Below, piece after piece: positions 1-64,000 of a stretch of DNA of 64,000 bases. How positions within the stretch are numbered: the first letter of the stretch is position 1; every line of letters begins with the position of its first letter. The DNA is from Bacilli bacterium (lineage in GTDB: Bacteria > Bacillota_I > Bacilli_A > RF39 > UBA660). The DNA lies in the NCBI GenBank assembly GCA_900753325.1, contig CAADYO010000009.1, forward strand, positions 2,333-66,332, written 5' to 3'. The notes beneath the pieces were generated by a model, which was given only the letters and a program-made list of their open reading frames with translations, was not told the DNA's origin and ran no database searches. The position numbers and the translations under genes were made by a program.

Positions 1-1283
1 CCTTTTTCATAACGTTCTTTAACGAAACTAATTATAGCTTTATATTTTGCCTCTTTTGTAGCATAAACTAAATCTGGTGCATCTATACGGATTACTGGTC
101 TATTAGTAGGAATTTCAATAACATACATGTTATATATATTTCTAAATTCTTCTTCTTCAGTTTTTGCAGTACCTGTCATACCAGATAATTTTTTATACAT
201 TCTGAATAAGTTTTGGAAAGTGATAGTTGCAAGAGTCTTAGTTTCTTGATTTATTGTTACACCCTCTTTAGCTTCTATTGCTTGGTGTAGACCATCTGAA
301 TAAGCTCTTCCTTTCATTAAACGTCCAGTGAACTGATCAACTATTATAACTTCATCATCTTGAACTACATAGTCAACGTCTCTTTTCATTGAATAGTTAG
401 CCCGTAGAGCTTGATTTATATAATGTAGTAGTCCGGCATTTTCTATTTCATATAAATTTTTAATGTTGAATGCCTTCTCTGCTTTATCTGATCCTTCTTC
501 TGTTAAATTAACACTTTTGGTTTTTTCATCATAAATAAAGTCCTTTTCATCTTTCAAACTCTTAGCAAAACGGTCTGCATCGATATATAAATTAGCACTT
601 TTCATTTCTCCACCGGAAATAATTAAAGGTGTTCTGGCCTCATCAATTAAGACAGAATCAACTTCATCAATAATGGCAAAATTTAATTTTCTTTGAACAC
701 GATCTTCTTTATGAACAACCATGTTATCTCTTAAATAGTCAAAACCTATTTCATTATTTGTTGAGTATAAAATATCACAGTTATATGCTTCTTGCTTTTC
801 TTTTGGGGTTAGGTCTCTTGTATTAACACCAACCGTTAGTCCTAAAAATTCATGTATTTTTCCCATCCAATTGGCATCACGTGTAGCTAGATATTCATTT
901 ACAGTAATAATATGTACGCCTTCACCAGTTAAGGCATTTAAATATGCTGGTAAAACACTTGTTAATGTTTTTCCCTCACCAGTCTTCATTTCAGCTATAT
1001 TTCCATAGTGAATAGCAAGTCCGCCTAATATTTGAACATAAAAGTGCTTTTCGCCAATTACACGAAATGCAGCTTCACGAGCTGTTGCAAAAGCCTCAAC
1101 TAAAATATCATCAAGGGTTTCTCCATCTCTTAATCGATTTTTAAATTCTTCTGTTTTGTTCTGTAATTCTGTGTCTGTTAATTTTGAATATTCATCCTCT
1201 AAAGCCATTACCTTATCTGCTAAAGTAGTAAACTTTTTCATTTCTTTATATTCGTGATCGAATAATTTCCTTAAAAGGTTCAT
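1..1283 (-). CDS. secA: Preprotein translocase ATPase SecA (N-terminal part; gene runs off the window)
   Basis: Minus-strand translation from ATG at 1283 gives [14 protein letters not shown]... with the SecA motor-domain signature (Walker [25 protein letters not shown]). No stop occurs before position 1. Confidence 0.85.
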
Positions 1284-1374
1284 TCTATCAGCTCCTTCAA
1301 CTTATTATTTTATCAAAAAAAAAGAAAGAATAAAAGTAATATGCTTATTTTCTTCCTTTTTTATGTCTTTTTAT

Positions 1375-1905
1375 TTATTCTGATTCAATAACTCCATAGT
1401 TACCATCATTTCTCTTGTACACAACAGCAGCTTTATTACTTTCACTGTCTTTATACATATAGAATTGGTGTCCAAGTAATTCCATTTGAAGAATTGCTTC
1501 TTCTTCATTCATTGGTTTTACTTCTACCTTTTTTCTTTTTACAATTTTGTTTTCATCTACACTTTTATCTATTTCTATTTCACTAATGTCAAAATCATAG
1601 TTTGTCTTAACTTGTTTTGATAACATTCTTGTTTTATTTTTTCTAATTTGTCTTTCTAAGGTATCAAGAGCTTTATCTACAGCAGCATAAAAGTCATCTT
1701 TTGTTTCTTCAGCCCTTATAATATAATTTTTTAACGGAATAGTAATTTCTACTCGTTGCTCATGGTTTTTTACTTTAACTATAATATTTGCGCGAACTTC
1801 ATCGCTATCCTTTAGATACTTTTCTAGTTTTCCTAGCTTCTCTTCAATATAATCATGCATAGCATCAGTAATTTTAAGTTTGTCTCCACGTATAATAATT
1901 TCCAT
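1375..1905 (-). CDS. hpf: Ribosome hibernation promoting factor (long form, HPF/YvyD)
   Basis: 176 aa; MEIIIRGDKLKITDAMHDYIEEKLGKLEKYL matches the N-terminal S30AE/HPF domain and the long C-terminal dimerisation domain. It sits next to secA as in Bacillus. Confidence 0.85.
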   Translation of the reverse strand: MEIIIRGDKLKITDAMHDYIEEKLGKLEKYLKDSDEVRANIIVKVKNHEQRVEITIPLKNYIIRAEETKDDFYAAVDKALDTLERQIRKNKTRMLSKQVKTNYDFDISEIEIDKSVDENKIVKRKKVEVKPMNEEEAILQMELLGHQFYMYKDSESNKAAVVYKRNDGNYGVIESE

Positions 1906-1959
1906 ATATATCTTTCCTCCTTATACTTGAATTATATCACATTTCAGTAAAAAAAACTA

Positions 1960-2181
1960 CTACTTTGCAGTAGTAGTCTCTTTTACTAGTTTTACGTTTA
2001 TTGCTTGATAACCTTTACTGGTTTCTATAAGTTTAAACTCTACTAGTTGGCCTTCGGACAATGTTTTGTATCCTTCTATCTCAATTGCTGAGTAGTGAAC
2101 AAATATATCTTCATTCTCCTTAAATTCAATAAATCCATAACCCTTTTCATTATTGAACCATTTTACGCGACCAATCATCAT
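1960..2181 (-). CDS. Cold-shock protein (CspA family)
   Basis: [19 protein letters not shown] with RNP1/RNP2-like motifs, about 70 aa. A perfect 9-bp-stem hairpin (ACTACTACT..AGTAGTAGT) plus T-run immediately downstream (1963-1997, minus strand) acts as terminator. Confidence 0.9.
1963..1997 (-). terminator. Rho-independent terminator of csp
   Basis: On the minus strand, AAAAGAGACTACTACTGCAAAGTAGTAGTTTTTTTT: a 9-bp perfect stem followed by T8. Confidence 0.7.
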
Positions 2182-2352
2182 ACCTCTTACACCTCACATT
2201 TCTACCATTGTCTTCTTGGTGATTTTATTCTAGCAAAAATAAAGCGCATTTTGACATTACTTCCGTAACTTGTATCTGTACGGACATTAATTGTTGAAAA
2301 TCCTCTTTTTTCGACAAAATTCGAGTTTTTTATATTTAAAAAATACTTTATA

Positions 2353-2389
2353 TAGATTAAAAATTTAAAATAAATTTTTAATCTTATAA
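2353..2389 (+). promoter_or_regulatory. Candidate agrBD promoter region with a 13-bp inverted repeat abutting the -10
   Basis: AGATTAAAAATTT-aaaat-AAATTTTTAATCT (2353-2383) is a perfect 13-bp inverted repeat. It is immediately followed by TATAAT (2384-2389), about 20 nt upstream of the agrB ATG. All-AT composition lowers its significance. Confidence 0.3.
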
Positions 2390-2408
2390 TATAGTTGTGA
2401 GGTGAAAT

Positions 2409-3005
2409 ATGAAAAAAGCATTTCTAGAGTCATCTTTAAGTTTTATTCAAAATTATAAAGATTTTTCTGAACATGATATTGATAAGTTACGATATGGCTT
2501 GGAAGGCATTTATCTAACAATTGAAAAACTTGTAGTGATTGTTGCTGTTAGTTTATTACTGGGTATATTAAAAGAAGTTGTTATAACTTTGGTTTTGTTT
2601 AATATCATTCGTTTTACTGGATTTGGTTTCCATGCCGAAAAAAGTATTCAATGCTTATTTATTTCATTATTTCAATTTGTCTTTGTTCCATATATTTTTA
2701 TTAGCTTACATATATCTAAATATGTTATGTTAGCTATTTGTGGAATTTGTATTATTAGTTACATATTATTTGCTCCTGCTGATACTATTAAAAGACCATT
2801 ACCAAATAAAAGAAAAAGAACCATTCGCAAATGGGCAACTGTTTTGACTGGTATTATCTATACATTAATAATAGCGTTTTTCAATTCATTTTTAACACCA
2901 TTGTTATTAAGTTCATTAATCATTGAAGCTATTGTTATTAATCCTTTACTTTATATGGCATTTAATCAACCATATAATAATTATAGGAACTACGTTCAGG
3001 CTTAA
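2409..3005 (+). CDS. agrB: AgrB-family accessory gene regulator protein B (AgrD-processing membrane cysteine endopeptidase)
   Basis: 198 aa polytopic membrane protein. GFGFHAEKSIQCLFIS places His and Cys 7 residues apart, as the catalytic H77/C84 pair of staphylococcal AgrB. It is followed by an AgrD-like peptide gene and flanked by an AgrC/AgrA-like two-component pair. Confidence 0.8.
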   Translation: MKKAFLESSLSFIQNYKDFSEHDIDKLRYGLEGIYLTIEKLVVIVAVSLLLGILKEVVITLVLFNIIRFTGFGFHAEKSIQCLFISLFQFVFVPYIFISLHISKYVMLAICGICIISYILFAPADTIKRPLPNKRKRTIRKWATVLTGIIYTLIIAFFNSFLTPLLLSSLIIEAIVINPLLYMAFNQPYNNYRNYVQA

Positions 3006-3050
3006 AATATCTAATATTTTAGCATAAATTAAAAAAGGAGGACAAATATT

Positions 3051-3173
3051 TTGAAAAGTAAAATCGCGTATTTACTATCAGCAATCGCAATGTTAGCTAC
3101 AGGAGCAGCTAGTTTAGGATGTATTTGGTTTCTTGTTGATGAACCTAAAGCTATGAAAAGTCTTTGTGATTAA
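3051..3173 (+). CDS. agrD: AgrD-like autoinducing-peptide precursor (40 codons, TTG start)
   Basis: Not in the ORF track (shorter than 60 aa). RBS AAAAAGGAGGA lies 7 nt upstream of TTG 3051. Translation: MKSKIAYLLSAIAMLATGAASLGCIWFLVDEPKAMKSLCD. It has an N-terminal amphipathic leader, a Cys followed by four hydrophobic residues (CIWFL, the thiolactone-ring geometry of staphylococcal AIPs), then an acidic D-E-P-K tail like the conserved AgrD C-terminal recognition motif. It lies directly after agrB. Confidence 0.7.
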   Translation: MKSKIAYLLSAIAMLATGAASLGCIWFLVDEPKAMKSLCD

Positions 3174-3176
3174 TTA

Positions 3177-3203
3177 AAAAGTGTCCTATTTAGACACTTT
3201 TTT
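3177..3203. terminator. Bidirectional intrinsic terminator between convergent agrBD and agrAC
   Basis: AAAAGTGTC-ctattta-GACACTTTT is a perfect 9-bp stem with A-run before and T-run after. It sits between the agrD stop (3173) and the agrC stop (3186). Confidence 0.65.
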
Positions 3204-4487
3204 CTTTATTGTAATTTCTTGAATATAATATTTGTCAATTACTTCTTGCCTTTGACTTAGCCAGGGATTTTCAGAAATTAGTTTAGAAGCAAAGTACAAA
3301 CCGTTACCATGCCCTGCACCTTTTGAGGAAACACCTTTCTTATTTCTTTCATTAAAGTTCTTAGTTTTTTTAAAAGTATTGGAGAAAACAAAAGTTACAT
3401 GATCTTTTATCTCATAAACTTCAACAAGAACTTTCTTTTTTCTTGTTTCACGAGCAGCTTCAATAGCGTTATCAAAATAAATGCCAATCAGTTGACATAA
3501 TATCTTAACATCTTTTTCAGGTAGTTTTGATAACAGCGAATGCAATTCTAGACTTACATCAACAGTTAGGTCTATTTTATTCTTTTGAGCAATGGCAGCT
3601 TTATAGTACATTAAGCCTTTGATTCCACCTTTAGGTAGTGATTTAAGTTGATGAACTACCTCGCCTTCTATATTAATACTATCTTCTAATATGTCATCAA
3701 TCTTATCTTTTACTTTCTTTTCAGAGGTAAGGCAGCGTAATACGGCTAATTGATTTTTGTACTCATGACGATTTAATTGTTCTTTTTCAATCCAATCCTC
3801 AAAGTTTTGAACATATGTAAACAAATTCTCATATTCTGAATTTAATTTTTCATAATTATTTTTACCCTTTATAAAAAAGTATGATAATAAAAAGAAAATT
3901 ATCATTATCGTAATATTTACATAATAATTTGATTCCCCGGCATTTACCATTGATACGTTTTGTCCTAATGAACTCAATCCAATAATTAGCAAAACCACAA
4001 ATAATATATTTGAAACCGATTTATTTCTCGAAATACTATTGTAGAAATTTTGTAACTGACGGAGAATAAGCTTTACTTTCAATGTAATCATGCCAAATAT
4101 TGCGACTAGAATATTGCTTAATATATATAAGTATCCAGTTGAGCGAATTTGTTTTAATGTAAAACATTTCATTAATAAAAATCCACTCATTAAATCACCA
4201 AATATTGTAAGCATCATTACTATTCCACAGGCTATAAGTGATTCTTCAACTTTTAGGTTAAACATTTCTTTATAAACAATAATTTGTAGTGCAAAAATTG
4301 CAATTGTTCCAATTCCTGCATATTCCTTTTTTGATATAAATATTGTTGCTAAGCATAATACTATAATCTGAATAATGGTTTTCGGGCTCAACACCTTTAT
4401 TTCACGATTTGTTATTTTTTCTATTACAAAAATCCCAAATATTGTCATTATCAATGCACATATTAATCTAGCGCAAACCTCTAACAT
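3186..4487 (-). CDS. agrC: AgrC-like membrane sensor histidine kinase (HPK10 family)
   Basis: 433 aa. The N-terminal about 200 aa is polytopic membrane sensor. H-box NRHEYKNQLAVL matches AgrC RHDYxN. The C-terminus has the GHKL ATPase (GAGHGNGLYFASKLI). It overlaps the upstream LytTR regulator by 20 nt. Confidence 0.8.
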   Translation of the reverse strand: MLEVCARLICALIMTIFGIFVIEKITNREIKVLSPKTIIQIIVLCLATIFISKKEYAGIGTIAIFALQIIVYKEMFNLKVEESLIACGIVMMLTIFGDLMSGFLLMKCFTLKQIRSTGYLYILSNILVAIFGMITLKVKLILRQLQNFYNSISRNKSVSNILFVVLLIIGLSSLGQNVSMVNAGESNYYVNITIMIIFFLLSYFFIKGKNNYEKLNSEYENLFTYVQNFEDWIEKEQLNRHEYKNQLAVLRCLTSEKKVKDKIDDILEDSINIEGEVVHQLKSLPKGGIKGLMYYKAAIAQKNKIDLTVDVSLELHSLLSKLPEKDVKILCQLIGIYFDNAIEAARETRKKKVLVEVYEIKDHVTFVFSNTFKKTKNFNERNKKGVSSKGAGHGNGLYFASKLISENPWLSQRQEVIDKYYIQEITIKKKVSK

Positions 4488-5199
4488 ATCTTTCTAACTC
4501 CTTTCTCTTTTCTCTAGCTACGGCTTCTAGCTTTTCATTGTTTTTAAAAGTTATTACATTTAACTTAGTATCATAATGTTCTACTTGTTCAACATTTACA
4601 TATAGGCTTCTACTACATTTTATAAAACGCTTATCTAATTCTTTAGCAATTGTACTTAAACTACCTGGCATATGATAATTTCCATTAATCGTTTTAATCA
4701 TACTTATCTTTGAGTCTTGAACTTTTTCAATATAAAGGATGTGTCTCAGTTCAATATTATATGAAACATTATGATAATTATACTTTATACTTTTAAACCT
4801 TTTATCATAATGCTTCATACATATTTGAAGGGCTTCCCTTAGTCTTTTTTCACAATTATCTAGTTTATTAATAAAGTCAACTAACATCAATCTTTTTCCT
4901 AGTGCTTCGTATTTAAATTCTGAGTATGCTGTTATTATCATTATCATTGATACCCAATCATCAAATTCTTCTCTTATTCTCCTTGCGGCATCTATACCTG
5001 AACCATTGGTTGTTTTTATATCTAGTAGATATATTTTAAAATCTTTTTCACTTTTTACAAACTCTTCCCATTTGTCTGTGTAGCCTCTGAATCTATATAT
5101 CTTATACTCTGCATCATTACTCATCATAAATTTATCAATTTCGCTTATATATTTCTTGGCTAAAATATCTTCATCTTCACATATTACAAAATTAATCAT
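4468..5199 (-). CDS. agrA: AgrA-like response regulator (receiver + LytTR DNA-binding domain)
   Basis: 243 aa. N-terminal receiver (MINFVICEDEDIL...LLDIKT). The C-terminal 100 aa have LytTR-like composition. It is translationally coupled to the histidine kinase. Confidence 0.75.
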   Translation of the reverse strand: MINFVICEDEDILAKKYISEIDKFMMSNDAEYKIYRFRGYTDKWEEFVKSEKDFKIYLLDIKTTNGSGIDAARRIREEFDDWVSMIMIITAYSEFKYEALGKRLMLVDFINKLDNCEKRLREALQICMKHYDKRFKSIKYNYHNVSYNIELRHILYIEKVQDSKISMIKTINGNYHMPGSLSTIAKELDKRFIKCSRSLYVNVEQVEHYDTKLNVITFKNNEKLEAVAREKRKELERYVRGLR

Positions 5200-5237
5200 T
5201 TTAACTCCTTATTTCCATATTTTTCCAGTTAATCAAG

Positions 5238-5268
5238 TTAAGTAAAAAGAGTACTATTACTTAGTACT
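5238..5268 (-). terminator. Intrinsic terminator downstream of tagO-like gene
   Basis: Minus-strand GGAGTACTAAGTAATAGTACTCTTTTTAC: a 9-bp stem followed by T-run. Confidence 0.5.
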
Positions 5269-5278
5269 CCTTTGTAAA

Positions 5279-6391
5279 CTATTTTTTATTTTTTTTATTT
5301 AATCCTAATTTTGATTCTATTTTTTTGGTTATTTGAGGTCTTTTATCAGAAATGATTGTTGTGTGGAAGACAAACCATAAAACAATAATCAATATAATTA
5401 TATATATTATTTTTCCTATGTATGGGTCTTTTAATGTATATAGTATTGAAGCAGCTGCAAAGAGTATGTTTATACTATAAATTATTAAAACTGTTGTCTT
5501 TTGTGAAAAATTCATACCTAATAATTGATGATGTAAATGTTCTTTGTCAGCCTGGAATGGTGGTTGCCTCTTTAGCAATCTTCTTATAATAGCAAATAGA
5601 GTATCTAGTATTGGTATTCCCAGTATTGTAACGGGAACGAAAAATGATATAAGTGCCGGGCCTTTAAATTCTAGGAGTGTTATAACCGCAATTATAAATC
5701 CCATAAAGGTTGCACAGTCACCAGCAAATATTTTTGCTGGATGAAAATTATGTAGTAAAAATCCCAATGTTGATCCTAGCATAATAAATGTTAATGTCAT
5801 TACCAGGCTTCCATATCTGCCTTGATAAAAACCAATTATGCCGATTGTTAAATAAAATATACTACATATTCCACCAGACAGTCCATCTAATCCATCAATT
5901 AAATTAATTATATTAGTACAGGCGACTATGAATAAAATAGTCAGTGGGTATGAGAAAATGCCAAAGTCAATGTAAAAACCAAACGCTGTTATTTTGTCTA
6001 AGCATATTCCACCATAAAAAGTTATTACTGCAGCTGCTGCTATATGTCCCAGCAGTTTCTGATATGGTTTTATTGGTTTTATATCATCAGTGATTCCGGT
6101 TAAAATAACAATAAAACTTCCTATCAGGATAGCATTCATTCTAATACTTTGCTCACCAAAGAGCATATAACCAAACAAAAAAGCTAAAAATATACCAACT
6201 CCTCCAAGTTTGGGAGTCGCTATTTTGTGAATATGTCTGTGCCCTTCTTCATTTCTTGGAATATCTATAGCTCCAATGTGAACGGCAACTTTTTTCATTA
6301 ATATCATTATTAATGCTGAAAAAAGAAATGTTACTAGTACAATTTTACTAGCAGCTAAAATTTGCGTTCTCATATATTTCACTTCTTTCAT
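5279..6391 (-). CDS. tagO: Glycosyltransferase family 4 (TagO/WecA-type UDP-GlcNAc:undecaprenyl-phosphate GlcNAc-1-P transferase)
   Basis: 370 aa with about 10 TM segments. MraY/WecA signatures DDIKPIKPYQKLLGHI and NIINLIDGLDGLSGG are present. Confidence 0.75.
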   Translation of the reverse strand: MKEVKYMRTQILAASKIVLVTFLFSALIMILMKKVAVHIGAIDIPRNEEGHRHIHKIATPKLGGVGIFLAFLFGYMLFGEQSIRMNAILIGSFIVILTGITDDIKPIKPYQKLLGHIAAAAVITFYGGICLDKITAFGFYIDFGIFSYPLTILFIVACTNIINLIDGLDGLSGGICSIFYLTIGIIGFYQGRYGSLVMTLTFIMLGSTLGFLLHNFHPAKIFAGDCATFMGFIIAVITLLEFKGPALISFFVPVTILGIPILDTLFAIIRRLLKRQPPFQADKEHLHHQLLGMNFSQKTTVLIIYSINILFAAASILYTLKDPYIGKIIYIIILIIVLWFVFHTTIISDKRPQITKKIESKLGLNKKNKK

Positions 6392-6459
6392 CTTTAATTA
6401 TACCAAATTTAGACATTTACGCAAGAATAAAAGATAAATTACAATAAAGAAAATAGCCA

Positions 6460-7458
6460 TTACTGCTGGCTATTTTCTAAGCTTTTAATATCATCAAGAA
6501 GAATTCCGGTACCTTCTGCAACACAAGTCAATGGGGATGAAGCTATTAAAATAGGTACTTTTATTTCTTGTTCAAACAGATTAATAAGTCCTTTTAACAA
6601 AGCACCACCACCAGTTAATACTATACCTTTTTCAACAATATCTGCTGATAGTTCTGGGTCTGCTTGCTCTAAAACATTGATTGTTTCTTTTATTATTTTG
6701 TTAGTACTTTCTTTCAAAGCTTCCGTTGTCTCTTCTTGACTTACTTCAATAGTAGATGGTAAACCTGTTATTAGATTTCTTCCTTTTACTTCTCTTTTTA
6801 GTTTTCTATTTGGTTTATAAGCTGTTGCAAAGTTGATTTTAATATCTTCTGCTGTCTTTTCACCTATTAATAATTTATACTTGTCTCTTATGTATCTCAC
6901 AATATCTTGGTCAAATACATTACCTGCTAATTTAATAGATGATGAAACTACAATGCCATTTAAGGATAAAATAGCTATGTCTGTTGTTCCACCACCAATA
7001 TCTACTACCATATTGGCTGTTGGTTTTGAAATATCCATACCAGCTCCTATTGCGGCAACTTTTGGTTCTTCTTCAATATATACCTTTCTAGCACCTGTGC
7101 GCTCTGCAGCTTCTTTTATGGCGTTTTTTTCTACTTGTGTAATATTAGTAGGACAACAAATAAGTATTCTTGGTCTAGAAAACAAATTCTTAACTTTTAT
7201 TTTTTTTATAAATTCATTTAGCATTATTTCTGTTACTTCAAAATCTGCTATTACACCATCTTTCATGGGTTTTATAGCTTTTATTTTACCTGGTGTTCTG
7301 CCTAGCATTTCTTTTGCCTCAGTACCTACGGCTATAACTCTTTTTGTATCTGTCTCTACAGCAACTATACTAGGTTCGTTTAATACTATTCCTTGGCCTT
7401 TTATATATATTAAAACATTAGCAGTCCCCAAGTCTATTCCTATGTCTTTAGCTAACAT
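6460..7458 (-). CDS. mreB: Rod-shape-determining actin homolog MreB/Mbl
   Basis: 332 aa. MLAKDIGIDLGTANVLIYIKGQGIVLNEPSIVAV and VVDIGGGTTDIAILS phosphate-binding motifs. Confidence 0.9.
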   Translation of the reverse strand: MLAKDIGIDLGTANVLIYIKGQGIVLNEPSIVAVETDTKRVIAVGTEAKEMLGRTPGKIKAIKPMKDGVIADFEVTEIMLNEFIKKIKVKNLFSRPRILICCPTNITQVEKNAIKEAAERTGARKVYIEEEPKVAAIGAGMDISKPTANMVVDIGGGTTDIAILSLNGIVVSSSIKLAGNVFDQDIVRYIRDKYKLLIGEKTAEDIKINFATAYKPNRKLKREVKGRNLITGLPSTIEVSQEETTEALKESTNKIIKETINVLEQADPELSADIVEKGIVLTGGGALLKGLINLFEQEIKVPILIASSPLTCVAEGTGILLDDIKSLENSQQ

Positions 7459-7554
7459 TATAGGTCACATTCCTTTCATATTTATTTTATCATAACTTTT
7501 ACTTATAATATATTATTCTTATTATTTTTTTATTAAAAAAAGAGTAATATAGTA

Positions 7555-8190
7555 TTACTCTTCAGTCTTTGATAATTCTTTATCTAAATAAAGTGTAGGA
7601 TCAACTATTTGACCATTAGCATAAAATTCAAAATGTAAGTGATTTCCCATCTCTTTATCTAATTCATTAGTACCAGATTTACCAATTGTTTGTCCTTGAT
7701 TAATACTATCACCTTTTTTTACCGAAACTTCAGATAAGCTCTGATATACTGAAACATAACCATTATCATGCTTTACTTGAACTGTTTTTCCTAAACTTTC
7801 ATTATCACTTACGTCAGCAACTGTTCCTGGTAAAACAGCAATTACTTCAAATACATTTTGACTTATAAAATCAATTCCTGAATTTTGTAAGTATGTATTA
7901 TCATGATAGATTATAGATTTTTCTTGTTGTTCTTTTGTACCTTTATAATCATAAAAGTATTTTCCTATTGTTACTGATGGATCAGTATATGGATTTGAAA
8001 CTTTAGTACTAGTATTAATAACTGCTACATCATTATTTAAAATAGTACTTGTTACGTAGTCAACATTACTTAATTGATCATTTGCTTTACCAGATTCTTT
8101 CATACTAATTATACTTGCAAATACTCCAACTATTATTAAAAATGTTGCTATACTCGGTATTACAAAGGGTTTTAATTTTCTTTTTACCAT
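7555..8190 (-). CDS. Membrane-anchored M23/LytM-family metalloendopeptidase (SpoIIQ-like position next to mreB/mbl)
   Basis: 211 aa with an N-terminal TM segment. C-terminal LytM domain has an intact HLHFEFYANGQIVDP motif (HxH). Confidence 0.7.
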   Translation of the reverse strand: MVKRKLKPFVIPSIATFLIIVGVFASIISMKESGKANDQLSNVDYVTSTILNNDVAVINTSTKVSNPYTDPSVTIGKYFYDYKGTKEQQEKSIIYHDNTYLQNSGIDFISQNVFEVIAVLPGTVADVSDNESLGKTVQVKHDNGYVSVYQSLSEVSVKKGDSINQGQTIGKSGTNELDKEMGNHLHFEFYANGQIVDPTLYLDKELSKTEE

Positions 8191-8240
8191 TTTTTCACCT
8201 CATTATAAGTTTTTACAAAAAAAAAAGATTTATACTTCTT

Positions 8241-8438
8241 TTAAAAATTTTTTCCAGAAGTGAATAAATCCATTATAAAGTTTGTTACTAAATAAATCAT
8301 TGAAATTCCTAGTAAAAAGTAAAAAACACGAGCTTGGGCAATTTTATTTTTTTTAAAAATTTGATTTATATTTACAGAGTCAAGTGCCCAAATAACTATA
8401 ATTGTTACAGCTATATATAGAAAAAATTTTCCTGACAT
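8241..8438 (-). CDS. Small two-TM membrane protein, unknown function
   Basis: 65 aa hydrophobic ORF that abuts rpiB (its start and the rpiB stop share position 8438). No recognisable motif. Confidence 0.35.
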   Translation of the reverse strand: MSGKFFLYIAVTIIVIWALDSVNINQIFKKNKIAQARVFYFLLGISMIYLVTNFIMDLFTSGKNF

Positions 8439-8881
8439 TAATGACTTTCCTCATAGGCTTTTATTTTATTGATTCTGCGATTATGTTTTTCTAAATTTGA
8501 AAATTTTGTATTTATAAAAGTTTTTACTATTTCTAGGGCTTCTTCAAAACTTGTTTTTTCACCAAATGCTACTATATTAGAATCATTATCTATTCTTGTT
8601 ACCTCAGCTTCTTCTTTTGTTGTAACTTTAGCACAGCGTACTCCTTTTACTTTATTGCAGGCTATACTTATACCAATTCCTGAACCACAGATTGCTACTC
8701 CATAATCTACATTTTTATTTACAACGTTTTCTCCTAGTATAAAAGCATAATCAGGATAGTCTGTTGATTCTTTAGAATTAGTTCCATAGTCTATTACTTC
8801 ATAATTTTCTTTTATTAAGGCTTCTTTTAATTTTTCTTTTAATTCGTAACCTCTATGGTCACTAGCAATTCCTATTTTCAT
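8438..8881 (-). CDS. rpiB: Ribose-5-phosphate isomerase B (RpiB/LacAB family)
   Basis: 147 aa; MKIGIASDHRGYELKEKLKEAL...GSGIGISIACNKVKGVRCA. Confidence 0.85.
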   Translation of the reverse strand: MKIGIASDHRGYELKEKLKEALIKENYEVIDYGTNSKESTDYPDYAFILGENVVNKNVDYGVAICGSGIGISIACNKVKGVRCAKVTTKEEAEVTRIDNDSNIVAFGEKTSFEEALEIVKTFINTKFSNLEKHNRRINKIKAYEESH

Positions 8882-9038
8882 TTTTATTTCTCCTTGAATT
8901 TAATTTTTGAAATGACCTGGTGTTTATAAATAATTATATTCCAAATTCATATGTTAGTATCATTTCATAATGGAAAAATATTAATAACTTGTGGTATTCT
9001 TCCTATTTGAATATATCATAAAAGCAAAATAAAAGCTA

Positions 9039-9257
9039 CTATTTAGCAGCTTCTGTTTGATTTAGACCATATTTCCTATTAAATTTGTCAACTCTACCAG
9101 CACGAGATGCTCTACTTTGTTTTCCTGTATAGAATGGATGACATTTTGAACAAACTTCTACACTGATTTCTGGTTTTGTAGATTTAACAGTAAATGTTTC
9201 TCCACATGCACATGTAACTTTACAATCTACCATTTCTGGATGTATATCTTTTTTCAT
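9039..9257 (-). CDS. rpmE: 50S ribosomal protein L31 (Zn-ribbon type A)
   Basis: 72 aa; [22 protein letters not shown]...[10 protein letters not shown] contains both CxxC pairs. Confidence 0.9.
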
Positions 9258-9317
9258 ACTATCTCTCCTTCCGCCATGACAACACTTGTCATAGTAATTA
9301 AATGCGTTATTAGTATA

Positions 9318-10061
9318 TCAGCTATTTTGAATTGGGTCAAGTTTTTTTGATATTTTATCAATGATTTCTACTGATATTGCTTGATATCCATAACGATTTG
9401 GATAAATACTTTGTTTTCTAGAACGATAACTTTTGTTATTTTTAAATATAGAATATGTATCAATATAAATTACATCTTTATTTTTTCTGAAAATATCATT
9501 TAACTTTATTATGCCTTTATTTTGTGGGCTATTATTATCATAAATATTATAATAACCTATTACATATATATCATATTGATAGTATTTTTTTATTTCAATT
9601 ATCAATTCTTTAAAAGACTTTTCAATATTGTTTATTATTATATCAATATTATTATTTGTAACATTATCACTTATACTTAATTGATATAGTAGATCGTTTA
9701 AACCGATTGACAATGTTAGAATTGTACTTTCTCGTAATGTTTGTCTTATATTTAACTCATGATTGTTTAAATTTATTTTTTTATTAGTTCCTATCATTTC
9801 TTTTAAACTGGTTATGGACATAGTTTCCTCTGAAAATGATTTTATATATTTATTCAAATAATTATTTTTTTGTAGATAATCTTTTACATAATCACTATAA
9901 CCATAATCTATTTGTCCATAGGAGTCTTTTCCTAGAGCAAAACCATCTCCTAATGAAAGATAACTTTGATTATTTTGATTGTTTATTTTGAATATTAAAA
10001 ATATTAAAATTATTACTAATATAGTAATTATTAATTTATAATGTTTTTTTAGGAACTTCAT
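9318..10061 (-). CDS. SGNH/GDSL-like hydrolase-fold lipoprotein (block I Ser replaced by Gly; possibly non-catalytic)
   Basis: 247 aa with N-terminal TM/signal. LSLGDGFALG resembles GDSL block I but has G instead of the nucleophilic S. GLNDL resembles block III GxND. Confidence 0.4.
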   Translation of the reverse strand: MKFLKKHYKLIITILVIILIFLIFKINNQNNQSYLSLGDGFALGKDSYGQIDYGYSDYVKDYLQKNNYLNKYIKSFSEETMSITSLKEMIGTNKKINLNNHELNIRQTLRESTILTLSIGLNDLLYQLSISDNVTNNNIDIIINNIEKSFKELIIEIKKYYQYDIYVIGYYNIYDNNSPQNKGIIKLNDIFRKNKDVIYIDTYSIFKNNKSYRSRKQSIYPNRYGYQAISVEIIDKISKKLDPIQNS

Positions 10062-10096
10062 ATGGCCTCCAAATAAAAAGAAATATAACTATTAAA

Positions 10097-11350
10097 TTAT
10101 ATTTCTTTTATTTGTATTTTAGCACCTACTTCAGATAATTTTTCAACTATATCTTCATAACCTCTCAATATATGTTCAGCATTTGTTATTACTGTTTTTC
10201 CTTCGGCTTTTAAGCCTGCTGCAACCATAGCAGCTCCGGCTCTTAAGTCTGTAGCAACCACTTGACAACCTGTTAATTTTGTTGGACCTAATATTGTTGC
10301 GGTTTGATTTTTTACAGTAACATCAGCGCCTAACTCTTTTAGATATGGAATATGCATAAATCTATTTTCCCAAATTGTTTCAATTACTTTTGACTTTCCT
10401 GCACATTGTGTTAAAAGTACAGTAAACGGCTGTTGAAGGTCCGTTGGAAAACCTGGATATACAGCTGTTTTTATTGTGGTAGACTTATATTTGTCTTGGC
10501 TATTTATTATTACGTAGTCTGAACCCAACTCTAGATTTACACCAATTTCTTCTAATTTTGAAAGAAGGGCATCTAGGTGTTCTGGAATAATATTATCAAT
10601 TTTTAGTGGAGCACCAATTAAAGCACCAATTATAATATAGGTTCCAGCTTCTATACGATCCGGTATTACTTCGTGAAAGCATTGATGGAGATAATCTACT
10701 CCTTCTATTTTTATAGTTGATGTACCAGCTCCTGTAATTTTTGCTCCCATATTATTTAGGAAAGTTGCGACATTTACAATTTCTGGCTCTTTAGCAGCAT
10801 TATCGATAATTGTTTTACCTTTAGCTTTAACAGCTGCTAACATAATATTTATAGTTGCTCCAACTGATGCGATATCTAAATAAATATTTGCTCCTTTTAA
10901 TTCTTTAGCCTCTACTGTATACTTGTTCTTATCAACTGTTACAGTAGCACCTAAAGCTTCAAAACCTTTTAAGTGTAAGTCTATTGGCCTTGCACCTATT
11001 GAACAACCTCCTGGAAAATACATTACGGCTTTTCCATATTTTCCAAGTAGTGCTCCCATAAAGTAGTATGATGCTCTTAGCTTTTTAGAAAACTGTTCTG
11101 TTATTTCAATGTTTTTCATATTTGCTGGGTTAATTATTATGCTTTCACTAGCTCTTTTTATATCAACATTTAGTGTTTTTAAAATTGCACATAAATCATT
11201 GGTATCTGTTATTTCTGGGACATTACAAATCGTTACTTCTTCATCTGATAAGACTGCGGCCGGTATAAGGGCAACTGTTGCATTTTTTGCTCCGGATACT
11301 CTTATTGATCCAGTTAATTTGTGTCCTCCATCAATTTCGATAATTTTCAT
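10097..11350 (-). CDS. murA: UDP-N-acetylglucosamine 1-carboxyvinyltransferase MurA
   Basis: 417 aa; MKIIEIDGGHKLTGSIRVSGAKNATVALIPAAVL is full-length EPT-fold. Confidence 0.9.
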   Translation of the reverse strand: MKIIEIDGGHKLTGSIRVSGAKNATVALIPAAVLSDEEVTICNVPEITDTNDLCAILKTLNVDIKRASESIIINPANMKNIEITEQFSKKLRASYYFMGALLGKYGKAVMYFPGGCSIGARPIDLHLKGFEALGATVTVDKNKYTVEAKELKGANIYLDIASVGATINIMLAAVKAKGKTIIDNAAKEPEIVNVATFLNNMGAKITGAGTSTIKIEGVDYLHQCFHEVIPDRIEAGTYIIIGALIGAPLKIDNIIPEHLDALLSKLEEIGVNLELGSDYVIINSQDKYKSTTIKTAVYPGFPTDLQQPFTVLLTQCAGKSKVIETIWENRFMHIPYLKELGADVTVKNQTATILGPTKLTGCQVVATDLRAGAAMVAAGLKAEGKTVITNAEHILRGYEDIVEKLSEVGAKIQIKEI

Positions 11351-11377
11351 TCTACACCTCCATTTACCTAATATATT

Positions 11378-12232
11378 TTATATCTTTGTACCAAATAAGG
11401 TTACAATTTCCGCTATTTTTTCTTTTATTGCACTTTCACCTGAGGAAATAATTTTTCTTGGGTCATAGACAGTTTCATTTTCTTTTAAATATTTTCTTAC
11501 AGCTTTACTCCATACTGATTGTAATTCGGTATTAATATTGATTTTTGATATACCTGATGAGATAGCCTTTCTTATTTTCTCCTCTGGTATTCCTGTTCCT
11601 CCATGTAATACTAATGGTATAGGTAAATTGTTATTTATTTCTTGCATTGTTTCAAAGTCTAAATTAGCCTCACCTTTATAAAAGCCATGAACGCTTCCTA
11701 GAGCTGGAGCTAATGAATCTATGCCAGTATTTTCATATAGAGTAATGCAATCTTTTAAGGTAGCATTGGTAGCGGCACTTGTAATATTATCCTCTGTTCC
11801 GCCTATATGACCAACTTCAGCTTCTACACTAATACCTCTTTGATGAGCATACTCCACTACTTCTTTTGTTATTTTTATATTTTCTTCTAATTCATGTCTT
11901 GAGGCATCTATCATTACGGAAGTAAATCCAGCATCTATTGCTTTAATACAATTTTCAACACTACTTCCATGATCTAAATGTAGGCAAACGGGAATTTTTA
12001 TATCTAATGTTTTAATAAGGGCATCTACCATATTACTTACTACTAGATAGCCACCCATATATTTTGCAGCACCTTCGCTTACTCCTAAAATTACTGGTAC
12101 ATTTAATTCATTACATTTTTCTAATATGTATTTTGCCCATTCTAAATTATTAATATTTAAATGGGGAACGGCATAATGATTTGTTTTAGCTTTTAATAGC
12201 ATTTCATTAAAGTTTACTAGCACGCTTATCAC
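11378..12232 (-). CDS. fba: Class II fructose-1,6-bisphosphate aldolase
   Basis: 284 aa; VPVILGVSEGAAKYMGG and HLDHGSS zinc-binding motifs. Confidence 0.9.
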   Translation of the reverse strand: MISVLVNFNEMLLKAKTNHYAVPHLNINNLEWAKYILEKCNELNVPVILGVSEGAAKYMGGYLVVSNMVDALIKTLDIKIPVCLHLDHGSSVENCIKAIDAGFTSVMIDASRHELEENIKITKEVVEYAHQRGISVEAEVGHIGGTEDNITSAATNATLKDCITLYENTGIDSLAPALGSVHGFYKGEANLDFETMQEINNNLPIPLVLHGGTGIPEEKIRKAISSGISKININTELQSVWSKAVRKYLKENETVYDPRKIISSGESAIKEKIAEIVTLFGTKI

Positions 12233-12308
12233 CCAATTAAATCATAAAAAAATATGATTGTTTTGTCAATCATTTAGGCTAATTATTAAGTAAATATCCG
12301 TAAATTCT

Positions 12309-12839
12309 TTAGATAAAGAAATATTTTAGGGCTAATAGAAATAAAATTACTATTCCAAAATAAATTGCTTTTTTTTCGAATTTTTTTGATAGGTATTTTC
12401 CAATGAGTAATCCTAGTAGTGTAAATATTGCGCTTGTTATGGAAAAAATAATAAAGGCTAAATATAAATTGTTATTTAGCAAGCTTAAAGCTAGACCTAC
12501 GGAAAAACTATCTAAACTTACGGTAAGAGAAAAGAATATGATTGATAATATATTAGTAATTGGACATTTTATTTCTTCATCTTTTGATAAATACATTTCT
12601 ATTGCTAGAATTAAAAATATCATTCCAACTATTATATTGGAACTATTAATAATAAAGTCTAACTTTTTACCAACTATTGATCCTATTAAGGGCATGGCAT
12701 AATGGAATAAACCTACTGACATACTTAACATTATTGTTTTTTTCATACTTATTCCATTTGTTGCATAAGCAATAGCTAGAGAAAAGGCATCCATGCTTAG
12801 ACCTACTGCAATAAAAAAATATATAAGTGCTTGATACAT
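12309..12839 (-). CDS. mntP: Manganese efflux pump MntP family (DUF204)
   Basis: 176 aa with 6 TM segments and two internal repeats: GLSMDAFSLAIAYATNG and VSLDSFSVGLALSL. Confidence 0.7.
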   Translation of the reverse strand: MYQALIYFFIAVGLSMDAFSLAIAYATNGISMKKTIMLSMSVGLFHYAMPLIGSIVGKKLDFIINSSNIIVGMIFLILAIEMYLSKDEEIKCPITNILSIIFFSLTVSLDSFSVGLALSLLNNNLYLAFIIFSITSAIFTLLGLLIGKYLSKKFEKKAIYFGIVILFLLALKYFFI

Positions 12840-12872
12840 TATATCACCTTATATATTTTATTCTTTTAATTA

Positions 12873-13394
12873 TTAAAAATACTTATCTATTATCTCTTTA
12901 ATAAATGATGTATATTCTACATCGTCTTTTTCTGTTTCTTCTGCTTCTAATAAGCATAATGGTGGGAATAATACACACCAGAAATTATCACCTAGGCCGT
13001 CGCCTAATGTTATTACAAGAGACTCATATTCTCCCTCTTCATAGACGATATTTTTATATTCTTTTTCTGGAAAATAATTTTTTCCATAATTGATACTATA
13101 ATTATCTTTATATGACTCATTAGAAATTGTTTGCTCTACTACTTTTTCAAAATTATGAATATTTTTATTAATTATTTCCCTAGAAGTTTTTATATTCTTA
13201 GAATAGTTATTAATAGTGCGAATTTCATTTTGAAGGTTGTTTACGACTTGTTTTTTTACTTGTTGATCGTTTTCACTGTTACTATTAGCAATTACTCTAA
13301 ATCTTATGGAGTTTTTGGGTATAATAGTTTTTTCACTCTTTGTAAATGATAATAGTGCAATTAATATGCTTAAAATTATTATGGCTTTTTTCAT
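12873..13394 (-). CDS. spoIIR: SpoIIR-family secreted signalling protein (stage II sporulation protein R-like)
   Basis: 173 aa with signal peptide. IRFRVIANSNSENDQQVKKQVVNNL matches the hallmark RLHVIANSDSxxDQxLK block of SpoIIR, and WCVLFPPLC matches its C-terminal conserved region. Confidence 0.6.
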   Translation of the reverse strand: MKKAIIILSILIALLSFTKSEKTIIPKNSIRFRVIANSNSENDQQVKKQVVNNLQNEIRTINNYSKNIKTSREIINKNIHNFEKVVEQTISNESYKDNYSINYGKNYFPEKEYKNIVYEEGEYESLVITLGDGLGDNFWCVLFPPLCLLEAEETEKDDVEYTSFIKEIIDKYF

Positions 13395-13440
13395 ATTAAA
13401 ACCTCACTTTCATTTTAATAGTGAGGTCATTTTATTTTTT

Positions 13441-14265
13441 TTATACAAGATTTTTAAAAATAAATATCATACGGTCTCTTTCAGATAAATCTTTATAAAC
13501 TTCTACTTTTACGTCTTCTAAGTTTTCAGCTATTATTCTTTTGATGTTTTCGGCTTGGGTCATCCCTATTTCAAAAGCTACTAGGCATTTGTCTTTCATA
13601 TGACTTTTTATGGACTTAAGTATTTTTCGGTAGCAATCTAGGCCATCTTCTCCTGCATATAACGCAATACTTGGTTCATTATTTTTAACTATTGCCTCTA
13701 TTTCTTCAGTCGTTTTTATGTATGGTGGGTTACTGATAATTATGTCATACTTTTTGTCCACATTTTCAAACATGTCACTGTGGATTAAATTGGCCTTTGA
13801 ATTTAGTTTTACACAGTTTTGGTGGGTAACTTCTAGGGCTTTTTCACTAATATCGACTAAATCCACAGAATTTGTGGAAAGTTTTTTTTCTAGAGTTAGC
13901 CCTATTGCTCCTGTACCTGTTCCTAAATCTATTATATCCACAGGTTTTGTGAAAAACTTTTTTGAAAAATTAATTGTTTTTTCTACTAATTCTTCTGTTT
14001 CATATCTTGGTATTAGAACATTTTCATTAACAATGAATTGATTTCCATAAAAGTTAACATAGCCAATTACATATTGTAAAGGTTTACCTTCTTCTAAAGC
14101 CTTAACTGCTTCTTTATAAAGTTTTGTTGTTTTTTCATCCACTTGATAGTCTAAATAGTTTAATAATTCTAGAGCATTTTTATGTAGTAATTCTGCTAAT
14201 AATAGTTTAGCATGATCTGAATGAATGTGTTGCTTAGCAAAAAACAGAAGATCTTCTACTGTCAT
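13441..14265 (-). CDS. prmC: Release-factor glutamine N5-methyltransferase PrmC (HemK)
   Basis: 274 aa; SAM motif DLGTGTGAIG and NPPY. It is translationally coupled to prfA (shared ATGA). Confidence 0.85.
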   Translation of the reverse strand: MTVEDLLFFAKQHIHSDHAKLLLAELLHKNALELLNYLDYQVDEKTTKLYKEAVKALEEGKPLQYVIGYVNFYGNQFIVNENVLIPRYETEELVEKTINFSKKFFTKPVDIIDLGTGTGAIGLTLEKKLSTNSVDLVDISEKALEVTHQNCVKLNSKANLIHSDMFENVDKKYDIIISNPPYIKTTEEIEAIVKNNEPSIALYAGEDGLDCYRKILKSIKSHMKDKCLVAFEIGMTQAENIKRIIAENLEDVKVEVYKDLSERDRMIFIFKNLV

Positions 14266-15332
14266 TATTCTTCTGTTTCTCCTTTTAGTTTACGTTTTTG
14301 GTCTTCTTGGATTAAAGCATTAATAATATCGTCAAGATCTCCATCCATAACGCGATCTAGATTCTTCGTAGTGTAGCCAATTCTATGGTCTGTTACACGA
14401 TTTTGTGGATAATTATAAGTCCTTATTTTTTCGGCACGATCACCAGTACCGATTTTACTACGTCTTTCGGTTCCTTCTTCTTCTAATTTTTTTTGCTGCT
14501 CTAGCTCATAAAGCCTTGTTTTTAATACTTTCATAGCTTGTTCTTTATTTTGAATTTGACTACGTTCATTTTGGCATGTTACAACGGTATTTGTTGGTAG
14601 ATGGGTAATTCTAACTGCAGAGTCAGTTGTATTTACTCCTTGTCCTCCACAACCCGATGAACGATAAATATCGATTCTTAAATCATTTGGATTTATTTCA
14701 ATATCGATATCTTCGTCAGCTTCTGGCATTACTAATACTGTTGCAGTTGATGTTTGTAATCTTCCGTTTGACTCTGTAACTGGTACTCTTTGTACTCTGT
14801 GTGAACCTGACTCATATTTTAAAAGCGAATACGCATTATCGCCTTTTATAATTAATTCAATTTGACTGAATCCTCCAGCCGTTCCTTCTACAGAGTTATA
14901 TACTTGATATGAAAAGCCTTTCTTTTCAGCATATCTTGTATACATTCTAAATAAATCACCAGCAAAAATATTAGCTTCATCTCCACCGGCTGCTCCTCTT
15001 ATTTCCATAACAACATTTTTATCATCGTTAGGATCCTTTGGTATTAATAAAACTTCTAATTCACTGTCTAGTGCAGTCTTTTCTTCTTCTAGTTGTTTTA
15101 GTTCTTCTTTAGCCATTTCACCAATTTCTGGATCCTTAAGCATTTCCTTAGCTTGGTTAATATCTTCTAAGACTTTTTTATATTTTTTATAGCAGGTAAC
15201 AATTTCTTCTAAGGAAGCCATTTCTTTAGAATATTCTCTTGTTTTTTTGATATCACTTAGAACTTCTGGTTTAGTTAATTCTTGTTCTAGTTGTTCATAC
15301 TTTTCTAAAGTTGCCTCTAATCTTTCTATCAT
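14265..15332 (-). CDS. prfA: Peptide chain release factor 1
   Basis: 355 aa; GGQ loop (RSSGCGGQGVNTTDSAVRITHLPT) and RF1-type PxT region. Confidence 0.9.
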   Translation of the reverse strand: MIERLEATLEKYEQLEQELTKPEVLSDIKKTREYSKEMASLEEIVTCYKKYKKVLEDINQAKEMLKDPEIGEMAKEELKQLEEEKTALDSELEVLLIPKDPNDDKNVVMEIRGAAGGDEANIFAGDLFRMYTRYAEKKGFSYQVYNSVEGTAGGFSQIELIIKGDNAYSLLKYESGSHRVQRVPVTESNGRLQTSTATVLVMPEADEDIDIEINPNDLRIDIYRSSGCGGQGVNTTDSAVRITHLPTNTVVTCQNERSQIQNKEQAMKVLKTRLYELEQQKKLEEEGTERRSKIGTGDRAEKIRTYNYPQNRVTDHRIGYTTKNLDRVMDGDLDDIINALIQEDQKRKLKGETEE

Positions 15333-15401
15333 TATATTTCACCCTTTCTCGGCTGTTTCAGTTGTATTATAGCATACTTTCCTTGAAAAAAAAACTAGAT
15401 G

Positions 15402-15845
15402 TTATTGCTCTAGTTCTAATTCATCTTCATCAATTATGACTAAATCTTTTAATTCTTCGTTTGTATCATCATTATAGTCATCATCGTCCGTATCGTCATA
15501 TGAATCTTCTTCAGTTTCATCTTGTTCATCTGGCTCTTCTTTAGTCTCTTCTATTTCTTCATCTTCTTCGTCAGTTACTTTTACGACTTTATCTGATGTA
15601 TGGCGACTACGTAAATCCCATTTACCATCTGATAGGAGAATAAATCTCTTATCTGTTGCTAGGGCTGTATAATAATCAGCTATCTTAGATTCAAACGTAC
15701 TATCTGGTAATTCTAATAATTTTATAATCTTTTTGAATAAATCTGCCGTATTCATTGACTTTTTACTTTCTTCTAATATTAAATTGGTTATATCTTTATT
15801 TGATAATAATTCTAATTCTTCTTTTGTCATTTTTTTTATGCTCAT
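15402..15845 (-). CDS. rpoE: RNA polymerase delta subunit (RpoE)
   Basis: 147 aa. N-terminal HARE-HTH-like domain, then an extremely acidic D/E-rich C-terminal tail typical of Firmicute delta. Confidence 0.7.
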   Translation of the reverse strand: MSIKKMTKEELELLSNKDITNLILEESKKSMNTADLFKKIIKLLELPDSTFESKIADYYTALATDKRFILLSDGKWDLRSRHTSDKVVKVTDEEDEEIEETKEEPDEQDETEEDSYDDTDDDDYNDDTNEELKDLVIIDEDELELEQ

Positions 15846-15956
15846 ATAGACCTCCTATATATTCAAAACATTATATGTATAAGTTCTGTTTTTTGACTGG
15901 GTAAAAAAATTACCAATAAACTTATAACATATATCTTTATTAAATACAACACTTTT

Positions 15957-17705
15957 TTACATTTTTTCTGGTACTGGTATTCCTAGTGTATTTAATAGTA
16001 ACATGTTTATATTATAAACAGTTTTTGTTAATACTAACCAAGATTCTCTTATATCAGCATTTTCCTCAGTAATTATTTTATGTTCGGCATAAAACTTATT
16101 GTATTGTGATGTCAATTTATATATATATTCAGCTATATCGTTTAAAGACCTTGCATCTAAAGACTTATTTAAAACTTGTGATAAGTTTAGAAGAGTTAAA
16201 ATGATATCTTTTTCACTTTGTGTAGTTATTTCTTTTACTTCTTCTTTTCTTAGGTCTTTAGCTCTATTTAAAAGGGATTTCATTCTAATAGTTGAATATA
16301 GTAAATATGGTCCGGTTTTTCCTTCTAAGTCGGCAAACTTTTCTACTTCAAATATGTAATCTGTTCCACGATATGGTAAAAAGTCAGCATACTTTAATGT
16401 CGCTATGGCAATTGTTTCAGCGACTTGGTCTTTTTCTTCTTTAGAAACTGTTTCTTCATTTATTCTTTTTAAAGTTTCTTCTTTTACAAGTTGAATTAAT
16501 CCTTTTAATGACATAACTCCACCATCACGTGTTTTAAAAGGCTTGCCGTCTTTTCCATTCATAGTACCAAAACCAAACCAGTCTAGCTTAGTATTTTCAT
16601 CTACTAAATTAGCCTTCCTAGCAGCTCTAAACACTTGAATAAAGTGTAATTCTTGTCTGGCATCGGTGCAATACCAAATTTCATCTGGGTTGTAGTTTTT
16701 CTTTCTTTCAAGAATGGTTGCTAAATCTGTTGTTTCATAGGAAAGGGTTCCATTTGATTTTACAAATAATAACGGTGGCATTGGTGATTTATCAGTTTCT
16801 TCTTTAACTTCTACAATTTTTGCTCCATTACTGTTTACTAATACATTAGCATCTTCATATATTTTTTCTAGTTCCTCAAAATATTCTGCAGCATCACTTT
16901 CTCCCTGCCATAATTCGAAGTGAACATTTAGTAAGTCATATACTTTTTTGATATCAGCTTTTGAAATTTCAACTACTTTTTTCCAGACATCATAGTATCC
17001 TGGAACATGATTTTGAATTTTAGCGGTAATATCTCTGGCCTCTTCTAAATAGGCCTCATCTTCTTTACTTTTTCTAGAAGCTTCTGGATAGATTTGTTCC
17101 AAGTCGTCGTTAGTAATTGGTAATTCTATTTCTTGATAATTTCCGGTATAAGTTTCATCAAAATAAGGCAGATTTGGGTAACGTTTTTTTATTTCTAAAA
17201 CGACTAAGCCTAATGGTCTTCCATAATCTCCTAAATGGGCATCTCCTAGCACTTCGTATCCTAATAAAATTGCTAGTCTTTTTAAAGCCTCGCCTATATT
17301 AGCACTTCTTAAATGTCCTACATGTAGGGCTTTAGCTACATTTGCTCCACCATAATCTAATATGACCTTCTTTTTTTCTCTTTTATCTATGACTACATTA
17401 ACATCTGTATTAATCATATTTAGTAATTTCCGTAAATATTCGTCCGTTAAAGTAATATTTATAAAACCAGGACCAGCTATATTTAAATTAGTAAATCTTG
17501 CATCTTTTTCTAATTCATTTTTAATATCTTCAGCTATCTCATGAGGATTTTTATGATAAGTTTTAGCTAAAGACATAGCATCATTTATTTGATAATCACC
17601 AAGATCTGGTCGTGATGATGGTTGCAATGTAAATTTTTCTAGGTTGTATCCTGCCTTTTCTATAATATTTTTAATATCTTTTTCTAAATCTTTAATAATA
17701 CTCAT
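15957..17705 (-). CDS. argS: Arginine--tRNA ligase
   Basis: 582 aa; class I HIGH variant HVGHLRSANIGEAL and the ArgRS anticodon-binding C-terminal domain. Confidence 0.9.
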   Translation of the reverse strand: MSIIKDLEKDIKNIIEKAGYNLEKFTLQPSSRPDLGDYQINDAMSLAKTYHKNPHEIAEDIKNELEKDARFTNLNIAGPGFINITLTDEYLRKLLNMINTDVNVVIDKREKKKVILDYGGANVAKALHVGHLRSANIGEALKRLAILLGYEVLGDAHLGDYGRPLGLVVLEIKKRYPNLPYFDETYTGNYQEIELPITNDDLEQIYPEASRKSKEDEAYLEEARDITAKIQNHVPGYYDVWKKVVEISKADIKKVYDLLNVHFELWQGESDAAEYFEELEKIYEDANVLVNSNGAKIVEVKEETDKSPMPPLLFVKSNGTLSYETTDLATILERKKNYNPDEIWYCTDARQELHFIQVFRAARKANLVDENTKLDWFGFGTMNGKDGKPFKTRDGGVMSLKGLIQLVKEETLKRINEETVSKEEKDQVAETIAIATLKYADFLPYRGTDYIFEVEKFADLEGKTGPYLLYSTIRMKSLLNRAKDLRKEEVKEITTQSEKDIILTLLNLSQVLNKSLDARSLNDIAEYIYKLTSQYNKFYAEHKIITEENADIRESWLVLTKTVYNINMLLLNTLGIPVPEKM

Positions 17706-18058
17706 TTTAGCACCTCTATTATATATATTATTTCTTCATCTTCTACCTTAAATTTTAACTCTTTTTTAGTATCACTTATATCATATTTTATTGTTTCAAT
17801 ACTTAGATTTAAGTATTTATTTAACTCTTTTACTTCAATATTTCCAATAGTCTTATTATTTAAGTCAAATGGATATGTCATTAGTATGTCTGAATTATTT
17901 CTTATTAACAAATTATTTTTCCAGTCAAAGATTACTTTAGTATTTTTTTCATCTTTCTCATGATAAATAATTTTTTCTTCGTTCATTATTGCTTTTATTT
18001 TATATGAATCTTTATTTTCATTTGAACCTACAGTTACCTTAATATTTATTTTTGGCAT
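17702..18058 (-). CDS. DUF1934 (YwiB-like) beta-barrel protein co-transcribed with argS
   Basis: 118 aa. Its stop overlaps the argS start (ATGA). Same ywiB-argS arrangement as in Bacillus. Confidence 0.55.
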   Translation of the reverse strand: MPKINIKVTVGSNENKDSYKIKAIMNEEKIIYHEKDEKNTKVIFDWKNNLLIRNNSDILMTYPFDLNNKTIGNIEVKELNKYLNLSIETIKYDISDTKKELKFKVEDEEIIYIIEVLK

Positions 18059-18166
18059 TATACCACCGCCTTAAATTTATAGTTAAGATTATAGCACAAT
18101 TCATATAAATTTGATACATATTTTATTTTTTTCATTTAATACTAATTAAAGAAGGGAGAGATTTAC

Positions 18167-27896: not shown

Positions 27897-29251
27897 TAAA
27901 TACCCTCCTTATTTTCTTTTTCTCTTTTTAAATTTAAGAAAGTTGATGTGTTTTTCTTAAATAGTAATTCTATTGTAGTAGTTGGTCCATTACGATGCTT
28001 TCCTATTATTAATTCACTAATACTTGTGTTATCTTCATTCCTTGCTTCTTTATTATAGTAATCATCTCGATATAAGAAAGCAACGATATCAGCATCTTGT
28101 TCAATAGATCCAGACTCTCTTAAGTCACTCATTAATGGCCTTTTATCTTCTCTTCCTTCTACACTACGAGAAAGTTGTGATAAGGCTATTATTGGAACAT
28201 TTAATTCCATGGCTAAGGTCTTAAGGCTACGGGAAATATCTGATACTTCTTGTTGACGATTTGCCCCATAGTTTTTTCCGCCTGATATTAGTTGCAAATA
28301 ATCAATCACAACTAAACTAAGTCCATTTTCACTACTGGCTAGACGACGACACTTGGCTCTTATTTCACCTATTGTGATACCTGGAGTATCATCTATTACA
28401 AGATTTGTATTTGACAATTGGGATACTGCTTCATTTATCCTTTTCCAATCATTATTCATTAAATTTCCGGTACGTAGTTTAAAGCCTTCTAATTGACCAA
28501 GTGATGATAGAATACGTAAAGCTAACTGTTCAGCACTCATTTCTAGGTTAAATACGGCAACACTTTTTTGTTGGGTCATTGCAACATGCGTTGCAAGATT
28601 CAAGGCAAAGGCTGTTTTTCCCATAGCAGGTCTCGCAGCAATTATAATAAATTCATTAGGATGTAAACCTGTTGTTAATTTATCAAAATCATACCATCCT
28701 GTTGCTAGTCCTGTAATTTCATTTTTATTTTCTGATAAAATTTCTAGATCTGATTGAGTTTTTAATAATACTTCTTTTATAGTTCTAAACTCACTAGACT
28801 TACGATTTTTTACAATACTTAAAATTTTCTTTTCTGAATTATCTAATATTTCATTTACTGTTTCATCTGTTCGATATCCTTCTGTTGCAATATCGTTTGC
28901 TGTTTCAATCAACTTTCTTAAAATAGCATTTTCTTCTACTGTTTGAATATAATAATCAACATTACTGGCTGTTGGAACAAAATTTAAAACTTCTGTTAAA
29001 TATTCAACACCGCCAACTTCGTTTAATTCATTTTTCTTTTTTAAATAACTAGTTATTGTTGTTAAATCTATTGGCGTTTTTTCTTCTGTAAGTGCAATCA
29101 TAGAAGAAAATATTTTAGCATTTTTTTCATTATAAAATGACTCTGGTGCTAAATTTTCTGTTGCTTTTTGTAGGGCATACTTTGATAAGAAACAAGCTCC
29201 TAAAACAGATTCTTCTGCTTCTAGATTATTAGGCATTACTTTATTTGCCAT
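27896..29251 (-). CDS. dnaB: Replicative DNA helicase DnaB (DnaC in Bacillus)
   Basis: 451 aa; Walker A AARPAMGKTAF, RecA-like core, N-terminal helical domain. Confidence 0.9.
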   Translation of the reverse strand: MANKVMPNNLEAEESVLGACFLSKYALQKATENLAPESFYNEKNAKIFSSMIALTEEKTPIDLTTITSYLKKKNELNEVGGVEYLTEVLNFVPTASNVDYYIQTVEENAILRKLIETANDIATEGYRTDETVNEILDNSEKKILSIVKNRKSSEFRTIKEVLLKTQSDLEILSENKNEITGLATGWYDFDKLTTGLHPNEFIIIAARPAMGKTAFALNLATHVAMTQQKSVAVFNLEMSAEQLALRILSSLGQLEGFKLRTGNLMNNDWKRINEAVSQLSNTNLVIDDTPGITIGEIRAKCRRLASSENGLSLVVIDYLQLISGGKNYGANRQQEVSDISRSLKTLAMELNVPIIALSQLSRSVEGREDKRPLMSDLRESGSIEQDADIVAFLYRDDYYNKEARNEDNTSISELIIGKHRNGPTTTIELLFKKNTSTFLNLKREKENKEGI

Positions 29252-29261
29252 ATTATCTACC

Positions 29262-29702
29262 TCACTTTACTAGGTGTACTTTGATTGTTGCAACTATTCC
29301 TGCATATAGGTTTATATCTACATTATGAAAACCAAGTGAGGAAATTTGTTTACTGCTATCTATTTGGCTTTTTTCAATTTTATATCCTTCGGCTTGTAGT
29401 CCGTCTTTTATCTGTTTTGGACTGATGCTACCAAATACTTTATCACCTTCACCAGTTTTTACTTTAAATTCAAGAACTACTTTATCTAGCTTTTGTTTTA
29501 GTTCTTCAGCTATTTTTTTGTTTTGTAAATCCATTTCTTTTTTCTTTTTATTATCATGTTCTAGTTTAGCAAGATTTTCTTTTGTTTTGGCAACAGCATA
29601 ACCAGTTTTAATTAAATAATTCTGTGCGTAGCCATCTTTTACATTTTTAATTTGACCTGCTTTACCTTGATTTTTTAAATCTTTGATAAATATTACTTCC
29701 AT
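29262..29702 (-). CDS. rplI: 50S ribosomal protein L9
   Basis: MEVIFIKDLKNQGKAGQIKNVKDGYAQNYLIK; start taken at the MEV methionine. Confidence 0.85.
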   Translation of the reverse strand: MEVIFIKDLKNQGKAGQIKNVKDGYAQNYLIKTGYAVAKTKENLAKLEHDNKKKKEMDLQNKKIAEELKQKLDKVVLEFKVKTGEGDKVFGSISPKQIKDGLQAEGYKIEKSQIDSSKQISSLGFHNVDINLYAGIVATIKVHLVK

Positions 29703-29703
29703 T

Positions 29704-30693
29704 TTATTCACCCTCCTGATTTTCTATTTCTTTTTTTAACATCTGTTCTACTTTGCTTATAGTGGTTTTTTCAAATTTGGCGGCTCCATTGTATGTGTCA
29801 CCACCACCACCAAGATTTTCTAGTATCTTACTGATATCGTAGTTTCCTAAACTTCTGGCACTTATACCTACTGTATCTTTACCAATTTTTCCTATTACAA
29901 AAGATGCTTCTATATTATTAAAGAATAATAATGTGTCTGCTACTTTGGCTAAGTCTTCACGACGATAAATTGTATATGGCGTTGCTTTTGTAAAGGCGAT
30001 TCTATTATTTATTGTTTCAATATCGGCTAATAGTTTCTGACGTTCTGTATATTCCATAATATCCTGTTTTAGAAGATATTGAACTTTTTTGGCACTAGCT
30101 CCTAAACTAGTCAAATAGTAAGCTGAGTAAAATGTTTCAGCAGTTGTTTTTAGTGTAAAGTTATTTGTATCTAGAACTATGCCAGATAGTAAAACAGTTG
30201 CATAATATGGTTCAAGATCTACATCATAAAACTCCACTAGTTCTGTAATCATTTCACATGTACTTGAGACTTCGTTGTCTATAATAGAAACACAATCTTT
30301 GATTGTTGTTTTTGAAATGTCATGATGATCTATAACAACTTTTCTATTAAATCTTTTTAACAAGTCTTTATTTTGAACTAATTCTGGCTTGTTAGTATCT
30401 AATATTATTAAGAGGTTTTTTTCTAACTTAGGATATAAATATCTTTCTATATCACAACTTTTTATTATCTTGATGCAACCTTCTAGTTCTCTTAAGACTT
30501 TTTCTACACCAAGTTCATGGTTTTTATCATCAATTATTATATAACAATTTTTCTTTTTTTGACTCAATATTGTACTTAATCCAATACAACTTCCTAGAGC
30601 ATCTAAATCTAAGTCTTTATGAGCCATTAAAAATACATTTTTACTTTTACGGATACTTCTATTAAATTCTCTTCGTTTATCAATAATTCTCAT
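29704..30693 (-). CDS. DHH/DHHA1 phosphoesterase (GdpP/NrnA-like; lacks TM, PAS and GGDEF modules)
   Basis: 329 aa. DHH motifs LMAHKDLDLDALGS and VIDHHD; DHHA1 GGGG motif near the C-terminus. It occupies the yybT(gdpP) slot between rpsR and rplI. Confidence 0.75.
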   Translation of the reverse strand: MRIIDKRREFNRSIRKSKNVFLMAHKDLDLDALGSCIGLSTILSQKKKNCYIIIDDKNHELGVEKVLRELEGCIKIIKSCDIERYLYPKLEKNLLIILDTNKPELVQNKDLLKRFNRKVVIDHHDISKTTIKDCVSIIDNEVSSTCEMITELVEFYDVDLEPYYATVLLSGIVLDTNNFTLKTTAETFYSAYYLTSLGASAKKVQYLLKQDIMEYTERQKLLADIETINNRIAFTKATPYTIYRREDLAKVADTLLFFNNIEASFVIGKIGKDTVGISARSLGNYDISKILENLGGGGDTYNGAAKFEKTTISKVEQMLKKEIENQEGE

Positions 30694-30755
30694 ATAGCCT
30701 CCTGTTAAATGTCAACTATATTATATAATATTTTATATGTTTTGTCTAATAAAAA

Positions 30756-30785
30756 AGCATACCAGTTCTGGTACACTTTTATCTT
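30756..30785 (-). terminator. Intrinsic terminator after rpsR
   Basis: Minus strand GTGTACCAGAACTGGTATGCTTTTTT: a 7-bp stem plus T-run. Confidence 0.5.
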
Positions 30786-30997
30786 GTATAAGGCATTAAT
30801 GCAATTGCACGTGCTCTTTTAATTTGTTTTGATATATATCTTTGATGTAGGGCACAATTACCAGTAACACGTCTTGGTACAATTTTACCCTTTTCATTTG
30901 TATATCTTCTTAAAGTTTCTGGGTCTTTATAATCAACTACTGCATTTTTTGTGCACATCATACAAACTTTTTTCTTTCTACGATTAAACTCTGCCAT
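30779..30997 (-). CDS. rpsR: 30S ribosomal protein S18
   Basis: [12 protein letters not shown]...[32 protein letters not shown]; start moved to the MAEF methionine. Confidence 0.9.
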
Positions 30998-31013
30998 TGT
31001 ATATCCTCCTTTT

Positions 31014-31490
31014 TTAGAATGGTAATTCATCATCACTTATTTCAATACTTGAGCCAAAGTCAGCAAAAGGATTGCTATCTACGTTTGTTCCTTTTGGCTC
31101 TGGTGTTGTTCCAAAGTCATATGGAGTCGGCTCATTATTACTTGATGATGTATTATTTGAATTATTTGAGGAAGATTTTGATCCTAAGAATTCAACATTG
31201 TCAGCAATTACTTCTGTCACATATCTTTTTTGACCATTGTTATCATCATATGTTCTTACTTGAAGACGACCTTCTATTGCTGCTTGGCTACCTTGTGTTA
31301 AATAATTTTTAACATTTTCGGCTTGTTTTCTCCATACTACAATATTAATAAAATCAGCTTCTCTTTCTCCTGATTGATTTGTAAATGGTCTATTTACTGC
31401 TAGAGCAAATGTTGCTACTGGTGTATTATTACCAGTGTATCTTAATTCTGGATCTCTTGTTAATCTTCCTATTAAAAATACCTTATTCAT
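31014..31490 (-). CDS. ssb: Single-stranded DNA-binding protein
   Basis: 158 aa; OB fold [19 protein letters not shown] and acidic tail ending DDELPF. Confidence 0.9.
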
Positions 31491-31506
31491 AATATACCTC
31501 TTTTTC

Positions 31507-31794
31507 TTAGTCTTCTACTTTTACAACTAAATGACGAAGTAGGCTTTCATTGATTCTAGCAACACGGTCGAATTCTTTTACTGCAGAACTATCAGATTCT
31601 ACTACAAATAGATAATAATAACCTGTCTTGAACTTATTAATTTCATAAGCTAATTCTTTTTGACCTAATGCCTTTTCTTCTAAAAGTTTTGCTTTCTTGT
31701 CAGTTAATACCTTTTTCATATCTTCAGCAGTTTTCTTGATTTCTGCTTCTTCCATGTCTGGTCTAACTATAAATGTAATTTCATATTTATTCAT
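31507..31794 (-). CDS. rpsF: 30S ribosomal protein S6
   Basis: Start at MNKYEITFIVRPD with RBS GGAGGTG; the ORF-track extension upstream is not used. Confidence 0.85.
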   Translation of the reverse strand: MNKYEITFIVRPDMEEAEIKKTAEDMKKVLTDKKAKLLEEKALGQKELAYEINKFKTGYYYLFVVESDSSAVKEFDRVARINESLLRHLVVKVED

Positions 31795-31895
31795 TTTTAC
31801 ACCTCCTTTTGGACTGTTCGGCTGTAAATACAGCAAGGAGTATTTTAAATACTCGGTTGTATTATAACAAATGTATATTGTTTTGTCTATAAGTT

Positions 31896-32774
31896 TTAAT
31901 TATTTTTCTTAACCTTTTGTATGGGTGGACTTAGGGTAATTATGTTAGCACTTGGTTTAAAAAAGCTATTTATAGTTGGAGACTCTACTCTTGTATTTAC
32001 GGCACCATTAATTACAAATGATGTTTCTCCTTCTTCAAGAACACCATGCGCGTACTTAGGAAATAATTCTCGTGATGGTGAGAATAGACCCGCATTTTTA
32101 AATAACGGTATTAGTCCATTATGCATATGTCCTGATACTACTAAGTCTGGGTTTGTTTCCAAAAGACTGATTTGTTTTTTGAATAAATTAATTATAGATT
32201 TGGGTGCATGAGTTAATAAAATGTTATATTCATCCGAATTAAAAAGATCATAGTCCATTTCTTTCATAAATTCATCCAGATAAGCTTCTTCACTTTCTTT
32301 TTCTAACTCATAATAAGAATATGCTGGTGAAAAGGCTGATATTGATACTTCTCCAATATTTTGTTTTTCTGAATCTTCCAAGACCGTTACATTAGGAAGA
32401 GGTTTTAATACTTCTTTTAAAAGACTTCTAGAACCCATTTGCCAGATATTTGAATTATTCTTTGTCATCTGATCATGATTTCCGTAAGATATAAATGTTG
32501 GTTTTCCTCGAGTTAAGGTTTCTAATTCAAAAGTTAAAAATCTTGTAAAGTCACTATTTTCTAGGTCTTGTGTATCGTTAATAATATCACCAGGTATAAG
32601 TATAAAATCAATGCCGTCCATTTCTTTTAATAATTCTTTTTCTAGAACACTTAAGTTTGTTAGACCTGGTGTTGTACCTTTTTTATTCGTTCTATGTATG
32701 TCAGATAATGTTAATATTCTTTTACTGCTTAATATCTTTGGCGAATAGATTTCAATTTTCTTAATAATTCCCAT
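31896..32774 (-). CDS. Calcineurin-like metallophosphoesterase
   Basis: 292 aa; LSDIH, GDIIND, GNHD and GHMH motifs in canonical order. Confidence 0.7.
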   Translation of the reverse strand: MGIIKKIEIYSPKILSSKRILTLSDIHRTNKKGTTPGLTNLSVLEKELLKEMDGIDFILIPGDIINDTQDLENSDFTRFLTFELETLTRGKPTFISYGNHDQMTKNNSNIWQMGSRSLLKEVLKPLPNVTVLEDSEKQNIGEVSISAFSPAYSYYELEKESEEAYLDEFMKEMDYDLFNSDEYNILLTHAPKSIINLFKKQISLLETNPDLVVSGHMHNGLIPLFKNAGLFSPSRELFPKYAHGVLEEGETSFVINGAVNTRVESPTINSFFKPSANIITLSPPIQKVKKNN

Positions 32775-32855
32775 GGTATCACCTCTTTTATTAGAAGCAT
32801 ATTATAACAGACTTTGAAAGATTTCGCAACTTAAAAGATAGTACTTTTACTATCT

Positions 32856-33626
32856 TTATTCTGTATAATATGCCCCTACAAAGTTTTGACCTATAGGTTT
32901 TGATTCTTTTTTCACTTCGGCTAAATGTGAATAATAGTTTGGATCTTTATATGTATCAATAGGGCTTATTTTAATATTTTCCTTTGGGATTTTTAATTGA
33001 TTAATTATTGCTGTTACTAGGTCAATGTGATAGAGGCTGCCTTTTTTTTCTATACAATCTTTCCAAACTGAATCATTTGTTGCCCAGTTTGGATAACAAT
33101 CATAAACATATGATTCTTTTTTTATGCAACTGCCAATGTAGACAAAAATGTCATATGGATTACTTTTTACTTCAGTTTGAAGAGCTTTTATTGTATACAT
33201 CGGAACTTTTCGATTTATCTGTAGTGCTCCACAGTGAGAAATTGCTACTATATGTTTCTTTCTATCTTCGGCTATTATAACTGGACAATCGGCCATTCTG
33301 TGTCCGATTACAATGTTTGGATAATTTGAATCTATCATTAAAATATCAGCTGGTATCTTTTCATTCCATAAATCTTTTGGGATTAGGTATGAATTATCGA
33401 TACGTTTGTATGTTCCGTCTGGATAAGTAACATTTTGTTCTACATCTTTTTGAGCTGGTTGAAGAATTTTTAAACCATCAATATTATATTTTTTTCCAAT
33501 TTTGATTCTTGTTTTTTTAAATTCCTCATCAATTTCTCTTTCTGTATACGATGCTGGGTAAAATTTCTTACTTTTACTCATAATACCATCTTTGTTATTT
33601 GTTTCAAAAATTATAAGTTTTTTCAT
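32856..33626 (-). CDS. Hypothetical protein, possibly distant PgeF/YfiH (DUF152) family
   Basis: 256 aa. MADCPVII and AISHCG resemble the Cys/His zinc ligand blocks (ADCLPV, AHAGWRG) of PgeF. The match is weak. Confidence 0.3.
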   Translation of the reverse strand: MKKLIIFETNNKDGIMSKSKKFYPASYTEREIDEEFKKTRIKIGKKYNIDGLKILQPAQKDVEQNVTYPDGTYKRIDNSYLIPKDLWNEKIPADILMIDSNYPNIVIGHRMADCPVIIAEDRKKHIVAISHCGALQINRKVPMYTIKALQTEVKSNPYDIFVYIGSCIKKESYVYDCYPNWATNDSVWKDCIEKKGSLYHIDLVTAIINQLKIPKENIKISPIDTYKDPNYYSHLAEVKKESKPIGQNFVGAYYTE

Positions 33627-33655
33627 GACTTTTTAACTCCTATAGTAGTAAACAA

Positions 33656-34756
33656 TTAAACATTAAATCTAAAATGACAGATATCGCCGTCCTGCATTAA
33701 ATAATCTTTTCCTTCTAGTCTTGCTTTTCCGGCTTCTTTTACTTTTAGTTCACTTCCACATTCTATCAAGTCAGTATATGAAATAACCTCAGCACGAATG
33801 AAGCCTTTTTCAAAGTCAGTATGAATAATACCGGCACATTGTTTGGCATTCATTCCTTTTTTAAAGGTCCACGCTCTAACTTCGTCTTTACCTACTGTAA
33901 AGTATGTTGCAAGACCTAGAATATCATAGGTTGCTGTTATTAATTTATCAAGTCCAGAGCCATCTAACCCTAGTCCCTCTAACATTTCTTTTTTATCTTC
34001 TTTAGTCATTTCACTTAATTCTTCTTCTACTTTGGCGCATAGACTTACAACTCTTGCATTTTCCTTTTCTGCATATTCTTTTACTAGTTTTACATACTCG
34101 TTATCGGGATTGCCTAATTCACTTTCTTTTATGTTGGCTAAGTATATGATTGGTTTTAGAGTTAGAAAACTATACGACTTAATTAATTTTTTTTCTTCTT
34201 CAGTTAAGGCAAGTTGTCTTAATGGCTTGTTCCCTTCTAAGGCTTTTTTGCATTTTTCTAATATTTCAGCTTCCATTACATCGTCTTTATTTTTTGTTGT
34301 ACGAGCTTTTTTGGCAACTCGCTCTAGTCTGTTATTTATAACATCTAAATCAGCTATTGCTAGCTCTAGATTTATGGTTTCAATATCTCTGATTGGATCT
34401 ATATTTCCTTCTACATGAATAATTTTTCCATCATCAAAACATCTTACAACTTCTACTATGGCGTCTACTTCACGTATATGTGATAAAAACTTGTTACCCA
34501 ACCCTTCTCCTTGGGATGCACCTTTTACTAGTCCTGCAATATCTGTAAATTCATATGCAGTTGGAATAAATCTATTTGGTTCATACATTTCCTTTAGTTT
34601 ATCCATTCTTTCATCTGGAACTGTTACTACTCCAACATTTGGTTCTATTGTTGCGAAAGGATAATTTTCTGCTAAAATTTTTTGGTTTGTTATTGCATTA
34701 AATAATGTTGATTTTCCTACATTTGGTAGACCAACTATTCCTGCTGTTAAACTCAT
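33656..34756 (-). CDS. ychF: Ribosome-binding ATPase YchF (Obg family)
   Basis: 366 aa; MSLTAGIVGLPNVGKSTLFNAIT, TGS domain at the C-terminus. Confidence 0.9.
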   Translation of the reverse strand: MSLTAGIVGLPNVGKSTLFNAITNQKILAENYPFATIEPNVGVVTVPDERMDKLKEMYEPNRFIPTAYEFTDIAGLVKGASQGEGLGNKFLSHIREVDAIVEVVRCFDDGKIIHVEGNIDPIRDIETINLELAIADLDVINNRLERVAKKARTTKNKDDVMEAEILEKCKKALEGNKPLRQLALTEEEKKLIKSYSFLTLKPIIYLANIKESELGNPDNEYVKLVKEYAEKENARVVSLCAKVEEELSEMTKEDKKEMLEGLGLDGSGLDKLITATYDILGLATYFTVGKDEVRAWTFKKGMNAKQCAGIIHTDFEKGFIRAEVISYTDLIECGSELKVKEAGKARLEGKDYLMQDGDICHFRFNV

Positions 34757-34849
34757 ATTAGTACCTCTTTTCTTTATGTAGATATTATATCATAAGTTTG
34801 TAATTATGTTTAATTATTTGTTTTAAAGAAAAAAACACCTTAATTGGTG

Positions 34850-36445
34850 TTATAAAGTTGGAGATACTCCAGGTCCTATTGGCAAGCCTGTAATATACCA
34901 ACCAACTATTAATAATATCCATGTTAATGATATTAATAAGAAGTATGGTGTAATCATTTTTAGTGACTTAGAAATTGTATAGGGACGTTTTTTATTTAAG
35001 TTATATATGTTTAAATATCCTATATATATTACAAAGGCTGCTAATAAAGGAGTAAATCCTTTTGTCATTGAGTCACCTGCTCGCATTACTATTTGAGCAA
35101 ATTGGGGACTTATATTTGATTGAATAAATACTGGTACAGCTACTGGAGCAAAAATCATCCATTTTGTTGCAGTACCTGTTAAGAAAAGATTTGATATAGC
35201 TATTAGGATTAATGTTATAACTATTAATGGTATACCAGAAAAGTCTAACATTCCTAATAGGTTGGCTAACCAGCTTGTTATAACAACTCCTATATTAGTC
35301 TTTTTAAATACAGCTATAAATTGAGCAGCTATAAACATTAAAATAAACATACTTCCTAATTTTGAAAAATTTTCACTAGCCTGCTCAATTATTTTTTTGT
35401 CACTATTTATGGTATGGGCTCCAATACCATATGCAATTCCTGTTATGAAGAAAAATAATGATACTATATATGTGAATGAATCTTGAAAATAGGCATTTTC
35501 GCCAAATACTTGATTTAGATATGTCGACTCATTCATATCTAGTAACAATCCTGAATATGGTAGATTTGGTATTAGTGCCCAAACAAATAGTAGAAAAAAT
35601 ATAGTTGCTGTTACAAGTGCATATTTTAATCCTGTTTTTTCTCTTTTTTCTTTTTCGAGCGCTGCTTGTTCATTGACTTCTTCTGTTATAATGCTGTATT
35701 TTTCAGTTTGAGCTAGTTCTTCATCTTTTTTATACTTTCCTATCTTTGGAGCAATAATCTTTTCAATAATTAAAGTACCAACTATTGATAAAATGATTGA
35801 AGCTACTATAATAAAGAATAAGTTTGATGTTAGGGAAATATGAATTGTATCATATATTAATAATGACGCATTTTTGGTATATTCAATTAATGTAGCCTCC
35901 ATTGTACCAACAAATATTGAAACTCCATATCCAAATGCAACTCCACAAAATGCTGTTATTATACCAAGAATTGGATTTCTTTCATTCATAAAATATATTA
36001 AAGCAGCTAAAGGAATTAAAATAGCATAACCAACTTCATTGATTAATGATGAAATTGTTGCAATAAATATTAATATGAATGTTAATACATTTTTAGGAAT
36101 TTTTTTTAGTTTTCTTCTGGTAATTGTTTCTAAAAGTCCTGTTGCTTCAGCTACCGTCAAACCAATTAATGCAATCAATAGTGTTCCTAATGGCGCAAAA
36201 CTGATAAAGTTCTTGGTAGCATTACTTATTATATATTTCATGCCATCAAAACTTAATAAGTTTTCAACTGCAACTAGTGTTGGTTCTAATTCTTTGTTAT
36301 TAACATTTACAGTATTATATGTTGCTTGCATTTCAAGTCCTGAAAGGCAGGCACTTAATATAACTAAACCGATTGTTAATAATAAGAAAGCTGTTGCGGG
36401 ATGGAAATAAAACTTTTTTAGCCTAAGTTTCTTTTTTTGAAACAT
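34850..36445 (-). CDS. AbgT-family transporter (p-aminobenzoyl-glutamate/antimetabolite exporter family)
   Basis: 531 aa polytopic. The C-terminus WYITGLPIGPGVSPTL closely matches the AbgT signature WYLVGLPIGPGIYP. Confidence 0.7.
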   Translation of the reverse strand: MFQKKKLRLKKFYFHPATAFLLLTIGLVILSACLSGLEMQATYNTVNVNNKELEPTLVAVENLLSFDGMKYIISNATKNFISFAPLGTLLIALIGLTVAEATGLLETITRRKLKKIPKNVLTFILIFIATISSLINEVGYAILIPLAALIYFMNERNPILGIITAFCGVAFGYGVSIFVGTMEATLIEYTKNASLLIYDTIHISLTSNLFFIIVASIILSIVGTLIIEKIIAPKIGKYKKDEELAQTEKYSIITEEVNEQAALEKEKREKTGLKYALVTATIFFLLFVWALIPNLPYSGLLLDMNESTYLNQVFGENAYFQDSFTYIVSLFFFITGIAYGIGAHTINSDKKIIEQASENFSKLGSMFILMFIAAQFIAVFKKTNIGVVITSWLANLLGMLDFSGIPLIVITLILIAISNLFLTGTATKWMIFAPVAVPVFIQSNISPQFAQIVMRAGDSMTKGFTPLLAAFVIYIGYLNIYNLNKKRPYTISKSLKMITPYFLLISLTWILLIVGWYITGLPIGPGVSPTL

Positions 36446-36446
36446 T

Positions 36447-36641
36447 TTATTCCTCCTCGGTTATTATTTTTTTTATTTTTTTGTTAAATTCTATTCTAGG
36501 TATTAATACTGTTCTACCACAATTTAAACATTTTATTTTTATATCGGCACCTAGTCTTGTTATTTCCCATTCGTTTGTACCGCATGGATGTGGTTTTTTC
36601 ATTATTACTTTTGTGCCAAGTGTATATTCTTTATTTTCCAT
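36447..36641 (-). CDS. DUF951 small protein (YyzM-like)
   Basis: 64 aa with two Cys pairs (HPCG ... CLNCG). Same origin-proximal position as Bacillus yyzM. Confidence 0.55.
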   Translation of the reverse strand: MENKEYTLGTKVIMKKPHPCGTNEWEITRLGADIKIKCLNCGRTVLIPRIEFNKKIKKIITEEE

Positions 36642-37449
36642 TGTGTACCTCTAATTGTGGATATGGTATTGATATATTGGCTTTATCTAGAGCTATTTTT
36701 ATTTCTCTACGTAGGATTCTTTCTACAGTATATTGTTGCATTGGTTTAACTGGTAAAGTTAGACGATATTCTACAGAAGACTCTCCTAATTTATTGATAC
36801 CTAAAACTTCGAGTTTTCCGGTTGCATTAGCAATCTTTCCATTTAAATCTTCGGATAGTTTATTTAAAACTTTTTCAACATCTTCTGGTTTATTTTCATA
36901 TCCTACACCAATATCTATGACAACTAATGCATCATGAAGACTATAGTTTATAATTTTATCCATATTATGATTTGAAATTATTTTGGTAGCTCCTTTAAAA
37001 TCACGTATCTTAGTTGTTTTTAGGCCTAAAGAAATTACTTCGCCCATAAAGCCATCCACTTCAATTGTGTCTCCTACTTCATATTGATTTTCTGTAATTA
37101 TTGATATTCCAGCAATAAGGTCTTTGGCAAGATCTTGAAAGGCCAAACCTATTATGGCTGTTGTTATTCCTAGTCCAGCTAATATTGACTTTATATTTAT
37201 TCCATAGGCAGATAGAATCGCTAGAATAACCAAAATTACTGTTATATATTTAATTATATTTGCAAGAAGCATTTTTATTGTCTCTGCTCGTTGTTTATGG
37301 GCTTTTAAAGTTATTTTATTTACATTAATACTCTTTTCAATTATTCTTTTTAATAACTTGTATACTATCATACCTATCAAAACATAAATAATAGGTATGA
37401 TAACGTGTTGAAATAAATTAAATTCAATATTTTCTGTTAATTTCAACAT
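36631..37449 (-). CDS. mscS: Small-conductance mechanosensitive channel (MscS family)
   Basis: 272 aa with 3 TM and the MscS beta-domain (GDTIEVDGFMGEVISLGLKTTKIRDF). Confidence 0.8.
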   Translation of the reverse strand: MLKLTENIEFNLFQHVIIPIIYVLIGMIVYKLLKRIIEKSINVNKITLKAHKQRAETIKMLLANIIKYITVILVILAILSAYGINIKSILAGLGITTAIIGLAFQDLAKDLIAGISIITENQYEVGDTIEVDGFMGEVISLGLKTTKIRDFKGATKIISNHNMDKIINYSLHDALVVIDIGVGYENKPEDVEKVLNKLSEDLNGKIANATGKLEVLGINKLGESSVEYRLTLPVKPMQQYTVERILRREIKIALDKANISIPYPQLEVHNGK

Positions 37450-37452
37450 AGA

Positions 37453-38358
37453 TTACCTCCCTGATTCTAAGTTCATTATTTCTAGTAGTCTATTTAAATC
37501 ATTACCGTTAACAAAACTAATTTCAATTTTATTATTTTTAATTTTTACTTTAGTTCCTAATTTTTCGCAAAGTTCCTCTTGCAAGTATTCATATTCTGGA
37601 ATAATCTTCTTTGGTTTTCTTTTTATCTCATGAACACGTAAAAACTTTTCATTTGATTGAGTCATATTTTCTAACTCGCGGACACTTAAACCTTCTTCTA
37701 CAACTTTTTTAGCAAGGTCTATCTGCTGTTCTGTATTTTCTAGTTTGCTTATTATTCTAGCATGTCCCATACTTAAACTTTTATTGCTAAGACTTTTTTG
37801 TACCTCTTCTGGTAGAGTTAATAAACCTAGCATGTTGGTTATATGGCTTCTACTTTTTCCTAATCTATTTGCTAATTCTTCTTGAGTTAGGGATAATGAT
37901 TCTAATAATTTTTTATAGGCAGTTGCTTCTTCTATGGCATTTAGATCTTCTCTTTGAAGATTCTCTAATAAAGCAATTTCCATCATTTCATCATCTGAAA
38001 AGTCACGTATAATAGCCGGTATTTCATCTAATCCAGCTATTTTAGAAGCTTTTACTCTTCTTTCTCCAGCAATTATTTCATAACCTTTAATACTTTTTTT
38101 TATGATTATTGGTTGGAATACTCCATGTTCCTTTATTGATGCTGCTAGTTCATTTAAAGCTGTTTCATTAAATACTTTTCTAGGCTGATATGGATTACTT
38201 CTTAATTCAGAAATTTTTACTAGTTTTATTTCTTCTTTTGGGGTTTCTGTTAAAATTTTTTCTTCTACTTTGCTATAATCAATTGGTTCATTGTAGAATA
38301 GTTCTTCTAATCCTCTTCCTAGTGCTCTTCTTTTATTATTGTTCTCCATTTCTTTCAA
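37453..38358 (-). CDS. parB: Chromosome partitioning protein ParB/Spo0J (parS-binding paralog)
   Basis: 301 aa; GERRVKA arginine patch. HTH recognition region RLGKSRSHITNMLGLL is Spo0J-type (R...N), in contrast to the Noc-type paralog at 39216. Confidence 0.85.
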   Translation of the reverse strand: MKEMENNNKRRALGRGLEELFYNEPIDYSKVEEKILTETPKEEIKLVKISELRSNPYQPRKVFNETALNELAASIKEHGVFQPIIIKKSIKGYEIIAGERRVKASKIAGLDEIPAIIRDFSDDEMMEIALLENLQREDLNAIEEATAYKKLLESLSLTQEELANRLGKSRSHITNMLGLLTLPEEVQKSLSNKSLSMGHARIISKLENTEQQIDLAKKVVEEGLSVRELENMTQSNEKFLRVHEIKRKPKKIIPEYEYLQEELCEKLGTKVKIKNNKIEISFVNGNDLNRLLEIMNLESGR

Positions 38359-39124
38359 TCACTTCCTTTGCTAAATTTAAGTATGCTTCTGATCCTCTAC
38401 TTTTTGGATCGTATACTATAATAGGTTCTCCATGCGATGGAGCCTCTGTTAATCTAACTAATCTAGGAATAATTGTATTATATACTTTTTCTTTAAAGAA
38501 TTTTCTAATGTCTTCAACTACTTCAAATCCTAAGTTCGTTCTAGAATCTAGCATTGTTAGTAAAACTCCTTCTATTACTAAATCTGGATTTAACGTCTTT
38601 TGAGCAAGCATGATTGTCTTTAAAAGCTGAGTTATTCCTTCTAGTGCAAAAAATTCACATTGTACTGGAATTATAACTGAGTTTGACGCTGTTAGAGCAT
38701 TTGTTGTTATGACGCCTAGTGATGGTGGACAATCTATAATTATATAGTCAAATCCATCTTTTATTTCTGATATATGTCTTTTTAATTGCTCACCTTTTTG
38801 AAAGCCACTTTCTTGTTTACTTTTTTCTACTAGTTCAATGTCTAGTCCAGCTAAATTAATTGTTGCTGGTAAAACATAAAGATTTTTATATTTTGTTTTA
38901 ATCATGGCTTCTGTAATTGTACATTCATCTATTAATACATCATAGATACTTCTTTCAATATCACCTTTGTTTATTCCGACACCAGTAGTTGTATTTCCTT
39001 GTGGATCTAAATCTATTAATAAAACTTTTTTCCCTAATACTGCTAATGATGCAGAAAGATTGATACTAGTTGTTGTTTTTCCTACTCCGCCTTTTTGATT
39101 TACTAATGATATAACCTTTCCCAT
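38336..39124 (-). CDS. parA: ParA/Soj partitioning ATPase
   Basis: 262 aa; deviant Walker A KGGVGKTT. Confidence 0.9.
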   Translation of the reverse strand: MGKVISLVNQKGGVGKTTTSINLSASLAVLGKKVLLIDLDPQGNTTTGVGINKGDIERSIYDVLIDECTITEAMIKTKYKNLYVLPATINLAGLDIELVEKSKQESGFQKGEQLKRHISEIKDGFDYIIIDCPPSLGVITTNALTASNSVIIPVQCEFFALEGITQLLKTIMLAQKTLNPDLVIEGVLLTMLDSRTNLGFEVVEDIRKFFKEKVYNTIIPRLVRLTEAPSHGEPIIVYDPKSRGSEAYLNLAKEVIERNGEQ

Positions 39125-39191
39125 CTAATCACCCATTTTCAATTTTACTTAATCATTGTATCAAATAAATGACTTTTTTTAAACGGTTTTG

Positions 39192-39217
39192 TTAAAAAAA
39201 AGTAGATTTCTCTACTT
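39192..39217 (-). terminator. Intrinsic terminator after noc-like gene
   Basis: AAGTAGA-tttc-TCTACTT is a perfect 7-bp stem with T-run on the minus strand. It overlaps the stop codon. Confidence 0.5.
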
Positions 39218-40559
39218 ATTTATCTATTTTAATTATTACTTGATAAGCTGTTGCAAAATCCATTTCATCAAACGTTACTTTTCCACCATGATTTTCAATA
39301 TCTTTAACAACTTCACGAATTTTGTTAATAATTTGAGGCAAATCATAATTTCCAGTTGGAGCTTCAACTTGTGGGTTTGGAATATTTAATATACTACTTT
39401 GTTGTGTCGCTGCTGGTTGTTGAGTTGAAGAAATATTTTGTGGTAAATCTGTTGCTTTAATATTTGGCATATTAAAGTAATCCTTGATTGACTCTTCTTC
39501 TGCAGTAGCATCTCCCTTAACAATTGCTTCTGCTGGTGTTAAGTATTTTTGTTCTGATGGTTCTTGAGACTTTTGCTCATTGTTTTGACTAACAACTGGC
39601 GTAATATTTAATAAACTATCTAAGTCAGCTATTGGTTCATTTTGAATTGGTTTTATATCCATAGCATTTTCCTTTATTGTACTAACATCTACTGGTTGTA
39701 CTTCTACTTCATTATAATAAGAATCTTTTGGTTCTTCTACTGCTTCCTTATCTATTTCTCCGTAATTAATAAATTTTTGAACTGTTTGATTATTATTTTC
39801 AGTTGGTGGAGAAATTGTTACTTGTCCGTAATTCATAGGATTTGATGGCATAGCCGATGGTGTTGTTGAAGTACCAATAGTGGCATTTGCCGCAACTGAT
39901 GGTATTGTTTCACTTGCTTGGGTCATTTGAAATCCTTGTGATTCTCTTTTTGGACTTATTTTAGCTATTTCTTCCTCTACTGCTCTTACTGTCATTTTAT
40001 TTGTTATTATTTTCTTTAATAATTCTTTTTGTTGCTTAGCGTCTGGTAAATTTAGTAAGGCTCTTGCATGTCGTTCTGATATTTGTTCTTTTAAAAGTGA
40101 ATCTTGGACTTCATCTGGTAAGGCTAACAAACGTAATTTATTAGCAACAGCTGACTGACTCTTACCCATCGTTTTAGCTAGTTCATCTTGTGTCATTTGG
40201 TCAAGCTCCAAGATCTTTTGATATGTTCTAGCTTCTTCAATTGGATTTAGATTTTTTCTTTGAAGATTTTCTAGTAGAGCAACTTTAGAACTTTCTTTGT
40301 CATCAAGATCTCTTATTATTGCAGGGATTTTTGTCATACCAGCTAATGCTGAAGCTTTATAGCGACGTTCTCCGGCAATTATTTCATATTTACCATTAAC
40401 ACGTCTAACAATAATTGGTTGAATTACACCATGTTCTTTTATTGATAAAGCGAGTTCTTTTAAAGCTCTTTCATCAAATACTTCTCTTGGCTGGAAACGA
40501 TTTGGAATTATATCATCTAAGTATAAGTATACAACTTCATCTTTAGTTTCTGTATTCAT
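39216..40559 (-). CDS. noc: Noc-like ParB-family protein (NBS-binding paralog) with long low-complexity C-terminal extension
   Basis: 447 aa. The N-terminal about 255 aa align closely with B. subtilis Noc (IIPNRFQPREVFDE..ALKELALSIKEHGVIQPIIVR). The recognition helix GKSQSAVANKLRLL is Noc-type (Q..K), unlike Spo0J R..N. It sits in the conserved noc slot between rsmG and parA. There is no N-terminal amphipathic membrane peptide. Residues about 260-400 are Q/P/S/T/N-rich. Confidence 0.75.
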   Translation of the reverse strand: MNTETKDEVVYLYLDDIIPNRFQPREVFDERALKELALSIKEHGVIQPIIVRRVNGKYEIIAGERRYKASALAGMTKIPAIIRDLDDKESSKVALLENLQRKNLNPIEEARTYQKILELDQMTQDELAKTMGKSQSAVANKLRLLALPDEVQDSLLKEQISERHARALLNLPDAKQQKELLKKIITNKMTVRAVEEEIAKISPKRESQGFQMTQASETIPSVAANATIGTSTTPSAMPSNPMNYGQVTISPPTENNNQTVQKFINYGEIDKEAVEEPKDSYYNEVEVQPVDVSTIKENAMDIKPIQNEPIADLDSLLNITPVVSQNNEQKSQEPSEQKYLTPAEAIVKGDATAEEESIKDYFNMPNIKATDLPQNISSTQQPAATQQSSILNIPNPQVEAPTGNYDLPQIINKIREVVKDIENHGGKVTFDEMDFATAYQVIIKIDK

Positions 40560-40661
40560 TTTATCCCATCCCTCTATTCTTATTCTATTTTATTATAAAC
40601 TAATTTTATTAATCTTTCAACAGTATTTTTTAGAAGAAAAATATACCTATTAAGGTATATT

Positions 40662-41300
40662 CTATATTTTGTTTGTTATGACAAGTAAACTTCTTTGACT
40701 ATTTTCATATGGTAGGAGAAATTGTTCTATTTTTACAATGTTATATTTTTGACTTATTTTCTTTCTTGTTAAATCATTTAGTTCTTCTGAAATATTACCT
40801 TTCATAGCTATAAATACTCCATTTGGTGCTACTAAATGCATTGTATATTTTAGTAATTTTTCAATATTGGCTACAGCTCTTGCTGTTACAACATCATATT
40901 TTTCTTTTAGGTCTTCTCCTCTTGCGTGAATCGCAGTTATTCCATCTAAATTTAACTCTTTAATAATTGTATTTAGGTAATTTACTCTTTTTTGAAGAGC
41001 ATCAACTAATGTTATTTTTAAATTTGGATAAACTATTTTTAAAACTATTCCTGGAAAACCAGCACCTGTTCCAACATCACATAATGTTTTAGAGTTTTTT
41101 AAGTTTATTACTTTAGAAATTGTTAAACTGTCATAAAAATGTTTTAAATATACTTCTTCTTTAGATGTTATTCTAGTTAAATTTATTTTTTCATTCCATT
41201 CTATCAATAAATTATAAAACTGTTCTAATTGATTTATTTGTTTATCTGTTAGTTTTATACCTAACTTACTTGTTTCAATAATAAATTCTTCTTTAGTCAT
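40662..41300 (-). CDS. rsmG: 16S rRNA (guanine527-N7)-methyltransferase RsmG (GidB)
   Basis: 212 aa; SAM motif [10 protein letters not shown]. Confidence 0.9.
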
Positions 41301-43152
41301 TTTTACCCTTTCTTAAATATACCATTAGTATTGAAATATCAGCTGGATTTACACCGGATATTCTTGAAGCTTGACCTAGTGTTGTTGGACGAATTTCAGC
41401 TAATTTTTGGCGGGCTTCGCTAGCTAAATTTGGAATTTTACTATAATCTATATCTTCTGGAATTTTTTTTGCTTCTAAAGATAACATTTTTTCGGCTTCT
41501 TTGTTTGCTTTTTTAATATAACCTTCATATTTTGTATTAATTTCAACTTGTTCTTTGACTTCTTTTGAAAATGGTATTTCAACAAAATGCTCTAAATCAT
41601 TAATTTTTATTTCTGGTCTTTTTAGAAATTCATATAATGACATTCCATCTTTTAATGGAGTTGAGGAAATTGATTCTATGTAGTCATTTGTCGCTTTCTT
41701 AGGTGTTATTCTTGTAGTCTTTAATAGTTGAAATAGGCTGGCTATGTCATTTAATTTTTGTTCAAATTGAAGATATTTTTCTTTTGGTAATAGACCTACT
41801 TCATATCCATATTTTCTTAATCTTATGTCAGCATTATCATTTCTTAGTAATAGACGATATTCTGCACGAGATGTTAGTAAACGGTATGGGTCTTTTACAC
41901 CTTTTGTTACTAGGTCATCAATAAGAACACCTATATATGATTCGTTTCTTTTTAAAATTAATGGTTCTTTTCCCTCTAATTTTAAGGCGGCATTTATTCC
42001 AGCTATTAAACCTTGACCAGCAGCTTCTTCATAACCTGATGTTCCATTTATTTGTCCAGCTGTATATAATCCTTCAATAATTTTTGTTTCAAGTGACCTT
42101 TTTAATTGTGTTGGATCAATAGCATCATACTCTATTGCATAAGCGTATTTTAAGATTTGGGCATTTTCTAATCCTGGGAGGCTATGAACCATTTCTTCTT
42201 GAATATTATGTGGCATACTTGTTGAAAAACCTTGTAAATATATATCATCATAATAGATACTTTCTGGTTCTAGAAACAGTTGATGACGTTCCTTATCACT
42301 GAATCTTACAACTTTATCTTCTATAGATGGGCAGTATCTTGGTCCTACACCTTCGACATAACCACCATACATACTTGATTCTTTTAGGTGACGCTTAATA
42401 ATATCATGAGTTTTTGGTGTTGTATAAATTAAATGACATGGTACTTGATTTTTATAATCATAATATAATTTATTATCAAAAGAAAATGTTAATGGCTGAT
42501 CATCACCTGTTTCTAATGATGTTTTACTATAATCTATAGAATTTTTGGCTATTCTTGGTGGTGTTCCTGTTTTTAATCTTAATATTTTGAAACCTAATTC
42601 TTTTAAATTTGTGCTTAAGTATTTTGATTCTTTTTCTCCATGTGGTCCGCCTGGATGTTTTGATGAACCGGCTAGGATTACTGAACGAAGATATGTTCCA
42701 GTTGTTAAAACTACAGATTTGGCATAAATATTTGTTCCATCTGATAAAGTTACGCCTTTTATTTTATTCTTTTCTACAATTAGTTTTTCAACCATTGCCT
42801 CTTTTATTTCTAGTTTTTTTTCTGATTCTAGTGTTTTTACCATTTCTTTTGGATACGTAATTTTATCTGCTTGAGCCCTTAATGCTTGTACCGCTGGACC
42901 TTTTTTTGTATTTAGCATTTTTATTTGAAGAGCTCCTTTATCGGCATTTCTTCCCATTTCTCCACCTAGAGCATCTATTTCACGTACAACTATGCCTTTT
43001 GCCGGGCCACCAATTGATGGATTACAGGGCATATCAGCAATATTTTTTTTATTTCCTGTTATTAATAAGGTTTTATGACCTATTCTTGAGGCGGCTAAAG
43101 CTGCTTCACATCCAGCATGGCCAGCACCTACTACTATTATTTCATATTCCAT
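41293..43152 (-). CDS. mnmG: tRNA uridine 5-carboxymethylaminomethyl modification enzyme MnmG (GidA)
   Basis: Start moved to [23 protein letters not shown] (FAD-binding GxGxxG). Confidence 0.9.
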
Positions 43153-43163
43153 GTTTTCACTTC

Positions 43164-44516
43164 CTATTTTCCTACACAAAAATGTTCAAATAAATTATCA
43201 ATTATTTCATCACTATATGTTACTCCTATTATTTCTCCTAATAAGTCAAAACAATCCTTTAAATCTATTTCTACCATATCTATTGGTAAGTCATTGTTTA
43301 AACCAACTTCTGCTGATAATAAGCTTTGGTATGCTTTTGTTGCTAGAGAAATTTGTCTACTATTACTTAGATACGTATAATCTTTAGTTTGTAATTTTTC
43401 CAAATTGAACATTTCCTTTATTTTTTCGACCAATGGTTTTATTCCGTCTGGTGTATTAGTATTAGTTTCAACTGTATTTTCTATAGTACTTGGTAATTTT
43501 ATCTTTTTATCTAAATCCGTTTTATTTATAACTATTATTCTTTGTTTGTCTTTTGTTTTTTCCAATATTTCTTTATCTTCTTCTGATAAGTCTTCATTAT
43601 TGTTTAAAACTACAATTATTAAATCAGCTTCATCGATTGCTTTAATACTTTTTTCAACACCTATTTTTTCAACAACATCTGTTGTTTTCCTTATTCCTGC
43701 TGTATCTATAAAATTTATTAGAATTCCATTAATATAGGCTTCACCTTCGACAATATCTCTTGTTGTACCAGCAATATCTGTTACAATGGCTTTATCTTTA
43801 TTTAATAATTTATTTAGAATACTACTTTTACCTACATTTGGCTTACCTAGTATTGCAATATTTAAACCTGTTTTTATAATTGATGTGGCTTTAGATGCTG
43901 ATATTAATTCTTGTAAATCTTTTTTCATTTTTGCAACTTCTTCTTTGATTTTTTTCTTGGTAATTACTTCTATGTCATAGTATTCTGGATAATCTATATT
44001 TACTTCTATTGAAGATAATAGTTGTTTTAAATTATCTCTAAAATTTGTAATTAATCTGGATAATTCACCATTTAGTTGTGATAATGCTAGCTTTTTTGCC
44101 TCTTCACTTTTACTTTCAATTATGTCCATTACGGCTTCACTTTCAACTAGATCAATTCTACCATTTAAAAAAGCTCGTTTGGTAAATTCACCTGGTTCTG
44201 CTAAGCGAGCTCCTTTACTTAACATTAATTCTAAAATTTGTTTTGTTGGGATTATTCCGCCATGACAATTAATTTCTACAACGTCTTCTGCAGTAAATGT
44301 CTTTGGTGATTTCATGACTGAAACTAATACTTCATCAAGTAATTCTTTATTATTTTTAATAAAACCATAATGAATTGTATGTGTTGGGACCTTGGTTAAG
44401 TCTTTTCCTTCAAAACAATCATTGACAATTTTTATGGCATTATTTCCCGATAATCTTACTATTGATATAGCACCGACCCCTAATGCTGTTGATATTGCAA
44501 CTATTGTATCGTTCAT
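43164..44516 (-). CDS. mnmE: tRNA modification GTPase MnmE (TrmE)
   Basis: Start moved to [24 protein letters not shown] with RBS GGAGGGA; G-domain [10 protein letters not shown]-terminal CVGK. Confidence 0.9.
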
Positions 44517-44787
44517 GGTATCCCTCCTTTTTCTTCGTATATTATAGCACATTTATTTAGAAATTAAAGTAGTATTTGTGATTAGATTAGATTTATTTTT
44601 TTATTTTTATTTGCTACAAAGTTGATTCTATAGTTTACTCCTCTATTATTTCTATGTGCAGAAAAAATGAAATTTTTTTAAATACACGATAATAATACTG
44701 GATACTCTTAAAAACTTTTATGATTAACTTTTTATTGAAAAATAAAACATCCGGTTACTTACTAGATGTTTTATTATAAAAACTAAA

Positions 44788-45402
44788 TTAATCTTCTTTA
44801 GGTTTAATTACTACGTAACGGTTTGGCTCCTCGCCTTCACTTTCAGTATATACTGTTTTACTATTAGTTAAAGCATTATGAATAATTCTTCTTTCGTATG
44901 AATTCATTGAGTCTAATTTTGCTTCTACTTTTGTATTTGCTACTTCTCTAGCAATTCTTCTTGCTAGTGATTCTAGGGACTTTTCTCTTTTTTCTTTGTA
45001 AGAATTGATGTCAATTATAAATTTGAAGTTTCTTCCTAATTCGTTAAGTAAGTGCTGACTTGTTAGTATTGATAATGCTTTTAAATTTTTTCCATTTTTT
45101 CCTATTAGTAGTCCATCATTATCTGAATAAATTGTATATGTTGGTATTTCTTCTTTATTTTTGATTTCAATATTTGCTGTAAAGCCAAGGTTTTTTAGTA
45201 ACTTATTTAAATACTCTTTAATATATTTTACAACTTCTCTTTTTTCTATGACTTCTATTTCTACCTTTTTACTTTTAAATAGCCCACCTTTTATTTCTTC
45301 TAGTTCTTTTATTATTAGGTTATCTTTTGTTTCTTGTAAATCTATTGTTGCATTTGAAATTGCTTCCTCTTTTGTTTTTCCAGTATATTTATGCTTTTCC
45401 AT
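44788..45402 (-). CDS. jag: Jag/KhpB RNA-binding protein (KH + R3H domains)
   Basis: 204 aa; C-terminal R3H (SMNSYERRIIHNAL). Confidence 0.85.
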   Translation of the reverse strand: MEKHKYTGKTKEEAISNATIDLQETKDNLIIKELEEIKGGLFKSKKVEIEVIEKREVVKYIKEYLNKLLKNLGFTANIEIKNKEEIPTYTIYSDNDGLLIGKNGKNLKALSILTSQHLLNELGRNFKFIIDINSYKEKREKSLESLARRIAREVANTKVEAKLDSMNSYERRIIHNALTNSKTVYTESEGEEPNRYVVIKPKED

Positions 45403-46333
45403 TTACTTCTTTACTCCTTTTAACAATAATATTTTGAACTATAGTGAATACATTTGATGTTACCCAGTATATACCTAAGCCTGATGGCATAAATATTCCT
45501 GTTACTACAAACATAACTGTCATCATAGTTGGCATCATCTTCATTGTTGGATCTGACATATTAGCTGATGAGTTCATTTTTAATGAATAATAGGTCGTTC
45601 CAGCTATTAAAATTATTAAAATTCCGTAAGCTAACCAGTTATTTGTAAAAATACCAACTGATGGTGTTGTTCCTAATTGTAATGTTAAAAATTTGTCTTC
45701 AAATATTGATGGTGTTCTTTGAACTGCTTCAAAGAAAGCTATAAACAATGGTAATTGTAAGAATGAAAATAAGCATCCAGACATTGGATTGATATTGTGT
45801 TTCTTGTATATCATCATCATTTCTTGATTTTGTTTTAACATTGACTCTTGATCTGTTTTATTTTGATATTTTTTCTTTAATCTATCAAGTTCTGGTTGTG
45901 CTTGTTTTATTAATTCTGATTGCATAGCTGTCTTTTTTGTTACTGGATAAGCTATTAATCTTATTATTAATGTAAGAATTATTAATGATATTGCATAATT
46001 TCCAACTGTCTTACCAAAAAATATTAGAACAAAGGCTAATGGTTTTACAAAGAATGCAGTCCATAGTCCTTCATATTTACCTGATGTAATTTTAAAGTTT
46101 TCGCATTTTGGTAATTTATCTATATTTACTTTATTTTTCTTATATAATTCTCTTGTTTTCTCATTTGTTGGTTGACAAATAATATTTTTTGTTAAATTTT
46201 GTCCAGTTACTTCGTTTCTTACAGGTTTATTATTTTTATCTGTTAGTGATGTTGTACAGCCTGTTGTGATTAGTAATAATAATACTATTAAAATTATTTT
46301 AATTTTATTTGCTCTACTCTTTTTTTGCTTCAT
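45389..46333 (-). CDS. yidC: Membrane protein insertase YidC/SpoIIIJ (lipoprotein type)
   Basis: 314 aa; lipobox LLITTGC; 5-TM YidC core. Confidence 0.85.
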   Translation of the reverse strand: MKQKKSRANKIKIILIVLLLLITTGCTTSLTDKNNKPVRNEVTGQNLTKNIICQPTNEKTRELYKKNKVNIDKLPKCENFKITSGKYEGLWTAFFVKPLAFVLIFFGKTVGNYAISLIILTLIIRLIAYPVTKKTAMQSELIKQAQPELDRLKKKYQNKTDQESMLKQNQEMMMIYKKHNINPMSGCLFSFLQLPLFIAFFEAVQRTPSIFEDKFLTLQLGTTPSVGIFTNNWLAYGILIILIAGTTYYSLKMNSSANMSDPTMKMMPTMMTVMFVVTGIFMPSGLGIYWVTSNVFTIVQNIIVKRSKEVNGKA

Positions 46334-46334
46334 T

Positions 46335-46679
46335 CTATATATCCTTTCCTATATTATTAATGAGTGCAACATAGTCTTTTTCCAGTTCTTGGTATGTTTT
46401 ATTTTTCGCACTTCCTCTTAATATTATAATATAATCTTTTTTATTTATATAGTCTTTTTTTAAATTATCAATAATGGCACGTATTTTTCTTTTATATTTA
46501 TTACGATATACAGCATTTCCTAACTTTTTCCCTACGGAAATTCCATAACGATTATATGGTAAATTACTTGCTTGGTAATAGATGATAAAGCTTTTATTTT
46601 TAACAATTTTGCCTGTTTTGATTATTTTTTCAAAGTCTCTGGCACTTTTTACTATATATAATTTACGCATATAGTTCAC
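46335..46679 (-). CDS. rnpA: RNase P protein component
   Basis: 114 aa basic protein with RNR-like motif (ILRGSAKN); between rpmH and yidC. Confidence 0.85.
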   Translation of the reverse strand: MNYMRKLYIVKSARDFEKIIKTGKIVKNKSFIIYYQASNLPYNRYGISVGKKLGNAVYRNKYKRKIRAIIDNLKKDYINKKDYIIILRGSAKNKTYQELEKDYVALINNIGKDI

Positions 46680-46724
46680 CTACCTTAAATTGTAAGAGTA
46701 AAAAACCACTGTTGATGCAGCGGC

Positions 46725-46847
46725 TTATTTGCAAAGTAATTTACGCCCTTTGCGACGACGACGATTTAATATATTTGTTTTTTTGCGTGCAAAAAAGCCT
46801 AGTTTCTTTGCTTTTTTACGGTTGTTTGGTTGATATGTTCTTTTCAT
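46725..46847 (-). CDS. rpmH: 50S ribosomal protein L34
   Basis: True start is the internal MKRTYQPNNRKKAKKLGFFARKK...; the upstream 20 codons of the track ORF are spurious. Confidence 0.85.
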   Translation of the reverse strand: MKRTYQPNNRKKAKKLGFFARKKTNILNRRRRKGRKLLCK

Positions 46848-46934
46848 TTGCTCCACCTCCAGACATAAATCTACATTATTATAATAGTAATACTTGGAAT
46901 TTGTCAATTAAAATGTACTATTTTTGTTTTTTAA

Positions 46935-47065
46935 ACAGTTTCCACAGATATGTGGAATATTAAAATAAGGTGTGTGGAATAAAAATTGTGGAAAATGTGG
47001 AAAAGTTATTTTTATTATTTTATATCAATAGTTTTATTTGTGGAAAAAATTGTGGATTGTGTGTT
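46935..47065. promoter_or_regulatory. oriC part 1: DnaA-box cluster and dnaA promoter region
   Basis: At least six 9-mers within 0-2 mismatches of TTATCCACA/TGTGGATAA (TTTCCACAG, TGTGGAATA x2, TGTGGAAAA x3, TGTGGATTG) in 130 bp upstream of dnaA. Confidence 0.7.
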
Positions 47066-47155
47066 GAAAAAAATTTTTACAATAAAATTGTTTATTTTTT
47101 TCACAATTTAATGTACACTAATCGTAGTTTATTTATCTTGTGGGGAGATGGTGGA

Positions 47156-48523
47156 ATGAATGTCGATATTATATGGACCAAATTTTTGGACCAAATAAAA
47201 GATGAACTTACTTCATTATCTTTCGATACTTGGTTTGCTGATACTACGTTGCATAGATTGGAAAATGGTAAAGCATATATAATTGTTCCAATGCCAATTC
47301 ATAAGAAACATTTAATTGATAATTATTCTGATCTCATTGTAAAAACGTTAAATGAGATTACAGGTACAAATTTTGAATTGGTATTGATTTTAAAAGAAGA
47401 AATAGAGGATGTTTTGCCTAAAAAAGTGGAAATTGAACCTGAGTTAGAAGGTGTTCCTAATAATAAAATTCAGTCTAATTTAAATGTTAAATATACTTTT
47501 GATAATTTTATAGTCGGTAATAGTAACAAATTTGCTCATGCAGCAGCTCTTTCTGTGGCTGAAAATCCTGGCAAAATGTATAATCCTTTATTTATATATG
47601 GAAATAGCGGATTAGGTAAAACTCATTTAATGCACGCAATTGGTAATTATATATTAGAAAATACTAATAAAAAAGTTTTATATGTTACGTCTGATCAATT
47701 TACACAGGATTTTATAAAGGTTAATAAAAAAGATGATTCTGGCACTAATTTTAATTATATTGATTTTTTTAAGAATAAATATCGCAATATTGATGTTCTT
47801 ATTATTGATGATATTCAATTTTTAGGTGGAGCTACTAAGACTCAACAGGAATTTTTCCACACCTTTAATTCTTTATATAATGATAGTAAACAAATAATTA
47901 TTTCCTCTGATAGATCTCCAGATGATTTAAAATTACTGGAAGATCGTCTAAGAACTAGATTTTGTTGGGGATTAACTGTTAACATATTTCCACCTGATTT
48001 TTCTTTAAGAATGCAGATTTTAAAGAAAAAAATAATTGGTGGTAATTTTGAAAAAGAAATATCTGAAGATGTTATTGAGTATATTGCATCTAATATTGGC
48101 ACTGATGTTAGACAATTGGAAGGTTCAATAACAAGGCTTATTGCTTATTCAACAATAATGGGTGGAGCAGAAATAACACTTGATTTAGCAATAGAGGCAC
48201 TTAAGGACTTTATTAGCAAGGGAATGAGCGAAAAAAATGACATTCAAAGAATTCAAAAAATTGTATCCGAATATTTTCAAATATCAGTTGAGGATATTAG
48301 AAGTAAAAAGCGGAGCTCTAATATTTCTTTTCCAAGACAAATTGCTATGTACCTGTGTAGGAATATGACAAATGAATCATTTCCTAAGATAGGAACAGAA
48401 TTTGGTGGAAAAGATCATTCAACAGTAATGCATTCAGTGGAAAAGATTGAAAATGAGATAAAAGTTAATAAAGATTTAGCTAATATAATAGAAAAGTTGA
48501 AAAAGGATATAGGTATTGTGTAA
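47156..48523 (+). CDS. dnaA: Chromosomal replication initiator DnaA
   Basis: 455 aa from ATG 47156 (RBS GGAGATGG). The track ORF starts 62 codons upstream and runs through the DnaA-box region. AAA+ Walker A GNSGLGKTHL; domain IV HTH. Confidence 0.9.
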   Translation: MNVDIIWTKFLDQIKDELTSLSFDTWFADTTLHRLENGKAYIIVPMPIHKKHLIDNYSDLIVKTLNEITGTNFELVLILKEEIEDVLPKKVEIEPELEGVPNNKIQSNLNVKYTFDNFIVGNSNKFAHAAALSVAENPGKMYNPLFIYGNSGLGKTHLMHAIGNYILENTNKKVLYVTSDQFTQDFIKVNKKDDSGTNFNYIDFFKNKYRNIDVLIIDDIQFLGGATKTQQEFFHTFNSLYNDSKQIIISSDRSPDDLKLLEDRLRTRFCWGLTVNIFPPDFSLRMQILKKKIIGGNFEKEISEDVIEYIASNIGTDVRQLEGSITRLIAYSTIMGGAEITLDLAIEALKDFISKGMSEKNDIQRIQKIVSEYFQISVEDIRSKKRSSNISFPRQIAMYLCRNMTNESFPKIGTEFGGKDHSTVMHSVEKIENEIKVNKDLANIIEKLKKDIGIV

Positions 48524-48539
48524 AACTTTAAGTTATTGA

Positions 48540-48654
48540 ATTTTTATCCACAAGTAAATGTTAACAAAAATGAATGATAAATAAAGAAAAAAATAAGTTT
48601 TCAACTTTTTCCACAGTAATAATATAAATAATAAAAGAAAGAAGGAATATATAT
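48540..48654. promoter_or_regulatory. oriC part 2: DnaA boxes plus AT-rich unwinding region between dnaA and dnaN
   Basis: Perfect TTATCCACA at 48544-48552 and TTTTCCACA near 48606. The stretch between them is more than 85% AT. Confidence 0.6.
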
Positions 48655-49782
48655 ATGAAATTTACAATTAAGAAAGATTTATTATTAGATGCTTTAAATA
48701 AAGTTGCTAGAGCAATTTCTACAAAAAACTTAATTCCAGTATTGGCAGGTGTTAAGTTTGATTTAAAAAAGAAAAAATTAACATTAACAGCAAGTGATAA
48801 TGATATTACAATTCAAACTGTTATTGAAAGTAATAATGAGGATGACTTTAAAATAGAAAATGAAGGAAGTATTATTATACAAGGTAAGTATATTCTAGAT
48901 ATTGTTAGAAAATTACCAGATAAATATATTAATATAGAAGTAGTTGATGAATTAAAAATATTGATTTACACAGAAAATAGTGAATTTAATTTAAATGGAA
49001 TTAGTGAAAGTGAATATCCTAATATAGGACTTGAAGAAAGTAAGAAAAAAGTTAGTATTAATGCTGGAATTTTTAAAAATATTGTTAATCAAACTGCTTT
49101 TGCTTCTTCAAATGAAGAAAGTAAACCTGTTCTTACGGGAATTAATTTTAATATAGTAGGGGATGTTTTAGAGTGTAATTCAACAGATTCTTATCGTTTA
49201 GCTAGAAAAATAGTTAAATTAGATAAGGAAAGTGAAGAAAATTATAATATTGTAATTCCAAGTCATAATATAGTAGAATTTTGTAAGATTTTAACTGATG
49301 ATGATGAAACTGTTGAATTACATATATTTAATAATAAAATATTATTTAAAACTGGTAATTTAAAATTTGAATCAAGGTTAATTAATGGTACATATCCTAA
49401 TACTTCAAATTTATTACCAGATGATTCTTTATTAGTAGTTAGTACAAATCTTAACGATTTTTATGATGTTATTGATCGTGTAAGTATTTTAACTAGCGAT
49501 AAAGAAAAAAATATTGTTACTTTAGAAACTGTTGATGATGTATTGATTCTTAGAAGTAGTTCTGCTGAGATTGGTAGAGTTGAAGAAAAAATGCCAATTA
49601 CCAAAAATAATAATGAAAATATTAAAATTTCATTTAGTGCAAAATACATGATGGAAGCATTAAAAAGTTTTTCCACAGAAACTGTTGATATTCATTTTGT
49701 AGGTGAAATTAAACCAATTTTAATTAAATCTAGTGAAGATACAAGTCTTACTCAATTAGTTTTACCTATAAGAACTTATTAA
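48655..49782 (+). CDS. dnaN: DNA polymerase III beta sliding clamp
   Basis: 375 aa; MKFTIKKDLLLDALNKVARAIS. Confidence 0.9.
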   Translation: MKFTIKKDLLLDALNKVARAISTKNLIPVLAGVKFDLKKKKLTLTASDNDITIQTVIESNNEDDFKIENEGSIIIQGKYILDIVRKLPDKYINIEVVDELKILIYTENSEFNLNGISESEYPNIGLEESKKKVSINAGIFKNIVNQTAFASSNEESKPVLTGINFNIVGDVLECNSTDSYRLARKIVKLDKESEENYNIVIPSHNIVEFCKILTDDDETVELHIFNNKILFKTGNLKFESRLINGTYPNTSNLLPDDSLLVVSTNLNDFYDVIDRVSILTSDKEKNIVTLETVDDVLILRSSSAEIGRVEEKMPITKNNNENIKISFSAKYMMEALKSFSTETVDIHFVGEIKPILIKSSEDTSLTQLVLPIRTY

Positions 49783-49943
49783 TTTTATGTGGTAAAAGTA
49801 ATATTTTTGCTAATAATATTAATAGAAGATTACAAAAATCTTCTATTTTTTTGTTTGTTCTATATATTTTGACAAAATTTGACAAGAAGATTTGCTATAT
49901 TTGTGAGTGAAAACGCACAGTTTTCATTTAAGGGGGAATTTAT

Positions 49944-50390
49944 ATGAAATACGAATTTAGTAAAGGAACATTAGCAATTGTTCCAAATGAAAATGAAAGT
50001 AGTTTGGTCTATGAAGACGACGATAGATATATCATTGATCAAACACCATTTAAAATAATGGAGGAGAGCTGTAAGTATTTTGGTAGTACTTATGCTGGAC
50101 GAAAAGATAGTGCACGATCTATTTTAGGAGCTGAATATAAGGTACCTATTATTGTAGAAGATAGTGATAATTTAATTGTTTTTCCAACAACTTCGCCACA
50201 GTCTACTGATTGTACATGGGTATCATTGAAAAGAATTAAATCGTTTGTAAAAATTGACTCAAGTAATACAAAAATAATTTTTGATAATGGTAAAGAGATT
50301 ATTGTTCCATGTTCATATAGAACAATAGAAAACCAAGTTTCGAGGGCTTCTAGATTAGATTTAATTATGCGTAGTAGAAAAAATCGTTAA
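49944..50390 (+). CDS. comK: ComK-family competence transcription factor
   Basis: 148 aa; aligns along its whole length with B. subtilis ComK. LAIVPNEN / ATIAVLPEE; SCKYFGSTYAGRK / SCRFFGSSYAGRK; VPIIVEDSDNLIVFPTTSPQSTDCTWVS / PPIMVDPSNQIFLFPTLSSTRPQCGWIS; FDNGKEIIVPCSYRTIENQVSRASRL / FSNGKTMELPISYNSFENQVYRTAWL. Confidence 0.8.
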   Translation: MKYEFSKGTLAIVPNENESSLVYEDDDRYIIDQTPFKIMEESCKYFGSTYAGRKDSARSILGAEYKVPIIVEDSDNLIVFPTTSPQSTDCTWVSLKRIKSFVKIDSSNTKIIFDNGKEIIVPCSYRTIENQVSRASRLDLIMRSRKNR

Positions 50391-50524
50391 AATTTAGAAA
50401 AAATAGTTATTTATAACTATTTTTTAGTGCTTTATTTGGCCTCTTATGATATAATATGTATGTGTGTATAGGAATACTGAAATAGGGGATAGGTGAAGCA
50501 TATGTGGCTTTTTTACGGATTTAA

Positions 50525-51637
50525 ATGAAAATATCAAAAATTAATTTAGTAAATTTTAGAAATTATTCTAATATTACAGTCACTTTTAGTGATAAAATGA
50601 ATATTTTTATTGGTGATAATGCTCAAGGTAAGACAAATATTTTAGAATCTATTGTTATTTTGGCACTTACTAAATCACATCGTGTTGGTAATAATCCTAA
50701 TATAATTCAATTTAATAAGAGTAAGTGTACAATAAAGGGAACAGTAAAAAATAATAATATAACTTCTAAATTAGGGATTATAGTTACACCTGATAGTAAA
50801 AAAATTATGATTAATCAGACCGATATTAAAAAAGTTGCTGATTATATTTCTAATCTTAATGTTATTATTTTTACGCCTGATGATTTGGATATAATTAAAA
50901 GTTCTCCTAATATTAGAAGAAATTTACTTAATATTCAATTGTCGCAAATTTCTAAAGTTTATTTGAATACTTATAATGAATATAATAAAATTTTAAAGAC
51001 AAGAAATGAGTATTTAAAGATACTTTTTAGTAGTAGTGTAGCTGATAAAAATTATTTAGATATTATTACTGATAGATTAATAGAAAAGGCTGTTATTATT
51101 TATAAAAAACGAGAAGAATATTTAAATTTAGTTAATGAAAAGATAGATTACTATTTCAGAGAAATTTCTAATACATCTGGTTTAAAGATTATTTATTCAC
51201 CAAATGTTTCATTTCAAAAATATGATATATTGGATATGAAAAATACTTTAAAGAATATTTTTGAAAAAAATTATTATAAAGAATTGAACTATGGTATGAC
51301 TTTGTTTGGTCCACATAGAGATGATTTTATTTTTAAGTTTAATGATTGTGATTTAAAATACTTTGGGTCTCAAGGTCAGCAAAAACTAGCCGTTTTAGCT
51401 TTTAAATTGGCAGAAGTTGATATTTTTGAGACTATGTCTGGTAGCTATCCAGTATTATTGTTGGATGATATATTTAGTGAGTTTGATTTAAAGAAACAAA
51501 ATAAACTACTAAAATTGATTAATAGTAAAAATATTCAAAGTATTTTAACTACAACAAATTTAAAGGGAATAAATAAAAAGTATTTAGATGATTCTTATAT
51601 ATATAAAGTAGAAAATGGGAAAATTGAAAGAAAGTAG
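50525..51637 (+). CDS. recF: DNA replication and repair protein RecF
   Basis: 370 aa; Walker [16 protein letters not shown]-like signature. Confidence 0.9.
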
Positions 51638-51645
51638 GTTATAAA

Positions 51646-53574
51646 ATGAATGATGAAAAAGTACAAGGATCTTATGATTCATCATCAATACAAGTTCTTG
51701 AGGGATTAGAGGCTGTTAGAAAACGTCCAGGTATGTATATTGGTAGTACTAGTTCTCGAGGTCTTCATCATCTTGTATGGGAAATTGTAGATAATGCTAT
51801 TGATGAGGCTTTAGCTGGTTATTGTAAACACATTGAAGTAACTATAGGAAAAGATAATAGTATTACTGTAAAAGATGATGGTCGTGGTATTCCTGTTGAT
51901 ATACATCCAAAGACTGGTAAAAGCACTGTGGAAACTGTTTATACTGTATTACATGCTGGTGGAAAATTTGGTGGAGGAGGCTATAAAGTTTCTGGTGGAC
52001 TTCATGGAGTAGGAGCTAGTGTTGTTAATGCTTTGAGTGACTGGTTAGAAGTAAAGGTTTATAAAAATGGGAATGTTTATTATCAAAGATTTAGTCATGG
52101 TGGACATCCTGATGATAGTTTAAAAATTATTGATAAATGTGATGATGATAGGACTGGAACAACTGTTCATTTTTTACCTGATGATGAAATTTTTACAGAA
52201 ACAACAGTTTTTGATTATGATATTTTAATGAAGAGATTGAGAGAATTGGCTTTTTTGAATAAGGGTTTGAGAATTTCTTTGTATGATGAAAGAGAAGCTG
52301 ATAAAAAGGACACTTTTTGTTATGAGGGTGGAATTAGCGAATATGTTGCTATGATTAATTCTAATAAAAATCCTATTCATGAAACAATAGTTGATATTTC
52401 TGGAAAAGATAATGATATTAGTGTTGAAATTGCTTTGCAATATAATGAAACATATAATTCTTGTATTTATTCATTTGTTAATAACATTACTACTCCTGAA
52501 GGTGGTACTCATGAAGATGGTGCTAGAAGGGCACTAACTAGAGTGTTAAATAAGTATGCTGTATCTGCAGGAATTTTAAAACAAAATGATGATCCTTTAA
52601 CAGGTGATGATGTTAGAGAAGGCTTAACTATGATTGTTTCAGTTAAACATCCTGATCCTCAATTTGAAGGTCAGACTAAGACAAAACTTGGAAATAGTGA
52701 GGTCCGTGGAGTTGTGGATAAAATATTTTCTGAGGCTTTTGAAAGATTTTTGATGGAAAATCCGGATCAAGCTAAAATTATTTTAGATAAATCTATGACT
52801 GCTAGTAGAGCTCGTGTTGCTGCAAAAAAAGCAAGGGAATTAACTAGACGAAAAGGTGATTTGGATGTTACTAATTTTTATGGAAAATTATCTGATTGTA
52901 AGAGTAAGGATGCATCTGTTAGTGAAATATTTTTAGTCGAGGGTGATTCTGCAGGTGGATCTGCTATTAAAGGTAGAGATAGTATGACTCAAGCTATTTT
53001 ACCATTAAGAGGTAAAATTTTAAATGTTGAAAAAGCTAGACTTGATAGAGCTTTATCTAATGAAGAAATAAGAACTATTATTACTGCATTTGGTACTGGT
53101 ATTGGTGATGATTTTGACTTAAGTAAATTACGTTATCATAAAATAATCATTATGACTGATGCTGATGTTGATGGTAGTCATATTCGTGTTTTATTATTAA
53201 CTTTATTTTATCGTTTCTTTAGACCTATTGTTGAGGCTGGACATGTTTATGCTGCTCAACCACCGTTATTTGTTATTAAACATGGTAAAACTATTAAATA
53301 TGTTCTAAATGAACAGGAAAGAGATGAATATTTAGCTACTCTTTCTCCTAATACAAAATATGATATAGCTCGTATGAAAGGTTTAGGAGAAATGGATGCT
53401 GAAGAATTAAATGAAACTACCATGGATATTCATAAGCGTGTTTTAAGACAAATTACTGTTGCAGATACATTTGCAGCTGATGAAGTATTTTCTAAGTTGA
53501 TGGGTGAAGATGTTGGCCCTAGACGAGAGTTTATTGAAACAAATGCTACTTATGTAGAAAATTTGGATGTATAG
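51646..53574 (+). CDS. gyrB: DNA gyrase subunit B
   Basis: 642 aa; GHKL ATPase, Toprim EGDSAGG, QPPLF / [12 protein letters not shown] motifs. Confidence 0.95.
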
Positions 53575-53588
53575 GAATGGTGGTTTAG

Positions 53589-56039
53589 ATGGATAGATTA
53601 GAAAAAAATAATATTGTAAAAGAAGTCCAAGACTCTTTTTTAGAGTATTCAATGAGTGTTATTGTTGCTCGTGCACTTCCTGATTTAAGAGATGGTTTAA
53701 AGCCAGTTCACAGAAGAATTCTTTATTCGATGTATGAATCTGGATATACACCTGATAAGCCTCATAAGAAGAGTGCAAGAATTGTTGGAGATGTTATGGG
53801 TAAATATCATCCTCATGGTGATTCTAGTATTTATGAGGCTATGGTTAGAATGGCTCAGGACTTTTCTTATCGTTATATGTTAGTCGATGGTCATGGTAAT
53901 TTTGGTAATATTGAAGGTTATGGTGCTGCTGCAATGCGTTATACAGAGTCTAGGCTTTCAAAAATTTCCTTGGAATTACTTAGAAATATAAATAAAAATA
54001 CTGTTGATTTTAGTCCTAACTTTGATGAAAGTGAAAGAGAACCAGATGTTTTACCTTCACGCTTTCCTAATATTTTAGTTAATGGTACAACGGGTATTGC
54101 TGTTGGTATGGCTACTAATATTCCTCCACATAATTTAAGCGAAGTAATAGACGGTTGTGTTGCTTATATTGATAACCATGATATTACTTTAGATGAATTA
54201 ATGCAGTATATTAAAGGTCCTGATTTTCCAACTGGAGCAACAATTTTGGGTAATAGTGGCATTCGTAAGGCATATGAAACTGGACGTGGTACGATTACTA
54301 TTAGAAGTAAGGCTCGAATTGAAGAAAAAGATGGAAAACATTATATTATTATTGATGAAGTTCCTTATGGTGTTAATACCTTAGAATTAAAGAATAAAGT
54401 AGCTGAACTTGTTCATAATAAGACAATTGAGGGTATTGCTGATTATCATTCTGATTTAAAAGATGGTATTAAAATTACAATTACTTTGAAAAGAGATGCT
54501 AATGCACAAGTTATTTTAAATAAGTTATATAAGCATACAGCTTTTCAAACTACTTATGGAATAATTTTCTTAATGTTGGATCAAGGTGTTCCTAAGACAT
54601 TAGGTTTAAAAGATATTATTGTTAAGTATATTGATTTTCAAAAGGAAGTTATTATTCGTCGAACTAAATATGATTTAGATGTTGCTGAAAAGAGAGTTCA
54701 TATTTTAGAGGGCTTAAAGATAGCTTTGGATAATATTGATGCTGTTATTAAACTAATTCGTGCGGCTAAATCTGATGATGAAGCTAGAACTGGTTTAATG
54801 AATAATTTTAAATTAACTGAAATTCAGGCTAATGCTATATTAGAAATGAAATTACGCCGTTTAACCGGCTTAGAACGTGAAAAGATAGAAAATGAATTAA
54901 ATGACTTATTGAAATTAATTGAAGAATTACGTGGCATTTTAGCTAGTGATGATAAGGTCTTAGAAGTAATTAAAAATGAACTTCTTGAAATTAAGGATAA
55001 ATATGGTGATGAACGCCGTACTAATATTGATATGACGGCCATTGAATATATTGAAGATGAATCTTTAATTCCAAATGAAGATGTAATAATTACTTTGACT
55101 AGAAATGGTTATATTAAGAGACTTAGAACTGATACTTACAGGACTCAAAATCGTGGTGGTGTAGGTGTTAATGGTATGACTACAAATGAAGAGGATTTTG
55201 TTGAACAGTTAGTTTCTATGAAAACACATGATTATATTTTATTCTTCTCAAACAAGGGTAGAGTTTATAGAATGAAAGGTTATGAAGTACCTGAGTTTTC
55301 AAGACAATCTAAAGGTTTACCTATCATCAATTTACTACAATTAGATAAAAATGAGAACATTAGTTCGATTGTTGAAATTTCTGCTGATAGTAGTGAGATT
55401 AAATATTTGGTATTTACTACTAGAAATGGAATAGTTAAGAGAACTAATATTTCTGAATTTGATAGTATAAGAAAATCTGGTAAGATTGCTATTGTTTTAA
55501 AGGAAAATGATGAGTTAATATCTGTAAGAAAGACTTGTGGAAATGAGGAAATTGCTATTGGTGCTAACAATGGTAGAATGGTGAGATTCTCTGAAGATGA
55601 AATAAGACCTATGGGTAGAAGCAGTTCTGGTGTTAAGGGTATTGATCTTGATGATAGTTTTGTAGTTGGTGCTGAAGTTGTAATACCTGGTCAAACTATT
55701 CTTATTGTTACCGATAATGGTTATGGTAAGAAAACTGTTATTGATGAATATAGGTTAACTCATAGGGGCAGTAAGGGTGTTAAAGCTCTTAATATTACAG
55801 AAAAAAATGGTACTATGGTTGCACTAAAGTGTATTGATGATAAAGAATATGATGTAATTATTGTTACTGATAATGGTACTGTTATGAAAATGCCATTAGA
55901 TCAAGTTTCTACTTTAAAACGTGCGACTCAGGGTGTAAGACTTATTAATTTAAAAAATAATGAAAAAGTATCAACTGTTGCAATAGTTGAAAAGGAAACT
56001 ACTGGTGAACTTGTTGATGATTTAAATAAAGAAAGTTAA
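53589..56039 (+). CDS. gyrA: DNA gyrase subunit A
   Basis: 816 aa; active-site region AAMRYTE, GyrA box QRGGVG-like (NRGGVGV), C-terminal beta-pinwheel repeats. Confidence 0.95.
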
Positions 56040-56047
56040 AATTATTT

Positions 56048-56076
56048 AAGGCGACTTTAATTGTCGTCTTTTTTTG
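56048..56076 (+). terminator. Intrinsic terminator of gyrA
   Basis: AAGGCGAC-tttaatt-GTCGTCTT followed by TTTTTTG. Confidence 0.6.
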
Positions 56077-56296
56077 TAAACTTTTATAACTTTTATGTAA
56101 AATTTTACTTGTGGAAAAAAATTTTTTGTTTTTAATATTTTTTTATTAAATAATCTTATTACTAATTATTTGTTTAAAATATGAATATATAATTTAATTC
56201 TATTTTATATATGTTATTGATTGTGAATATTTTATATATTTTTTATTTATTAAAATATAATTTGTACTGTTAACTTACTTGATTTTAATTCAATTT

Positions 56297-56312
56297 ATTT
56301 CCTGGGAAATAA
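56297..56312. promoter_or_regulatory. Noc-binding site (NBS) variant, TATTTCCTGGGAAATA
   Basis: One central substitution (C to T) relative to the 16-bp NBS palindrome TATTTCCCGGGAAATA. Confidence 0.55.
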
Positions 56313-56362
56313 TTTGTCACTATATTTTATTATCAGTTCTACTTATTTTTTTTATAGTTTTA

Positions 56363-56378
56363 TGTTTCACGTGAAACA
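56363..56378. promoter_or_regulatory. parS: parS site, perfect 16-bp palindrome TGTTTCACGTGAAACA
   Basis: Exact match to the Firmicute parS consensus tGTTtCACGTGAAACa; flanked A/T, which extends the palindrome to 18 bp. Confidence 0.8.
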
Positions 56379-56483
56379 TTGTATTATTTTCATACTTGGA
56401 TTTTTTTTGCTCTAAAAAAACATTACATTTTTACAGAATTATATTTTATGTATGTTTATTTTAGTTATATTCATCCAAAAATT

Positions 56484-56499
56484 ATTTCCCGGGAAATAA
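56484..56499. promoter_or_regulatory. Noc-binding site (NBS), perfect TATTTCCCGGGAAATA within a 28-bp perfect palindrome
   Basis: AAAAATTATTTCCCGGGAAATAATTTTT (56477-56504). CCCGGG is very rare in a 27% GC genome. Confidence 0.75.
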
Positions 56500-56556
56500 T
56501 TTTTAATGTATTTTATGTCTATTTTACTCATTTGTAATTTTTGCCTATTTAATTAA

Positions 56557-56572
56557 TATATCACGTGAAATA
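56557..56572. promoter_or_regulatory. Chimeric parS/NBS-like palindromic site TATATCACGTGAAATA
   Basis: The central CACGTG core is parS-type. Outer positions 2 and 15 (A and T) are NBS-type. Position 4 (A) matches neither consensus. Confidence 0.45.
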
Positions 56573-56776
56573 TTGCAATGGTGTATGTGGTCATTTTATT
56601 TATTTTATAATGATAGATTTTTGTTTACGATAATCGCATAGTGTTATATAAGTTTTTTTGCATAAGTATTTTACGAAAATATATCTAATATTTTATATTC
56701 TTATAAAAATCTAAATTTTGATAATATTATTTTAAAGTTATTTTCTTGGAGATACTTTTAGTAATGCATGTGCTTA

Positions 56777-56792
56777 TGTTTCACGTGAAACA
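56777..56792. promoter_or_regulatory. parS: parS site, perfect TGTTTCACGTGAAACA
   Basis: Identical 16-mer to the other two intergenic parS copies. Confidence 0.8.
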
Positions 56793-56886
56793 TATAATTT
56801 ACTTTGATTTATTATTATTGATCTTTATTTTATGTTTTAACTAATATTTTATAATATTTAAATATTTGATTAATTTTTTATAAAAT

Positions 56887-56902
56887 TATTTCCCGGGAAA
56901 TA
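56887..56902. promoter_or_regulatory. Noc-binding site (NBS), perfect TATTTCCCGGGAAATA
   Basis: Embedded in the 24-bp palindrome AAATTATTTCCCGGGAAATAATTT (56883-56906). Confidence 0.75.
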
Positions 56903-56936
56903 ATTTATTATGGCAAGTATCTTTAATATATATTAA

Positions 56937-56952
56937 TGTTTCACGTGAAACA
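56937..56952. promoter_or_regulatory. parS: parS site, perfect TGTTTCACGTGAAACA, 11 bp upstream of the ffs -35
   Basis: The 20-bp palindrome AATGTTTCACGTGAAACATT (56935-56954) sits immediately upstream of the ffs promoter TTTACA-17-TAGAAT. Confidence 0.8.
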
Positions 56953-56963
56953 TTAAAATTTCA

Positions 56964-56992
56964 TTTACAAAAAGTTACATATATATTAGAAT
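56964..56992 (+). promoter_or_regulatory. Sigma-A promoter of ffs (SRP RNA)
   Basis: -35 TTTACA (56964-56969), 17-bp spacer, -10 TAGAAT (56987-56992); transcription start about 6-8 nt downstream. Confidence 0.6.
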
Positions 56993-56998
56993 AATATC

Positions 56999-57079
56999 GT
57001 GCAATGAAAGCGGTGGAAACAGGTCAGGATTGGAAAATAGCAGCCTTAACATTAAACTTTCATGTGCACTTTTTATTTT
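56999..57079 (+). ncRNA. ffs: Small (4.5S-type) signal recognition particle RNA
   Basis: ACAGGUCAGG-AUU-GGAA-AAU-AGCAGCC reproduces the universally conserved SRP RNA domain IV (helix 8): symmetric loop AGG / AGCAGCC closed by a 3-bp stem and GGAA tetraloop. The terminal stem GUGCAAUGAAAG / CUUUCAUGUGCAC closes the hairpin. A U-tract (TTTTTATTTT, 57070-57079) follows. The ORF-track N-terminus of the tadA ORF (57004) overlaps this RNA and is spurious. Confidence 0.65.
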
Positions 57080-57090
57080 GGGTGATTATT

Positions 57091-57546
57091 ATGAATATGA
57101 AATATATGAAAATTGCTTTTGAAGAGGCAAAAAAAGCTTTTGATGAAGATGAAGTGCCTGTTGGTGCTGTTATAGTTAAAAATGGAGAGATTATTGCTAG
57201 AGCACATAATAAAAAGGAACAGCAAAATTGTGCTTTATATCATGCTGAAATTTTGGCTATAAAAGAGGCTTGTAAAACTGTTGGTAATTGGCGTCTTAAT
57301 AATTGTGATTTATATGTTACTTTATCTCCTTGCCCTATGTGTGCTGGCGCAATTAAACAGTCTCGAATTAAAAATGTGTATTCTGGTTTATCTAATTTAG
57401 ATATATCTAATTTGAATATTGTTAGGAAAATATTTATCTCTGATGATGTTAACCCAACTGTTAATTTTATTGATAACTTGTATTCTGAAGAAGTGAATAT
57501 GTTGTTGAAAAAGTTTTTTGAAAATAAAAGAAGTACAACTAAATAG
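57091..57546 (+). CDS. tadA: tRNA-specific adenosine-34 deaminase TadA
   Basis: Start at MNMKYMKIAFEEAKKA (RBS GGGTGA). Zinc ligands HAEILAI and SPCPMCAGA. Confidence 0.9.
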   Translation: MNMKYMKIAFEEAKKAFDEDEVPVGAVIVKNGEIIARAHNKKEQQNCALYHAEILAIKEACKTVGNWRLNNCDLYVTLSPCPMCAGAIKQSRIKNVYSGLSNLDISNLNIVRKIFISDDVNPTVNFIDNLYSEEVNMLLKKFFENKRSTTK

Positions 57547-57590
57547 ATTTTATAATATATGATATAATTAATTTGATGGTGGGTGAGAAT

Positions 57591-59297
57591 ATGTATCATG
57601 CTTTATATAGAAAATATAGACCTCAAACATTTGATGATGTTGTAGGACAGAACTCTATTGTTACAACGCTTAAAAATTCGATAATCAATAAGACTTTTTC
57701 ACATGCTTATATGTTTTTTGGACCGAGAGGTACTGGAAAAACAACAGTTTCTAAAATTTTTGCTAGATCTATTAATTGTTTGAGTCCAGTTGATGGCTGT
57801 GCTTGTGGAAAATGTGATGCTTGTCTTCATTCTTTTGAAAAAGAATGTGTTGATATTATTGAAATAGACGCTGCTAGTAATAATGGTGTTGACGAAATAC
57901 GTGAACTTAAGAACAAGATTTCCTTAGTACCAGCTGAACTAAAATATAAAGTGTATATAATAGATGAAGTTCATATGCTATCTATTGGTGCTTTTAATGC
58001 TTTGCTTAAAACTTTAGAAGAGCCGCCTGAGCATGCTGTCTTTATTTTGGCTACTACTGATCCACAGAAAGTGCCAGAAACTATTATTTCTCGTTGTCAG
58101 TGTTTTTCTTTTAAAAGAATTTCTGAAAACTCTATTGTGGAAAGATTAAAAAATATTACCAATAAAGAAAATATTGCTATTGATGATAGTGTCTTAAATG
58201 ATATTGCTAATTTTTCTGATGGTGGGTTACGTGATGCATTAGGTTTATTAGATAAACTTAGTTCGTACACTAATAAGAAAGTTACTGCTGATTCTTTTGC
58301 TGAACTTAATGGTACTATTACAAATGCTGAACTGGAAAAATTTTCCAATTTGGTTTTTACTGGTGATATTTCTAGTATATTATTAAGCATTGAAACTTTT
58401 AATGACTCTGGTAAAAATTTAATTCAGGTTATTACTCAATTAATGAATTATTTACGCAATTTACTATTTTTATATTATACAAAGGGAGTTGAATTGATAG
58501 CTCCAATTGATCAAGTTATTAATTTGACTAATGTTATCAATAATAAGTTATTTGATATTAAAAAGACTGGTAATCCACGTGTATATATTGAAATGTTATT
58601 GATTGAATATGTGGAAAAAAATATTTTAAAAAGTAGTAATAAAATTATTTCCCGGGAAATAATTTCAAACGAATCTGTTGAAAAAGAAGAAACTAAAGTA
58701 CCACAAACAAATGTTTGCTATAGTCAAGACGATACTGTAGTACAGGAAACTAATAATGATTCAAAAAAGAATGTTTTGAGTGAAAACGTTGATATGCATG
58801 GTAGTTCTTCTAATGAGTGCGTTATTTTAAATATTAATGAAATTATGAAGGCTCGTGTTAATAATATTATGGCTGAAGCAAATAAAAAACTATTAAATGA
58901 TGTTATTAATAGTATTGGTATATTTAATGACTATACTTTTGATACTGAGATTGGCTTTGTTGCTTGTGCTTTATTGGATGCTAAAATACGTGCTGTAAGT
59001 AATAAGGGTATTATAATTAGTTATGAATATGATTCTATTGTGAAACAAAATATTTTGAATTTGAAAAAAATAACGGAAGTTTATAATAAGTTAACTAATT
59101 CTAATTATTCATTTGCTATTATCTCTGATAGTGATTGGAATACTGCAAAAGCTGATTATATTAAAACTATAAAATCTGGTGGTACTTATGAAATTATGAT
59201 TGAACCAGCTGAAGAAATATTGGAAGTGGATAAAAAAAATGATATAATATCTAATAGTGCAATTGAACTATTTGGTGATATTGTTGAAATTGATTAA
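57591..59297 (+). CDS. dnaX: DNA polymerase III subunit tau/gamma (DnaX)
   Basis: Start at MYHALYRKYRPQTFDDVVGQ; Walker A GPRGTGKTT; Zn module CxxC-CxxC; SRC motif. Confidence 0.9.
   Translation: MYHALYRKYRPQTFDDVVGQNSIVTTLKNSIINKTFSHAYMFFGPRGTGKTTVSKIFARSINCLSPVDGCACGKCDACLHSFEKECVDIIEIDAASNNGVDEIRELKNKISLVPAELKYKVYIIDEVHMLSIGAFNALLKTLEEPPEHAVFILATTDPQKVPETIISRCQCFSFKRISENSIVERLKNITNKENIAIDDSVLNDIANFSDGGLRDALGLLDKLSSYTNKKVTADSFAELNGTITNAELEKFSNLVFTGDISSILLSIETFNDSGKNLIQVITQLMNYLRNLLFLYYTKGVELIAPIDQVINLTNVINNKLFDIKKTGNPRVYIEMLLIEYVEKNILKSSNKIISREIISNESVEKEETKVPQTNVCYSQDDTVVQETNNDSKKNVLSENVDMHGSSSNECVILNINEIMKARVNNIMAEANKKLLNDVINSIGIFNDYTFDTEIGFVACALLDAKIRAVSNKGIIISYEYDSIVKQNILNLKKITEVYNKLTNSNYSFAIISDSDWNTAKADYIKTIKSGGTYEIMIEPAEEILEVDKKNDIISNSAIELFGDIVEID
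58646..58661. promoter_or_regulatory. Noc-binding site (NBS), perfect TATTTCCCGGGAAATA, inside the dnaX coding sequence
   Basis: Embedded in AAAATTATTTCCCGGGAAATAATTT (58641-58665). It encodes KIISREIIS of DnaX. Confidence 0.65.
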
Positions 59298-59311
59298 AAA
59301 AGGAGAATATT

Positions 59312-59608
59312 ATGAATATACAAGCTATGATGAAGCAAGCTCAGGCTTTGCAAAAGGATATGATGAAAACAAAAAAGGAAATAGATGAAAAGGAATTTAC
59401 TGGTGAAAGTTCTTTGGTTAAAATAACTTTATTAGGTTCTAAGGAAGTTAAATCTGTTAAAATTGATAATTCTTCAAGTTTAGATGCTGACGACATCGAA
59501 ATGTTGGAGGATATGATTATGGTTGCTTTCAATGAGGCTATTAAGAAAATTGATGATGAGACTGAAAAGAAAATGGGAAAATTTGCTAGTATTCCAGGTT
59601 TATTTTAA
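59312..59608 (+). CDS. ybaB: Nucleoid-associated protein YbaB/EbfC
   Basis: 98 aa; MMKQAQALQKDMMKTKKEI; ends PGLF as in Bacillus YaaK. Confidence 0.85.
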   Translation: MNIQAMMKQAQALQKDMMKTKKEIDEKEFTGESSLVKITLLGSKEVKSVKIDNSSSLDADDIEMLEDMIMVAFNEAIKKIDDETEKKMGKFASIPGLF

Positions 59609-59610
59609 TT

Positions 59611-60207
59611 ATGTATCCTAATAGTATTAAGAATTTGATTGAGTCTTTTAAGTTTTTACCAGGAATTGGTGAAAAAACTGCTGAGCGTTTGGCTTTTGCA
59701 GTTCTTGATTTGGATGATGATCAGGCAACTTTTTTCTCTAATAGTATTGAAAGTATCAAAAAGAATATTCATAAATGTCCAATTTGTAATACTTTGACTG
59801 ATGATGATTTTTGTTTTGTTTGCAGTAATAAACTTAGAAATGGTGATGTTTTATGTGTTGTTGATGACACGAAAAGTGTGTTTCTTTTTGAAAAACTGGG
59901 AATGTTTAATGGTTACTATCACGTTTTAGATGGATTAATTTCACCACTTGATGGTATTAATCCTGAAGATATAGGACTTGATAAGTTGATTGATAGAATT
60001 ACAAAAGAGAAATATAAGGAAATAATATTTGCTTTTAAGCCTAGTATTGAAGGTGAAACGACTGCTTTATATATCAAAAGAATTTTGTCTGATATGGATA
60101 TTGTTGTTACAAGATTAGCTAGTGGTTTACCAATAGGTGCTGATATGGAATATGTTGATAGTTTAACTTTAGAAAGGGCCTTGGTTGATCGAAAAGAAAT
60201 TGAATAA
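59611..60207 (+). CDS. recR: Recombination protein RecR
   Basis: 198 aa; HhH, C4 zinc finger CPICNTLTDDDFCFVC, Toprim. Confidence 0.9.
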   Translation: MYPNSIKNLIESFKFLPGIGEKTAERLAFAVLDLDDDQATFFSNSIESIKKNIHKCPICNTLTDDDFCFVCSNKLRNGDVLCVVDDTKSVFLFEKLGMFNGYYHVLDGLISPLDGINPEDIGLDKLIDRITKEKYKEIIFAFKPSIEGETTALYIKRILSDMDIVVTRLASGLPIGADMEYVDSLTLERALVDRKEIE

Positions 60208-60241
60208 TAGTATTTTTATTTCATAATCTTCTATAAAGGAG

Positions 60242-60436
60242 ATGGAAATGTTGAAAAAAATATTATTTATAATTAAAAGATTGGTTTTAAGCGCGTTTAT
60301 ATTGTATGGATATAATTTAATTGCTGTTAATTTTAATATGATTGTTCCTATTAATTATTATACTGTTGGTTTTGTTACTTTATTAGGGGCTCCAGCATTA
60401 GTTGCATTAGTCTTATTTAAAATTTTGGCATTGTAG
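60242..60436 (+). CDS. bofA: BofA-like small membrane protein (pro-sigma-K processing inhibitor family)
   Basis: 64 aa with 2 TM. IVPINYYTVGFVTLLGAPALVALVLFKIL aligns with B. subtilis BofA HVPINLVTTAISGILGIPGIAALVVIKQFI. Conserved position after recR. Confidence 0.55.
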   Translation: MEMLKKILFIIKRLVLSAFILYGYNLIAVNFNMIVPINYYTVGFVTLLGAPALVALVLFKILAL

Positions 60437-60447
60437 GGAGATTAGGT

Positions 60448-61290
60448 ATGTTTAGTATAAGTAAAAAAGATAGTCAGTTTGTTGATTTTATACAAAATGT
60501 TGTTGCTAATAATAAGATTTCCCATGCTTATATTATAGAATTGTGTGACTATGATAAAGACTTATACTTGGTTAAATGTTTTATTAAATTAGTTTTGTGT
60601 AAAAATAAGTGTAATTCTATTGAAAAGTTAAATTGCGGAAAGTGTAATATTTGTACTTTAGTTGATAATCATGATTATCCTGATGTTAGATACATTGAAC
60701 CCGATGGAAAAGAAATAAAAAAAGGTCAATTATTAGATTTACAGAAAGATTATATAAATAAGTCGTTGTTAGAGAATAAAAGAATTTATATAATTAAGGA
60801 AGCTGAAAAACTCAATGTGGCTGCAGCTAACACTTTACTTAAGTTTCTTGAGGAACCAGCTGATGATGTAATTGCAATTTTACTTACTAATAATAGATAC
60901 AAAGTTATTGAGACTATTTTGTCTAGATGTCAGGTTTTGACTCTTGGTAATGAAACTATGGAACAGGAATATTCTGAGGAAATAAATAAATTACTTTCAT
61001 TTATTGTTAATGGTGATAGCTTATTTATAAATTATAGTGATATACTTAATTTAATTCCTGATAAGACTTTTGCTTTGAATTATTTTAGAAGTGTAGAAAA
61101 TATATTTTTAGTCTATTTGCGTTTAAATAATACTAGTTACGATAGTCTTACTAATGTTACTAGGGAAAAAGTTGTTTTTTATTTAGAAACATTAGAAAAT
61201 GAACTTAGTAAATTAGAATATAATGTGAATTATAAACTATGGTTAGATTCATTGTTTGCAAAGTTGATTGGTGGTGATAGTGATGATTGA
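60448..61290 (+). CDS. holB: DNA polymerase III delta-prime subunit (HolB)
   Basis: 280 aa; degenerate P-loop region, zinc module CGKCNIC, SRC motif (ILSRCQV). Confidence 0.8.
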   Translation: MFSISKKDSQFVDFIQNVVANNKISHAYIIELCDYDKDLYLVKCFIKLVLCKNKCNSIEKLNCGKCNICTLVDNHDYPDVRYIEPDGKEIKKGQLLDLQKDYINKSLLENKRIYIIKEAEKLNVAAANTLLKFLEEPADDVIAILLTNNRYKVIETILSRCQVLTLGNETMEQEYSEEINKLLSFIVNGDSLFINYSDILNLIPDKTFALNYFRSVENIFLVYLRLNNTSYDSLTNVTREKVVFYLETLENELSKLEYNVNYKLWLDSLFAKLIGGDSDD

Positions 61291-62083
61291 TGTAGTAGTT
61301 GTTTGTTTTGATAATACAAAATTAATAGCTTATTTGGCTCCAGGCGAAAACACTTTAAAGGTATCTGATAAGGTTGTTGTTAGTACAGAAAATGGATTTC
61401 AGTTAGCTACTGTTAAGAAAAATACTTACAAAGAAAAAAAAGAGAATTTAGTGTTACCTTTGGATAAGGTTGTTCGTGTTGCTACTGATGAGGATTTACA
61501 TCAATTTAATGAAAACGTTAAAAATGCTGAAAAGGCTCTTGCCGATGCTAAGAAATTTAGTAAAGACCTTGGCTTAGAAATGAATTTTTTAGATGCTTCA
61601 TATAATCTTGATAAATCACAGTTATTATTTTCGTTTTTAGCTGATGATAGAGTTGATTTTAGAGAACTTGCTAAAAAGTTAGCGCAAAAGTATAAAACAA
61701 GAATAGAGTTAAGACAAATTGGTGTTAGGGATAAAGCTAAACGAGTTGGTGGTTTAGGTCCTTGTGGGTTATTCCTATGTTGTAATTCATTCTTAACTGA
61801 TTTTAATAGTGTATCCATTAATATGGCTAAAAATCAATTTTTAGCTCTTAGTCCTTCTAAAATTAATGGTGTTTGTGGTAGACTTTTATGTTGTTTAGGA
61901 TATGAAAATGATGTTTATACTGAATTAAAAAAGGGTATGCCAAAGATTGGGTCTATTGTTGAAACTGATTATGGTATTGGAAAAGTTGTTGAAATAGATG
62001 TTTTTAGAAGAAAATATAGTGTTGACTTGAAAGAAAAAGGTATCATTGAATTTGATCAGGATGGTGTAAATGGAAAAAATTAA
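61283..62083 (+). CDS. ricT: PSP1-domain protein RicT/YaaT (stage 0 sporulation / RNase Y specificity complex)
   Basis: Start at MIDVVVVCFDN. RIELRQIGVRDKAKRVGGLGPCGLFLCC and GVCGRLLCCL Cys clusters are identical in layout to B. subtilis YaaT. Confidence 0.8.
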   Translation: MIDVVVVCFDNTKLIAYLAPGENTLKVSDKVVVSTENGFQLATVKKNTYKEKKENLVLPLDKVVRVATDEDLHQFNENVKNAEKALADAKKFSKDLGLEMNFLDASYNLDKSQLLFSFLADDRVDFRELAKKLAQKYKTRIELRQIGVRDKAKRVGGLGPCGLFLCCNSFLTDFNSVSINMAKNQFLALSPSKINGVCGRLLCCLGYENDVYTELKKGMPKIGSIVETDYGIGKVVEIDVFRRKYSVDLKEKGIIEFDQDGVNGKN

Positions 62084-62819
62084 TGATATTCTTGGTTATA
62101 AAAATAGAAAGATATTTCAGGATGATGAGTGTTTCTCTTTTTCACTTGATAGTGTTATGCTTGCTAATTTTGTTACTATAAGGTTACGCGATAGAAATAT
62201 TTTGGATTTGGGTACTGGTAATGGTGCTATACCTTTAATAGTTTCTTTGCGTACTGATAAAAATATCGTTGGTGTTGAAATTCAAAAGCGCCTTTCTGAT
62301 ATGGCTGAAAAGTCAGTTAAATATAATAATCTTAGTGAACAAATTAAAATAATTAATGTTGATATGAAAGAGTTTGTTAATTCTAATAATATAGAGTTCT
62401 TTGATGTTATTACATGCAATCCTCCTTATTTTAGAGTTAATGAAAAAAATTATTTTAATTTAAGTTTAGAAAAACTTATAGCAAGGCATGAGGTAAAAGT
62501 CACTCTTAGTGATGTTTTTTATGTTTCTAGAAAGTTACTTAAAAATAATGGTAACCTTGCTATTGTCCATCGTCCTGAAAGGTTATTAGAAATATTTGAT
62601 TTGTTTAGAAAAAATTCTATTGAACCTAAGCGAATACGTTTTGTTTATGAGAAAGCTTCTAAGGAATCAACTTTAGTTTTAATTGAGGGCCAAAAAAATG
62701 GTAGACCTGGTCTTAAAATAGAAAAGCCGTTGATTCTATACAATGAAGATGGTAGTATGACTGGTGAGTATGAAAAATTATGTGTGGAGGTTAGAATAGA
62801 TGAGTCAAAAGAGTTATGA
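62070..62819 (+). CDS. SAM-dependent methyltransferase, YabB/TrmN6-like (tRNA adenine-N6 MTase family)
   Basis: 249 aa; LDLGTGNGAIPL and NPPYF motifs. Confidence 0.7.
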   Translation: MEKINDILGYKNRKIFQDDECFSFSLDSVMLANFVTIRLRDRNILDLGTGNGAIPLIVSLRTDKNIVGVEIQKRLSDMAEKSVKYNNLSEQIKIINVDMKEFVNSNNIEFFDVITCNPPYFRVNEKNYFNLSLEKLIARHEVKVTLSDVFYVSRKLLKNNGNLAIVHRPERLLEIFDLFRKNSIEPKRIRFVYEKASKESTLVLIEGQKNGRPGLKIEKPLILYNEDGSMTGEYEKLCVEVRIDESKEL

Positions 62820-63639
62820 TAATAGTCCTAGTTTGTATTTAATACCAACTCCGATTGGTAATTTAGATGATATTACAATCAGATCTTTAAATACTTTAAA
62901 ACTTGTTGATTTTATTTTATGTGAAGATACACGAGAAACTGGTAAACTTTTAAATAAGTATAATATAAAAAAGAGACTTGTTAGTTGTCATGAATTTAAT
63001 GAGGAAAAAGTTAAAGATTATGTTGTTTCTGAATTGAAAAAGGGTTTAAATATAGGTTTAGTTACTGATCAGGGAACTCCAATTATTAGTGATCCTGGAT
63101 ATGTTATTGTTAATTATGTTGTTTCTAATGGATTTAATGTTATTAGCCTTCCGGGTGCTACTGCTTTTGTTCCTGCTTTGACATGTTCTGGAATTTCTCC
63201 GTCACCATTTTTATTTTATGGATTTTTGAATGCTAAAAGTTCTAAGCAAAAACGCGAGTTACAGGCATTGAAAACTTTAAAATATACTATGATTTTTTAT
63301 GAAGCACCACATAGACTTTCAGATACTTTGGGAAACATGTTAGAAGTTTTTGGTGATCGATACATTTCAATTTCTAGAGAAATTTCTAAGATTCATGAGG
63401 AAATATATCGTAATAAGATAAGTGAATTAATTAAAATTTCAGATACTTTAAAGGGCGAGTTTGTTTTGATAGTTGAGGGTAATCATGATAACGTTGATTA
63501 TAGTGAATTATCTATTCAAGAACATATAAAATTGTATCTTGATGATGGTCTTAGTGAAAAGGATGCTATTAAATTAGTAGCTAAAGAAAGAAATGTTGCT
63601 AAATCTGTTATTTATAAAGAATATCATGTAGGGAAGTGA
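62800..63639 (+). CDS. rsmI: 16S rRNA (cytidine1402-2'-O)-methyltransferase RsmI
   Basis: 279 aa; tetrapyrrole-methylase fold LYLIPTPIGNLDDIT...CEDTR. Confidence 0.85.
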   Translation: MSQKSYDNSPSLYLIPTPIGNLDDITIRSLNTLKLVDFILCEDTRETGKLLNKYNIKKRLVSCHEFNEEKVKDYVVSELKKGLNIGLVTDQGTPIISDPGYVIVNYVVSNGFNVISLPGATAFVPALTCSGISPSPFLFYGFLNAKSSKQKRELQALKTLKYTMIFYEAPHRLSDTLGNMLEVFGDRYISISREISKIHEEIYRNKISELIKISDTLKGEFVLIVEGNHDNVDYSELSIQEHIKLYLDDGLSEKDAIKLVAKERNVAKSVIYKEYHVGK

Positions 63640-63643
63640 TTTT

Positions 63644-64000
63644 ATGAAGTTAGTTGTGGGTCTAGGTAATCCTGGTAAAGAATATGAAAAAACTCGTCAT
63701 AATATAGGGTTTATGGTTGTTGACAACTATTTATCTAAAAAAGGTATTAATTCAATTGAGTGGAAGAGTAAGTTTAATGGATTGTATTATCAGACTGTGA
63801 TAAATGGAGAAAAAGTTGTTTTTTTAAAGCCAACAACATATATGAATTTATCTGGTACTGCTGTTAGACAATTTGTTGATTATTTTAAGATTGATGTTTC
63901 TGATATTTTAATTATTTCTGATGATCTTGATTTAAAAGTTGGTAATTTTAAATTGAAAGGGTCTGGCTCTTCTGGAGGACACAATGGTCTAAAAAATATA
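63644..64000 (+). CDS. pth: Peptidyl-tRNA hydrolase (N-terminal part; gene runs off the window)
   Basis: MKLVVGLGNPGKEYEKTRHNIGFMVVD is the canonical Pth N-terminus; no stop before the window ends. Confidence 0.85.
   Translation, partial: MKLVVGLGNPGKEYEKTRHNIGFMVVDNYLSKKGINSIEWKSKFNGLYYQTVINGEKVVFLKPTTYMNLSGTAVRQFVDYFKIDVSDILIISDDLDLKVGNFKLKGSGSSGGHNGLKNI

What the first reader, a model, noticed from the sequence alone, without database searches (positions are those of the whole stretch)
56557..56572. Hybrid parS/NBS site inside the array
TATATCACGTGAAATA keeps the parS-type CACGTG core, where NBS would have CCCGGG. It carries NBS-type bases at the outer specificity positions 2 and 15 (A/T instead of G/C). 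Position 4 matches neither consensus.

This is an evolutionary or functional intermediate between the two site classes, located between bona fide copies of each. It could be bound weakly by both paralogs, or be a decaying copy.
Basis: seen in the sequence. Interest (0 to 1): 0.5.

Follow-up and report, generated by a model that had tools for sequence, protein, structure and literature searches.

The report
Decayed parS copy in a parS/NBS array
The "hybrid" 16-mer is real, but it is most likely one worn-out copy of the chromosome-segregation site parS inside a redundant array, not a functional or evolutionary bridge between two site classes, so on its own it is ordinary.

Summary
TATATCACGTGAAATA is at 56557-56572 exactly as described. 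It is related to parS by descent rather than by chance: TCACGTGA occurs 4 times in 64 kb, all in this array, against 0.16 expected.

The 960-bp gap between gyrA and the SRP RNA gene holds four "NBS, spacer, parS" dyad modules. The hybrid fills the parS slot of module B and has parS-type flanks (A..T). Eight comparable modules, in this genome and in sister species, hold a parS there.

In 80 related species (uncultured gut Bacilli, "Mycoplasma sp. CAG:877" group), about 290 parS-like and 250 NBS-like sites include none within one mismatch of an A1/A6 hybrid. G2/C15 is essentially invariant in intact parS copies. Clade-derived weight matrices score the hybrid 1.0 bit (parS) and 3.7 bits (NBS), against about 31 for perfect sites.

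The hybrid is fixed in 18 conspecific sequences. It varies at the background rate, and one strain has also lost the core (CATGTG).

The local ParB (R-M-T-G) and Noc-like protein (Q-K-A-R) have canonical specificity residues, and the hybrid defeats one base contact of each.

Verdict: a species-specific degenerate parS, probably close to non-functional. The clade-wide mixed parS/NBS array around it is the more interesting object.

The parts
56557..56572 (.). The 'hybrid' 16-mer TATATCACGTGAAATA. Interpreted as a degenerate parS (G2>A, T4>A, C15>T) in the parS slot of dyad module B.
   Evidence: sequence; aligns to the parS column of 8 other modules; parS-type flanks attaa|..|ttg; PWM 1.0 and 3.7 bits; L092 allele CATGTG.
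56483..56498 (.). Perfect NBS (TATTTCCCGGGAAATA), the partner of the hybrid in dyad module B, 74 bp upstream.
56296..56311 (.). NBS with one mismatch (CCTGGG core), module A. It is polymorphic within the species: T56303C restores a perfect NBS in L097, and C56301T degrades it further in L091.
56363..56378 (.). Perfect parS, module A.
56739..56754 (.). Decayed NBS relic TATTTTCTTGGAGATA (4 mismatches) in the NBS slot of module D. It shows that slots of either class decay in this array.
   Evidence: aligns to the NBS column; NBS PWM 2.4 bits; two further polymorphisms.
56777..56792 (.). Perfect parS, module D.
56887..56902 (.). Perfect NBS, module C. It is broken to CCCGAG by G56896A in 4 conspecific contigs.
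56937..56952 (.). Perfect parS, module C, just upstream of the SRP RNA promoter-like site.
37453..38358 (-). ParB/Spo0J (301 aa), downstream of ParA/Soj. The specificity residues (Caulobacter numbering 173/179/184/201) are R-M-T-G, the parS type.
   Evidence: best solved relative is B. subtilis Spo0J 6sdk at 221.5 bits, against Noc at 168. Residue rules come from PMC7383237.
39216..40559 (-). Noc-like ParB paralog (447 aa) in the rsmG-noc-parA-parB gene order. Its specificity residues are Q-K-A-R, the NBS type. It has a short N-terminus and a linker of about 200 aa that looks low-complexity by eye (no composition measure was run).
   Evidence: TIGR04285 scores 297.3 bits against a cut-off of 315. 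(translation); best solved relative is Noc 7nfu at 217.8 bits. Q-K-x-R in 114 of 116 close homologs.
53589..56039 (+). gyrA, the left border of the non-coding gap that holds the array. A terminator-like hairpin lies at 56048-56070.
56990..57085 (+). Small SRP RNA gene, the right border of the gap.
   Evidence: RF00169, 51.7 bits. (promoter-like site at 56964-56992).

Best explanation
The 16-mer is a degenerate parS. It is one copy of the ParB loading site in a redundant array of four NBS-spacer-parS modules.

It acquired two G:C>A:T transitions, at the symmetric positions 2 and 15, plus T4>A. Position 2/15 is Jalal's 'position 1', the guanine read by ParB Arg173. Losing it in both half-sites should strongly reduce ParB nucleation.

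The site keeps A/T at positions 7/10 (Jalal's 'position 6'), where the Noc-type Arg201 needs C:G. It is therefore not a good NBS either.

Three perfect parS and two to three good NBS lie within 400 bp, and ParB-family clamps slide away from their loading sites. Loss of this one copy should therefore cost little, and it now drifts.

Shown here: the sequence, the slot, the flanks, absence from relatives, the background polymorphism rate, and the specificity residues of the two proteins. Inferred: the low affinity for both proteins and the lack of function.
For: 1. Slot. MAFFT alignments of the window's four modules, and of module B with modules from L018, L015, L009, L012 and L014, place the hybrid in the column that holds TGTTTCACGTG[A/G]AACA in the 8 other modules of the cross-species alignment. 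Each module has its own NBS 36-74 bp upstream.

2. Flanks. In 80 species the base next to a perfect parS is A in 275 of 282 half-sites. Next to a perfect NBS it is T in 306 of 382, followed by AAA. The hybrid has A on both sides. Its flanks attaa|..|ttg equal those of parS 56937 and parS 56363.

3. No such class exists. No site within 1 mismatch of TATTTCACGTGAAATA or TGTTTCCCGGGAAACA occurs in about 1.1 Mb from 80 species. Among roughly 570 CACGTG-core half-sites none has a TATTT or TATAT arm.

4. Tolerated variation in parS copies is confined to positions 1/16 and 5/12. A2 or T15 occurs in 4 of 292 parS-like sites, always on one side only and with a damaged core.

5. PWM scores are 1.0 bit (parS) and 3.7 bits (NBS), against 30.8 and 31.3 for perfect sites and at least 11.9 for the weakest sites with 2 or fewer mismatches. 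Two random window positions beat the hybrid on the parS matrix.

6. Within the species there are 58 variable columns in 950 bp. Perfect sites show 1 in 80 (one-sided Fisher p=0.04). The hybrid shows 1 in 16, which equals background, and that change destroys the CG core in L092.

7. The local proteins carry canonical specificity residues: R..G for ParB and Q-K-A-R for the Noc-like protein. PMC7383237 shows that R173 reads G1, Q173 reads A1 and R201 reads C6.
Against: No binding data exist for this species. The KD values for the matching synthetic site ('site12', TATTTCACGTGAAATA) are only in a heat-map figure that I could not read.

The two outer changes hit exactly the symmetric specificity positions while the 8-bp core TCACGTGA stays intact. 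Under random decay that is somewhat unlikely: my own estimate is roughly 1 in 15 for that particular pair among six G:C positions, and 1 in 5 for any symmetric pair.

The site is fixed in all 18 conspecific sequences, although their divergence is too low for this to mean constraint.

The orthologous position could not be identified in any sister species, because array interiors do not align between species. The ancestral state is therefore inferred from paralogous and homologous modules and was not observed directly.
Confidence: 0.75

Rival explanations
1. It is a functional low-affinity or dual-specificity site. Both ParB and the Noc-like protein nucleate on it weakly, and selection keeps it, for example to tune loading or to couple the two clamps.
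For: The palindromic core is intact and the outer changes are symmetric. The site is fixed in all 18 conspecific sequences. Engineered ParB variants can prefer sites with mixed parS/NBS features (PMC7383237).
Against: There is no counterpart in 80 related species that all keep mixed arrays. The polymorphism rate equals background, and one strain carries a core-destroying allele. The PWM scores are at background level for both classes. The local proteins have canonical R..G and Q-K-A-R residues, not the Q..G combination that preferred hybrid sites in PMC7383237. The extra T4>A mismatch fits neither consensus.
Confidence: 0.12
2. It is a degenerate NBS rather than a degenerate parS, derived by C7>A, G10>T and T4>A.
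For: It is also 3 substitutions from NBS. Its NBS PWM score is slightly higher than its parS score, 3.7 against 1.0 bits.
Against: It occupies the parS slot, with its own perfect NBS partner 74 bp upstream. The flanks are parS-type on both sides, and the AAAT/ATTT extension typical of NBS is missing. This path needs two symmetric transversions, whereas the parS path needs two G:C>A:T transitions, the usual direction in a 24% G+C spacer (base composition, the direction argument is inference).
Confidence: 0.05
3. It is the cognate site of a different protein. This could be a third ParB-family paralog with mixed (Q173/G201-like) specificity, or an unrelated regulator that reads CACGTG.
For: [quoted passage not shown] I infer, but could not confirm, that this is the A1/A6 site. 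Only 64 kb of the genome could be inspected.
Against: Only two ParB-family ORFs are in the window. There is a single copy of the motif in the window and none in 1.1 Mb of related genomes. No promoter-like signal stands out at the site.
Confidence: 0.05
4. It is a surviving relic of the ancient transition from parS to NBS, that is, a true evolutionary intermediate.
For: Only its formal position, half-way between the two consensus sequences.
Against: noc is confined to Firmicutes and is treated as an old duplication of parB (PMC7383237). This site is restricted to one species, array interiors turn over so fast that they do not align between species with 94-95% identical GyrA, and non-coding AT-rich DNA cannot retain a neutral 16-mer over that timescale (inference).
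Confidence: 0.02

Closest known systems
Chromosomal parS (ParB/Spo0J nucleation site, consensus TGTTNCACGTGAAACA), including the weak or degenerate copies known from model bacteria
   Same: It is a 16-bp palindrome with a CACGTG core and origin-proximal (about 10 kb from dnaA). It has parS-type flanks and lies in the parS slot of a repeated module next to perfect parS copies.
   Different: It lacks the G/C at positions 2/15, which is read by ParB Arg173 (PMC7383237) and is practically invariant in about 290 parS-like copies of the clade. It also has an extra T4>A change.
NBS, the Noc-binding site (TATTTCCCGGGAAATA)
   Same: It has A/T at positions 2/15, the base read by Noc Gln (PMC7383237), and it lies among genuine NBS copies.
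   Different: The core is CACGTG instead of CCCGGG, so the Arg201-type contact to C6/G-6 is lost in both halves. It lacks the AAAT..ATTT extension that flanks NBS in this clade.
Synthetic 'site12' (TATTTCACGTGAAATA) of Jalal et al. 2020, Cell Reports (PMC7383237)
   Same: It has the same A1/A6 combination at the two specificity positions. The natural site differs from site12 only at position 4.
   Different: Site12 is an engineered probe. The paper reports that Q..G variants (QKAG, QTKG, QKKG) switched to a site with mixed parS/NBS features, which I infer to be site12, not wild-type ParB or the QKKR variant. No protein with that residue combination was found here.
ParSh, the half-parS/half-NBS chimera of the ParSite imaging system (PMC11798528)
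   Same: It is an artificial 'hybrid' of the same two site classes.
   Different: ParSh joins one intact parS half to one intact NBS-like half and is read by a ParB/ParB-mutant heterodimer. Here each half-site is itself mixed, so neither monomer type is satisfied.

Membership tests
parS (ParB nucleation site) | 16-bp inverted repeat with a central CACGTG | tested here: met
   the TCACGTGA core is intact.
parS (ParB nucleation site) | G at position 2 and C at position 15 (guanine 1, contacted by ParB Arg173) | tested here: not met
   A and T. A2 or T15 occurs in only 4 of 292 parS-like sites of 80 species, never on both sides. The contact rule comes from PMC7383237.
parS (ParB nucleation site) | Origin-proximal location, close to other parS copies | tested here: met
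   dnaA is at 46970 and the GC-skew minimum is near 46 kb; three perfect parS lie within 400 bp.
parS (ParB nucleation site) | Descent from a parS copy (homologous slot and flanks) | tested here: met
parS (ParB nucleation site) | Specific binding and CTP-dependent loading of ParB | not testable with these tools
   This needs BLI, EMSA or ChIP. The clade PWM score of 1.0 bit predicts failure.
NBS (Noc-binding site) | Central CCCGGG (C at position 7 and G at position 10, read by the Arg201-equivalent of Noc) | tested here: not met
   A and T; all 383 CCCGGG-core half-sites carry a TATTT arm, and no CACGTG core does.
NBS (Noc-binding site) | A at position 2 and T at position 15 | tested here: met
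NBS (Noc-binding site) | Clade-specific extended flanks AAAT|site|ATTT | tested here: not met
   the hybrid has attaa|..|ttgca.
Distinct third site class (A1/A6) with its own binding protein | Recurrence of the motif in the genome or in relatives | tested here: not met
   there is a single copy in the window and none within 1 mismatch in 80 species.
Distinct third site class (A1/A6) with its own binding protein | A ParB-family protein with Q173-type and G201-type residues | tested here: inconclusive
   none in the window or among 120 close Noc-like homologs. The rest of the genome was not available.

The most novel reading that the evidence does not exclude
The site is a naturally occurring A1/A6 site that both the ParB and the Noc-like clamp of this bacterium can load on at low efficiency. 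It would then be a natural example of a dual-read centromere-like site that couples the two CTP-switch systems within one array.
Probability: 0.08. Interest if true: 0.45.

Novelty: new member of a known kind. Interest (0 to 1): 0.18.

Why it matters
On its own the site matters little. It is one decayed copy in a redundant array, and its main use is as a natural negative control for ParB and Noc specificity. It is the natural counterpart, one base off, of the synthetic 'site12' of Jalal et al. 2020.

It does illustrate birth-and-death turnover of individual loading sites. Within the species other copies are being broken (G56896A) or repaired (T56303C).

What deserves attention is the context. 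An interleaved parS/NBS dyad array directly after gyrA is conserved in 56 of 58 related species. It is paired with a Noc-like protein that lacks the N-terminal region which carries the membrane-targeting helix in B. subtilis Noc. This suggests that Noc-type clamps have an origin-proximal role there, different from textbook nucleoid occlusion.

Tried and rejected
1. Population alleles in JGI metagenomes. The pattern CCTATTTAATTAA-N16-TTGCAATGG gave 0 hits. The species is present in ENA and Logan assemblies instead.

2. Orthologous position in sister species. A blastn of the gap against L009-L030 aligns only the two ends and the repeated modules. Array interiors are not collinear, so no true ortholog of the slot could be named.

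3. More conspecific diversity. The YbaB look-up added 9 new contigs (L089 being the same contig as L001). The BofA-like look-up returned the same 10 contigs and nothing new.

4. KD values for Jalal's site12 against wild-type ParB and PtoN12 (QKAR). Only oligonucleotide and plasmid tables are held as text. The numbers are in Fig. 3C.

5. Position-by-position data on parS tolerance in PMC5815017. None of the search terms matched anything in the main text.

6. A promoter, terminator or small-ORF explanation for the 16-mer. Promoter-like hits in the gap are no more frequent than in shuffles and none is centred on the site. The small ORFs are AT-rich noise.

7. A third ParB paralog in the window. 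None was found.

8. Rejected: chance occurrence, and a relic of the ancient parS-to-NBS transition.

Full report
**Observation.** The 16-mer TATATCACGTGAAATA is at 56557-56572.
- It is 3 mismatches from parS, TGTTTCACGTGAAACA, at positions 2, 4 and 15. It is 3 mismatches from NBS, TATTTCCCGGGAAATA, at positions 4, 7 and 10.
- It is not a chance match. TCACGTGA occurs four times in 64 kb (three parS and this site), against 0.16 expected from shuffles.
- Apart from this cluster and one NBS inside dnaX (58646), no parS- or NBS-like site with 2 or fewer mismatches exists in the window.

**Context.** The site lies in a 960-bp non-coding gap (24% G+C).
- The gap runs from gyrA (53589-56039, terminator-like hairpin at 56048-56070) to the small SRP RNA gene (56990-57085), which is followed by tadA and dnaX.
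- dnaA starts at 46970 and the cumulative GC skew turns near 46 kb, so the gap is about 10 kb from the origin.
- Upstream, in the order rsmG, noc-like, parA, parB, are two ParB-family genes and no third.
- The 301-aa protein matches B. subtilis Spo0J best (6sdk, 221.5 bits, against Noc at 168). At the four specificity positions defined for Caulobacter ParB (173/179/184/201) it carries R-M-T-G.
- The 447-aa protein matches Noc best (7nfu, 217.8 bits). It scores just under the NCBIfam Noc cut-off (297.3 against 315) and carries Q-K-A-R.
- Among its 120 closest homologs, 114 of 116 scorable proteins are Q-K-x-R.
- The organism is an uncultured gut member of the Bacilli, related to 'Mycoplasma sp. 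CAG:877'.

**Anatomy of the array.** Aligning the four stretches that contain sites shows that the gap is built from four copies of one module. The module is AAATTATTTCCCGGGAAATAATTT, a spacer of 20-58 bp (site starts 36-74 bp apart), then TTAATGTTTCACGTGAAACATTG.
- Module A: a 1-mismatch NBS (56296) plus parS (56363).
- Module B: a perfect NBS (56483) plus the hybrid (56557).
- Module D: a 4-mismatch NBS relic (56739, TATTTTCTTGGAGATA) plus parS (56777).
- Module C: NBS (56887) plus parS (56937).

The hybrid therefore sits in a parS slot with its own NBS partner. Slots of either class can be seen in various states of decay.

Aligning module B with modules from five sister species and with modules A and C gives the same picture. 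Eight of nine modules have TGTTTCACGTG[A/G]AACA in that column, and only module B has the hybrid.

The flanks agree with this.
- In 80 species the base adjoining a perfect parS is A in 275 of 282 half-sites.
- The base adjoining a perfect NBS is T in 306 of 382, followed by AAA.
- The hybrid has A on both sides. Its flanks (attaa|..|ttg) equal those of parS 56937 and parS 56363.
- The shortest path from parS is two G:C>A:T transitions (positions 2 and 15) plus T4>A. The path from NBS needs two transversions.

**Comparison across species.** A scan of species-representative genomes with GyrA returned 80 loci at 78-95% GyrA identity.
- Nearly all carry a mixed array after gyrA. Of 58 loci with at least 1 kb of downstream sequence, 56 have both parS and NBS within 2.6 kb.
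- By contrast, 463 kb of upstream sequence contain none.
- In about 1.1 Mb there is no site within one mismatch of the A1/A6 hybrid (TATTTCACGTGAAATA) or of the reciprocal G1/C6 hybrid.
- Of roughly 570 half-sites with a CACGTG core, none has a TATTT or TATAT arm. All 383 CCCGGG half-sites have TATTT.
- Variation among 292 parS-like sites is concentrated at positions 1/16 and 5/12.
- A2 or T15 occurs in four sites only, always on one side and with a damaged core, so these are evident wrecks.
- Weight matrices built from these sites score the hybrid 1.0 bit (parS) and 3.7 bits (NBS). Perfect sites score 30.8 and 31.3, and the weakest sites with 2 or fewer mismatches score at least 11.9. Two unrelated window positions outscore the hybrid on the parS matrix.
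- The hybrid is thus a one-off of this species and not a site class.

**Variation within the species.** Exact-protein look-ups gave 17 further contigs of the same species. L001 and L089 are the same contig.
- All contigs have the same 950-bp gap and all carry the hybrid. One contig (L092) has C56564T, turning the core into CATGTG.
- Across the gap, 58 of 950 columns vary.
- The five perfect sites show 1 variable column in 80 bp (one-sided Fisher p=0.04 against the rest).
- The three imperfect sites show 5 in 48.
- The hybrid alone shows 1 in 16, which equals background.
- The power of this test is low, but nothing suggests constraint on the hybrid.
- Other copies are turning over. G56896A breaks the NBS of module C in four contigs, and T56303C makes the module A NBS perfect in L097.

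**Mechanistic inference.** Jalal et al. 2020 (PMC7383237) established the following.
- ParB Arg173 hydrogen-bonds guanine 1, which is position 2 here.
- The Noc-type Gln at that position reads adenine 1.
- The Noc-type Arg201 reads the C:G pair at position 6, which is positions 7/10 here. It needs a permissive Lys at 179 or 184.
- Their synthetic 'site12' is TATTTCACGTGAAATA, one base away from the natural site.
- Variants that switched to a site with mixed parS/NBS features had Q173 with G201 (QKAG, QTKG, QKKG). I infer that this site is site12.
- Here ParB is R..G and the Noc-like protein is Q-K-A-R, the residue set of their PtoN12.

Each protein should therefore lose one of its two specificity contacts in both half-sites, and T4>A adds a further mismatch in the left half.

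I infer that neither protein nucleates there efficiently. I also infer that the loss is tolerated because three perfect parS and two to three good NBS lie within 400 bp and ParB-family CTP clamps slide from their loading sites. The sliding is general knowledge of the family, for example PMC7053999 and PMC8429893. Affinity was not measured, and the published KD values for site12 are only in a figure.

**Rivals.**
- A functional weak or dual site (0.12) is favoured only by the symmetry of the outer changes and the intact core. By my own estimate the exact pair 2/15 is about 1 in 15 among G:C positions, and any symmetric pair is about 1 in 5. Template-switch correction in palindromes could also symmetrise a single mutation (inference).
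- NBS ancestry (0.05) conflicts with the slot and the flanks.
- A third reader protein (0.05) lacks any recurrence of the motif or any candidate gene in the available data.
- An ancient parS-to-NBS relic (0.02) is incompatible with array interiors that no longer align even between species with 94-95% identical GyrA.

**Comparison with what is known, and novelty.**
- The site works like, and descends from, a parS. It fails the defining G2/C15 feature, so it should be filed as a degenerate parS relic rather than a functional parS. It also fails the defining core of NBS.
- It differs from the engineered ParSh chimera, which joins two intact but different half-sites.
- Degenerate centromere-site copies are a known kind, so the finding itself is ordinary (interest 0.18).

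**What is not ordinary is the surrounding array.**
- It is clade-wide and interleaved. Seven loci (L024, L044, L050, L051, L055, L068, L075) carry strict tandem repeats of NBS-parS dyads with periods of about 56-125 bp.
- The Noc-like protein consistently lacks the roughly 20-25 N-terminal residues that precede the conserved NRFQPR motif in solved Noc. From my own knowledge, that region carries the membrane-targeting helix in B. subtilis Noc.
- An NBS is embedded in a variable part of dnaX and is kept at the DNA level across species.
- Two full-text searches for comparable site architectures, one on Noc/parS arrays and one on weak or degenerate parS, did not turn up a description of such an arrangement. 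They were not exhaustive.

**What led nowhere.**
- The JGI metagenome pattern scan found nothing.
- A second exact-protein look-up returned the same contigs.
- The Caulobacter parS paper had no position-by-position data reachable by text search.
- Promoter, terminator and small-ORF scans gave no alternative function for the 16-mer.

Noticed in passing
window 56296-56952; L009-L088 downstream of gyrA: The interleaved NBS/parS array directly after gyrA is conserved across the clade. Of 58 species loci, 56 have both site types within 2.6 kb, while 463 kb of upstream sequence have none. The distance from an NBS to the next parS is 20-70 bp in 95 of 147 cases. Seven species carry strict tandem dyad repeats (L068, L051, L055, L050, L075, L024, L044). 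Two full-text searches did not find this architecture described.
   Followed up: partly
window 39216-40559 (-): The Noc-like paralog is 447 aa long, with a linker of about 200 aa between the DNA-binding domain and the C-terminal domain; it looks low-complexity by eye, and no composition measure was run. Only 19 residues precede NRFQPR. All 120 close homologs have similarly short N-termini (14-20 aa, one with 32), so the region that carries the membrane-targeting helix in B. subtilis Noc appears to be absent. Its TIGR04285 score is just under the cut-off (297.3 against 315).
   Followed up: partly
window 58646-58661 (inside dnaX, 57591-59297): A perfect NBS lies inside the dnaX coding sequence, with its extended flanks, and encodes IISREII in a variable part of DnaX. 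The same 22-mer is kept at the corresponding place in many related species although the neighbouring codons differ. This suggests selection on the DNA site.
   Followed up: partly
window 56896, 56303, 56301; L001, L005-L007, L091, L097: Site turnover is ongoing within the species. G56896A breaks the module C NBS (CCCGAG) in four contigs. T56303C turns the 1-mismatch NBS of module A into a perfect one in L097. C56301T degrades it further in L091.
   Followed up: yes
L056 8490-9130; L057 8570-8826: Two related species have tandem arrays of perfect NBS only, with periods of about 71-75 bp and no parS within 1 mismatch in the stretch held. It is unknown whether they have lost ParB/parS or keep parS elsewhere.
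   Followed up: no
L086 11600-11615: TGTTTCATGGGAAATA is a left-parS/right-NBS chimera with one extra mismatch. It is the only other site equidistant from both consensus sequences in 80 species. It lies about 3.2 kb after gyrA, roughly where other species have the dnaX NBS.
   Followed up: no
window 49944-50390 (+): A ComK-family gene (PF06338) sits between dnaN and recF in the origin region. One conspecific contig (L002) has a different gene call there and a fragmented gyrB.
   Followed up: no
80 species loci, flanks of NBS: In this clade the NBS is effectively a 24-bp palindrome, AAAATTATTTCCCGGGAAATAATTTT. Flank positions -2 to -4 are A in 81-91% of half-sites, and flank position -1 is T in 80%. 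This is longer than the 14-16 bp usually quoted for B. subtilis.
   Followed up: partly
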